Part shown: one piece after another, positions 1 to 64,000 of the stretch
How the letters are laid out: every line of letters begins with the position of its first letter
Numbering within the stretch: position 1 is the first letter of the stretch
Assembly (NCBI GenBank): GCA_035084275.1
Contig: CM068764.1
Location: forward strand, 7,812,001 to 7,876,000
DNA length: 64,000 nt
Direction: 5' to 3'
Source of the DNA: Hydrolagus colliei
Taxonomy: Eukaryota
The notes under the pieces: model-generated
What the model saw: the letters and a program-made list of their open reading frames with translations, nothing else
The model's database searches: none
What the model was told of the DNA's origin: nothing
Position numbers and translations under genes: made by a program

Positions 1-41
1 GATGTGAAAAGCGCTATATCAAATGCAAGGATTATTATTAA
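1..41 (+). mobile_element. 3' tail of the main tRNA-SINE, cut by window edge
   Basis: GTGAAAAGCGCTATATCAAATGCAAGG(ATT)n, identical to the tail of full-length copies. Confidence 0.85.
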
Positions 42-224
42 TCCAGAGGAATTTGTATAAAAAGCACAGCTCTATCTAATCAGGACTAGAACTGGGGAGG
101 GTTGGGAGGCGGCGAGGGATGGGATTTAAAAAAGAATTGGGGTTTAATAATAAGACAATTCTTGTATTTCCTGTGAACTCTCTCACACTGGGGAGGATGT
201 CTCAGAGAGCTTTACAGGATTTAT

Positions 225-531
225 AACAACTTAGCATTTATATAGCGTGCTTCACACGATGTAGTATCTCGGAGGACTCCTTTAAAGTGGGGTGACTGTG
301 TATTGCGAGAGCGAAGACAGCAGCCAATCCCGCAAACAGCCTTGAAGTGAGTGACCAATTTGATTTGGGGGTTTATTGGCCTGGACACCGAGTTAGGGAA
401 ATTCCTTTCTATTTGTGAATAGCGCTGTAGTGATCTTTAATGTCCGCCTGAATAGGGCACAGACCCTAGTTTAATGTGTGATGCGAAGGACCGCGCCTCT
501 GCCTCCGACAGAGCTTCGCACCCAGCACTGA
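225..531 (-). mobile_element. Old Deu-domain SINE remnant (SacSINE1/AmnSINE-like)
   Basis: Diverged Deu-like blocks TATTGGCCTGGACACCG...GATCTTTAATGTCCGCCTGA...GTTTAATGTGTGATGCGAAGGA...CCTCCGACAG, preceded by an L2-type tail ACAACTTAGCATTTATATAGCG. Confidence 0.65.
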
Positions 532-545
532 AAACATTTAAAATT

Positions 546-750
546 ATAATAATAATAATCCTTGCATTTGACAGAGCGCTTTTCACGTCTTCTGCTAGAC
601 GTCTCAAAGCGCTTCACAGAATATACTGTAAAGTGAATTGACTGTATATGTTCGTGAAACGCGGCAGCCAATTGCACACAGCTGCATCCCCACAAACAGT
701 GACGGATTGAAATGACCAATTTTTATTATGTTTGTTTTTGAACGGATGAT
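546..750 (-). mobile_element. Main tRNA-SINE, 3' half
   Basis: Reverse complement of family body and (ATT)n tail. Confidence 0.85.
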
Positions 751-1169
751 AATTTTATAAATTGCGTTATATTCGCGAAAAGATATGCGCTGGCTGACAT
801 CAGCACACACTCCATTGAAAATGCTGGAGCCATCAGATTAGGGACATATTTGAGTATCTCATCAGTCTGATTCAACTCTGGTGATTAAGTGATTTCTCCA
901 AATCAATAATGCCTGTTGCACATTATTTGATGTCAAACTCTCTTTCAAGGTCTCTTGTAAACCAATTTTACTAAGTGTTCATGTGCAACATGACCTGTAT
1001 TTTGCAGACTCCGAAATCCATTAGGCTTTTAATGGATTTGAGGTGGGGGGGAAAGGAGAAAAGGAAGCTGAGCGACAGATTGTTTGATGTGAAACTCGAG
1101 GCTTCGAAAAATGGATCCGGCTTTTCCTTAATTGCAAAACTAACAATAAATGCAATAATCCAACAGTTG

Positions 1170-1555
1170 AACAACAACAACTTGCATTTATATTGCGTCC
1201 CTCACCCAAGTAGCGTCTCAGAGCGCTTGACAGTGTCAGAGCACGACACCAAGCTGGGGGGTGGGGGGGGGGAGGCCAACAGAAGTACAGTCAAACAGGA
1301 ATTGGCTTTAGCCAGGTCCTGATGATGGTGGAAGGAAGTGGGTTGGGGGAGGGGCAAGGTGGAGGGATTGAGGGAGAGCGTTCCAAAGTTTCGGGGAGTA
1401 GTGACTGAAGGTGCGGCTAGTGTTGTTAAACAGAGCGAAAAGCAGGAGCCAGTCCATGGGTTATGGAGTAGGTAATAAGCAGATCGAAGAGGTAGGGAGA
1501 TCCCAAGGAATGAAAGGGTTTGAAGACGAATGAGAGAACTCCTGTCCTGAATTGA
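1170..1555 (-). mobile_element. LINE2 (L2) 3' remnant
   Basis: (CAA)n-CTTGCATTTATATTGCG tail followed by GAGGGAGAGCGTTCCAAAGTTTCGGG...GACTGAAGG; a related copy lies at 29900-30150. Confidence 0.6.
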
Positions 1556-2082
1556 CCGATATAAATTTCATAAGCCTTCTCAGTCATATCTGTTCTTTTC
1601 ACTTGCCAACTCACCAGGTCGGGACTATTGGGACGGGGGAAGGGGGTGGCTTCACGTAACTTTGCATTCAATTAGAATTGGAGCACCACATATTTACTCA
1701 AGATGAAAACTGCCGGGGTAATGAGTAATATTAACCCAACATATTGGTAGCAGTGAAATTTGGATTGTGGGTTGAATGCCTCTTGTGCTATCAGCTATTA
1801 GTGATGTTCTTTGTGAAGTATCGCTGGAAGATCCATCAATATCCACAGTTACGCTCCAAGACATCAGCAGTAATTGCGCAAGACATCAGGCTTTACAGAG
1901 TGTGAGATTCCCCCAGACTCCAGTGCCTGTACCGGGAGCGCAGAAACGAAGCGTTTAGCAAACGGCAATTTTCTCTGCGACAGTTTTCGGGTTAGAATCA
2001 AACGATCGACTCCACGGGGAGAATTTTGTGTAAAATACTCAACAGAGCTCATCCTCAAATAAGCAATGGCACGGTCATCAAA

Positions 2083-2305
2083 GGAACATAGAGATATAAG
2101 GAAGCCATTCAGCCCCTCGAGCACGTTCTGCCATTCTAATAGATAATGGCTGATCTCTACTTCAACTCCAATTACCCACCTTTGCCCTATATCCCTTGAT
2201 ACCCTGACCTAACAAAACTCTATCCACCTCAGTCTTGAAAATTTTAATGGATCCACAACCTTTTGAGGGAGGAATGGAGAGAGTTTCAGAATTCTACCAC
2301 CCATA
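2083..2305 (-). mobile_element. CR1 LINE 3' remnant
   Basis: GCCATTCAGCCCCTCGAGC...ATGGCTGATCT...TATCCCTTGATACCC motifs of fish/shark CR1 3' ends; homologous to 20848-21255. Confidence 0.7.
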
Positions 2306-3682
2306 AAGCAAATGTTGATTTGCTAACTGCATACTCAGAGGGAATTGCTATAAATTGAAGTTGTTGTTGTTGTTGAGAGGTGTAAAGGATAGCCTGAGAG
2401 TGAGTTCACTCTCTCCACAACTCCACCCACCCCTGCCCCCACTCCCCCCTACTCAGAATCTTGCCCCCATAAACCAGCATAAAGCTGAGACCAGCCACGT
2501 CTGACGATCACACAATTTCAGGTGTAAACAGCAGCCACTTTCCGCACAGTAAGGTCCAGCAAATAGGCATGATTCATTTTTTGGTCTAGAGGATAGTGGG
2601 CCAAGGTTACAGGGGGAAAGACTTCTCAAGTAGCACAGGTACTGCCTGTCGGCTAGGCTAACCTGATCACAGAACTGAAACTTTCTCCAAGGAGCATCGC
2701 CGAAAAGACCGCAGGTCCAACTGAGTGTGTTCTATTGAGCCTCAATTATGTGTTTGCAATGACTGCTGAGACTCGAGTGATTGACATGAAGAACACTTTG
2801 CTCCATAATAAAGTGGCTCCTTGCTAATCCTCAAAAGCCACGTAGGCTTTTAAACCCACATACAATACTCTTGGGTTATTGCAGGTCACATCCCACCAAT
2901 GCCAACCACACTCATGTAGGGTTGGGGGAGGGGGGGTGGGAGTGGGGGGATGATGGTGGGGGGAGGAGGGGAGGAAGGGAGTTGGCGGGGGAGGATGATG
3001 GAAGATTAAGTAAAGAATTTTAATTAAGACGCACAACATCCATAAATCGCTGATGATCTTATGGAATAATTTGGGATGTTTCCGCAGTTTCGAGCAAACA
3101 AGAGATTAGGGGAACAAAATTGACTTCAGACAAGAGTGATGAACTCGCATTGAGGAATCTTTGGGGGAATCTATAAAGTGGTAGGTTTATCAGGCTCCAA
3201 CAAAGATCTTGCACACTGACGATAGGAGACAAATGAGCCATTTTGCTATTAATGTCCTTAACTAACTGTGACAATAATAGGCATATAATGTGTACCAGCA
3301 CATTAATCACATATACTCTAGGATTACAGTCCATATAAATCTTACTGATGTACATTTTCCCCCAATACATTGGAAGTTATTTGCAGTCAGGTATGAATTA
3401 CTGCTCTTTCTAAACCCCAAAATGGATGAAATATAGATTATTGCAAAATTACATCCATAATCCAATCAGCACCAAAAAAAATGTGAGTTACAATAAAACA
3501 AAATATGTCTAAACTATGAGTTATTGACTCTGTTTAAACTGTATGTGTGCGTGTGTAAACACATAATAAGCCATCCGCTTAGGATAGCTCCCTATCACAT
3601 TGTCAAAGTGTGTCACGGAAACTGGAGTAAAATGTGGTGACTCTGTATTTTGAAGGTTGACACGGCTGCCAATTTAATATTA

Positions 3683-3936
3683 ATGATAATAATAATCCTT
3701 GCATTTGAGGTCGCGCTTTTCACGTCTTCTAGACGTCTCAAAGCGCTTCACAGAATATACTGGAAAGTGAATTGATTGTATATTTGTGGGCGAAACGCGG
3801 CAGCCAATTGCTACAAACAGTCGTGGATTGAAATGACCAATTTATTATTGTTTCCTACCCCCCCGCCCCCAGCCGAGGTATTTTTATTAGGCGAGTGGAG
3901 TAAGAAAACTTTCCCAAGGTTTTGCCCTGCCTGGAT
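3683..3936 (-). mobile_element. Main tRNA-SINE, 5'-truncated
   Basis: Family body and tail with small internal deletions. Confidence 0.85.
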
Positions 3937-4047
3937 TTGTGTACAAGAAGCCCTGCGAACAGCCATGGAATGAATGGATCTAATCAGAACAATTTGATCT
4001 GGGTAAATTGGTCAGAACACCGGAAGAGAGAAACTCTACTCTTTCTG

Positions 4048-4200
4048 TATGGGTGCATGTTTGTCTGAGCGTGCGTGCATGCGTGCGTTCATGGGTTTGT
4101 GTGTGTGCGTGCATTTGTGCGTCTGTATGTACTTGCAAATGCGTGTGTGCATTTGTGCGTGCGTGTGAGTGTCTATGCGAGTGCACGCATGCATGGGTGT
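4048..4200. repeat. Degenerate (TG/CG/CA)n alternating purine-pyrimidine tract
   Basis: GTGCGTGCATGCGTGCG...GTGTGTGCGTGCATTTGTGCG repeated over about 150 bp. Confidence 0.85.
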
Positions 4201-5312
4201 TGGCGGAGGGGAACGGAAGCACAGGTCAACCATCTGATTACTCACAATCACCCTGAGCCAAACAAATGCAGTCAAGAGTTTGAGAAAGGTTTGTGTCTTC
4301 AAACTGTGACAAATGTCGATGATAATTCAACAATCTGCAGGCCTCAGATTCAGGGAAAATTCACAGGACGTAGAGAAACCTGGATTTCCAAAGCTCCCTT
4401 TCTTTCCCCGCTGAAATACCGTGGCAACGAAAGGAAAGGACGCATCTGTCTTGCGGTCTCCTTGGGGAGCAACGAGGTAATTAGCGCAAAATAAATCAAG
4501 TGACAGAAATAATTAAATTCGAAAATACATTATGTTATAATCCAATCATTGATTCTTTCATGCATTTTTATGTGGGGTGGGTTGTGGCGAGGGCGGGGTA
4601 GTGGGGGTGGGGTGGGGGAGGGAGAGGAAAGGGGAAATAGCAGAGAACTGGAGAGGGAAATGCAAATGTCATTCTGTTCCCAATCCCTTCTCTAAAAAAA
4701 AATTACGCTCCGACCAAAATGCTCAGCAACTAATTTCTTTCTAATCACCAGAGTACTTTAATAATTTCTGTCTCATTTAACATCATTATTTCAAATGCAC
4801 TTTTGTAGAGGTCAAGGAGGCAGCGATTAATTGTGGTTACTTTACCCCCCCACCCCCTCCACCCGCACTCCCCCCCCTCCCACCTCTATATTGAGAAACG
4901 TACAATGTGTGCTGGTAATGAAGTGATCATTTATAATGCACCCACAAGGATGTACAAGGTGATAATTTCCCTCCAGTGACAACGCCCCGAGACTTGCAAC
5001 TCAACTTGCGTTTGTCAAGCGCCGTGCATGCTCACAAGACGGTGTTGCCGTCCACAGTCACTACACTCAACACTGATTACCTACAAAGGCTCTTTATCAT
5101 GTCTCAAAGTTGTGATAAGGCGCTGAATCAAACGCATGTATTATTATTATTATCATATTTATGATGTTTCGATGCGATAGGAGTTGCATCAAATGCGGAG
5201 GTTCTCAAAGGAGGAGGAGAGAGGAAAGAGCAGGTAATTGGGATTAGAGTATAACAGCTCCAGTTCTCCAATTCTATCCTGGCCTCCCCTGCTCTCTCCT
5301 CCCAGGACTTTT

Positions 5313-5475
5313 GGAGCTCCTGTGACTTAATGGTTAGAGCACTTGTCTTTCAAGCTAGGGAGACCAAGTTGAGGAGCCCTGTGTTCGAATCCAGGCAGGT
5401 CAGGGCGAAACCTTGGGCAAGTTTCCTTACTCCACACGCCTAATAATAATCCGTCACCAAAAAAACCCACACAAC
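5313..5475 (+). mobile_element. Main tRNA-SINE, 5' half with short insertion in the head
   Basis: GGAGCTCCTGTGACTTAATGGTTAGAGCAC...GTGTTCGAATCCAGGCAGGTCAGGGCGAAACCTTGGGCAAG. Confidence 0.85.
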
Positions 5476-6439
5476 TTGTTGTGGCGGTTGTTGTAGGGAG
5501 TAAGGCAAAGTGTGTTGTTACAGGAAGAAGAGAAGGGTGTGATGTGTTCTGACTGTGTGCTTTATAGAGTTAACGGTGCTGCAGAGCACTCGCTTGCTAC
5601 ACGCTTCAAATATTTAGTAACTGCTTCAGTGTCTCGCAGTGTTTTAATGAATACACACACCATTACCATTTCTCTCTCCGGCTTTCAAGGTTACTTTCTT
5701 GATGGCGAGGTTACAAGCGAAGCTGTTGATGCCAGTTTCCATTACTTTGGGCTTGGCTGAGCTGAATCCCATTTGTCAGTCACCCGCGCAGGTACCGAAC
5801 CTCTCTAAATCCCTGCGGATTGCGCTCCCCTTCCCAAAAGAATGTGCCACTTCGTCCGACACATAGCGCGTCAGCAGCAAAAAGCACAGAAAGCAAAGCC
5901 TTACTGACAGCCATCTCGCACCGCTTGTTAATAAGATCACGGGACAATCGCAAGTGCAGGGACAGATCCCTGAGGGGATTTCACCCACCCGTCTTCCCAT
6001 CATTAGAAAGGCCTATTTTAGACACCGCTGAATTCCCACCTCCAGCCAATCGCCCATCCCAACTCGCTGTTTACCTTCAGTTTAATGGACATTAACCTCG
6101 GTGGCGAATATTTATTGGGCAGACAGCCTTGCGACCGGGGTCTGTTTCACTTCCGCGTAGTAACAAACATCTGTAACCTCATTATGTCTGTCTCCAACAT
6201 GCATCCCCGCAGGCCGCAGCCAGAGGGAAATCAAGCGAGATCAAGTAACTGCAGGCCCAGGCATCGGATCCTGTCAATCCACAGGCACTGGGAGGAAAGG
6301 CAGAACCAAGGCACTAGTTTAAAGTTTGACAGCTTTTACAATTATTTAAGACCCTTGCTTCTCATATGTTAATAGGAAACGTAACTTTGTAAACATTTCT
6401 CCTCCCACTTAAAAAATTAAAACCCGTGACCGGGGCTAC

Positions 6440-6620
6440 AATAATAATCATTGCATTCGATATAGTGCTTTTCACATCTACTAGATATCTCAAAGCACTA
6501 CACAGAATATACTGTAAAGTGAATTGACTGTATACTTGTGGGGGGAATATGGCAGCCAATTGTGCACAGCAGCGTCCCCACAAACAGCCCTGGATTGAGG
6601 TGATCAATTTATTATTTTAT
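6440..6620 (-). mobile_element. Main tRNA-SINE, 3' half
   Basis: Family body and tail. Confidence 0.85.
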
Positions 6621-6721
6621 TTTACCAGCTGTTGTTGTATCTTTCTGGTACCTTCCAGTGTATTTTCTGATTATTTCCATATTATTTAGCTCTATCTCTA
6701 TCAAACAGTAGCTTTCCTTAC

Positions 6722-6880
6722 ATTACATCCCGGTTTGACTACACAAATGCCCTGCTTGTCGGCCTTCCCAATTCCTCCCTCCAAAAGTTGCAGATAATCC
6801 AGAACTCTGAGGCCCGTGTCCTCTACCGCTCCAAGCTTCTTGATCCCATCTCCCCCATCCTCCATTGGCTCCCCATCATC
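6722..6880 (+). mobile_element. L2 LINE ORF2 C-terminal fragment
   Basis: In-frame ITSRFDYTNALLVGLPNSSLQKLQIIQNSEARVL...ISPILHWLPI matches the L2-clade motif LDYCN.LL.GLP...LQ..QN.AAR...LHWLP. Confidence 0.85.
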
Positions 6881-9800
6881 CAGAGGAACGGCAGGCAGAG
6901 CCATCCTGTCTTCGCCAACCGCCATCCGGTGAGACTGAGACACTCATTGAGAACCAGCAACAATGGGCCCTTTTCAAATCAAATCGACGTACTGGTGAAG
7001 TGTCTCAGAGCCCAACGCTACTTTCCAAATAAGTCGCTCACTCCCCATCTCCCCAGGGCTCGTTTTCCTGTTAATTGGGTCAGCTTCACAGTGCTGGTTC
7101 CTCGCTCCAGCCCGCCGATAGGTTTCAACCTCGGCTAACATTGAATCCTGCTCGCTGCCCGTGGGTTCCTATTTGCCTCTAGTTCTATCTCGCCCTTTTT
7201 TTTATATTGCTTGTGAATTTTCTTGCAGCTCATTTGTATGTGCTGGAGCCAGTTTGGTCCTAGCTTTCCTCTCTAGTGGTCTAATTAGTCCACACTTTCC
7301 TCACTGTCAGCCCATCATTGCTCTCTGTTAACCATTCCACAGCTGAAAGTGCCGACATGGAAAGGATCATAGATCCCCAAATTCTCAAAGGCCCACAAGA
7401 GGCTGTGAACTTTTATTGAGTGTGTGTGTGTACATGAGTGTGTGTGCGTGGTGGGGGCGGGGGAGAAATATTTAATAGTTAAATGCTTCAGAAGTTAAGT
7501 CATATCATCTCATAGGGGAACTGGCTGGTTCGACAAATTCCTCTTTGCTAAAATGCTTCAGAGAAAAAATCAGACACACCATATCTATATTGCTTGAAGG
7601 GAGGTTGAATGCCCGAGGGTTGTTTTTTTCATATAGATGCATTTTAAATTAATTTATGCTAATAATTTATACACAAAATACTCTTTTAAAAGTGAAGTTA
7701 CTTGATAAATATTCAACAGCACAAAAGATTGCTTGGCAATAGTCTTTCTTAAGGGAACATTGGTTATACAGATTTAATATCAATTAGCTACCATTCACGT
7801 TCAATTATTAATATTTTAATATTAAACCAACATCACTCGCCACAGAATTTTTTAATGTGCAGTATTTGCACAACTCGATTGTTAAACATAATAATCAGAT
7901 GGCTTCCTCGGAGCCGATGTAAAACTCAGAATTTCCATCACTTGTCAACAAACCAAAATACAGCAACAAACGTGCACTTATATAGAGACTTTACGCCAGG
8001 TCTTGCAGGTCTTTCAAGCAGTCTTGATTATTTCGAATGCGGATTTGATCAGATTTATTTTATGAAATAGTATTCTGGGACCCATTGAGCATTTATTAGT
8101 AACCTCACTTGCCAGTTCCTCAGTTGTATTCAATACCTAATGTTCTGAAAATAATTGTTAGGAAGAACGGGTTTAAAATATCAGCACCGGTGACCAATTT
8201 CCTGCCTTACGTTTAGGACATCCTGTGTTACAGACAGGCTGCAGTCATGCATCACTGTTGCCTGGAGAAAATGAGTTGCAGAGATTTGCTTTAAAAGTAT
8301 CTTTACATGTCGCTCTTTTCCATCCAGTTATGTTCTATATCCCAGACTCCAGGGTGACACCAAGCCAGAGAGAGAGAGAAAGAGAGAGACAGAAAAAAAA
8401 ATCGTAGATTTCACCACGAGTGAAAATTATCAGCCGTCATACATTATTGGGCAAACTGGTGATTTATTAATAGAAGCCGATAATTAAAGCTGTCAATTCG
8501 AAAATCCGTAATTTAATCAGGATGTAACGACCTGCGACTTGGCTCGGAAATGGCAGCTGACAGGCGACTACTGTCATGCAAGCTGCTGCTTTCAATTCCT
8601 TGGGTCAAACACGTGACATTTCTTAACGGTTTGCCTTCGTAAAGGATCTGTCAACCTGCGGGAACTCTTGCTCTGGAAGTGAACCGCTTTGGAGTGGAGG
8701 TCAGTATGATTTACTGCTGACATTCAGAAATTGGCGGCGTTGAGTCTTTTCCATATCTCAGATTCCTTATTAAAGAATCGTGTTGAGAAAATACATGAAA
8801 TCACCCCACCCCTCCTCCACCCTACCCCGCCTCCACCCCCGTCTTAGCCTTTTGTGAATGTTTTCATTATTTGGAGTTTACAAAGTCAAGGTTTTTTTTA
8901 AGAAAAAAATAAAAGTAATGTTGGTTTTCTCCTGCGGAGGGAACTGGTGCGCTTGCCAACTTTCTTCCTCACCGCCCTGTGGTGAAACGTCCTGTCCTTG
9001 GGACCTCACTGTTTGAGCCCTTGGTTTTCAACCACACTGGAATACTAATGTGATTGTACATTCAAACAATCAATTCGCTGCTGATGTGCACTGGACTCGT
9101 TCAATAAACATTGTGTCATTCGGACTTGTTCGAAATGGTGAGGCACATACCTGTTTGTACATACATTGAGGAACAAGCCAGAACTTCCACGGTGTATATC
9201 TGGCATAACGTGACCAATACAGGTTAGATTTACTAACTAACCTACCAAGTCTTACCGATCCTCTACCAAGTCTCAAGTTTTGGATTTGCAGTGGTAGGAC
9301 TTGCAAAAGGGTGGCTCCAATTAGCTTTGTGGTACACACACACACACTGGATTTGGGGTGTTAAGCTATCACAGCTGTCACTTGCTGCACCACTGGGCCA
9401 CCGTCCCGCCTGGGGCTTGGTGTTTGATGCAGTGAAACAAACCGACGATGAATTTTATTGCCGCTGTAAGCACCGCTATCAGAGAGCCACAAGACAACTT
9501 GCTCGAGTGGCGATTAGCAAGGTTTATTTTGAACAGGAAGATTTACTCGTCTCTTTGTCAACCGAGCAGAGCGCGCCAGAGCAAGGCAGAACAGGTCACA
9601 GCAAAGAAAAAAAACCATTTGAATGGCTGCCATGCGGACTCAAGAGGATTGTCCTTTTATAATGTACCATCACTAAATCTAATACAGTATATTGTAATTA
9701 AACTAATGCAAAGCACTACTCAGCAAAACTAGCAGCTCCCTGAGCAAAGGCTACAAGGTGTCGGAACATTGGCTTTTTATGATACTCGTGCTCAAGACTA

Positions 9801-10329
9801 AATCACAAGTGGAATTGAGTGTGTGGCAATCTCTTAGCGTAACTCACACACCTCCCAGTGTGATCCATGTGGATGTAGGGCTTGAAGTTAGCAGAAGCTT
9901 TGTGATCAAAGTACAGTAATCAGTTACTGCACAAGCCATTAGGTCTCCAGTACAGTATTCAAGTGATACGTAACAAGTTGGATGCGTTTTGCCACTTATT
10001 CACTTGAAATTGGCAGAACAAATGCATATTAATTGTGGAAATTAAATATTATTGGAACCCTTAAGGCTTAATGATCAAAATGGCACTTGATAAATAACAT
10101 CAATGTGAGCAATTATGTTAGTCCCTGAACCATCACAAATATGACATGTTATCTAAGTGTCTTGGATGCAGATTCTTGGACGGAACAGCATAAAATTCAT
10201 CAGCTCACAGGGTCAAACCGTCTTCTCCAAATCTCTTTGTATTAACATGTCGGTATAATCATAGCAGGCAACTGAGTACAGACAAATAATCTCTTTCACT
10301 CAGCCTTATCCTAAGTCCTGAGTCTATTG

Positions 10330-10620
10330 AGAGTTCTTTATATGAATGAGTTATAGTATACTTAGTTTCCCGAGTATCCTTGTTAACAACTCAGGTACAC
10401 ACTGGCCAGAATGCACTGTAACCAACGGCAGAAGTGAGAAAAGGACATTCAGTCCATTCAATCAGTCCATTCCCCACACCCTCCCAGAAACTACCCTTTT
10501 TTCCTCTGATTCTAGGGGTAAAGTTCAACAACAGTATACCCTGAAACCTAAAGGTGATCAAGCCAACATTCCACATTATCCTTCAACCGATCCTGGGCTA
10601 TCACTGGATCATTTGCTTTG
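10330..10620 (-). mobile_element. Probable CR1-like LINE remnant
   Basis: Degraded 3' end with GGACATTCAGTCCATT motif; weak. Confidence 0.35.
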
Positions 10621-11019
10621 GATAGATGATGGACAGGCTGGTGGTTCAATGGGAGCCTGTTGGGCGAGTTGATGGACTGCCTCACTTTTAGGTACTTCCA
10701 TGCACCAAAACCACGACCACACCACCACAACAGCAACAACTTGTATTTATATTGCGCTCTTCACACAGGGTAGTGACCTCGAAGGCTTAGCCACAACTTT
10801 AACAAACTGTTGCTGTAACTTTTTGGACCAAAAAATATATGTACATCTCATTCAACCTCAACAGCAAATGTCCTCAATGTTCCACCCAGTGTTTGATTAG
10901 TTTTCTTGAGAGCAATTTCAAATTGACTGCAGGGAATGATCAATAAGCATACCCAATGCATTTTCCTTCCCTATCTCTGCTAATGGGCACTCCTTTATAC
11001 AGTGTGTGTGTTTGCTATT

Positions 11020-11095
11020 TCTGGCTGCACTATGCATTACCTTGCATTTATCTGCATTAAATTCCAACTGCCACTCGTCGACTCATCAGCAATTC
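11020..11095 (-). mobile_element. CR1 LINE reverse-transcriptase fragment
   Basis: Minus-strand translation WQLEFNADKCKVMH, the conserved CR1 RT motif. Confidence 0.8.
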
Positions 11096-11369
11096 TCAGC
11101 CAGGGCTGGAACCATTCCATCAGGAGCTACTGCTTTCAACAAAGGAGCTCTGAGCTTCACTCACTGGTACTTAATCAAGCAATGGATCTCTCTCTCTCTC
11201 TCTCTGTCTCTTTTTCTCTCTCTCTGCAGTGTGCGCTGAGTTCAGCTTTTATTTTATTTTTAAATTAAATGTAGTGCACATGATAGCCAAGAAGTGAAAT
11301 GGACATGAGGTTCAACTCACAGGTGCCATCTCCTCTCTGTGGCGAACGCTTTACTCACTGGTAAAATAA

Positions 11370-11556
11370 GCTAATAAATTGATCACTTCAATCTCCGGCT
11401 CTTTGTGGGGACACTGCTGGACGCAACCGGCTGCCGTGATTCGCCCACGAATATATACAGTCAATTCACTTTACGGTATATTCTGTGAAGCGCTTTGAGA
11501 CATCTAGATGATGTGAAAAAGCACTATATCAAATGCGAGGATTATTATTATTATTA
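11370..11556 (+). mobile_element. Main tRNA-SINE, 3' half
   Basis: Family body and (ATT)n tail. Confidence 0.85.
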
Positions 11557-13721
11557 CATGGTCGCACTGTTTCTCTGAATCCCTCTATGTTGTTAGAATG
11601 TCAGCACACAAGGCAAGTAGAAGTCATTTGAGTTGAATCTGTAGTACAGGTATCTCTGAGTCAGTGGCCTGTGGCTATTAAGCCCCACATTGGAACTCAT
11701 TGCCCAGGCCAAACCTTGGAAAACTCTTTCTGTAACATCTTCATTCATTCATTCATTTATTTATTCATGGCATGTTCACAGCAATAATCCTGCAACTGCC
11801 GTTTCTTACTTTGACTGTTACATAACAATACAGTTTCTCTCTGAATGCACAGCAAAGCCGACAACACAATAATGAGAACTGGTGAAAAGCAACAGCGTTA
11901 TGTGTCTGCCTAGACAGAGCTGAGTACACACCATCGACAGCCATGTGGTGTGGAATCCAGCACTGCAGATTTATTCAACTGAATAAACCACTTACAATGC
12001 AGAGCTGATGTAAATAATTCAGTGGTTCTTTGTAGTGTTTGTACCAATAATGTAATCTTTGTACTTATCTATATTATTATTATTATCGTCAATGTGCCTT
12101 TAGTTTTATTGCTATGAGTATGATCGTCCGAGCTTCGCTGACAAAGCAGGTTAGACCTCAGAAATGCGACTTGTGCAGGTTGAAGTCTGTGCGGGTTAAT
12201 ATCAGAGATGTAAATGCCTTCAGTAATGAGTAATTTATAGCGGCAAGGAGGCTAAACACTTCAATCAGTAATGTGGGCGGATAACATATTAACTTCAGTT
12301 TGTTTTTCAATTCCCAGGCTATAATTACTTTGAAGTGAAAGTCACTGCACCACACACTGAAAGACCACAGTTTTTCAAAGAAAATCTCACAGCTTCCAGA
12401 ACTAGACATTTAAACACATATTCCTAAAAAAAAATGAAATCCGGAAGAGATTAATATATTGGAGCTGGTTCTCTAATTAAGCAATAAATCACAAAGTTGC
12501 CAGGGCATCAAGAGTTAATGAGGATAGCTCTAATTGTCACTGTTTTAATTGGCAAACTGTGCCACCCACAGTGGAACTATCAGCCACTTGCAAATGCCAG
12601 CAGACGATTACGAGCCAATGCAAGGCCTGGCTTATTATTTCACTTATCCTTCCTTTTGTGTGAATTTACATTATTAGATACACCATAAATAAAGAAAACG
12701 ACCAGCAATTAATTATCTTAAAATATGTTGTTTTCTAATTTGGCTAATTTTCTGTCGTGCAGAGAGTTGGAGCCAACCACAAGGTCCGCCTGCTTTTCAA
12801 TTCCTCCACCAAAGTAATTCCAGCAAGTTTAAACAACCATTAGAGGTAATGCTGTTTAAAGGGGATATTAAAATCACAAGCAGTGGCTTTTATGTTTTAA
12901 TTAACAAAGATGGGAGGAGTGTTGTCATTTAACGTAGGGGAAAAATAAACACTTAATAAAAGGAGGTTAATGTTAATAGCACTGGGCCACAAGGATCATA
13001 AATACTTTGATGCTGCTGTAAATCTGGATGTACCTTCTGTCGCTTTGGTGCTCAACGCTTGCATCTAACTCAAGCAATCTGAACCCAGTCTGAAAAGTTG
13101 TGTTCTCAAAGCCACAAACGGTAAGCTTCTTTCCACTTTTTAACTCCGAGTCTGAGATATTCTCTCTCTCTCTGTCTCTCTCTCTCTGTGTCTCTCTCTC
13201 TCTGTCTGTTCTCTATCTAATGCAAAGATGCAACCAATTACAGCATATCTCTATTGCTGGCCACTACTTCTATAAATGCACAACAGAGTTTGTAGAAAAG
13301 CAACACCTACAGAGACGCAATTGTCAAAGTGACCCAAACCTAGGCTGGTTTCTTACTACATAGGCAATAGTTTTACATCAGATTTTACTTGCCTTCAATT
13401 TATCATACTACTACAACTAATATTATAATAATAGCATTTAAAATAATATTGAAACATCTCTAACAAAGAGAATCCCAGATGGTTACCATCAAGTCTAATA
13501 ACTGTCTGGTAGGCAAATGTAATTTGCAGTCTGATACTTAAGAAACAAATTTGGAATGTTTGTTTTATAAATGGTGGGAGGGGGTGTTAGGAATGGTGGT
13601 GGAGGGGTGGGGGTGGTAAAAAGCAAGAGGAATGGGGAAGAGCAGTCTTTGAAAATGTTACATTGGAAACCTTTCCATCAGTAGCAGAGGGGGGGCACAC
13701 AAACAAAAAAACAACAGAGAC

Positions 13722-13808
13722 TCCACCTTACAGTACATCCTGTAAAGCACTTTGAGACATCTCAACAACGTGACAAGGCGCTCTATCAAATGCTAAAGGT
13801 TATTATTA
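13722..13808 (+). mobile_element. Main tRNA-SINE tail fragment, about 30 bp from the SRRM3 donor
   Basis: TTACAGTACATCCTGTAAAGCACTTTGAGACATC...GGCGCTCTATCAAATGC. Confidence 0.75.
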
Positions 13809-13839
13809 CACGCTTAGCTCACGGGATCAGTGGACCTAC

Positions 13840-14087
13840 CCCTGCTCTTCCATCATCTCGTGGAGCTCCATGCACTTGAGCTCAACACGCCTTTTTCTCT
13901 CGTGGTCTAGGATCTCTCGGTTGGCTTTCTTCGCCAGGCCCCCTTCCATTTTCTTGGGCTCCTCCTCAGCCTGGCACTCGGTGCTGGCACTGTCTCTGGT
14001 CTGCCGGGCTGTCCCAGTAACTCGCTGCCCACAGCCGTTCGCACAGCTCTCCTGGGTAGTGGCCACGCTCTCGCCGTTGTTGTACAT
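13840..14087 (-). CDS. SRRM3: SRRM3 (serine/arginine repetitive matrix 3), coding part of first coding exon; N-terminus and first half of cwf21 domain
   Basis: Translation MYNNG...EEEPKKMEGGLAKKANREILDHERKRRVELKCMELHEMMEEQG matches the SRRM2/3 cwf21 domain; REILDHE...ELKCMEL is the SRRM3 version (SRRM2 has PDILDHE...ELRCLEL). ATG in GCCATG Kozak context at 14087; phase-2 donor GG|GTAGGT at 13840/13839. Confidence 0.9.
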
Positions 14088-14122
14088 GGCGCTTGGGAGC
14101 AAACGGCTTTGCAGCTTCAACT
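14088..14122 (-). other. SRRM3: 5' UTR portion of the SRRM3 first coding exon
   Basis: Polypyrimidine tract and acceptor CTTCCTCCCCCAG| end at 14123, 35 nt before the ATG, implying an upstream non-coding exon. Confidence 0.75.
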
Positions 14123-14157
14123 CTGGGGGAGGAAGTTAAGACGAAAGATAAAGGTAA

Positions 14158-14466
14158 TCGCCTTACAAACGTGAGACCTGTATTCGAATCCAGGCAGGTC
14201 AGCACAAAACTTTGGGCACGTTTCCTAACTCCGCACACATACACACACATATGCCTAATAATATCCCTCCAAAAAACCAACACAGTAATAAAATTGGTAA
14301 TTTCAATCCATGACTGTTTATGGGGACGCTGCTGTGCGCAAATGGCTGCCGCTTTACACCCACTAATATATACAGTCAATTCACTTTACAATACATTCTG
14401 TGAAGTGATTTGAGACATCTGGAAGACGTGAAAAGCGCTATATCAACAAGCAAGCATTATTATAAT
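14158..14466 (+). mobile_element. Main tRNA-SINE, near full length, about 35 bp from the SRRM3 acceptor
   Basis: Starts in the anticodon arm TCGCCTTACAA; B box, body and tail present. Confidence 0.9.
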
Positions 14467-15267
14467 GAACTTCAGTTCCAGACTTGCTGACGAGTCACAC
14501 TACATCCGCCAGGGTAAGTTTGCAATTCTGAACCGAGGAAGACTAGGCTGCTTGTAAAACACGGTGTTCTTTATCGTAAAGGCAGTTATAGAAGAACCTG
14601 GAGCTATTGAGCTGTCCAAGCATCGCTTAAATTCCAAATTAAGTCTCCATTTCATTGTAAGTCGTCCTCTGCTGTACCACTATTCTGTAACATGCAGCAC
14701 AGGGCAGATCTGAAACATTCTTGTCTCTGGTTCAATAACTTCCCCAGTTTATAATGTGCCTGATGCCCACCTGATTAATCTAACACCTCTACTTGTCCCT
14801 AATCCAATTTGCAGTCCACAGAACAGAATTCAACATCTCGCTGCTCCAGAGAGGGGAATTTCAGTCGCTGCCCCAAATCCGACAACTCCATTGCAGTCTG
14901 CAAACCACTGTCCCCAGTCTCGGTTGAACCTCACTGATCTACACATATCTCTATATAGGCTTGTCCCACAAAATACACAGTCGATTGACTTCACTTTCTG
15001 CGAAGCGCCTTTGATTCGTCTCAACGGCGTGAGGAGGAGCTATCTCGAATATTATTTTAAATATTATAACATCCTCAGGCACATGCGTAACAAGCCTGGA
15101 ACAAGCACAGTTAGCTGATCGCAGCCATAAATCCGGAGGCTCCATTAAAAGAAAATGTGATTACCGTCTGCGGCTTTCAAGATCACAACTGAGACTTGCT
15201 GTTTTTGTTGTGCAAATCATGGTTGTATATGTTTCTCTCTCCCTCCCTCCACTAGTGTGGACTGTAA

Positions 15268-15288
15268 GTCACTGTCCATGGTGCTGAA
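15268..15288 (-). promoter_or_regulatory. RE1/NRSE (REST binding site) 1
   Basis: Minus strand TTCAGCACCATGGACAGTGAC versus consensus TTCAGCACCACGGACAGCGCC; both half-sites and the 2-nt spacer intact. Confidence 0.85.
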
Positions 15289-15329
15289 ACGACTGGCTAC
15301 CTGAATGTCTAGTGTGTATGTGTGGGTGT

Positions 15330-15350
15330 GTTGCTATCCGAGGTGCTGAA
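15330..15350 (-). promoter_or_regulatory. RE1/NRSE (REST binding site) 2
   Basis: Minus strand TTCAGCACCTCGGATAGCAAC; canonical left half, canonical spacing, tolerated right-half variant GGATAGC. Confidence 0.8.
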
Positions 15351-15403
15351 AGGAAATCAGTCCCTATCTATTCTGTGCGTGTGTCTGTCACTTTTTCTTT
15401 TAA

Positions 15404-15412
15404 GGTGCTGAA
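15404..15412 (-). promoter_or_regulatory. RE1 left half-site
   Basis: Perfect TTCAGCACC, 62 bp from the previous core; no right half at canonical spacing. Confidence 0.5.
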
Positions 15413-15444
15413 ATGATCTCACTCACTCACTCTTTCTCCCCCCA

Positions 15445-15446
<2 letters not shown>

Positions 15447-15484
<38 letters not shown>

Positions 15485-15504
15485 ATCTCTCTCTCTCTCT
15501 CTCT
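15447..15504. repeat. (CT)n microsatellite
   Basis: Directly visible, one interruption. Confidence 0.95.
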
Positions 15505-15513
15505 TGTGTGTGC

Positions 15514-15534
15514 TCTGCTGTCCATAATGCCGAG
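15514..15534 (-). promoter_or_regulatory. Degenerate RE1-like site
   Basis: Minus strand CTCGGCATTATGGACAGCAGA; right half GGACAGC perfect, left half degenerate. Confidence 0.3.
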
Positions 15535-16267
15535 GGTAGAGCTTGCTGAGAAGGTTGCAAGTTAGAGCCGTGAATATTCCTGGTATCACGCTGAGTGTGT
15601 GTGTGTGGCAGCAGGCGGCTTGGCTACCCACAGTGATTAACAGTCGACTATCCCAGAATAAGCTTTGAGATACCACTGATCCCCTCCCCAATCTGTCACC
15701 GCAACAGTCTCTAGTGGCCAAACAAGAAAAGCTTTCGACGACATGAAGTCTCCAAACCTGACAATAAGACAGACTGTCTGCAGGGTGGTTGGGAGAAAGA
15801 GTTGGAAATGTTGTACTACCAACCACTGTGCTCAGTTATACACATACATATATCCATACATAGATACATACATATATACATATATCTCAACTGAATTTAG
15901 AAACTGCCCCTGGAAAAAAATTGCATTTAACACACTCCACTTGGTCCATTTACACACAGGGAATCGGAGACCTAACAATCCACACAGTCCTCCCTCCTTT
16001 AAAGCTCAACTTTCATGGCAAATCAGCAAGAAAACCATCGACTAACAGGAACAAAAACACACAATTAAATTACATAAAAGGCAGAAGTTCAACCATGTCC
16101 AAAGAAAAAAAATACATACACTAAATATACACACTAAAAATAGATATCATTTTTCCTATTTAAATAAATTTTATGTGAGGGGGAGGGGTGGGAGGGCGAC
16201 AACAACACAGTATAGATTGATTAACATTGGTAATACTAACAGGAAAAGCTTAATTAATTAAGAACAA

Positions 16268-16402
16268 TTGCAAAACACTGCAGATGTTGGAAAATCTGAC
16301 ATTAAAAAACACAAAGTCACTGGGAAAACACTTCGGCGTTCAGGCATTGACTCACTTTCTTTCTCCCCATAGATGCTGCCTTTCCCAGTGGCTTCTGTGT
16401 AT
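16268..16402. mobile_element. Shark-type palindromic repeat (Penelope-associated terminal repeat remnant)
   Basis: CTGCAGATGTTGGAAAATCTGA...ACACAAAGTCACTGGGAAA and inverted arm TAGATGCTGCCTTTCCCAGTGGCTTCTGTGT; same family as 38285-38390 and 58991-59130. Confidence 0.55.
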
Positions 16403-17493
16403 TGGTGTGTGGGTGTGTGTTTAAAAAAAAAATGTGTGAAAGCTTAACTAAGGTTTGGTTCACGCAATTTTCAATTTGTTCAACTTCCCAACAGAGAGAG
16501 AGAAAGAAAGAAACGTTTAGCGCTCAGCCTCTTACACGCTGCAACACACACGATCTGTGGTGATGGTTGCTTGTGGTTGAGTGGAAATTCTCTCGCTGTC
16601 GTTTGGGTCATTTGAATGGAAGAATACACAAACACAAGATACATTAAAAACACACACACACAAAGCCAAAGACAGCGAATGGAGTCACTTACCACGGATT
16701 GGATTGACACTGTGTCTCTCTCTTTCTCTCTGTTTCTCTCTCTCTCTCTCTCACCACCGCCCGTCTGCTATCAGCATAAACAGACTGCAAACATTCTCCA
16801 GTGTTGACCTACCTATCTCACACAGCGGCTCTTTCTCCCTTCCATTGCCCTGTTAAAGGCTTTCATTGTGTTTAGCCTAACCCAAGCCAAGCCTTGGTCC
16901 TCTCCTCTCCTCCTTCCCCGCAGCCTGGGTGGGTTGGTGAGTGTTTGTGGTAGAAACAAGCTGCAATGATGTGGGCAGAGGCAAAGGCAGAGAGAGAGCC
17001 CTAACACATACACACGCAGACAGACAGACTGAGCAGCAGCCAATGTGACTCTCTCTCTCAATGTGAAACCCAATCAGCTACGAATTTCTCAGCTCAAGTT
17101 ATCCCCCAGGCAAGAGGTTGACACCAATAGATCCCACTGTTCCCCCTTCTCTCCAGGTTCCCTGGTTTTCTCCCTCCCCACACACACACACACACACAAG
17201 GGGGTTACACAAGCACTGTTTATTCCTCACTTCTCCTCTCTCCCCTCCAGTCATTGAGCCTTTATTAATGTCACAGCCAGAAAGCCTTTTAATCTTCAGA
17301 GCTGCACCTATGCAGTTGCTGGGGCCCTAGATCTCACTTTAACCCTTCCAGTGCCTTGCTGTTGAAAGCAACTGCTTTGTTTTTCTCTTCTGTGTGTGTG
17401 TGTGTGTGTGTGTATTGTGGACTTGCAGGGTAGAGTGGTAGAAATGGTGTTTTTTTCTTCTTCCACAGAATATACAGTACAGTACTGTAAAGT

Positions 17494-17806
17494 GGAGTGC
17501 TGTAGCTCAGTGGTTAGAGAACTCGCCTCGCAAGTGGGAGTTCGATTCCCAGCCAGGGCAAAACCTTGGGCAAGTATCTTTACGCCACATGCCTGATTAA
17601 AAATCCCTCAAAGAAAAAACAATATTAAATTAGTCATTTTCAATCCACGACTGTTTTGGGGACACTGCTGTGTGCAATCGGCTGCCGTGTTTCGCCCACA
17701 AATATGCAGTCAAATCACTTTACAGTATATCCCGTGAAGCGTTTCAGATGTTTGGAAGATGTGAAAGGCGATATATCAAATGCAAGGATTAGTATTATTA
17801 TTATTA
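17494..17806 (+). mobile_element. Main tRNA-SINE, full length
   Basis: A box TAGCTCAGTGG, B box GTTCGATTCC, body, (ATT)n tail. Confidence 0.9.
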
Positions 17807-17932
17807 GAAAGTGAATTGACCGTATATTGTTTTGCACACAAAATATATGGTCAATTTACTTTCCTGTGAAGCGCTTTGAGACGTCTCAACGACGTGACCA
17901 GGTGCTATATCAGTTGCAAGGATTATTAATAT
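17807..17932 (+). mobile_element. Second SINE tail with 5' fold-back inversion
   Basis: Extra tail copy preceded by a 22-bp inverted copy of itself. Confidence 0.75.
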
Positions 17933-18457
17933 TAGACCTCTTCTGACTGCAACACACTGTCCTTATCAAGTGTCTTTCCTCCAAGGGATGTTTCCATGGA
18001 GCGTTAAGCGTGACTAGCCTGTAGAATGGCTGATGCCAAGCTCACAGAACACACCAGCTCAGCCTCAACATTTACCCAAGCTTGTGAATTATTGATACGA
18101 AAGCGGGGGTGAGGAGGGCGTTTGATATCTTTCATCACCAAAATGCGATCAAGTGTACAGTGTATACAGCCCTCCCCCAGCGTAGTAAATTAATCCCATG
18201 ATTGAAAGGTGAAACAGATACATTGGTATGTGTATTGCTCTCACCTTCGCACAGAGAAATAAAACCTCACTAACATTTCCTCCAATGTAGGCAATGGGAC
18301 AGAAGGCTTAGAAGCTATTAAGCATGGTGATGGGTTTCCACATGTGTCAGACACCAGGCTAACTACACCCAAAAATTGCCAAATTATATGTTGAGAGTTA
18401 TCCTCTCCTGCCCACACCCCCAGAGCCCCCCCCCCCGCCATCCATTCCTTTGATTTT

Positions 18458-18560
18458 CGGGCAAGCATTTAGCCACTCTGCCCCCTACCTCTGGAACTCC
18501 ATTCTGCAGTCCCTCTGCCTCGCCCCCTCCCTGGCCTCCTTCAAGTCCCTTCTCAAGACT
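18458..18560 (+). mobile_element. L2 LINE ORF2 extreme C-terminal fragment
   Basis: Translates as AFSHSAPYLWNSILQSLCLAPSLASFKSLLKT, matching the L2 RAFS..AP.LWN.LP...FKS.LKT motif. Confidence 0.8.
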
Positions 18561-19589
18561 GTAATGTTGTTGTTATTGTTGTTAATTTTCAGAAAAATAT
18601 AAAAATCAATCCTGTATCTGTAAAATTTATTTAAAATCTAGAACTGCAACTTCTCCGCATCAGTATTATCATTTGGAGGAAAGAAAAAAGAACCAAAACT
18701 TTTTTTGGCTGCTGTGTTTCGCCCACATATATACAGTCAATTCACTTTTCAGTATATTCTGTGAAGCGTTTGGGGCATCTAGAGAGGTCAGGGTAGGGGA
18801 AGGGGAAGGAGAGTAGGAGTCTGTCTTGGCTTTATTAAACTCGGTCTTTCTAATGTGTTAATTAATTTTGATGTGTTTTTACCAATTATCTGTCACTGAG
18901 TTATTAATAATAACTGTTGGAGATGCTTCAGTTTTTTTAAAAAGAAAATGCGCTTTATGTAATTCAGTAAGTATCTATCCGTATCATTATCTAGTCAGAA
19001 AAATGAAGACCAAAGTCCAATTAAGTCTTAATGCATTTTGTACAAAATATAATAATGTGAGCCTCCGGACATGTTGGCTGTAGAGTGACAGTTTGGACAT
19101 CAAGATTGGACCTCACTGACAATTTCAGGTGTACAAATTGCTGTGAGCAGATTAAGATGTCGAACATGAATCAATCTAAACGTTTACAGAGTTTTCATAC
19201 GAGGCCAGCGATGGAAAGCAAGTGCCTCAGCAAATCTCACCTCAACTGTAGGCCTGGTTTTGAATTTACAAGAAACTTTCACTCGAATCTAGTGGCGGCG
19301 CTTGATGTGACGCTCTTCTCGGTATTGCAAAGAGATTCTAAACTTGACCCAAAGGGGTCGCGTGAACTGTCTGAGCCAGCTTTTTGGTGACCAGAGAAGT
19401 TTGTCAAACCGAGCCACTACACGATCAATGAAGGCATGTGACAAGACTGCCAAGCAAGCAATTATGAGTGAGTGTTATAGCTGCTGGTGCCCAGGCAGTC
19501 CATGCAAGGTTGCATCAGAAATAACCATATTGTCATGGACCTCACGCACGTTTGCGCTTGAAGATGCATGAGCAGTTTTGTCCCGGTAG

Positions 19590-19852
19590 ACCATTTCGCC
19601 CACAAAATATACAGTCAATTATTCACTTTACAGCATATTCTGTGAAGCACTTTGAGACGTCGATAAAATGTGAAAAGCGCTATATCAAATGCAAGGATTA
19701 TTATGTATTATTAGATAACATTATTGACTGCTGCGTTTCGCCCACAAAATGTAGTCCATTCATTTCATGGCGTATGTTGTGAAGCATTTTGAGAAGTCTT
19801 ATCACATCGGCATAAGGCGCTATATCAAATGCAAGTATTATTATTATTATTA
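19590..19852 (+). mobile_element. Two tandem SINE 3' tails
   Basis: TTTCGCCCACAAAAT...GTGAAGCA...GCGCTATATCAAATGCAAG twice in tandem. Confidence 0.8.
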
Positions 19853-20847
19853 GTGTTGTTATTCATATTCATCAAAAGCGTTCACTTCCAAAGAGGCTAT
19901 TTTATGAGTTGTACGCATATAAAAATCAATATGGCTCTGTGTTTGCCGTTTCACTGAGTTGCGGTTTAATATCACAACACACTGCAGAGCCCAGGCAAAT
20001 CTACACAAAATTACTGACGCGTGTAAATGATAGATGCAGGTTTCATTATTTTAATGTTGTAACTACTTGAAAACGGTATTAAATGGATGACAAGTTCTCT
20101 CATTAAGAAGGCTTAATTATCTCGGGCAAGTTTGCTCTTTTTAATGGAAACAAACATTTTGATTAGCTATGACAAAACTAACGCAAACTGGAAACGTGTC
20201 CGGGGAGAGTAAAACAGCACAATAGCTCCATGTACCTTTAATACCGGGAGGCAAGAGACATGGAAGCACATTTGACAAGCCGAGGATGTCAGTTCTATTA
20301 TGTAATAATGAGTCACTCCTGGCTACAAAGCTGATAATCTGCTCAGAGCTCGCCACCTTTAGTTTTGTATCTGACTGACATCGATGATGCCGGCACTCAT
20401 CCCAAACGAGTGAAGATTGGCAGCTTTCAAAGCACCGTAATAATAATTTTAATTGTTGCATTTCTTGTAGCAGCTTATTACGCAATTGAGACGCCCTGAA
20501 GCGCTTTGCTGGACACGCCGGACGGACAGTGCGATGACTGTACGTACGTACATACATACGTCTTGTGGGCGAACCAGGCAGCAGTATCAGCCACAAATAT
20601 TAGAAAGCTTTAAAACAGAGAGGCAATAAAATTGTAATTGTAAAATGAGGCACTGTAAATACTAAAGAGAAATGTTAACATTAGGATATAAGTGGAACTA
20701 AACGCTGTTGGGATTGTCTTTATCGCTCCCAGTTCTCCCTTTGAGGATAGTTAAAAACAGAACCTGAGTTAAAACTGAAGCATTTGGGTAGGAATATTAC
20801 AAATCAGAACCCAGACTTCTATATTTCGCGCTACTGAGAATCCAGCT

Positions 20848-21255
20848 ACATAGGAACAGAAGGGGGCCATTCAGGCCCTCAGGCCTGTTCCGTCATTCCA
20901 TAAGATCTGTACCTCAGCCCCATTTACCTGCTATTGCCCCATATTCCATACCACAATAATAATTTATTATTATTCCCTGATACCCTGATCAAACAAATAT
21001 CTATCCACCTCAAGTGTTGAAAATTTGAATTGATCCAGCATTCACGGGAAAGAATTCCAAATTTACGTGACCCTTTGGGTGAAAAACTGCCTCCTGATTT
21101 AACTCCTAAATGGCCTCGGTCTAATGTTACGATTACGCCCTCCTTGTTCTGGAATTCTCCCTCAGAGGAAAATAGTTTCTTTGTAGCTACCCTATTGAAT
21201 ACCTTTATTATTTCGAAAACCTAAATCAGTTCACCCCTCAACCTTCTACACTCAA
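20848..21255 (-). mobile_element. CR1 LINE 3' remnant
   Basis: ACATAGGAACAGAAGGGGGCCATTCAGGCCCTC...TCTATCCACCTC...GGGAAAGAATTCCAAAT...TCACCCCTCAACCTTCT. Confidence 0.75.
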
Positions 21256-21707
21256 TTGCAAATATCGCAAATTTTGACCTGAACTGTGTTTATTCCACAC
21301 GAGCGAGAGAGATACCAGGGCTCAGGTTTGTTCATCCACAGAAATGCCCAGCGTAGAATCCTGTTGAGCGAAGTGTTGGAATATGATTTTTATTCCATTC
21401 ATGAGCAGACTTGTATAACTCAATAGTCACATCGTCACTCATGAATTATGAGAAATTGGCTTCAGCCGAGGAATGAAAATTTGTATTCCGAGGCTCGCCG
21501 TGAGGTCTTTTTCATTTAGCTCGACGTGCTGGGTTGGTCGCTCACTCATGGAAAGCAAACAACGTGAGTGAGGCAGTGGCGATGGCACAGGAAAATGACC
21601 ACCGGAAAGAAACCGAGGCAGAAAACAGGCACTCAGTATCTCTGGAAGTCATTAACAACGACGACAAAATGACACTTGTATAGCGTCAGGAGGACGTCCC
21701 AAGTTAT

Positions 21708-22035
21708 AATATATAATAATAATTCTTGCATTTGATGTAGCGCTTTTCACGTCTTATCGACGTCTCAACGCGTTTCACAGAATATACTGTAAAGTGAATT
21801 GACTGTATATTTGTGGGCGAAACGCAGCAGCCAATTGTACACAGCAGTGTCCTCTACAAACGGTCGGATTGAAATGACCAATTTTTATTAGTGTTGTTTT
21901 TTCTGGAGGGATTATTATTAGGTGTGTGTGTGGAGTAATGAAACTTGCCCAAGGTTTCGCCCTGACCTGCCTGGATTCGAACACAGGTCTCACGCTTGTA
22001 AGGCGAGCACTCTAACCACTGAGCTACAGGAGCTC
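21708..22035 (-). mobile_element. Main tRNA-SINE, full length
   Basis: Complete head (A/B boxes, TAC loop), body and tail. Confidence 0.92.
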
Positions 22036-22885
22036 TACAAAGACAGGTTTTTTCAATGCTTTTCCAAGTGAAAGGCTTGCAATGTTTCCCATCTTGATGG
22101 AAGTGGAACCATGGAGAGAGCAAACTCAAAGGCATTTTGCAACAAATGAAATCAAAAGGAATAATAATAATCTTTGTAACCAATACAGTGTCTCAAAGCA
22201 CTTCATAGATTTACTGTAAAGCGCAGTGCAGTTCTGTATGTATAAGAAAGCTTTGTGTGTAAGTAAAACGTTAATGAAATTTGGCAAAAATAGCAAAGCT
22301 ACAATAGGAATATTAATGTGGGTGGAGGGAGAAGGTTATAATGTGGCTAATGTTCCCTTGTCTGGCTAAGTTTTGATATGATGCCATTAAGGTATTATGA
22401 GGGTATGTTTCTCTATTGTCTGACTCTAAATTCAAGTACTGAACACACTATATCTACTCCGTGGCCTGTGCCTTTCAAAGTGGAATGCTAATAAATATTG
22501 TTTTGGATGTGCTCGACTTGTTATCAACGCACGTAGAGATAAAATGTTTTTTTGATATCCCGTCTTCGCTGGATAAACAAAAAATGGGAGCTGAGACGCT
22601 CTAGCGAAACATACACAAACGAGGAGCGAGACAAGAGATGAAAGATGAATTCTCAGCATCTGATTACTGCATAACTCCAAAAGCAGGTTTGACAGAGTCA
22701 AAGGCACGGCGCTTTGACAATAAAAGGAGCGGGTGTGCGGGACCCAGAACGATGACGGCAATAGATGCTGAAGTATATTGTGTTTTAATTAGTTCCCTCA
22801 AACGACGACTCGGATCTCGGCAAGGAAAGCAAAATCTGCCTTGCTGAGAAGCTACGTCGGTTATTATTTTGCAACTAACTTTCGT

Positions 22886-23192
22886 GAGATCCTGTATGCT
22901 CGGTGGTTAAGAGGACTCGCCTTACACACGAGAGACCCGGGTTCAATTCCAGGCAGGTTGGGGCAAAATCCTGGGCAAGTTTCCTTACTCCACACACACG
23001 CCTGATAATAATCCCTCCCCCTAAAAATTGGCCATTTCCATCCACGACTGTTTGTGGGGGACACTGCTGTGCGCAATTGGCTGCCACAATTAGTTGCGCC
23101 CACAAATATACTGTATATTCTGTGAAGTGCTTTGAGATGTCTAGAAGATGTGAAAAGCGCCAGATCAAATGCAAGTATTATTATTATTATTA
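22886..23192 (+). mobile_element. Main tRNA-SINE, full length
   Basis: Head CTCGCCTTACACACGAGAGACCCGGGTTCAATTCC is strongly tRNA-Val-like; body and tail present. Confidence 0.9.
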
Positions 23193-24409
23193 ACTATATA
23201 CTCTTTGAGTTTTGACCAGTCCTGGAGGGAAGTCAGTAAAGGCAGGTTCAAGGTCATCTACTAAACAAGGATCACTAAGACTGGAGAAAGGTTGGTTATT
23301 TGCTGTTATTGAGATTTTCCATTCTAAACATGTCCAGTGTTTTCAAAAATTGACAGATGGTACGTTTTCACTGAGGGACCCAGGTGATCTGATATATATA
23401 TATATAAACGATGCTTGCGTTAGATATGGCATCTCTCAGTCTTGGAAGATGATTCAAAGCGCTTTGTTGGATCACCGTAGAGTGTAGCGTCTCAGTATTT
23501 CTATGCAACGATAATGCAATGGTAAGCACTGATTAGCTGCATGGTGTCAAGCTCCAGTGTAAAATGGATGATGTGAAAAAGCTTGAGAAAATAACATCTG
23601 ATATCGTTCAGAATACTGTAGTATTGCTTCGTACTCCGAGGCAGTGAATGGCTCAATCTCAGATCTTGTCTTTCAACTCAACTGGATTTTTGAGGCTTTT
23701 ATTGTTTTGTGAAAATCTGCTCTAGGCTGACCGGCAGTTAAATCGATTGCACTACTTGGCATTTCAATGCCTTGGGATGTCCTCCTGACGTTGAGGATGC
23801 TCTATAAATGTAATTGTGTTGTTATTGTTTGTTGGTATTCACAATGCAATGGATCTCCACTTTTTTTAAAAAAAAATCAAGCGCAGAAAAGAACATGTTT
23901 TTAGGATTAGTTGCCCGTTTTGAAGGGCAAATTAAAACTCTACTTATCACTGACTGTTTTGAGGGACCTTGCTGTGCGCAGTTGGCTGCCGCGTCTCGCA
24001 GATAAAATACAGGGTCAATTCACTTTACGTTTTGTGATGCGTTTTGAGACTCAACGACTCAACTTTGCGTCTCAACTAAATGATAGAGGAGCTTTGATTA
24101 AAGGCAAGGATCAAATTGTTTCCATTTTCGTTACTGCACACAGCCACTCCGATCAGCTTGTATAACACAGGTGTAAATAAAAGCTTTATCCCTCTGCTCC
24201 CCTCCTTTGTTCAGCTCTGTGAAGAGTTCAAGGTAAGCGGTTCATCGGTAGGATCCATGCCAAGGCAATGAGCTAGGCTTGATTTCAATGGCCCACTTTC
24301 TCAATATACCTTTCACATCTGTCAGTATCAGTGTGGTTCTGTTGGCTGGGCACCTTATTACTTACATCCGTATTAAAGAGATGTTTTGCAGTAGTAGCGG
24401 GGCAGCCAA

Positions 24410-24510
24410 TAACAACAACAGCAACAACTTCGATTTACATAGCGCCCTCACTCCACGCCGGAAGGCGTCTCAGAGCGCTTCACAGTAACGGATCCCGGGA
24501 CCGAGCCGGG
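24410..24510 (-). mobile_element. L2-type 3' tail, variant ending in (GTT)n
   Basis: Homologous to 30815-30883 and 58779-58852 (GAAGCGCTCTGAGA...GTGGAGGGCGCTATATAAATC). Confidence 0.65.
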
Positions 24511-25261
24511 GCCAGGCGTAGAAAGGTGACCCAAGGCGCAGTCGAAGAGAAAGGTTCTTTAGCGCAATTGGAATTGCAGTAGGTCGTGGGACCCAGTAAC
24601 AAAAGGCCCTTGCGTGAATGTGGGTCGGGGGAAATTCCCACTCGGAACAATTTCTGCACGTTCCACATCGACAGAGGGATGGTGCCCTTATCTGAACGTA
24701 CACGCTGAACTCATTATTAATATCACAGGAGATAATTTTTAACTGGCGAAGAAATAGCATGAGCGATGAAGAATCACTTCAATCATATTATCTCCCCTGA
24801 ATTATTATCAATCTGGCAAGATTAACATCGCCATTCATCTTAGTGGGAAGCCCATTTTTCACTGTGCCATGTTCGTCTGCATTTTCACTGATGTAGCTTC
24901 GACGAGTTATGAAGACGGAGGGAGAAAAATGAACTCCACTGTTCAACCTACTTTCATCAAAGCGAGCAGCGGGATTAGCAGTTGGGATGATTCAGCGAAG
25001 GTAAAGATGTCATCCTTAGATTGAACAGAGGCAGCTAAGTCGCTCTAGGCTGGGAACTCACTAGGCATTTGATGATTTTGTTAATATATCTTCTCTTTTT
25101 TTTTTAGCAGCCAATTGGTACTCAAAGTTGGCAAGCCTGACCTATCGTAGATAATGCTTTGACTCACACTCTCAGTGCCGGCGGCAATTGATCTCAAAGG
25201 TTCACAAGCAATTCTGAAATAAACATTATTGCCTGTTAATACAACCAAACTGCTATATTGC

Positions 25262-25485
25262 TTTATTTCGCCCACAACAAATACATAGCCGCTGAATACT
25301 ACTGTACATATTCTGTGAAGAGCTTTGAAATTGGCCATTTCAATCCACGACTGTTTGTGGGACGCTGCTGTGCGCAATTCGCCCACAAATATACAGTCAA
25401 TTCACTTTACAGGATATCCTGTGAAGCGTTTTGAGACGTCAACAAGATGCGAAAAGCGCTATATCAAAATGCAAGGATTAGTCTT
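25262..25485 (+). mobile_element. Main tRNA-SINE 3' fragments, rearranged
   Basis: Partial tail followed by a 3' half copy. Confidence 0.8.
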
Positions 25486-26249
25486 ATTCTTATCAAGCTT
25501 CTGATTATTTCAGCTTCTTTCTCAGATGAGAGGTTAATCAGAGAATGCCAGTATTACCATACGACCATAAGCGACTTGGGGCTTCTTGACGTGAACGTCG
25601 TTTGAAAAAACCCCTGTAAATTTGTCATTTGCACTGGCTACTGGTGGATGGGCGATATTTGTGTTAGAACATGTTCTGAAACATGGCAATACCGACAATC
25701 CAGCCCATGCTTCCTCCTCTGCAATAAAACTGCTTGAGTGATGGATACGAATAACGATTCTGCCTTTCACCTCACTCATCTGTTCCCTGTGTTCCTACCC
25801 GACTGTGGAACTGAGTTTGAAGTTTGCGACTGCTGTTGTCTTATGCGATCAGTCAAATACGGCTCGTCAATAATGGGAACTGCATCGGAACTGAAATGCT
25901 CATTATCCTCGGAGCCATATCAATATTCAAGAAGCAACATTCAAAGCACTGACAGTCAGTCACTGCTCCAGATGCTCTTTTCTGTGAACATTAGCCAGTA
26001 CACACATGAACGAGCCTCTTATCTCTAACTATTGTGGTTACACCACATTCCCCCTATCATATAATCATAATCCTTACATTTGATACAACATCATCGAGAC
26101 AGCTCGAAGCATTTCGCAGAGTGTTTGTCTATCGCCGACTAATACGGCATCCAACTTTGTACAGAGAACAATGTGCCTGAAACATCCATGAGTGAATGAG
26201 GAATTGTTGAGCACTGACTGCTCCTTCTGAACCACAGTCCCACACATTT

Positions 26250-26268
26250 CACACACACACACACATAC

Positions 26269-26299
<31 letters not shown>

Positions 26300-26300
26300 C
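26250..26300. repeat. (CA)n microsatellite
   Basis: Directly visible. Confidence 0.95.
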
Positions 26301-27504
26301 AGCTTCACGGCTCCCAGGTTTGCTGAAGCGATTTGTACGGGCTTTCAGTATAACAATCAGAAAATTAAATATTTCATCCAAATGCTTTCGCTGGAAGCAA
26401 TCTATCTGTGAAAAATCTGTGTACAGCATTGCCCGCTATTCATTGCATTTCCCTCTATTCATACTCCTGTTCGGCATTAACAATAATTATTTTTTCCCCA
26501 AACACTGCAGTGATAAACCATTAATGAATCTTGAGTAGGTTTGATTCCATTGTCAATGCTTGAATAACGCACGCAGATTAGTCACTCCCAACTGCATTGC
26601 TGAATGAATAACAACCAGGTCATTAAGGAGAAAAACATTGCTAGGTTGGAAAGGATCAATACCAGGGTTCTCAATAAGAAACATTTAATTTGGAACATTA
26701 TCCAATGAACCTAAGCTTGAAAATCGTCAGACAATGGAACACTTTGGCTGAGTCAGGCATCGTTTGTTTCTGACTGATGGAGATTAATTAGCAAACAACT
26801 GGCACACAATAAAATAGCATCTGATACCCTGCCAAATAAAGCGATTTCACCGATGAGATAAAATAACCTCACCCAGAGGTTATCATCTTGAACTAAAAGT
26901 ACAATTTTGAAACACACACCGAGAGCAAATTTATTTTACTGTAATGGAATCTGACATTTCCACCTCCCTCCCTGCCGTAAACCTCACCTTTTATTACCAA
27001 AGGATTCAACTGTGCATGGGAATGTGTCTCACTTTAATCTCTCTCCGTAGCCCTCCGCGTTCCAATGACTGGAATGGAGGGGAAGGGACTGTAGGATGGA
27101 GTTCCAAAGGTGGAGGGCAGAGAGACTGAAGGATGGTGGCCAGAGTTTAATAGCAACTTCAGAATATCTATATTAATCATATCAAATGTGTAAAACCCCT
27201 TATCCCTTCCCTACCCATGTCTTAAATAATATATGGGAAGCTTTGAGAAACATTTTGGACCGCAGTGTAGCATCTTAAGTGCTCTGGCATGAAGGGTGCT
27301 ATATTGTTGCTGTTGTTCAAACCAGATTGACCCTGGTGACTACCGATGACTCGAGGCTACAGTGGAGCTCGGTCTGAAAATTACGAGACACTCACTAGCG
27401 GGATTGGGGATTCAGCAACAAATGAAACTTTTTGTTTCCTCCAAAAATCCCTCTAGAAATTTCTTAAGCACAGGCGGGAAAAGACGGAGGAACATTCTGT
27501 GAGC

Positions 27505-27632
27505 GTTTAGAGGGATTACGGGATATGGGGATAAGGCAGGCAGGTGGAGTTAGATTAGAAGATCAGCCATGATCTTATTGAATGATGGGACAGACTCGAG
27601 GGGCTGAATGGCCCTGCTCTTTATTCTTATGT
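27505..27632 (+). mobile_element. CR1 LINE 3' end
   Basis: GGATATGGGGATAAGGCAGG...GATCAGCCATGATCTTATTGAATG...CTCGAGGGGCTGAATGGCC. Confidence 0.75.
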
Positions 27633-28804
27633 AGAGCGCTGCCTGTGACCATGATGACCACCAATGGGATTTCCCATTCTAATCATGCATCACTAAAGGC
27701 CCAACGTAGAACGCTCAGCAGAACGCTTCCTCTAGTTATCAGCTGCTGCGATAGCTGCAATAGAAGCCAAATGCATGGCTGTACACCGCACGGCGATATC
27801 ACAGGTACAGGAATCCAGTATAAAATTCCATGAACTTCCATTCCTGCTTTGAGATTCACGTGGGAAGTGTTTGATGGGGGTTGGGGGGTGGGGGTGGAGT
27901 AGTGGGAGTGGAGGATGGATGGGGTGTTCGGGCAGGAGAAGCGTACAGTTAAATAGATGATGAGATGATCAGAAAAAAGGTCACAATGTTACTTGGGGAA
28001 TGAAAACAAGTGGGAAAAAATTGACATAATGAAGGTGAACATCTGCTACATCAATAAATCATATATAAATTATCAACACAATGGAATCGGTTCACAACCT
28101 TATATTTTGTTCCCCGGTTTTCAGATAGCCGATTTGCAGAAATTAACAAACACATTTATAACTGGCTGTATGAAAGTTTAATTAAAGCAATTAAAATGCC
28201 AGTGCATTAATCATGTTAATGGGAGTGAAATCTCCTTTGATGTTTTCGTTGTTGTTGACTTAGGTGCAGCCGAACGCTTTGCATAAAAATGACTGCTTTC
28301 AGCTGCGAGGGATGTTTGTTTGCTGTTGGATCATTTCTTTAGAGGACAGCTCGTCTGCAATTGAAGTCGAGATGGTCAGACTGCGAAACAGTTCTGGGCG
28401 CCATTACATGAGACACCATAGGACTTAGTGGCAGCGCAGAATAGAGCAATATGGATGATCCCCAGAGATACAGGCAACATTTGGACAAGAGCTGGCTCTT
28501 TGGTCTTCAAGAGAGATGTCTTGGACGTGATTTCAGATGCATTGAAACAGCAGAACAAGAGGAACGCAGGTTTACGTTGCAAAGGCCTATTTCAACAGCA
28601 ACAACAACAGGAACAAATCGCGTTTATATAGCGCCTTTCATATCAGGAAGACAGGACAAAAAACGGGAAGTGTATCTGTGCCCTGAGGGGAGATAAGGAA
28701 CGGAATAGATCACCCGAAAGGCTAGGCTGCTGAATTCATTTTAATAAGCAGCTGTGATGGAGGAGGGTAGGGTGTATCCTCTGGAAGCATGAGATCAAAT
28801 ATCA

Positions 28805-29104
28805 AGTGGTTAGAGCAAGAGATTCGATTCCCAGCAGGTCAGGGCGAAGCCTTGGGCAAGTTTCCTAACTCCACACACACACATACACACTCTCCTGATA
28901 ATAATCCTCCAAGAAAAAAACCAATAATAAATTGGTAATTTCAATCCACGACTGTTTGTGGGACACCACTGTGCATGTGCACAATTGGCTGGTTGCTGCG
29001 TTTCATCCACAAAAATACAGTCAATTTACTTTACACTATAGTCTGTGAAGCGCTTTGAGACGTCTAGAAGACATGAAAAGCACTATATTAAATGATTATT
29101 ATTA
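28805..29104 (+). mobile_element. Main tRNA-SINE, near full length with head deletion
   Basis: Family match. Confidence 0.88.
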
Positions 29105-29899
29105 TGAAATAGGCCAAAGGTCCTTCTTCACCAGAACCTCTCCTGTGATCTTCACACTGACTAGATAGACTATTTATGCAGAAGGGCGGATCTTAATCAA
29201 CTGCGGCCAGAAAGTTCAATCCACCGAGTTGTAGGAAACTCTACTCTGAAGTGATCCCCAGTTGGAATGAATTTGCATCCAGTTACAGAGTCTTTTTTAA
29301 GGAATTCCACCCCGGTTCCCAGTAGATTAATCCCCACTCCATCCCCATTACATCTCCCTTTCAACAAGCCCACATCATGTTCTTAATTTTTTTTAAAAAA
29401 ACACTCTGTAAAGCACGCTCATCGGAAGAGAATTTTTTGCAGAAATAAAGACATAACTCAGTCAATATCATCCACAAAATCTGCTTCGGGAAAAAGTAAT
29501 GTGCACCACTTAATCTGAATGGAACGAAAGTGGAAGAGATTTGTATAGCCAAAATGAGCTTGTGTAGAATTGCTGCTATAAATTGTGGGAAACCTCAATG
29601 CTGCAGGCAGGCCGGCAAGAATGCTAACGCTGAGAAACCATTCCACACTGAAGTCAGGAGCTAGTGGTTACGACAGTATTAAGGAGAGCCTGGGGATGGA
29701 TTGTGACTTCTGCCTGGGGTCGAATCTCCTCGCACCCACCCACTCAAACTGCTATGAGTCACGACCTAGATTAGTCTCTTTGACTCTCAAGTCAGACAAA
29801 TATATCAATTTGGCGTTGAATAAACTCCCAGTTAGAAAATGGCTCCTTGTTTGGCCTGGTGGTCGAATGGCCTTCAAGTGTAGACACTGTTTGGCAAGG

Positions 29900-30155
29900 T
29901 TAACAACAACAACAGCTTTCACTTGTATAGTGCCACTCACGCAGGGTAACGCACGCCCCAGAGAGCTTGACAGTGGCTGAGAGAGAACCCGAGCCGATGG
30001 GAGGGCGAGTTGACCATAGGCGCGGTCGAATAGGCGAAGGATGGCAAGGGAATGGGCTAAGGCAGAGGGATAGTTTCAGAGTTTCGGGCATAGTGGCTGA
30101 AAGCCCGGCCACCAATGGTGGAACGGAGGGCACCACGTACAGAAGGCCGGAGCCA
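29900..30155 (-). mobile_element. L2 3' remnant
   Basis: (CAA)n tail; AGTGGCTGAAAGCCCGGCCACCAATGGTGG motif; related to 1170-1555. Confidence 0.65.
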
Positions 30156-30711
30156 GCCTCTCTCTGCGTTAGAATCCTGGAGTTTCCCAAAGACTTTGGT
30201 TTGTAAGGATCCTCGCCAGTCTGGACACGGGTTCTGAGTAAATCAATACAAACTATCTTGTTTCTTAATTACGCTGATTGGCAGAGCAATGTCCTCTCAA
30301 ACTCAACACTGGTCACCACTAAACTATACAGGTAAATCATTCGGAATCCTGCTTTTATCTACCATATTTCCAATTGGTTTACGTGCAGGCTATAACTTAG
30401 CCATGGAGATTTGCACAGTGGAGTCTAACTTGGGGATATATGCAGCATCGACCGTTCTTTATAACATCCATAAAAATGGAGAGAGATACTAATGAAGGGC
30501 TGAGGTGAGCAAAGGACGTATATCAAATGACAAGCTATTTCTTTTTGCTAGTGCTCAAGCTACTGGCAGTTCCCTGGTATGGGAGCAGTGGTGAAATCTT
30601 CCGCTCGCTAAACCTTACAAACAGTGGAAAGGGTTTTGTATTCCCCCACTTCCCTTCCCCACCACCCCCCCATCCCACCCCCCCACCCCGTCCTCAGCTC
30701 GGGTCTGAAAC

Positions 30712-30883
30712 AGTGACTGTCCAGCGCCTTGGGACGTCCTCCTGGCTTGAAAGGCGCTCTACATTTGTCACCGCTCTACCTGTGCTACTCTGTTTTTTTC
30801 TGCCTCCGTTGAGGCGAAGCGCTCTGAGATGCCGTCCGGCGTGGAGGGCGCTATATAAATCAAAGTTGTTGTTGTTGTTGTTG
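30712..30883 (+). mobile_element. Two different L2-type tails in tandem
   Basis: TGACTGTCCAGCGCCTTGGGACGTCC tail then GAAGCGCTCTGAGATGCC...(GTT)n tail. Confidence 0.6.
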
Positions 30884-31437
30884 AGATGAGCTTGGTGTCA
30901 TGTGGGATTTGTTTTGCAGTGTTTTCCTTCAGTCCTTTGACCGTTTGGGTTTCTGCGCCTGAGGGTTTTGAATGACTATATTGAGCAACCCTGTTTCCAC
31001 TTTCCTTTTCTCACGCTTTTATCATTTGACAGGCAATCCTTTGTGCGAATGGGAGCAATGCGCCTTGGGCTAGTCTGCACTGGGCATGTTTGCCCGATAT
31101 AGGCAATGTGTCAGAGGTTGGTGCTTTGTTGAGGGGAAGCTAATACTGATCCGCGAACGTCTTTTATAAAATTGTTGCCTGCATCACTAAACATGTCCTG
31201 GACACCAAGGGGATAATCGATTTGGGGAAAGAAAAAATGTCAAGCGAGTAATTCAGTGCACCATCTCTGAATTGATTGTAGAGGAGGTCTTTTACATAGC
31301 AATTGGAAGTTGCACTTGAATCATCAGCCCTCAACACAATGCCAAGATGCCACATCAAATCCTTGTCGTTTCTTTCTTATTATTCCCCATGATCTACAAC
31401 CGAAGACCAAGACCACTGAGACAATCAGACAATCAGT

Positions 31438-31745
31438 AGAGTCCCGTAGCCCAGTGGTTAAAGCGCTCGCCTTACAAATGTGAGAGCTGTGTTTGAATCC
31501 AGGCAGGTCAGGGTGAAACCTCGGGCAAGTTTCCTGACACCACACAACTAATAATAATCCCTCCCAAAAAAATCACAATAATAAAAATTGGTCATTTCAA
31601 TCCACGACTGTTTTAGGGATACTGCTGTGTGCAATTGGCTGCCGTGTTTCACCCACAAATAATACAGTCGCTTTGCAGTATATTCTGTGAAGCGCTTTGA
31701 GACGCCTAGAAGACGTGAAAAGCGCTGTATCAAATGCAAGGATAA
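31438..31745 (+). mobile_element. Main tRNA-SINE, full length
   Basis: Family match across head, body and tail. Confidence 0.9.
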
Positions 31746-32929
31746 AAAAATAAAATTTCTGTGCCTTAAAGTTTGAAGCAGCTTTGACAACAGTCTCCAG
31801 ATTAAATTTGTGATCTCCTTGTCGCAGGATGCAGAGAATGCAGCATTGGGAGGTGGGTTATCTGAGGGTGTGGCGACTATAACAGCAGATTGGACAGGTA
31901 CAAAGGGTTAAAGCATATCAGGCTTGAATTGATGGGCTGAATTGCGTACGATTCAGTAGTTATCGAAGACTTTGAGCTGAGAACTGCTTGAGTTACCCAC
32001 AATGAGTTGAATAGATTTCACACCTAAAGCTGTGTTAATTAACAGTTTTTAAAAATAACTGGTGAGGATTGGCAAAGAGGCTTCTAAGGATAAGTACAAG
32101 GAACTGTGATGGTTTCTGTGCCACTGGGACTGTGAAGGTGTGGACAGCTGGTCACAGCTGAACCGCATGGGACATGGACTTAAGATATTGCAGTTTGCTT
32201 TCTGTTGAGAGCGGGGTAAAGAGAGGGAGGAAATAGGTCTGCACTTAAAAATATCTCACAGAGTGCCACACGGGTAATTGCTGTCCGGTGTAGTGACTGT
32301 GTATTTGTAGCTAAATAATGATTCCCTCCAGTTAGTTATCGATTGCAATCATTTTGTCCTTTTATTTCTGCTCCATTTTAGTTGTCACACACACATCACA
32401 GCCTTCATCTCGCACGGCATGATTGATGACTGGAATCTCGCAAATGCAGTCTCACAGAGCTCGAGCGTGCGGGTTATTACCGAGAAATTCTATATATACA
32501 GTGTGTGGCTGATATGATACATTTTTAATAACTGTGTGTGAACATCACCGTGAGAAAGCAAGGACACGATGCACACGGCGAGATATCGGTGGCAGAAATG
32601 ACAGCTCAAAAATAGCTCTGAAAAGGCTGCAGTTATGTGTGCGTGTTGTATTATACACCGGACTGCAGGCAATCTGCTCCCGTCGCCAAAACCATTTAAA
32701 GCCCCCGTTTGTAGTTTTTCCCAATGCAATTTGTGAACCCTGGTCCCTCGGTGTGTCAAGGCACATTTGGATTCTACGTGTACCCCATGAGTTTGCGATG
32801 CCCAAGCGAAAACAACAGAACAGCATTCAGAAAACATTCCACACAGTGGGGCCTGGGACGGAAGAATCAATTCCGTAAAAACTAGTTGGCGGAGTTCACG
32901 AGGAGCTTCCGAATATCTTTGCCCTTCCA

Positions 32930-33070
32930 AATGTGCGCAATTGGCCGCCGTGTTTCGCTCACGATTGCACACGTCAATTCACTTTTCCAGCACGTGCTGT
33001 GAAGCTCGGTTTCGAGACGGCTAGAAGATGTGAAAAGCTCTACATCGAATGCAAGGATTATTATTCTTAT
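32930..33070 (+). mobile_element. Main tRNA-SINE, 3' fragment
   Basis: Diverged family tail. Confidence 0.75.
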
Positions 33071-35296
33071 AATATGTGTGGAAAAAAGCCGCTAGCGGTT
33101 ACACAATTTCAAATATCTCAGGTCGAACAAGCAAAGTCTAAATTTTATCTGCGTTCTACGCCTCAGGGTGTAAAGCATCTATCTAGCAGGAGACCAAAAT
33201 GAAAGATGCAGAGAATAACCTGCTTGTTTAGTTCTTGCCATGGAGCTACCCAGCGCTGTGACCAGTTTATATGATGTGATTTTAACTCCTTTTTAAAAAA
33301 ACAGGGAGCAGAAAATTTTCAGGCTCGGACCACTAACCGTTCAGGTCATCTCTGGCAAAGTAGGGGGGGTCAAAGCGGATTATGATGACAGTCTCAGGTA
33401 GTATTTATATGTGTCCTTCTTGGAGGATGATGTCTCAAGATGGGAGTTGGCCAAACAGATAGGAATTAAAATGAGATTTAAAGAAGAAAGGGAGGGGGGG
33501 TTGAGATTGAGTGGTAGCAGAGGGAGTTCCAGAAATTAGGGGCGTCGGAAACTCAAGGCTTGACCAGTGAGCGACGGTGGTGTGGAGAGAGAAGCCGAAG
33601 TCACTGTTCGAAAACCTGAAGAGTATTCTGACAACCACCTCCCGCCCCGTACCACGGCTCATGAACCGGCTGGCTTTTACATCTGCAGCGAGGAATCCAT
33701 TCACCAGCATTGCATTTAAGGGCCCATTTGAACCTTAAACGCACCTCTTTCACAGTGGGTTTAATGGAGCTGGAGTCAATATTTACCTCCTTGACTTAAT
33801 TTGGAGAGAAAACAATTGGATTCCGGGCTCAAGCTTGCAGCTGTGTGGAGTGCTTGCTCCTCTTCAATTCCGTGCAGCGGTTTCTCCGTAGTTGAGAGAG
33901 GCACTTATTGCAAAGTGGCTGCACATGGCCAATTAAATGCTGCGCGATCGAGCAGTGGCCTCACACTGCGCAAGACACACTCTGCGTTCCACCGCACTTC
34001 CGAAAAGGCTCCATCGGAAACGCCCGCTGGCTCGCGGGACTGAGTTGCGTTCACCCAGGTTAGTCCGCGGTACACACGGCAGACTATTGCAGTCGGAGCA
34101 ATGTGAACCTCGACTGCGGGTTTGCTGCGGAGAGATGCATCGAGACCCACCACGATGCGAATGCAAGTCTCTTCCCCAACCCCCAGTTCCTCAGTTACAA
34201 GAGACCGACTGGGACTCGGGTTCAAGGTTGCAAAGGCACGGTTTTCAATGTGAAACACAAAGGAGCCAGGAAAGGGTTAAGCGCTTTCCAATGAGAAACA
34301 CCTACTCCCTCCGTCTGCCTCATCCCGCCACCTTCAGCTCTCAAGGCCACGGAATAAAACCCACCGAAGAATGCTTTGGGTCTGTTGGACAATCAATCAC
34401 TCGTGCTATTCCCTTCATTCAGGGAGGCGGGGAATCCACAGGGAACAAGCAGCCGCTGATCAGCTAAACCTATCGTGGAAAACACTGATAGTAATTGATT
34501 GTAATTTTTTAAAAATCTTTGGTACGATATAAGCAGAGAAAGTAAGAGAGACAGAGAAAGAGGCAGAGAGAGAGAGAAAGAGACCGACACACAGAGGGGG
34601 ATACTGTATTTGGGAATGTGACGTATAGTACAGTAGAAGCTCACATGGCTGCTGTTTGCCTGACTTGCTTCAATCATAAATAAACCATTGCAGATCGGTC
34701 TAAAGGTAATTTCCAAAGTAGTGGTTAAGAAATTATTCATATCGCTCTTAATAGATTCTATTCATTCACAGTTGGAAGACGTTCGCCTATAGCTACTTTA
34801 TTGCCTTGAAGAAAATAAATTGATGAGGGTTTTAAAAGGTTCATAATTGTACAAATGCACACCGCCTGTACATTCCTGATAGTGAATTATTAAAGGCATG
34901 TGTGATCCCAGATAATGGGTAAGTCTGTTGCTTCCTGTTTTCGCAAAATCCTAAAGTGTAGATTTTTATCTCCCTGTTTCAATTAGTGCGTCTCTTTATC
35001 ACAAGGCTTCAAACATGCCACAGTCCAACCGACAGAAGCCAGGAGTCATGTTACTGTATTTCTTAGTCCATTTATGTCCTTGTATCAAGTAACAAGGTCT
35101 GCAGCTGGGTGGCTGTAAGTGCAAAGCACTCTATTCAATACCACCGCAGCTCTAGACTGGGATGAGTATTTATCCCGTTGATACCATGGTTTGGAGGCCT
35201 TCTGAGATGTTGCCATGGAAAAGGCTATCTTAATAAAATGTTGGAGTCAAAATGTCCTGTCTAAATAACTCTACAGCTTTGGGAGGCTGTCTTCTT

Positions 35297-35585
35297 ATAA
35301 TAATAAATAATAATAATCCTTGCATTTGATATAGTGCTTTTCATGTCTTCTAGACGTCTCAAAGCGCTTCATAGAAATGTACCGTAAAGTGAATTGACTG
35401 TATAAACGCGCCAGCCAATTGCCCACAGCAGTGTCCCACAAACAACCGCGGATTGAAACGACCAATTTTTCAATAGTGTTTTTTGGATGGATTATTATTA
35501 GGCGTGTATGTGGAGTAAGACTTGCCTGGATTCGAACATAGGTCTCACACTTATGAGGCTTGTGAGTGCTCTAACCACTGAGCTG
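35297..35585 (-). mobile_element. Main tRNA-SINE, near full length
   Basis: Family match. Confidence 0.9.
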
Positions 35586-36542
35586 TTTTTAAAAAGGAGA
35601 ATGAGGAATGCATTGATTAGGGTTTGGATTCATGCAGGATCTCGAGAGTGGAAGGAATAAGATTTTCTGGCTCAGATCCGACGAAAAGGAAGCTTCTTCA
35701 GGAAATAAAATGTCTGGCATCTGCCGAAAGCCTTCGGATGAGTTTCCTTACAAAGGCATACGCGAGGATGCAGCGAGCCTGACAAGATAATTAACAGCCT
35801 GACTCACAATTACAAGTAAATAGTATCATATAGCACTTGGAGTATCAGGGCCATTGAGTGTGCGGATGCCTGGAGTCTGACAGGGCTTGTCACTCACACA
35901 CTTCACTTCACTTCCCTAATTGGCTGGACCTTTCGCAGGCTATTTTAGTGAAACAATAGCATCCAACTGAACGCTGCCCACAACGTCACCACACTCCGAA
36001 TCTTTCAAGAGAATCCGTTTGCTCTGTCTTTTATAACAATTTACTATGTTTCCTACTCTTCTACTCCTTAGCCTCCCCCTCACCACCAACCTCCGCTTCA
36101 ACTTGTCGTCATTCGCCGATTATTGGGGTAAAGTGAGCTCAGTGAGTCAATGAACGTACATTCGTTCAGTTCAGATCAGAAGTGGAACTGAACCCAATCC
36201 AGTCTTGATGACTGCACCACAGATCTGTTACTCCAGCCAGCACACTACGTTCTGCCATTGTACGTCTCTGCTCGCTCAGTGGGCACATTTACAAACCTGG
36301 ACTGGTAATACAACATTGCTGTTGTCTACATTGGTACTATATGTATGTGTAGTTGTGTTCTACCTGATTAGGTTTGTCTGGAGTGTCCTGCTTGCTGAAG
36401 AACAATGAGATTTCAAAAAGGTAAAAGACAATGTGGATTATGTATGAGTATATTTACAAATGTGCAGAAGCAAATTGAAGGCACATTTTACACCTCACTT
36501 TTAGGGGATGTCCTTGCCTTGGTCTGTCTGAGGCCATCAAGA

Positions 36543-36871
36543 TAATAATAATAATAATCCTTGCATTTGATATCGCGCTTTTCACTTATTCTAGACGTTG
36601 CAAAGTGCTTCACAGAATATACTGTAAGTGAATTGACTGTATATTTGTGGGCGAAACGAGGCAGCCAGTTGCGCACAGCAGCGTTCCTCACAAACAGTCG
36701 TGGATTTAAGTGACCAATTTATTAGAGGGTTTTTTTGGAGGGATTATTATTAGGAGTGTGAAGTACGGAAACTTGCCCAAGGTTTCACTCTGACCTGCCT
36801 GGATTCAAACACAGGCTTGTATTTGTAAGGCTTGTAAGGCGAGTGCTCTAACCACTGAGCTATAGGACTCC
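36543..36871 (-). mobile_element. Main tRNA-SINE, full length
   Basis: Family match, with small duplication TTGTAAGGC in the head. Confidence 0.9.
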
Positions 36872-37456
36872 AGATGGACATGTTACAACAACTCTTGTGC
36901 TCACTCACACGGCTGCTTTCACATCCGATGGATGTCTCACAATCTTTGCTACCAAAAGTTTACAGAGAGCGGGCCACTGATGATGGGACAGGGGTACGAA
37001 AGTCACCCAGGGTCAGTGTGGCGAGCCAACACACAGCTCCTCCCCATCCTAGGGTAGAGCAACGCTGAGAGGGAGAGACGAGAATGAGGAAAGGAAGAAA
37101 ACGCTCCCTCAAAAGGGATCTTTAAACTAAACGAGGACAAGGGAATTAAACACTGATGAGATTTGGGTATTCTGCATTGTGCAAGTGACATTCTGCCAGA
37201 TAACATTTCATAATATTTACGCCTTTTATTCTAACTGAAAGTGCTTTGTATTGAAACCAAGCTCTTCACTCTATTGAAGCTATAGCGAGCCTTTGTACAT
37301 GTCTCTTCCCAGGCATGTGGGAATTCCTATTATTAAAAAATCATGTTGGTGCTGTGCTGTAAGTTCTTGGTACAGTGCTGGGAAAAATTCACAGCATAGA
37401 GAACGTTAACTGTATCTCTGAAGATGAATTGTAGGTCTAATGGGATAGCAAACCAT

Positions 37457-37666
37457 TAATAATAATCATCATCATTGCATTTGACATAGCGCTTTTCATG
37501 TCTTCTAGACGTCTCAAAGTGCCTCACAGAATATACTCTAAAGTGAATTGACTGTATTTTTTTTGTATGGGTGAAACGTGGCAGCCAATTGCGCACAGCA
37601 GTGTCCGACAAACAGTGGTGAACTGAAATGACCAATTTTATTATTGTGTTTTTTTTGAGGGATTAC
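37457..37666 (-). mobile_element. Main tRNA-SINE, 3' half
   Basis: Family match. Confidence 0.85.
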
Positions 37667-38284
37667 TCCCTCAGTTTTACTGTCACTCGTTCAAACCCTT
37701 TCGTACATTCTAGGAGCACGAGGTGGCACGGTAGATTTACTGGAATGATGAGATCACAGGGACCGAAATGCCTTCTGCGTTCAAGTCTCTCTTGGTTTGG
37801 GAAGCAGTCACACACATACGTACACATGCACACACGCGCGCGCCGAATGCACGGAGCTGTCACAGAGCTCCAATAGGCATACTCATACACCACATTCAGA
37901 CTTCCATTGTTTGTTGTCCAGTGTAATGAGATGTGAGCAAGGGTAGGTTGGTAGATGTAAGGAAACTAATTAACTTGAACTATGAGTATTGAGCGAAAGG
38001 ACAGCAGCACAAAATTAACAGGCCTCGAGCGAGATGAGAGATTAAAAGAAATTATTTTCCTAGAGTGGCTAATATGTGACCCAAGCTCCCAGCGAAAGTT
38101 GCTAATCCTGCGTTGATTAAATTCTCTTAAAATAGGACCGAATAACTTGAGGTGGGAACGGGATTGAGGATTCTAATTGAAGAAAATGGAACACAATGGT
38201 CTGTGAACCGATGGGATGAAGGGAATGTCACATCCCTAGAAAGGAACCGGTAAATGGAATTGCACATTCAGCCCATCAGCCATA

Positions 38285-38390
38285 TTATTAGAAACAAAAC
38301 CAGAAGTTGTTGGGGAAACTCAGCAGGTCAGGCAGCATCCATGGAGAAAGGAAAAAGAATCAACGTTTCGGGTCTACGACCCTTTGCCAT
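38285..38390 (-). mobile_element. Shark-type Penelope-associated repeat arm
   Basis: AACTCAGCAGGTCAGGCAGCATCCATGGAGAAAG...AACGTTTCGGGTCTACGACCCTT. Confidence 0.6.
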
Positions 38391-39847
38391 ATTATTAGAT
38401 CGTGGTTAGATCCCTTCAGTACATTTTGCTGCTGTTTGTCCGTAGCCCTTAATACATTTGTTTTCAAGTGGCAATCTATCCATCGCCAATCGCTTGGGAC
38501 GCTGGTCGGAGATAACTAACACAAGATGGCAATGTAAGATGACATCCATTTCTGGTGGAGTGTTTTATTACCTTTGGACTGATGGACTCTCGTGAAATTT
38601 GTAAAACATCGGCTGTGCTGGCAGCAGATAATAGCCCCATCAAATAGCCCCCTCTTTGTTTCTTTTGAGCACTTTCCAATGTGCAGTCACTATTGAACTA
38701 TGAGGCAGGAATTTAAATCCAGGTGTTTGTTTGAATCTCAATATCCAATGTAGGATAACGAGAGTGTTGATACTGCTTAAAGGGCAATGGCCATCAGATG
38801 TAACCCAGTTAATCAGAGCAAATTAGTTCACAAAATAATGGGCAATTCAGGGACGTGGGCCAGTGGGGATAGAGTTTAAATAAACTCAAGGATATAGAAA
38901 ACAGCATAAATATAATTTGTTCTATTTCAAAACCGAGAATGAAAGAGGCTGGCTTTGTGTTTTGTTTTGTGTTAGAGCTGGCAGCCAGATTTTCTAGGGA
39001 AACCACCAGCAACATGCACCCAAAAGGAATGAAAAGCTTACAATTGAACTGACTCCAAATATTTGGGAAAATTGCACTCTTTCAATCAGACAACAATAAT
39101 CAAATTGCCTCTTCAGTAGAAAACGCCACCAGCTTGATTTCAATACAATGCTGTCTGCATTCAAGTTGCCACGGTTGCCAATAGACCAAAACATCAATTC
39201 CTCAGAATCCAAGTCCTAAATAAACTTGGTCATAATCAATAATGTGTTTCATTACGTACTATGTCATAGTGTCTGCAGCAGTGAGATCAATACCGCGCTA
39301 CAGACTGTCTCTCATCTCTTGTCCCCCGTGATAGCACAATTTCTATATAAAGGATTATCATTTGATCCTCCAGGGTCACAGATTAGACAGGTGCCTGTTA
39401 ATAATGCGCGAGATTGTGATTTTTGCGCTCGCACCGGCTCGGTTTAAAACAACCGATATGCACGCCCGGCTCCCCCACAAAATGTGACAATCAGTGGACC
39501 CAGCGTTTCAGATTTCAGGCCACGAAGCTGCAAAGCCCAAGGAATCCTAAAGCTATTATGGGGGAAGGTGAGGGAATGACTGAGAGCGCATAATCCATTT
39601 TCATAAAAATACTGGAGAAAAATCAGCAATTGTGGATGTCGGGAGGTGTTTCTGCGCAAACTAGTGTGGGGGAGAATTTCAAAAATGTACACACTGAACA
39701 GCACACAAACGAGGCCATGAGACCCAGCGAGTCTGTGCCTTGTTTACACACCACACAAATCTTCTCCCATTCCTCACCCTCCCCCCCCCACCCACTCCCC
39801 ATCCCGCACCCCCCACACTCTTACATTTCCCCCCTGCCTCTTGAACA

Positions 39848-39970
39848 TGGGAGCGGGCAGGGCAGTGGGATTGAATCGCTCTTTTCAAAGAGCCGGCACA
39901 GACTAGATGGGCCGAATGGCCTCCTTTTGTGCCGTAAAATTCTATGATTCTATGATTCTATGATTCTATG
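39848..39970 (+). mobile_element. CR1 3' end with (ATTCTATG)4 tail
   Basis: GAGCCGGCACAGACTAGATGGGCCGAATGGCCTCC followed by four perfect ATTCTATG units at 39939-39970, the hallmark CR1 tail. Confidence 0.85.
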
Positions 39971-42639
39971 TCTACACTGTCTGATTCAACCATTGTTTCA
40001 GACAGCGAGTTGCACAATCTCATTGCCCTCTACGTGTGGTTCCTCCTAAATTCTCCTTTAGATGCAACACATAATACAATAGAAAATAACATTTGTATAG
40101 TGTTGGGAGGGCATCCCGAGGTGCTGGATAGTCAGGGATTTGGACTCGAGTCGGGGGGTGGGGGAGGGGTGGGGGGATGGCCGAGAGCGTCCAGAATTTG
40201 TCCAAAACCTTAAACACTGCCTTAATTTTAAAGCCTGTTTTCTGTACATTTTGTTTCAAGAGAAGCGACCTCCGAATTGAGCCTAAATGTGTCAGTTTTT
40301 CCAATCTCTGAACACTCTGCAAGGCTACGTCTAGACACAGTTGGGATTTCTCCCACAGGACTCCTCAAAGCTAAAGCAGCATCACCTGAACTTTAATGCG
40401 GAGATAGTTTGGTGATTGAGATGATGAGGTTCTGAGCCATTTAATATTCTTTTCGTTCAGCTGCATTACTGATTATTTGAACAAGTCTAATTAATGCTCA
40501 CTCTGGTGTTCAGGTTCGTTCACTTAAACTGTCCCTGAAGTTGAACTTTGTGCAAATCCATAATTTTCCGAGAAGATCAAAATGGATTCAATAAAGCTGC
40601 CAGCCGGAGGGATGGAAAGTCTTTGTATGGACAGAATTAATTTCACCTCATCTATAACAAGTCACTCTAGCCTCTCTTCGCGTTTCAAATCGTCCGCACA
40701 CCGCTGCCCCTGGGAAGAGCGTCTACTCACGGGTTTAAGAGTCTTGTTATTGAAATCAAACGCTGGATTCCTCCAAATGATCTGCGCTACGAGACCTGGT
40801 TTCTCCGCCACCGAGATAACAAAGTCTATTCCAGCCACACGGCAAAGCTACCGAGATTCCTTTTGCTCCCGAATGTAGCGCGTTTGACTTCGGGTTGTAA
40901 AATCAGGTGATAAGAACATTAGTGACGAGAGCAACATTCTCGCCCATTGGTGGCAATAACACGACGGACAAGATTCCTTACTTAAGCCTGGGTAACGCCG
41001 ATGCCTGCTCGCCGCTGGAGTGATAATCATTTGGAAGTCATTCCATCGGCTACATATTTGACAACAAAAACGCATTCACGGTTTCTGCGCATTACAACAG
41101 ATTTGTGGATCATCAGTGGTTCAGGAACTAAACGTGATCAGGTTTTGCACATCAATCTCAGGGGGATTACCTGCGCTCGGTGGGGAGCCAGCCTCGCTCA
41201 AGACACTAAGCGACGCTCGGTTTTCAGGGTCAGAGCTTCACTTTCGTAAACAACGGGAACAGAAATGAACATCGCAGTCGATCCGACGGAGGTGGTGGGA
41301 TACCATGACACGTGGTGTTCGCAGAGAACCATTCACGCAGCTATGCTCTAACATCACGCTGCGACCGCAGCAAACCTCCAACGAGAGCAAACAGGAGAGT
41401 TTTGTGGATTCGCCCTCGACTGCTGTTTCTTTGCAGCTTTGAAAGTCGGCCGGGGAGTAGGTGGCACACATTTAGCCCGGCGGTAAAACAATCTTTCCTT
41501 TTCTCCTCTCACCAGCGCAAGGTCAGAACTGGCGCAATTTGTCCCAGGTTCTTGTTACGAATAGAGAATTCTGCTGCCTATTGATGCCTTCAGCCACCAC
41601 AGCACACACACACACACACATCTGGTCATATCTCACTGCTTTGAGACGTTATCCTCTGAATAAATCAATCCAAATGGCTGTTGGGAGTCATGTCACTCCT
41701 TGCATACGATATAATGGCCAAAAGATTGAAACATCTCAAAGAGCTTCACAGATAATTGCTGCCTCGTGTAATGACTGCGTGACGGTTTCTGGTGCCGACA
41801 CCACGACTGCGCACTCCATTTTTGCATCAAGACAAGACGCGCCCAACCTGTACCCAGCAAAGCGCTCGATACAAGTAGCATCATTTAAACGGTAGCGACT
41901 GGATAGAGTATGTGAATCTTGGAACACAATCACAAGCGTGTGGCTTCACTGGTGCGCCAAGTTGCGAAGGGGATTTACAGAGCCCAATTACACTCAGCCT
42001 GTCCACCTATCAACGTAGCTCACCCGGACTGGGCAGATTAGATACAACAGGGAGTCGAGCCTGCGCTAGGTCTCTCTCGCTCCTTTGATCACATCAAATG
42101 TAAAGCCCTTTAACGTTCCGCCACCTGCCCGTAATTTGTGGATGTTTCGTCCTTCATGAATGTAAATGCTTTCATTTCGAACGCACGGTTCACATTCCGT
42201 ACACACAGGGCACGGCAAAGAGCAGGCTCTCGAAACCACTAATGCGTCCATAATTTCTGTCGGGGTTTCAGCATTTGCATTCGCAATGATCTTCCTCTTC
42301 TTGGATCAAAGACCCATTCTTCTGCCTAGTTAAATATTTTATTTATTAGCACGGCGGTGTCAACTAAAATGTTAATCTTGCTGAATGTGCCAGCTGCTTT
42401 AGCTCCAGGGCTCAGCTCAGTCGTAGACCCGAACTGCATGTCGCTGTTAACACTTTGTGTCTATAAATGTGAAGAAGGGGACACAGTGGTTTTACATTGC
42501 CTTTCAGTCTCCACGTGGGCAATTCTCACTTTATCTCTGCCCCCGACGATTAACATTCAGAAACACTGGGAAACACAAGCCTGTGCTTGGGGGTCGAATA
42601 CGTCTATTTTGCAGAAAATGCTTCAACACTTGATTGGAG

Positions 42640-43025
42640 AATCCAATGATCTTCTGACTGACTGTCCATCAGACATCAAGATCCTTGTCTTCCTTCGGTT
42701 CAACATGAGAGAAACACATCCTCGTCGGTTCCCCATCAATGTCTCCTCACCTCTGGCTTTGATCACCTCAATCTTCTTGGCTGCTCTCTCCACCTCACTG
42801 CCTACTGCGTGTGCAACCTTGGCGGTTTTTCCCCACCCACGGTTTCTCCACGTCCGTGAGCAAGATCACTCTTCTCCATCTTCAGTGCACTGGCCTCCGT
42901 CCCCAACTCATCAGCGTCTGAACCTTCAAATCGCTGCTCTGGAACTCTCTCCCCAAATGCCTCTATCTTGTCCCCTCCTCTCTTTCCATCCTTAAAACCC
43001 TATAAAAACCCATTTCTTGTTCCTA
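42640..43025 (+). mobile_element. Degraded L2 ORF2 3' remnant
   Basis: Pyrimidine-rich, with CTCTGGAACTCTCTCCCC (LWNSLP) and CTTAAAACC motifs; frameshifted. Confidence 0.55.
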
Positions 43026-43609
43026 GACTATCGCTGGTCTACCTTGTGGCTGAGGTATATGTCCACAGGCTGTATCCTGTTATTTCAGAGAAGAGTGTGT
43101 CTCTGTCAAGTCCCACCATCTCGCATCCTGACTTAAAATTTTTTGCGGTAACAATTTTATCAACGGCAAATTTTCTGCCGGGGGTATTGCTGACACAGCT
43201 TGTGTGCTAAACAATGAAGAGTAATGTGACAGGTCAGGAATTTAATGACACAAATTTATTTTATTGCAGTACAAGTGTCTCTTTTCAGTGTTACTGATGA
43301 TCACTTCATTGACGTAGCTATTAGAAAATTGGGAGTAGATGGTCAGTGATTAATTTCTTGTCCATCTGTATCTGTTGTGGTGGGAATGATCAATTAAAGA
43401 GCTCTTGACATTAATGCACAGTTGGAAAAGCTTTGGCTGAGAGGCACAAAAGTATAACTGCAACACACTATCACTCAGTTGGGTACAGCATCTGGATCGT
43501 TGGTCTCCATTCATGTTTAGGTAGCCTTCAATGCCCCTTAATTTATAGTCGGGGACCAGAACAGAACCGCAGTTGATTTTGCTGCTCTCTGCAGGTTTAC
43601 ACATCTCGG

Positions 43610-43775
43610 CTTGGTGGGACACTGCTGTGCGCAATTGGCTGCTGTGTTTCGCCCACAGGTACACAGTCAATTCACTTTATAGTATATTCTGTGAAGCGCT
43701 TTGAGAGACATCTAGAAGACGTGAAAAGCGCTATAACAAAGGCAAGTGTTATTATTATTATTACTATTATTATTA
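43610..43775 (+). mobile_element. Main tRNA-SINE, 3' fragment
   Basis: Family match. Confidence 0.85.
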
Positions 43776-44549
43776 CACGCTGTGAAACAGAAAACTCCCC
43801 ATTCATTTCCTGTTGTGCTTATGTAGAATGGACGCAAGGCTTCATTCAGTAGGGCGACATCAGAGCATGGCTGTACACGTAGTAAGTGAGCTGAGGCAGC
43901 AGATGGAACAAACAAGAATCTGCTCTTCCTTTGATGTAATGAGGACTGATCAAGCAAATATACTTGCTTTTGCTCTCAGCAAATTCCTCCACCGTGAATA
44001 CACGTGACACACTCAATCATCCACGGGCATTTCTTAAGGTTAATTCAGTTAGAACTGTTTTGCTCTGGAAATTGACAATGCACGTTGCCTCCCCGCAGCC
44101 CATTTCCGAAACAGTAGTCTTTGTGCAACGTTAAGAGAGAGAGCCGCCAGAATCGTGATATCCCATTGCAGAGAACGGAAAGAAGGCAGCCGTCAGCTGT
44201 CGGGAAACAGTTTGGCTTTATCGGAGATGATGTGTGTGTTGATTAACGTTTTCGAAATAGAACTGGATAAGTGTGTGCTTCGGAAGAGCTTTGGAGGATA
44301 TTTTGATAGGCAACCGACTAAAAATGAACAAATACTCCACAGAATGCACTTATTTACACGCTCCAGGGGAACAACAGGTCTGGGCTCCGTGGCTGGAAGA
44401 AATAGGTCTGACCTTTCTCGTTCCATGCTTAAGGTTCTTTGTTTGAATACCTAGTGATCACTAGAGTGGAAGCATTCATTTGATGTACTGTTACTGGAGG
44501 TTTACAACCGTTTGCAAATAGCACCTTGTGAACGTCACTCTACACTCTG

Positions 44550-44765
44550 CAATAATCCCTCCTCCCAACAATCCATGATAAAAAAAATTGGTCATTTCAA
44601 TCCACGACTATTCGTGGGACACCGGCGTGCGCAATTGGCTGCCGCGTTTCGCCCACAAATATGCGGTCACTTCACTTTAGCGTATATTCTGCGAAGCGCT
44701 TTGAGACGTCGATAAGATGTGAAAAGCGCCATATCAAACGCAAGGATTATTATTATTATTATTAC
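44550..44765 (+). mobile_element. Main tRNA-SINE, 3' half
   Basis: Family match. Confidence 0.85.
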
Positions 44766-45945
44766 ATATATCATCATAATGGCAGCCTTGTAGTCATTGT
44801 TAGTGTGTGCGCCCAATGGAAGAAAATGACTCCCAGCACTTTGCATTAAAAAAACGACTGTTAGGCACATTACCGGATCTTAATGGGGGGTAGAAGAAAC
44901 CCTGCGGATTGGAAACGGAAACACAAACGTTGGAGATTCAAACCGCTAACTGGTCACGGTGCTTGCCCTATTTTTCTCCCCCTTTCTCGGGAAATCCCGC
45001 ATTTCTCTTTTCTCATTCTGCACTCCAATCTATTCCATCCCACTTTCTGAAGCCAAGGTCGGGTGAAAAAGTCACAACTGGGTAATGGAAACTTCGGAGA
45101 GCGTATTTGTCAACGATTAGAAGGTGAGTTCGGCCAGGGGGAGGAAAATAAAGCGGGAACCAGCGAAGGGTGAAGGGAAAGAGAGGTTGTTTACGATCGT
45201 CAGGGAGGATCGGGTTGGTGTGCATTTGACTCAGTGGACAAGAAGACATTACACAAGTGCAACTTCAGGACGGATCAATAGAATTATTCAAAAAGTGAAC
45301 CTGATGGGCTATCGAGAAGCAAAAAAAACATTAAGGGATGCCTGGTAAATAGGATTAATAAAGGAAAAAGGACTTTAAAATCAGAGATGGAAACAGAGTA
45401 ACCAACAGACACAAAAAGATAGCCCTATTCTTGGGCTAAACATGTCTAGATCAATATCGGTTTCTACCACTTGCCTTTAGGTTTCTGTGAGGGACGACAT
45501 TCACCTCCTTCCAAAACAAGTAAATGAGTAATGACAAGGTCAGTTAATGCCATCTATTGCAGAGTGGTTTATTAACGTGACCTTTCCGAGGCAGCTTTGA
45601 GAATGGATGCTACAATATTAATGGAGTCTTCAATGCAAATTCGACCTTTTTATTCCATCACCTTATTTATCCAGCAAGGATGAGGCAAGTGTGATCACTG
45701 AGCAATGTTTTCTGATGTGGCTCGTTGTTGTTCTGGGTTGATAAGACATTAGGGCGGTCATTAACATGAGACGCTACGCGTTCGGATTGGAAACGGTACT
45801 TAACATGAAATTCAACTTGTTTCATTGACCAGGTACCCGCTCAAAGACGTGGGATTAATTCCCTTTGGAATACAGTTAACTAATTCCCCTGATTTTGTGG
45901 GTCAGGAGGAGTTAAATACTAAAACGACGCAATGCGTACCATTGA

Positions 45946-46238
45946 TAATAATATAATATTAAGCCTTGCATTTGATGTAGCGCTTTTCACATCTTATAAA
46001 TGTCTCAAAACGCTTCACAGAATATACAGTAAAGTGAATTGACTGTATCTTTGTGGGTGAAACACGGCAGCCAATTGTGCACAGCAGCATCCACACAAAC
46101 AGTCGTCGATTGAAAATGAGCAATTATTATTATTGTGGGTTTTTTGGACGGATTGTTATTAGGCAGGAGTGTGGAGTAAGGAAATTTGCCCAAGGTTTCG
46201 CCCTGACCTGCCTGGATTCGAACACAGGTCTCACGCTT
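45946..46238 (-). mobile_element. Main tRNA-SINE, 5'-truncated within the head
   Basis: Family match. Confidence 0.9.
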
Positions 46239-46239
46239 G

Positions 46240-46545
46240 GAATCATACAGAGTGTTTCAACTTGTACACGACCTGCGATTGAAGTGGGGGTGTAAATTCA
46301 GAACAAATCTACGCAAACACTATTTCATTGAGCGAAGAGTGAACCCGTGGGACAGGCTCTCTAGGGAGACGGTGGAAGGAGGAAGTGTTCATTCTATCAG
46401 ACAGATTAGATTAGTTTTCTATTAGGGAATAAAATTATGGACATAGAGAATAGCTAGTTTGAGAGATTTATGCATTACGAACGCCAGGAAGGTGCAAGGC
46501 GAACTCAATGCACCTTGGTCTTTTTTCGTCCGGCATGTCTTAAGT
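46240..46545 (+). mobile_element. CR1-clade LINE ORF2 C-terminus and 3' UTR remnant
   Basis: HDLRLKWGCKFRTNLRKHYFIERRVNPWDRLSRETVE matches the CR1 GH..KL...F....RK.FF..RVVN.WN.L motif. Confidence 0.8.
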
Positions 46546-47114
46546 TGATAACCAGTCCAGTAACCCCTTCTAAGATTTGACAGTTGTCCAGTTCCCCCAT
46601 CTCCCTGGTGTCAGATCTTTTCCGAGCCCCTTTTCCTTCCTTTATTAGCTCAGTTGTTCCGATTACGTTTTAGCAATAGCTGATTGTGGCATGCGATGCT
46701 TCACTGCGCCCATGCTGCAGCTCTGAAGCCTCTTCCTCCCCCGCAGATATCTAACAGGACATTACTGTCTCCAAATCACCCTCTGGTTCGTTCACCCTTT
46801 TCATAACTAATTCACGTCAACCTTTGCGATTTAGGAGTTAATGTGACACCCCCTCCCCCGGATTCTGCCTTGCGGACAATGCTAGTTCCCTGACATGGCC
46901 CAGCGGAGAGGCAAGTCGTGACCGTCAGCCGAGGAACCGAACTCTCTCCGAGCAGGCTGCCCCAAACCGCTTTCTTATGCTGGTTGTGCATTTTGCCCCT
47001 TTAATTCCATTTAAAATCTACGAGATCCCCTCTGAGTCATCCACCCTCAAGTCTAAGGAGCCCCGAGCTTGTCTTAATTGACACTCAGCTCCGCGGGCAA
47101 GAGATCACCGTTAA

Positions 47115-48400
47115 TATTTCGCCACGAATATATAGTCAAGTCGCCTTACGGTATATTCTGCGCGGCGCTTTCGCACGTCGATAAGATGTGAAAAGCGCTG
47201 TGTCAAATGCAAGGATTATTATTATTATTTTAATTTCTTTTTTTAAATTAACTTTGTTTCCGAAACAGGGTATGGTTGGCAACTTTGTGAGTGAATTACA
47301 TCAACCCCCCCCTCCCCAAAAACACACCAACTCTCCAAGACCACTGTTACTCACCGTTGCCTCTATTGATAGTTTTCCTTCAGCATGCAGAGTGAGGCAT
47401 CCCTCAGGCACATAGCAGAGTGGGTTTAATACTTGCAATCGAACGCAATTGATTCGCTTTGGGGAGAATGAAAACAAAAAGGTTTATTTCGTGCATGCTC
47501 CAACGCGGGGAGATAAAAATGGCTTACCCATCAATACAACCCCTCCATCGGCAGCTAGTGTTATAATAATAATGATAAACCTTGCATTTGATATAGCGCT
47601 TTTCATGTCTTCTCGACGTTTCAAAGCTCCACAGAATATACTGTAAAGTGAATTGACTGTATATTTGTGTTCAGAAATGAAGGAAGACAATATAACCCAT
47701 GCTATCAAAAAGGGTACAGATCTTTGAAAAATGATGGTTTGGGGTTGTTTAAAAACCTATGATTATTATTTTTAAAAATTTTACACAGCCCAAAGCACTA
47801 CAAATGTTTTATTAAAAATGTATTCTTCCAGCTGGACTGAATTGCTTTCCTCACAACAACACTGTGATGTTGAATGCCCGCAAATTACAGTACACAGTCA
47901 ATCAATCCACTTTACAGCGTATTCCGTGAACCACTTTGAGTCGTCTGGACAGTGCGTATCAAAATGCGAGAATTGTTATTATTATTAGCCCAGGAATATG
48001 ATGTGCGTTCCTCGGAGTTAAGAAAAGTAATCCTTGCATTGTAAGGATATTCCTGTGAAGTGCAGTGACGTTTGGGATTTTGAGGGCAAAACACGGCAGC
48101 TAATTTTTAAACAGTCCATTTAAAAACAAGCACGCACGCATGCATGCATGCACACACACGCATGCATGCGCGCGCACCTAATAATAAACTGTCCAAAAAA
48201 AACACAATCATAAAAATTGGTCATTTCAATCTACAACTGTTTGTGGGACACTGCCTTGCGCAATTGGCTGCTGCGTTTCACACACTAATACAGTCAATTC
48301 ACTTTACAGTATATTCTGCAAAGCACTTTGAGACGTCTAGAAGACGTGAAAAGCACTATATCAAATGGAAGGATTATTATTATTAGTAGTATTATTATGC
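47115..48400. mobile_element. Cluster of SINE 3' fragments in both orientations
   Basis: Tails at about 47115-47230 (+), 47565-47670 (-), 47885-47990 (+) and a 3' half at 48175-48400 (+). Confidence 0.8.
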
Positions 48401-49578
48401 CTTTCACAGAGCCAGGGCAGCCTCAAGAGATGAATTGCCTTGTTCAGTGCAGCAGAATTCCCGAGAAACTATCCCGCAATGGAACACAAATAAGTTGGGA
48501 TGATGGAATGTATAATTGCGTTAAATGATACACAAGATTGCACCTGAATTCGCACTAGCAGCCGCCAATGAGGATCAGGGAGGCACTTGCCCGATACTAT
48601 TTTTCTCTCGGAAAGTTTTCCTTAGGGGACGTCATCTCCTGCAAAGGGTTAAAACCGAGCGCATTCTGTGGCACTGCAAATGGTACCAGTCTACTGGAAG
48701 GAATGGGCCCAAGGGAAATACATGGCCTTTCGTCACTCAACGTTTTTCCATTAAATAATGCAAACACATTTCGAGTTATAAGTCAAGTTGATTTTACTTC
48801 AGTCGCGTAAAGCTTCACTGCAGTTCTGGTTTTATCTGGGGTTTGGGACTGAGGTTGGACCCTCTGATCAGAGACGGATTGCGACAAGGTCCAGCTCGTG
48901 ATTTTAGGACCAGGGACGAGGCATTTCAAACAAGTCGATGGTGATACAAAAATGCACCTCAACTAATAATTTCTGATGCACAGCCCAGCACCATCTGGCA
49001 AGCGTAAAAAAAACTACAAGGAAGATTAGAGCTTAAAGGATGCTGAAGTGATTTGTCTGTGATGGATCTCCAGTCCGCAACATAAAATCATCAAGTATTT
49101 TACTTCCTGGCGAGCTGATGGTTCAAATGCCATCAGCAACTCTGACGGAGCTGTTTGGTTCAATATAGAACATGCCGCCACCAACCCCCCCACCACCCCC
49201 CACCTCCAAAACCCTTCTAAAATCTCCTGACTGTGCCTTCACTCACTCACCTCCCTCTTACTTCCCACCTTGCTCAACATTTCGTGCCATGCCTATAAGG
49301 TATAAGGTACTCTCACTCGTCCTCGCGCATCCAGGGCATTGTCAGAGGCCAAGTCTTTGCAGTTGTGGTGAATGCAGCTCATTCGCATTTGACGCATTAC
49401 CATGCCGATGAATTTAACCATTAATTTACCAATTAAAGAAGAGCTCCAGGAGTTTGGGCGCTCAACTGCACCGTTCGGTTCGATCTTGAAACATTACGTC
49501 CTCTCGTAAGATTATGTTATGACGGGAGTGTAAGCTGTTGTAACGTGATTCAGGAATACTTCTTTGGGTGAGACATTG

Positions 49579-49910
49579 GGAGTCCTGTGGCTCAGCGGTT
49601 AGAGCACTCGCTTTACAAGCGTGAGACCTGTGTCCGAATCCAGGCCGTTTCAGGGCGAAACCTTGGGCAAGTTTTCTTACTCCACGCTCACGCCTAATAA
49701 TAATCCCTCCCCAAAAAACTACAATAATAAAATTAGTCATTTCAATTCACGACTGTTTGTGGGGGACGCTGCTGTGCGCAATTGGCTGCCGTATTTCACC
49801 CACAAGGTTTCAGTCAGTTCACTTTACAGTATATTCCGTGAAGTGCGTTGAGACGTCTGGAAGACGTGAAAAGCGCTGTATCAAACGCAAGGATTATTAT
49901 TATTGTTATT
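49579..49910 (+). mobile_element. Main tRNA-SINE, full length
   Basis: Family match. Confidence 0.92.
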
Positions 49911-51644
49911 TGAAAAAGGAACCAGATTCCAAGGCTACACAATCTCCAAAAGTAAGGCAAAACAGACCTCTCTGGCTGAAACTAAAAGGAACTTTGAACC
50001 TTCGGCCTACCAGCAATTCTGCTGGAACCACATCCTAGACTCCTATAATGACTTTCGCGCTTTACAGCTGATTTTGACCGCGATTTCCACTTCATTCGGG
50101 TGGTGGTGGTGAAAGACCTGGCCTCGATGTAAATATTCACTTCGCTCATCGAGCGGTTCTCGAGCCCTACCCGCCACTTAATTCAAGCATTACTTTGAGC
50201 GCTGCTGGCTTTACTATCGCCATGCCAACAGGGAGAATAACCACCAACGCTTAAAAGAGCACCTTTCACCGCACGCAGGTTTGATGCGGCTGTCGGGAGA
50301 AATAACTACCATAGATTAGCCAATACGTGGCTGTAAATCCCTGCGTTAAAGATATTGGTTAAAATCATCAGACAGTGGAGTCTGCGAAAGCTTAGTCCTG
50401 CAAACCAGCCCCATCCCTCAAGACGAATTGATGTGTGCAAAGAAGAGTGTTTCAGAGAGTGAGATGAAAGCAAGTGTCTAAATTATTTATAACTCTGCTG
50501 CTGATCAAGCTTCACCACATGGCTACAGCAATTGGGGGGGTGGGGGGGGGGAGGCTGAATTCATTCCCAGAGTGGCAGAATTGGGGCGCTGTGTGGAGTG
50601 GCAGAGGGCAGGGAAGCGGCGATGCAGCAACGCGGTAAAGAGACAGAGATAAATAGCTGGACCGCTGGACTGCTCCATCAGCACAAAGCACTCGATACAA
50701 CAGCGATAGCGCAACGCGGGAAGCCGCGGATGGCAAGAAGAGCTGCGTTATATTAAGCTCGCAGCAGGAAAGGTCAACACAGCAGAGGTGCAAAGGGAAA
50801 GAGTAATGGATTTGTTTGCTTGGGATGAAACGTATTAACCCTTACCACACCACTGTGCTGTTTTTCAGTTCGGGCGAGGCTGGGGATGCGGGCGAGATAG
50901 CAAGTTACCCCCCCCCCCACCCCACCTCTCTCCCCCGGGCACGCTCCCATGTTTGACATTGCGAGATCATGCTGACAAGATGGTTCTTCTACTCTGTGAA
51001 TTTCCATGGGTTTGACTCTTAGCACACACAGCGCTGAGTAAATTATTATACTCTCTCTTTATATTTTTTTAAATCACCCAGGCTAGAGAGACCACACTTC
51101 AGTAAACTGCCACTAAAACATGCTGCAAATGGAGCTTATATGGATTATTTAAACAGCTTGCAGTCTACATCGCTCTTTCCTAAATACCGGCTACTGTTGA
51201 GCTGTGAACTCACTCCCTGTAAAAAGAAAACCCAGAATAAAAAGCTTAATACACCTGGGCTGTGCATTGTTCACATTGTCAGTGGAGAAAGGGTGTACAC
51301 AGACCGTTTCAACTCTAATACCGTAGATCAGCAGAACTGCCATGTTTGAGAAACCACCATCCCAATTGATCCAGCGCGAGATAAAAGGTCTGGAAACTGG
51401 ACTGGAAAGGATTCACTGTTCGACTCCCGGCTTTAACTGGCCTGTTGCCACTGGGTGTGTTTTTCCAGCTCTCAGGCAAGCTCCGCTATATCTAGATGGA
51501 GGCTGGATGGTTGCAACTATTCGAACCTTTAGCTCTAAGTGCTCGGAGACTCTACCCTGCGTGGAGGGCGCTAGTTGTTGCGCCCTCTTGCCGTTTAACA
51601 ACGGCAAGTCCAGTGAGTCCTACCTCTGAGATTCAAGTCTTCCC

Positions 51645-51985
51645 GAAAAAATTGGTCATTGTCAATCCACGACTGTTTGTGGGGGACGCTCCTGTGCGGA
51701 ATTGGCTGCCCCGTTTCGCCCACAAATATACAGTCAATTCGCTTTACAGTACATTCTGTGAAGCGCTTTGAGGCGTCGATAAAGATGTGAAAAGCGCTAT
51801 ATCCTTGCATTTGATATTCACATTATATCGACGTCTCAAATTATTGTGTTTTTGTGGAGTGATTATTATTAGGCGTGCGCGCATGTGTGTGTGTATGGAG
51901 TAAGGAAACTTGCCAGAGGTTTCGCCCTGATCTGCCTGGATTCGAACACAGGTCTAAGGCAAATGCTCTAACCACTGAGCTACAC
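51645..51985. mobile_element. Tail-to-tail pair of SINE copies
   Basis: Plus 3' half (51645-51801) abuts a minus copy (51802-51985) lacking its central body. Confidence 0.8.
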
Positions 51986-52404
51986 CAGCACGGACATCGG
52001 CAGGAACCTGGTGGAGAAGCAGGAGGAAGGATAGATTGCAAACGTTACCGTTGGTCAACGATTGAACCTTTTCGCATTCACCAGCCGGAGGCAGGGGACA
52101 GGCAAGTACTGGAGAGGGTCTTCGCTCGCACAGGCAATCTTCGGAGAGATCACCGAGGGGAAGATGGCTGTTCTGTATTCCAGCAGCAGCGACCCAAGTG
52201 GGAGCTGTGAGGAGGGGGGACATCAAATTAACCGGGAAAGAAATAAGGCCGAGCGTCTCAAAGCAGCCATCCTGTAACAATTAAAAACAAAGTCTCGTGT
52301 GACGTGAGTTAAATAGGATGGTATACACGGCGGGAAATGTACAGAGTAACTGGTATCAGATCGACCTGCGAGACTGAAATAGGTGACATTTTACCGGAAT
52401 TTTT

Positions 52405-52728
52405 ATAATAATAATTATGCTTGCATTTTGATATAGCAGCCTTTCACATCTTATCGACATCTCAAGGCGTTTTCACAGAATATACTGTAAAGTGAATTGA
52501 TTGTATATTTGTGGGCGAAACGCGGCAGCCAATTGCGCACATCAGCGACCCCACAAACAGTCGTGGATTGAAATGACCAATTTTATTACTGTGGTTTTTC
52601 TGTGGGATTATTATTAGGCGTGTGGAGTAAGGAAACATGCCCAAGGTTTCGCCCTGATCTGCCTGGATTCGAACACAGGTCTCGCGCTTATAAGGCGAGC
52701 GCTCTAACCACTGAGCTACAGGAGCTCC
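52405..52728 (-). mobile_element. Main tRNA-SINE, full length
   Basis: Family match. Confidence 0.92.
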
Positions 52729-53446
52729 ACATTCTATCAGGAGATCAGCAATTCATACAGAAATCGCACCCCAGGTTAGACTGCTCTGTGTACTGCTTCA
52801 TTAAAAAAAAAGGCTGCACTTTTCTCAGACCTTGGGATCCATGGCTATTTGGGTTGAAGTGCGCAGGATTTATTTGAGTTTGAGACACTCAACATACCAT
52901 GTTCCCTCTTTTTTTAAACATAAAAAAAATCCTCAATGAAGATAAATAGCCTGACAGAACTCACACAGTTAAAACGCGTTTGACTTCCCCAAGAAAGTCT
53001 GATGAAACCGCCCGGCCTTATAAATTATGGAGAGCTCGATTCTCTCTGGCTGCTTCCCTACATGTAGTCAGAGGCTCCATTTTGTCATTCAGCAGGAGCT
53101 ATTTCAGGTCTCGCTTTCATCATGAAATTCACTTTCATCATAAATTAAACATTTGTGTTATGGGCTTTTGTCTTTGCGAGATGTTAAAAGGCAACTGGGA
53201 GGGCGGAGGGGGAATTAATCAACGCATGCATTATTCACAGCGCCCAAATTTTGTTTGCAGTACACAGAGGAGCAACTAGTGCGGTTTTGAAAAATACACA
53301 CAGTTGTGAACAGTTGTGGGAAATGGAATCAGAGGAGGGGGATTTTCTGCGAGATTGCCACTAAATTATCAGCAAATTTAGGCTGAGGCAGGCAACTGGC
53401 ATTTAGAAAGATGATCTCCCACAATATGTTAGTACTCTACTACAGT

Positions 53447-53800
53447 GGAGCTCCTGTAGCTCAGTGGTTAGAGCCACTCGCCTTACAAGCGTGAGACCTG
53501 TGTACGAATCCAGGCAGGTCAGGGCGAAACCTTGGGCAAGTTTCCTTATTCAACACGCCTAATAATAAGCCCTAAAAAAACCCCACTATAATAAAATTGG
53601 TCATTTTCAATCCACGACTGTTGTGGGGAGTGGCCTGCTGTGCGCAATTGGCTGTGATGTTTTGCCCACAAATATGCGGTCAATTCACTTTACAGTATGT
53701 TCCGTGAAGCAGGAGACGTCTTGAGACGTCTCAAGAATCTTCTTGAGACGTCCAGAAGATATGAAAAGCGCTACATCAAATTCAAGGATTATTATTATTA
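53447..53800 (+). mobile_element. Main tRNA-SINE, full length with local palindromic duplication
   Basis: Family match; extra GAGACGTC units at 53711-53752. Confidence 0.92.
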
Positions 53801-54302
53801 CGTTCGTGAAAAGATCGAGGAGCCTGAGGAGCTTTTGTTGGCTCGAACATCAGGATTTTTCCACCAGCCCTGGTTTGTTACAACACAACGTAGTGAGGAG
53901 AACCCTTTACCACATTGGCGAGATGATTCGCAGCGTCTTGACAGGATCTGCCAGTGAAATGTAGTGACTGCCTGTTTACAGGCCAACGCGGCAGCCAATT
54001 TGCGTACGGCTATAACTTATCTTCAAGAAATACGGTTCAAAATAAGATGTAGGTTGATTTCTCTCGGGATTCCAGGGCGGTTTTCAGGGAATGAGTTACA
54101 GTGAATGCACTAGACATTGCTGTTACAGTTCCATCACAAGTTAAACATGATTGAGAAAGCAGAACAATTACGACTTTTCTTTTAAGAAAATACTGTAGTG
54201 AGTTATGCTTTTTGTAGTACAAAATTCTAATCTAATCACTACAATCCCCTAACGGAGAAATACGGAAGCCTAAAGCTTAGATAATATAGTTTTTTTCACT
54301 TA

Positions 54303-54785
54303 ATACTAATAATAATCCTTGCATTTGATGTAATGCTTTTCACGTCTTCTAGATGTCCCAAAGCGCTTCACAGAATATACTGTATAAGTGAATTGACTGT
54401 ATATCTGTGGGCTTAAAATTAGATTTTTACTGCTTTTTTTTTACAGTTTAAGGCAATAACAGTATTGAGCTTAAACACTTCAATCCAGGGAGGCAGAATT
54501 TCACTGAACTGAAGCCATCCACAAAATATTCAGTAAATTTCCCTTACAGTATATTCTGTGAAGCGCTTTGTAATGTCTTGCGGATGTGATAATAATAATC
54601 ATAATAATCCTTGCATTTTGATATAACGCTTTTCATGTCTTCTAGACGTCTCAAAGCGCTTCACAGAATGTACTATCAAGTGAATTGACTGTGTATTTGT
54701 GGGGTGAAATGTAGTAGCCAATTGCGTACAGTGTCCCCCAAACAGTTGTGGATTGAAATGACCAATTTATTATTGGCGTTTTTTT
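54303..54785. mobile_element. Three SINE 3' fragments (-,+,-)
   Basis: Tails at about 54303-54412 (-), 54518-54590 (+), 54590-54785 (-). Confidence 0.8.
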
Positions 54786-55805
54786 GGCTACCACCCCTTG
54801 GCAAGCCAGCCCATCTCCCATTGCCAACTGACACCAAGGCTGAGGTATGAGAGCTGCAGCTCCGTGAATTGTCGCATTGACAAATTGGTGCACGTCAAGG
54901 CTGAATCTATGAAGAGCTCGCCTGTCTGACCATCAGAACAAAAGTCAGCAAAGATTCAGAGGAGGATAGCTCAAGGCAACCAATTAACATATTCTGCAAG
55001 AGGTTTATTGCAGCGCCACTAATAAGAAATGTAAAAAACCCATTTGTCAAATATATTGCCCCCTTTTTATCTGTGGCCATTGATGCACAACCACTAACGC
55101 ACGCAGGCCTCAGAGTATATTGCAAAGATCACTGTCAGAATCATGCTCTGTCCTCAGAACCACTCGGGGGGAAAAAAGAGCCAAATTTTATAACTAAACC
55201 ATATTTAGGCTGCTTTGCAACTGAGCCCTCTGAATGAATTGTGTTTCTCTTAAAATGACACCTCAGTATGTTGAGGTGTCCATCAAATTTCCTTAACCCT
55301 CCCTTACTGTATCCCGAACTGCAGAGGGAGATTTGACACTGTTCAATTGGTGTACACATTCTCATAGTTCATCCATAATAATGAATGTAATTTGAAAGGT
55401 ACCCCCATTAAACACACACACATACACACACAGACACACACACACACTCTTCTTTTTCAGTGGAATCATAGGCTTTAAGAATAGGAGCAGATTCATTCAG
55501 GATTAATGTAGCCTCCACGAAATCTCAATTGCAAGTCTCTGTGACAAGGTTTAATCCCTAACACATCCCTGAACACATCCCTACATGGAAATGAAATTAG
55601 GTTGATGCCATCAATGACACTTGTGGTGGGGGAGAGAGGTGGGTGGGGAGGGGGAGGAGAGGTTAGTAAATGAAAGGCCCAAGCCTTGTCCAGATCAGGG
55701 AAAACCTGGGACTCGGCAATAAACTGATGAATGTTTGCCCCATCTCTCATGTCAATGCATGTAAAGTGCTCATCTAGAACTGTAACACATTTAGTGTGTG
55801 TAATA

Positions 55806-56003
55806 CAGCAAAGCCCGTTTATCCGGCACCCTGGGGACCTGGCCAATGCCGGTTAAAGTCCGTGCCAGGTATTCGGCCGAAAAAGCAAAAAACAAAGCAT
55901 TTTTCCGGATAAATTCCGGTTAATCAAATGCGGACCTTATTTTGCAATGCCGGTTATACAGAAGTTATGGTGGATCGGGTGCCGGATAAACGGGCTTTTA
56001 CTG
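55806..56003. mobile_element. Tc1/mariner-superfamily (Tigger/pogo-like) MITE, 198 bp
   Basis: TIRs CAGCAAAGCCCGTTTATCCGGCACCC and reverse complement CAGTAAAAGCCCGTTTATCCGGCACCC; TA on both flanks (55804-55805, 56004-56005); no ORF. Confidence 0.88.
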
Positions 56004-56306
56004 TATATGCTGATGTTACCTCATCTGTAGCAGAGTGATTAACTGCATGCTGAGGATTACCTTACTCAGAGAGTCTGAAATTGATAGCTTCTTACAACCG
56101 CCGGGAAATAATTATTCGCACCACCGCCAGAACCTCTGTACCGATTCTATGAATTGTTTAATCTAGCTCTCTCTCTCCCCCCCACCGCTCCCCCTCTCCC
56201 TACATCCTCTTAAGGCATCCTCCCAAATGTGGAAGGCGTTGTATAAATCTAAACTGTATTGTTCTACCATAGATTTTGCCAGGGACGGAACCCAGAACGT
56301 AACAAC

Positions 56307-56633
56307 GGGCAGGTCAGGGCAAAACCTTGGGCAAGTTTCCTTACTCCACAGGCCTAATAATAATCCGTACAAAAAAAAACTATAATAAATTGGTCATTTC
56401 AATCCACGACTGTTTGTGGGGGACGCTGCTGTGCGCAATTGGCTGTTGCGTTTCACCCACAAATATACACTCAATTCACTTTACAGTGTATTCCGTGAAG
56501 CGCTTTGAGCACTTCACAACAACAACAAGAACAAAATTACATTGATAGATTGCCTTTCACGTCAAGAGGACATCCCAAGGCGCTGGAGGTCTAGAAGACG
56601 CTATGTCAAGTGCAAGGATTATTACTATTATTA
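56307..56633 (+). mobile_element. Main tRNA-SINE (headless) interrupted by an inverted L2-type tail
   Basis: Family body; foreign minus-strand tail at about 56511-56586. Confidence 0.8.
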
Positions 56634-57238
56634 TAAATCTACAATGCTCAGCAACCTGCTTCAGCAACGGTACCTTTGAGAAGTATTTTCCTCTCCTAAT
56701 TACAGCAAATAGCTGTGAGCAGTCCACAGTCGAGCAGGCTGTATGCCTTCGCCTCTCGCTGTCTTGGTGAACTTTAACTACTCTTTATAGACCTTATGTG
56801 GCTGGCTGTTAATTATGCTTTAACGAGAAAAAAAATTCATGTTTCAAAACAATTTCCTGTAACAGCTCAATGAAGACAACAAGTCAAAATATCCCAAGTG
56901 TGAGCTGACTGGAAACAGGAAGAGTACAAGGGCAAAGCAAGGGATATAATATAAGATGAACTATGGACAACACAATTGTGGGAGAAGGAGAGCCTGTCAT
57001 TAAATCAATCACATCTTCTGTTCGCTTTGCCATTTTCACTCCCCTACTACCCAACTATCAATCACCACCACAGCTTGTATTTGGTTAGTGCCCATCAAGC
57101 ACGATAGCATCTCAAAGAGCTTTGAATAGGGATAAGAGAGAGGTCTTTCAAAAACGTGCGGGAGAAATTGTTTGAGATCTGGTAAAATGTTCACACTCCC
57201 CGCCCACCCCCCGCCCACCATATACATTATTACAGTGT

Positions 57239-57512
57239 GGAGTCCTCGAGCTCAGTGGTTAGAGCACTCGCCTTACAAGCGGGAGAACTGGGTTCAATTC
57301 CAGGCAGGGTGAAACCTTGGGCAAGTCTAATAATAATCGCTCAAAAACAAGGTATAATAACTAGGCCATTTGTGCGCAATTGGCTGCCGCGTTTCGCCCA
57401 CATACATAATGCAGTCAATCCACTTTACAGGATATTCTGTGAAGCGCTTTGACACGTCCAGAAGATGTGAAAAGCGCCATATCAAATGCGCGGATTATGA
57501 TTATTATTATTA
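57239..57512 (+). mobile_element. Main tRNA-SINE with internal deletions
   Basis: Intact head and tail. Confidence 0.88.
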
Positions 57513-58641
57513 CTCCGCGGCTTTTCGACTGCGTTTATTTATTCAGTAAGTCGTGATTTGTTTGGACGGAGTTCAATTATGATCTCATCCGCTGACGATT
57601 TTCCTCACACCTTGTTTCAGGAAAATACAGCGGGAAGACGCCATGGCTTCAATCAAGCAAATTTACTCTGACAGACTATAGCTGACAGATTAATTCACCA
57701 GCTGTCCATCGGCAACACAACATACTGCCAGCTTGAAACCTTCTTTCAATTCACTGTGCTTTCCAACGCAGAATATCTATTGGAATGTCTGAGAAATCAA
57801 CAAGCAGCCTAGAATGAACTGGCGGAAAGGAGTGAACCCTGTCGTGCGCGAAGACAGAAAGACAAAAATATGTAGTGATGGGCTCCCATAGAGAATCACG
57901 AGGCTGTTCTTTGCTTACAATATTCAAGTCTTTAACTCGCTTGCTGGAATCCAGGAAGGTGGTTTTAACAGGAATGTTAAAACGTGGGTGCTCTCTGCCC
58001 ATGAAACATGTGAGTGGAGCCAAAAAAAAATGTCTGTTTGAGAAGGCAGACGACGAGATGAGGATTGTCAAATATAATAAATGACAAGGAATAACAGAAT
58101 AGATTGTGTTTTCAAAATATCTTCTTTTTGTGTAAAACAAAGTACACACACAAAATAAAAAATAAAAATTTCAAATCAAATCATTGATTTAATCAGTTTT
58201 GCTTGGGAGTGTTGACCGAAAGAGATCTGATAATTACGTGGGTGCTATGTTCGAGAAATATTTTCAATCAGAATAAATTTTTTCCTCTGGTCAAGTGAGC
58301 CAAATGAATGAATTATTTATATCCCAGTGTAGTGCCCGTAACTTAATAAGCATTTTAACCTGATTTTACATTGCCGGCAGTTTTAAAATTAGGTTAAGGG
58401 AAATCTGCTGTTTGAAACTCCAGTGGGATTAACCTTTACTCTGCTGAAGAGGAGACAAGCAATTTGAATTGCAGGATAAAAAGTGCATACAGCTATCAAG
58501 AAAGATTGGGCAGGATAGATCTTTTTGTCTCTGGAGATATGATTGAGGAGGGGCCCTGATCGAGGAGACTTCAGGCTACGAAAGGATTTTGATTTGATAA
58601 GGTGGATTTTGATGGACTTTTTACGCTTGTTGGCGAGTCCA

Positions 58642-58852
58642 ACCACAACAACAACAAAATTAGACTTGTATAGCGTCTTTCACGTCAGGAGGACGTCCCA
58701 AGGCGCTGGACAGTCATTGCTTCAGACCTGAGCTGGGTCAAAATATAAGGTCCACTGGCTCGCCCCCCCCCCACCCTCCCCGGGATCCGTTATGAGGAAG
58801 CGCTCTGAGACGCTGTCCTGTGTGGAGGGTGCTATATAAATCCAAGTTGCAA
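58642..58852. mobile_element. Two L2-type tails, divergent orientation
   Basis: Minus tail 58642-58720 and plus tail 58779-58852. Confidence 0.6.
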
Positions 58853-58990
58853 TAGTTATTGGAAGCTGTGGTTGAAGTAAATGGCACCAACGTATTCAAA
58901 GAGCAAACTTGTTGGATAAATGAAGGAGAGTGGAATAGAAGGGGAAGAGAAGCGTTGGCAAGAGTGTAAATAAGCAACAGCACAGTCTGA

Positions 58991-59130
58991 GTTCTGACCA
59001 AAGGACATTGACCTGAAAATGTTAACTCATTTTCCTCTCTCCATGGATGCTGCTTGACCTGCTGTGTGTTCCCATTGACTTCTGTGTTTATACCAAATTT
59101 CCAACATCTGCGCTTACTTTGCCTTTCTGT
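58991..59130 (+). mobile_element. Shark-type Penelope-associated repeat arm
   Basis: TTCTGACCAAAGGACATTGACCTGAAAATGTTAACTC...CCATGGATGCTGCTTGACCTGCTG...TTTCCAACATCTGC. Confidence 0.6.
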
Positions 59131-60827
59131 TGACCGGCACAGTCGGGTTGGCCTGTTTCAACGCCGTTTCGCTCTGTGTGATTCTAATGTACAGAAATAA
59201 CGTAGCAGGTGAATAGAATATCTATTGCCGGTCACACATGGACTGAAAAGAACCCATTCATACCAATTCTGCTTTCACAGAGAGAAAGAATCATACAATC
59301 CAGCTCTTGGAAATCAATTAAATCCAAAGTGTCCTGGCTACACACCAATGTATCATCCGTCTGATCTGGGAGTCACATTAACCGGCTTCTTAAACTCTCT
59401 CTGCTGCAAGGGCCATGTGTCCTCTAGGGGAGAAGGTATTACAACGTAGGTCAACTGGGATCAGCTCATTGTTTGACCCACTTGACGAGAAGATTACTCA
59501 TTGCAACAGTTACTGCCGTCACTCTCGACTGTGCTCCCTCGCACTGCTCACGAGTCGAAAATAGGCACGAGGAACATACAGCAGAAGAAAGCCAAGATGT
59601 CAGTCAGTCAGTCTTGCGGGCAGATTGTCTCCCTCTATTCTACAGCAGTTGAAACGTCACCTCTTTGACCTGACCAGAAGGAAGCATCAGACTGATGTGG
59701 TTACGCGGAGACAATTTATTTTCCGACTGGCGTGTATGAAAAGGGAGAGGTTGCTATTTGGTTTTACAGCGTGTGCGTTTCCAAAACCAGCTACAGTTGT
59801 AAATGAATGTATTTACTGCTGTACATCATTGTAACAAGGTTTGAGTCTGGCCAGCACACAAATTTAATGGAGATCTATGAAGAACTATGGGCCTGGCTGT
59901 TATGCATGTGAGCACGCACCCGTGCGTGTGTGTGTGTGTGTCCTTTCCGCTTCACCACCAATGGCCAAATAGTCTGACAACACCCACCATCGAATGAATA
60001 ATGATCGACTGAGCGAGCTGCGAGAACGCTCCTCGTGGGTGGAAGGGCGAAATACCTCAAGCACCCAATAATTCTTCACCTCAGTTCGTGTGTTTTTTTA
60101 ACCCGCAGTGGTAAGCAAAGCGGTTGATTTGATTGCGGAGTTCATCACCGATCGGAAAGCGGGTCGCCAATAAAAACACATGAATGTCAAGAGCTGCTCT
60201 CCTGGTGATGATCGTTAGTTTCTGCTGTGATTGTTAAACACACATCAATCACTGCTGCCGAGCCCAGCCCTCATTCAGCCCCTGTCAGCGCGATAAAGAC
60301 TTTATTAATAAAAAGACAATTTACTGACACAGGCTGACACTTTGAAGTAACGGCATTGTATGTCTGTACAAGTCACCATTTTGGTGCTGCTTAAAAAGGC
60401 GTAACCCGCATCAAACGGCTTTTGAGAATGAGAAAATTAACCGACTTTGCTTCCACCTCCACCACGTTCCCCCCACCTCCCCGCACGCCCCCCCCCCCCC
60501 ATCCACCCCCACCACTCCAGAAGAAATAAAATCCTCTACACGATTCTCAGGATAACTGAACTCAATTAAACTAATTAATTTTCTTCCGCCAGATGTTCAT
60601 TACTGCAGCAGAGGAGAAAGCCACGCAGCATAAAACCATTAGCAAAATAACACGAGCCACAGCAATGAGTGATCAGCTCTTCACCAAGTTATTCAACGTC
60701 CAGCAAACGCGGTAATGCTGCCTTGCCTTCAGCAATCAACCAACTGCTTCCCTTAATCCGGCTATATAGAAACGGACACTGTACTACACTGGTTACAGTG
60801 TCGTTACTATTGTGTGTATCTATATCT

Positions 60828-61161
60828 GGAGCTCCTGTGGCTTAGTGGTTGGAGCACTTGTCTTGCAAGCTGGGGAGACTTGTGTTCGAATCCAGGCAGG
60901 TCAGGGCGAAACCTTGGGCAAGTTTCCTTACTCCACACACGCGCCTAAAAATAATCCCTCCAAAAAAATCACGATAATAAAATTGGTCATTTCAACCCAC
61001 GACTGTTTGTGGGGGGGGACGCTGCTGTGCGCCATTGGCTGCCACGATTCGCCCACAAATATACAGTCAATTCACTTGACAGTATATTCTGTGAAACGCT
61101 TCGGGACATCGATAAGATGTGAAAAGCGCTATATCAAAATGCAAGGCTTATTATTATTATT
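60828..61161 (+). mobile_element. Main tRNA-SINE, full length
   Basis: Family match. Confidence 0.92.
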
Positions 61162-61275
61162 GTAGAGTAAGCTTTCTGAATGTTAAAAAAATTCCTGGTT
61201 TCCTTGAAAATACAATTGCCCTGAGTACAATCATCCACATTATGACACTTAACTGCCCAGATCTGGAATAGCCAC

Positions 61276-61350
61276 GTGCGCACACACACACGCACACACA
61301 CACACACACACACACTCACACACTCACACACACACACACACACTCACACA
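61276..61350. repeat. (CA)n microsatellite
   Basis: Directly visible. Confidence 0.95.
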
Positions 61351-61708
61351 TAGTCATACCAGCAAGATTTCAATAAAGAATAGATGGACACAGACAGGTA
61401 ACAGAGAGAGAGAGAGAGACAATGCTATTCCATTCCAGTCACAGAATTGCATGATTCCCACTTCAGGGTGAAATCCTGTGAAGCGCTTTGAAATATCGTG
61501 CCGACGTGAAAGACGCTGTAACGAATGCGAGGATTGTTCATCACAAAAAAACACAGCCACGCCACTTTGCACTACTGTACATGCCGTCACGCGCTCCGGG
61601 ATGTCTCAATGACAATGGCAAGCAGGCCGCTGTATCAAACGCAAGGATGATTATTTGCAACCAGCGGTGCTGTAATGAGAATTAAATATTTGGTAAAAAT
61701 GATTTCAG

Positions 61709-61717
61709 CGTGTGTGT

Positions 61718-61753
<36 letters not shown>

Positions 61754-61762
61754 AGTGTGTGC
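61709..61762. repeat. (TG)n microsatellite
   Basis: Directly visible. Confidence 0.95.
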
Positions 61763-62034
61763 GCAGACAGTGTGAACGCTTTCATCACTAGGGAAACAGA
61801 AAACGGTCGGGTGTTATCTGCCAACGCTAGTCGTGTAACAACATGTTAAGCTTCTCCGTTCTGTTCTCGAATTGCTGAAATGCTGACTTCCTCTGCTCCA
61901 GCTGTCTTTCCGTGAGTTTGTGCTAACCTGACAGTTTCCCACCTGTTCTCCCTCTCTTCTCCCCGAATGTACATCAGCATAGAGTTTCTTCCTTGCTAAT
62001 GTACCGTCACAGTATGCGGTGTGATCGTTCCATC

Positions 62035-62357
62035 ACTCGCCTTACACTCGTGAGACCCGCGTTCGAATCCAGGCAGGTCAGGGCGAAACCTTGGGCAAGT
62101 TTCCTTACTCCACACACACGGGTAATAATAATCCTTCCAAAAATCATAAAAATTATATAATTATATCACAATAATAAAAATTGGTCATTTCAATCCATGG
62201 CTGTTTGTGGGGTCCGCTGCTGTACGCAGTTGGCTGCCAGGTTTCGCCCGCAAATATTCAGTCAATTCACTCTACAGTATATTCTGTGAAGTGCTTTGAG
62301 GCGTCTTGAAGACGGGAAAAAACTCTATATCAAATTCAAGGATGACTACTATTATTT
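62035..62357 (+). mobile_element. Main tRNA-SINE, near full length
   Basis: Family match. Confidence 0.9.
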
Positions 62358-62865
62358 ACGGTAAAAAAACGCAGAGTTCAGCACAAAGCCTGAGCTGTAG
62401 GGTGGATTCAAGCAGTCCCGCCATATGTTGGAATGTCAACATATCCCAGCTGCTCGAAGGAAAAGAGGATGAAAGAGACCATTTTGTTTTCCTGGAGCAA
62501 AGCAGGCTTTCCATAATGTCACAATGAGTTGCCATCGCCGAATGCACGCAATGTTACAGTAATTTTCCACTGGATTACGCAACCAAAGGGATTTGGAAAC
62601 TAATGACAACTCCTCCCAATTAGCTTCTGAGGATCAGCACAGAAAGACACGGAGTCCCTGCTTTGTACGAAATTAAAGGTACAAGTTTTTCATTAAAAAA
62701 AACGTAATTACATTTGTATAGCGCCTTTCGTGTTGGGAGGACATCCCAAGGCGCTGATCGAGGGGAAAGGGACTTTGCTGGTCCTCGACCTTGAGTGTTT
62801 GCAACGTTTTCGTTTGTAAAACAAGAGTGTCACTTTCACAGTCGAGGCTGATACCGATTATATCC

Positions 62866-63172
62866 AATAATAATAACAATAATCCTTGCATTTGACATAG
62901 CATCTTTCACATCATATCGACGTCTCAAAGCGCTTCACAGAATATACTGTAAAGTGAATTGATTGTATATTTGTGGGAGAAACCCAGCAGCCAATTATGC
63001 AGAGCAGTGTCCCACACAAACAGTCATGGATTGAAATGACCAATTTTTATTATTGTGTGTTTTTTGGAAGGATTATTATTATTATTAGATGTGTGTGTGT
63101 GGGTATGTGCGTGTGTGTGTGTGTAGAGTAAGGAAACTTGCCCAAGGTTTCGCCGTGACCTGCCCGGATTCG
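62866..63172 (-). mobile_element. Main tRNA-SINE, truncated at B box
   Basis: Family match. Confidence 0.9.
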
Positions 63173-63660
63173 ATGGGAGGTGGGGGGACGAAATGGGTAT
63201 ACTGTACTGAATTCACTCTTAAACTCTCTTGTTAAAAGTTGCAATCGGATGTGATGTGCATCGTCAACGAGCCCGGGCGCTCTGTGCTGTGCTGCAGTTG
63301 GAACATGTGACTGCCGTTAATGGAACGTAAAATAAGGCTTAACGCCAAGGCACGACACAGACTGCAATCGCAGCAAGAAAAGTGTGACCTCAGCCCCTGG
63401 ACGCTCTCAAAGTCACCGGGAAGAATTTTGACACAGTTACTGCTGACTTGGGCCTTTCGGTTATCGGCGTCCTTTCAGGACCTGTCAGCTGTGTACACTG
63501 GGACCCGCAAGCCTTGTAGAGGTGGAACAGATGCGCAAGCTCGTTACAGGTTCAGCATCCGACCACCACCAAGCGTGACTCGGAAGAGCGCGCGGTTTGA
63601 CGTGACTGGAATTTGGCATTCACCCTTGATTGACCCGATCCCGGGTTCATTTGCTCATCG

Positions 63661-63998
63661 GCCATGCAGCTCAGTGGTTAGAGCCACTCGCCTTACAAGC
63701 GTGAGACCTGTGTTTGAATCCGGGCAGGTCAGGGAGAAACTGTGGGCAAGCTTCTTTACTCCACACACACACGCGCGCGCGCCTAATAATAATCCGTCAA
63801 CAAAAAAAACACAATACAGTAATAATAAAATTGGTCTTTTTAATCCATGACTGTTTGTGGGGACATCACTGTGCGCAATCGGCTGCCGTGTTTTGCTCAC
63901 AAATATACAGTCAATTCACTTTACAGTATATTCTGTGAAGCGTTTTGAGACGTCGGTAAGATATAAAAAGAGCTATATCAAATGCAAGGATTATTATT
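63661..63998 (+). mobile_element. Main tRNA-SINE, full length
   Basis: Family match. Confidence 0.92.
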
Positions 63999-64000
63999 GT

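What the first reader, a model, noticed from the sequence alone, without database searches (positions are those of the whole stretch)
15268..15534. Co-oriented REST/RE1 array with an exact 62-bp period next to SRRM3
Seen: GGTGCTGAAA starts at 15280, 15342 and 15404, exactly 62 bp apart. The first two are complete RE1 21-mers, the third a perfect left half-site, and a fourth degenerate site lies 122 bp further, across a (CT)n tract. All are in one orientation, about 1.15-1.4 kb upstream of the first coding exon. Known: REST represses the neural microexon regulators SRRM4/SRRM3 in mammals, and these proteins promote splicing that inactivates REST (REST4). Inference: this feedback switch is hard-wired in a cartilaginous fish through a multi-site silencer. 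62 bp is about six helical turns, so the sites would sit on one DNA face. The spacers share little similarity, so the period could be an old triplication or selected spacing.
Basis: partly seen in the sequence, partly recalled or inferred. Interest (0 to 1): 0.8.

Follow-up and report, generated by a model that had tools for sequence, protein, structure and literature searches.

The report
Tandem REST-site cluster upstream of SRRM3
A cartilaginous fish carries a small head-to-tail cluster of binding motifs for the neuronal-gene repressor REST just upstream of the start of the splicing-factor gene SRRM3; this is a known kind of silencer at a gene known to be REST-controlled in mammals, and its neat 62-base spacing looks like a leftover of local duplication.

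Summary
GGTGCTGAAA occurs three times in 64 kb, at 15280, 15342 and 15404. It is the window's only equally spaced non-simple 10-mer triple.

On the minus strand:
- Site 1 (15268-15288) matches the published RE1/NRSE consensus fully.
- Site 2 (15330-15350) has one mismatch.
- Site 3 is a left half-site.
- Site 4 (15514-15534) is degenerate and not significant alone.

The gene is on the minus strand. Its first coding exon (13840-14087) encodes a cwf21 N-terminus, and every gene-named hit is SRRM3. The motifs lie 1.18-1.45 kb upstream of the ATG, in sense orientation.

REST control of Srrm3 is published for mouse and human. Head-to-tail RE1 clusters of up to five motifs, with variable spacing, are published for human and ascribed there to tandem duplication.

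Units 2 and 3 keep in-register similarity beyond the motif. In a relative about 3% diverged, a 6-base deletion makes the first spacing 56. Selected helical phasing is therefore not supported.

REST binding, the transcription start and deep conservation could not be tested. Verdict: a new member of a known kind, of modest interest.

The parts
15268..15288 (-). RE1/NRSE site 1, full 21-mer: TTCAGCACC-AT-GGACAG-TGAC on the minus strand
   Evidence: 0 mismatches to TCAGCACCNNGGACAG and to TYAGMRCCNNRGMSAG. Unchanged in a second sample of the same species (X5).
15330..15350 (-). RE1/NRSE site 2, near-consensus: TTCAGCACC-TC-GGATAG-CAAC
   Evidence: One mismatch, T where the consensus has S. No change is listed in X5 or X6.
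15385..15412 (-). Site 3: perfect left half-site TTCAGCACC (15404-15412). No right half at the canonical 2-nt linker. TGACAG (15385-15390) follows a 13-nt linker.
   Evidence: A 6-mer within 1 mismatch of GGACAG at a linker expanded by 7-11 nt is expected by chance about 0.023 of the time. Lone half-sites and expanded spacers are bound in vivo according to PMC2573930.
15514..15534 (-). Site 4, degenerate: perfect right half ATGGACAGC, poor left half (TCGGCATT)
   Evidence: 3 mismatches to the 16-mer consensus, one of 103 such hits in the window. It lies on the same strand and is offset 246 bp from site 1.
15312..15331 (.). GT-rich tract in the spacer between sites 1 and 2; place of the 6-base deletion in relative X6
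   Evidence: '15320 left out 6', one contig, depth 67.8 of 127.2.
15445..15504 (.). (CT)30 microsatellite between sites 3 and 4
   Evidence: Tandem Repeats Finder: period 2, 30 copies. Contigs of all the runs laid break here.
13840..14122 (-). First coding exon of the SRRM3 orthologue: probable acceptor AG at 14124-14123, ATG at 14087, donor GT at 13839-13838
   Evidence: Sequence; Pfam cwf21, E 2.8e-8; 121 homologues, all gene-named ones SRRM3. The frame upstream of the ATG is not shared with the Callorhinchus model, so that part is probably 5'UTR.
14158..14446 (.). High-copy interspersed repeat (SINE-like) between the RE1 cluster and the exon
   Evidence: Summed contig depth of 1e6 to 5e6 against about 50 for unique sequence. 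Loose ends at 14158 read like a tRNA-type head. Further copies within the window.

Best explanation
This is a head-to-tail cluster of REST binding motifs (RE1/NRSE) on the sense strand of the SRRM3 orthologue of a chimaera-like cartilaginous fish. It lies 1.18-1.45 kb upstream of the start codon. It holds one full-consensus site, one near-consensus site, one left half-site and one degenerate site.

Most likely it works as a REST-dependent silencer. In non-neural cells and progenitors REST would occupy site 1, site 2 more weakly, and possibly the half-site. It would recruit its corepressors and keep SRRM3 off. When REST falls in neurons, SRRM3 would be expressed.

The exact 62-bp period is best read as the footprint of a local tandem duplication of a roughly 62-bp unit, not as selected helical phasing.

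Shown here: the motifs, their orientation, their rarity in the window, the gene's identity, residual unit homology, and the variable spacing in a close relative. Inferred: REST binding, repression, and the feedback onto REST splicing.
For: Motifs:
- The window's only two RE1-core hits sit 62 bp apart on one strand.
- The 17-mer consensus used is the published one (PMC4430910, passage read).
- The 10-mer triple is unique in the window.

Gene:
- cwf21 exon on the minus strand.
- Named homologues are SRRM3.

Biology:
- Srrm3 is de-repressed by dominant-negative REST, reduced by REST overexpression, and called a REST target gene in mouse (PMC7652395, passages).
- SRRM3 rises on REST knock-down and falls on REST overexpression in human cells (PMC4459148, section 8).

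Known class:
- Human has 27 RE1 pairs within 100 bp and groups of up to five. All are head-to-tail, distances vary, and the authors ascribe them to tandem duplication (PMC1557810, passages).

Duplication:
- Units 2 and 3 match in register at 13 of the 21 bases after the 10-mer. Shuffle p is about 0.001, and 0 of 50 other offsets reach this.
- All three copies share TCnTTTCAGCACC, reaching 4 bases beyond the motif.

Spacing:
- It is 56 rather than 62 in relative X6.
- It is unchanged in a second sample of the same species, X5: 5 of 5 differences of that contig are listed, none in the sites, and there are no gaps.

Copy number:
- The cluster region has near single-copy depth, so it is not a high-copy transposon.
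Against: - No binding or expression data exist here: all 11 listed runs are DNA or unknown, none RNA.
- Units 1 and 2 show no spacer similarity (7 of 40), so a triplication is only half documented. An exact 62/62 spacing surviving full decay of one spacer is a little odd under pure neutrality.
- Against the relative, the cluster region is no more conserved than its flanks: 8 differences in 235 bases against 15 in 415 and 25 in 854. Site 1 itself took 2 changes in 21 bases. At 3% divergence this test has little power either way.
- Site 2 breaks the consensus at one position, and its affinity is unknown.
- Three of the 8 mismatches of the X6 contig are not itemised in the output, so the identity of sites 2 and 3 in that relative is probable, not shown.
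Confidence: 0.62

Rival explanations
1. The 62-bp period is itself selected. Three REST complexes would sit on one face of the helix, within about one nucleosome length (15268-15413 is 146 bp), and bind cooperatively or position a nucleosome.
For: - The exact 62/62 spacing is unique in the window.
- It is kept with no indel in two samples of the species.
- 62 bp is 5.9 turns.
- The spacer between units 1 and 2 has lost all similarity while the length is exact.
Against: - Relative X6 has 56 bp between sites 1 and 2, about 120 degrees out of phase, through a deletion in a slippage-prone GT tract.
- Published human tandem RE1s have no fixed distance, and the authors conclude that REST-REST contacts are not important (PMC1557810).
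- The third element is only a half-site.
Confidence: 0.07
2. The motifs are a neutral relic. A duplicated stretch happens to carry RE1-like sequence but is not occupied by REST in vivo, for example because chromatin is closed or site 2 and the half-site are too weak.
For: - There is no excess conservation against the 3%-diverged relative.
- Two substitutions fall in site 1.
- Microsatellites and SINE insertions around the cluster suggest a loosely constrained region.
Against: - A 14-of-14 core match is expected only about 5e-4 times per 64 kb by my own arithmetic, and the shuffle mean is already only 0.38 at up to 2 mismatches.
- It sits next to the start of a gene that is a REST target in mammals.
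- Both substitutions in the relative are consensus-preserving.
Confidence: 0.2
3. The repeated 13-mer TCnTTTCAGCACC serves something other than REST. On the sense strand it reads like a 3' splice acceptor (pyrimidines followed by CAG), so it could mark cryptic or alternative acceptors of an upstream non-coding exon. TGCTGA could also be a half-site for another factor.
For: - Identity extends 4 bases beyond the RE1 motif in all three copies.
- The cluster may lie in an intron, since a polypyrimidine-AG acceptor precedes the coding exon at 14124-14123.
Against: - Sites 1 and 2 also carry the right half GGACAG/GGATAG at the canonical 2-nt spacing, which a splice-site reading does not explain.
- No RNA data support any exon here.
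- The extra flank identity is explained by duplication.
Confidence: 0.05

Closest known systems
Tandem head-to-tail RE1 clusters of human REST target genes such as SNAP25 and L1CAM (Johnson et al. 2006, PMC1557810; passages read)
   Same: Two or more RE1s lie within 100 bp. All are head-to-tail, in groups of up to five, with a strong site next to weaker ones. They are proposed to arise by tandem duplication and to recruit REST at low concentration.
   Different: This one is in a cartilaginous fish and at SRRM3. It shows an exact equal period over three elements, and one element is only a half-site. Whether SRRM3 is in that paper's list of human tandem RE1s could not be checked, because the list is in supplements, which are closed.
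REST-SRRM3/SRRM4 cross-regulation in mammals (PMC7652395, passages; PMC4459148, section 8)
   Same: The target gene is the same, SRRM3. The expected logic is the same: REST represses SRRM3, and SRRM3/4 promote the REST splice form that inactivates it.
   Different: The mammalian evidence is functional (expression changes, ChIP-seq cited). Here there is only motif evidence. The passages I read do not give the position or number of RE1s in mammalian SRRM3, so orthology of the sites is unknown.
Non-canonical RE1s: lone half-sites and half-sites with expanded spacers (Johnson et al. 2008, PMC2573930; passages)
   Same: Site 3 is a lone left half-site, or a left half plus TGACAG after a linker 11 nt longer than canonical. 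This fits the reported classes: left half alone in 5% of sites, spacers expanded by 7-11 bp.
   Different: The right-half candidate has one mismatch and a chance expectation of about 0.02. No binding data.

Membership tests
RE1/NRSE (REST binding site) | Match to the 17-bp consensus NTYAGMRCCNNRGMSAG, with left and right halves 2 nt apart | tested here: met
   Site 1 has 0 mismatches and site 2 has 1. The consensus is quoted in PMC4430910. Sites 3 and 4 do not meet it: one is a half-site only, the other has 3 mismatches.
RE1/NRSE (REST binding site) | Occupied by REST in chromatin or in vitro (ChIP, EMSA) | not testable with these tools
   No ChIP data for this organism, and only DNA runs were found.
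RE1/NRSE (REST binding site) | Represses the linked gene in REST-expressing cells | not testable with these tools
   Needs reporter or knock-out experiments.
Tandem head-to-tail RE1 cluster (Johnson et al. 2006) | Two or more RE1s within 100 bp of each other | tested here: met
   Sites 1 and 2 start 62 bp apart.
Tandem head-to-tail RE1 cluster (Johnson et al. 2006) | All motifs in the same orientation | tested here: met
   All four elements are on the minus strand.
Tandem head-to-tail RE1 cluster (Johnson et al. 2006) | Origin by tandem duplication (similarity of the units beyond the motif) | tested here: inconclusive
   Units 2 and 3 match at 13 of 21 bases in register, p about 0.001. Units 1 and 2 match at 7 of 40. 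A flank beyond the motif is shared by all three.
SRRM3 orthologue | N-terminal cwf21 domain | tested here: met
   PF08312, E 2.8e-8, 34.1 bits against a cut-off of 23.2. The exon ends at profile position 24 of 44.
SRRM3 orthologue | Closest named relatives are SRRM3, not SRRM1, 2 or 4 | tested here: met
   Of 121 hits, those carrying a gene name are all SRRM3 or SRRM3-like (Rhincodon, Gekko, Tauraco, Saguinus, Ictidomys). Identity is 52-54% over 98-100% of the exon in birds and mammals. Caveat: only proteins of 46-145 aa were candidates, so full-length SRRM1/2 could not appear.
SRRM3 orthologue | C-terminal eMIC domain and the rest of the gene | not tested
   These lie outside the window. No further cwf21-encoding exon was found in the window by a pattern scan.

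The most novel reading that the evidence does not exclude
The three co-oriented elements, spanning 146 bp at an exact 62-bp step, form a selected nucleosome-length platform. It would load several REST complexes on one DNA face and give SRRM3 a sharp, switch-like response to falling REST. This multi-site wiring of the REST-SRRM3 double-negative loop would date back to the jawed-vertebrate ancestor.
Probability: 0.06. Interest if true: 0.6.

Novelty: new member of a known kind. Interest (0 to 1): 0.3.

Why it matters
In vertebrates the neural microexon programme is restricted to neurons by transcriptional control of Srrm3 and Srrm4. In non-vertebrates the same is done by RNA processing of a single Srrm234 gene (bioRxiv 10.1101/2021.02.24.432780, passage read).

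A good RE1 cluster at the 5' end of SRRM3 in a chimaera-like fish suggests that REST control of this gene is not a mammalian peculiarity. It may go back to early jawed vertebrates, which would place the REST-SRRM double-negative loop near the origin of the paralogues.

That is an expected conservation, and it rests on motifs only. The one unusual claim, selected 62-bp phasing, is weakened by the 56-bp spacing in a close relative. The value is therefore a concrete, testable silencer candidate for comparative work, not a new mechanism.

Tried and rejected
- **RNA evidence for the transcription start, and for intron or promoter position.** The run search returned no RNA run. Whether the cluster lies in intron 1 or upstream of the promoter stays open. 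A SINE-like insert at 14158-14446 right before the exon, together with a polypyrimidine-AG at 14124-14123, makes an intron more likely. This is inference.
- **CpG-island search for a promoter.** There is no clear island near the cluster. CpG observed/expected is raised (0.7-0.9) at 19-26 kb at low G+C. Not followed up.
- **Deep conservation.** Only relatives about 3% diverged were reachable. Runs X7 and X11 had no contig over 15096-15890. No vertebrate genome collection is on hand, so sharks, skates, gar, coelacanth and amniotes could not be compared.
- **Next SRRM3 exons in the window.** A pattern scan for the rest of cwf21 found nothing. The rest of the gene lies beyond the window's start.
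- **Tandem Repeats Finder.** It does not report a 62-bp period, because the units are too diverged.
- **Transposon origin.** Rejected, because the cluster has near single-copy depth.
- **tRNA scan for SINE heads.** Found none in 12000-20000.
- **Position of RE1s in mammalian SRRM3.** It is not given in the passages read. The Cell Reports 2019 paper is not held. Supplements, including the list of human tandem RE1s in PMC1557810, are closed and may bear on this.
- **Print search.** Searches listed no paper on RE1s at SRRM3 in non-mammals, or on RE1 maps in cartilaginous fishes. That is a statement about those four searches only.
- **Position weight matrix.** No JASPAR matrix was available, so scoring used consensus patterns only.
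- **Joined gene model.** The single exon was searched on its own.

Full report
**What is in the sequence**

The 10-mer GGTGCTGAAA stands at 15280, 15342 and 15404 on the + strand and nowhere else in the 64-kb window. Shuffles gave a mean of 0.23 copies, and 1 of 100 reached three. A script that listed every 10-mer present at three equally spaced places (step 15-300 bp) found 25. Of these, 24 are simple repeats and the remaining one is this triple. So the period is real and unique in the window.

Read on the minus strand, the 10-mer is T plus the left half of the REST site, TTCAGCACC. The RE1 core TCAGCACCNNGGACAG, with up to two mismatches, hits twice in the window. Both hits are here and both are on the minus strand:
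- 15272-15287, no mismatch;
- 15334-15349, one mismatch (GGATAG).

The shuffle mean was 0.38, and 7 of 100 shuffles reached two. The degenerate consensus TYAGMRCCNNRGMSAG gives the same two hits.

The third element has no right half at the canonical spacing. TGACAG follows after a 13-nt linker, which is 11 nt longer than canonical, with a chance expectation of about 0.023.

The fourth element (15514-15534) has a perfect right half and a poor left half. With three mismatches it is one of 103 such hits in the window, so it carries no weight alone.

**The gene**

Its first coding exon has these features:
- The ATG is at 14087.
- The reading frame runs to a GT donor at 13839-13838.
- A polypyrimidine tract with AG at 14124-14123 precedes it.
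- The 94-aa open frame matches Pfam cwf21 at E 2.8e-8.

It found 121 proteins:
- the best is a Callorhinchus milii CWF21-domain protein, at 87% identity and full coverage;
- two shark entries follow at 68-69%, one of them named SRRM3-like;
- bird, primate and rodent entries named SRRM3 come at 52-54% over 98-100% of the query.

Every hit that carries a gene name is SRRM3. The length filter (46-145 aa) means that full-length SRRM1 or SRRM2 could not appear.

The frame upstream of the ATG differs from the Callorhinchus model, so that stretch is probably 5'UTR.

**Surroundings**

A high-copy SINE-like repeat fills 14158-14446, between the cluster and the exon. Its summed depth is 1e6 to 5e6, against about 50 for unique sequence. 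More copies lie at 13700-13793 and from 17452 on.

The cluster itself has near single-copy depth, so it is not transposon-borne.

A GT-rich tract (15312-15331) and a (CT)30 microsatellite (15445-15504) lie within the array.

No RNA run was available. Whether the cluster is in an intron or upstream of the promoter is open. The acceptor-like signal and the SINE just before the exon favour an intron; this is inference.

**Origin of the period**

In register, the spacers of units 2 and 3 agree at 20 of 40 bases. Over the first 21 bases after the 10-mer they agree at 13 of 21, with shuffle p about 0.001, and none of 50 other offsets reaches this. For the full 40 bases, 2 of 50 offsets do reach the observed value, because both spacers are CT-rich.

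Units 1 and 2 show nothing beyond the motif (7 of 40).

All three copies share TCnTTTCAGCACC, four bases beyond the RE1 motif.

So a duplication is documented for units 2 and 3 and is plausible for unit 1.

**Relatives**

Contigs of four runs were laid on 13700-17700.

- **Second sample of the same species (X5).** It covers 14417-15415 with five differences, all listed, none in the sites, and no gap.
- **Relative about 3% diverged (X6).** One contig covers 15181-15415.
  - It has two substitutions in site 1: 15270 C>T and 15283 G>T, at motif positions 19 and 6. Both are allowed by the consensus.
  - It has a 22-base deletion at 15197.
  - It has a 6-base deletion at 15320, in the GT tract. The first spacing there is 56 bp, 5.33 turns, about 120 degrees out of phase.
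  - No change is listed in sites 2 and 3. Three of that contig's eight mismatches are not itemised in the output, so their identity is probable, not shown.
- **The other two runs (X7, X11).** They have no contig over 15096-15890.

The cluster region is not more conserved than its flanks: 8 differences in 235 bases against 15 in 415 and 25 in 854. At this divergence that says little.

**What is known**

- Srrm3 is called a REST target gene in mouse. It is de-repressed by dominant-negative REST and reduced by REST overexpression, and SRRM3 in turn inactivates REST by splicing (PMC7652395, passages).
- In human cell lines SRRM3 rises on REST knock-down and falls on REST overexpression (PMC4459148, section 8).
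- Tandem RE1s are a described class. In human there are 27 pairs within 100 bp and groups of up to five. All are head-to-tail, with no fixed distance. The authors conclude that REST-REST contacts are not important and that the arrangement reflects tandem duplication (PMC1557810, passages).
- Lone half-sites and spacers expanded by 7-11 bp are bound in vivo (PMC2573930, passages).

Earlier notes of this scan report near-consensus RE1s at other classic target genes of this genome, and another REST site further inside SRRM3. I did not check these. They are leads only.

**Verdict**

The best reading is a REST silencer cluster of the known tandem head-to-tail kind, at a gene known to be REST-controlled in mammals, here in a cartilaginous fish. 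The exact period is most simply a duplication footprint that has not yet been disturbed in this species, and it is already disturbed in a close relative.

REST binding, repression, the feedback onto REST splicing and deep conservation are inferred, not shown. This is a new member of a known kind, of modest interest.

Noticed in passing
window 14158-14446, 13700-13793, 17452-17900, 18707-18771: Copies of a very high-copy interspersed repeat: summed contig depth of 1e5 to 5e6 in all four runs laid. Loose ends at its 5' edge read like a tRNA-derived head, so it is a SINE. One copy sits only about 35 bp upstream of the probable acceptor of the first coding exon of SRRM3.
   Followed up: partly
window 19001-26000: CpG observed/expected is raised (0.7-0.9) over about 7 kb at low G+C (0.40-0.46), against 0.25-0.46 around it. 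This may be an unmethylated region, and possibly the SRRM3 promoter or another regulatory block.
   Followed up: no
window 14088-14122 (minus strand): The stretch just upstream of the SRRM3 ATG resembles the N-terminal extension of the Callorhinchus gene model (AEAAKPF...), but in a different frame here. The extension in that model is therefore probably untranslated leader, not protein.
   Followed up: partly
window 15385-15412 (minus strand): The 'lone' left half-site is followed by TGACAG after a 13-nt A-rich linker. It may be a non-canonical RE1 with an expanded spacer rather than a bare half-site. Chance expectation is about 0.02.
   Followed up: partly
window 14906-15039 and 16246-16379: Two short stretches with moderately raised contig depth (about 4000-5000 against about 50): members of lower-copy repeat families flanking the cluster.
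   Followed up: no
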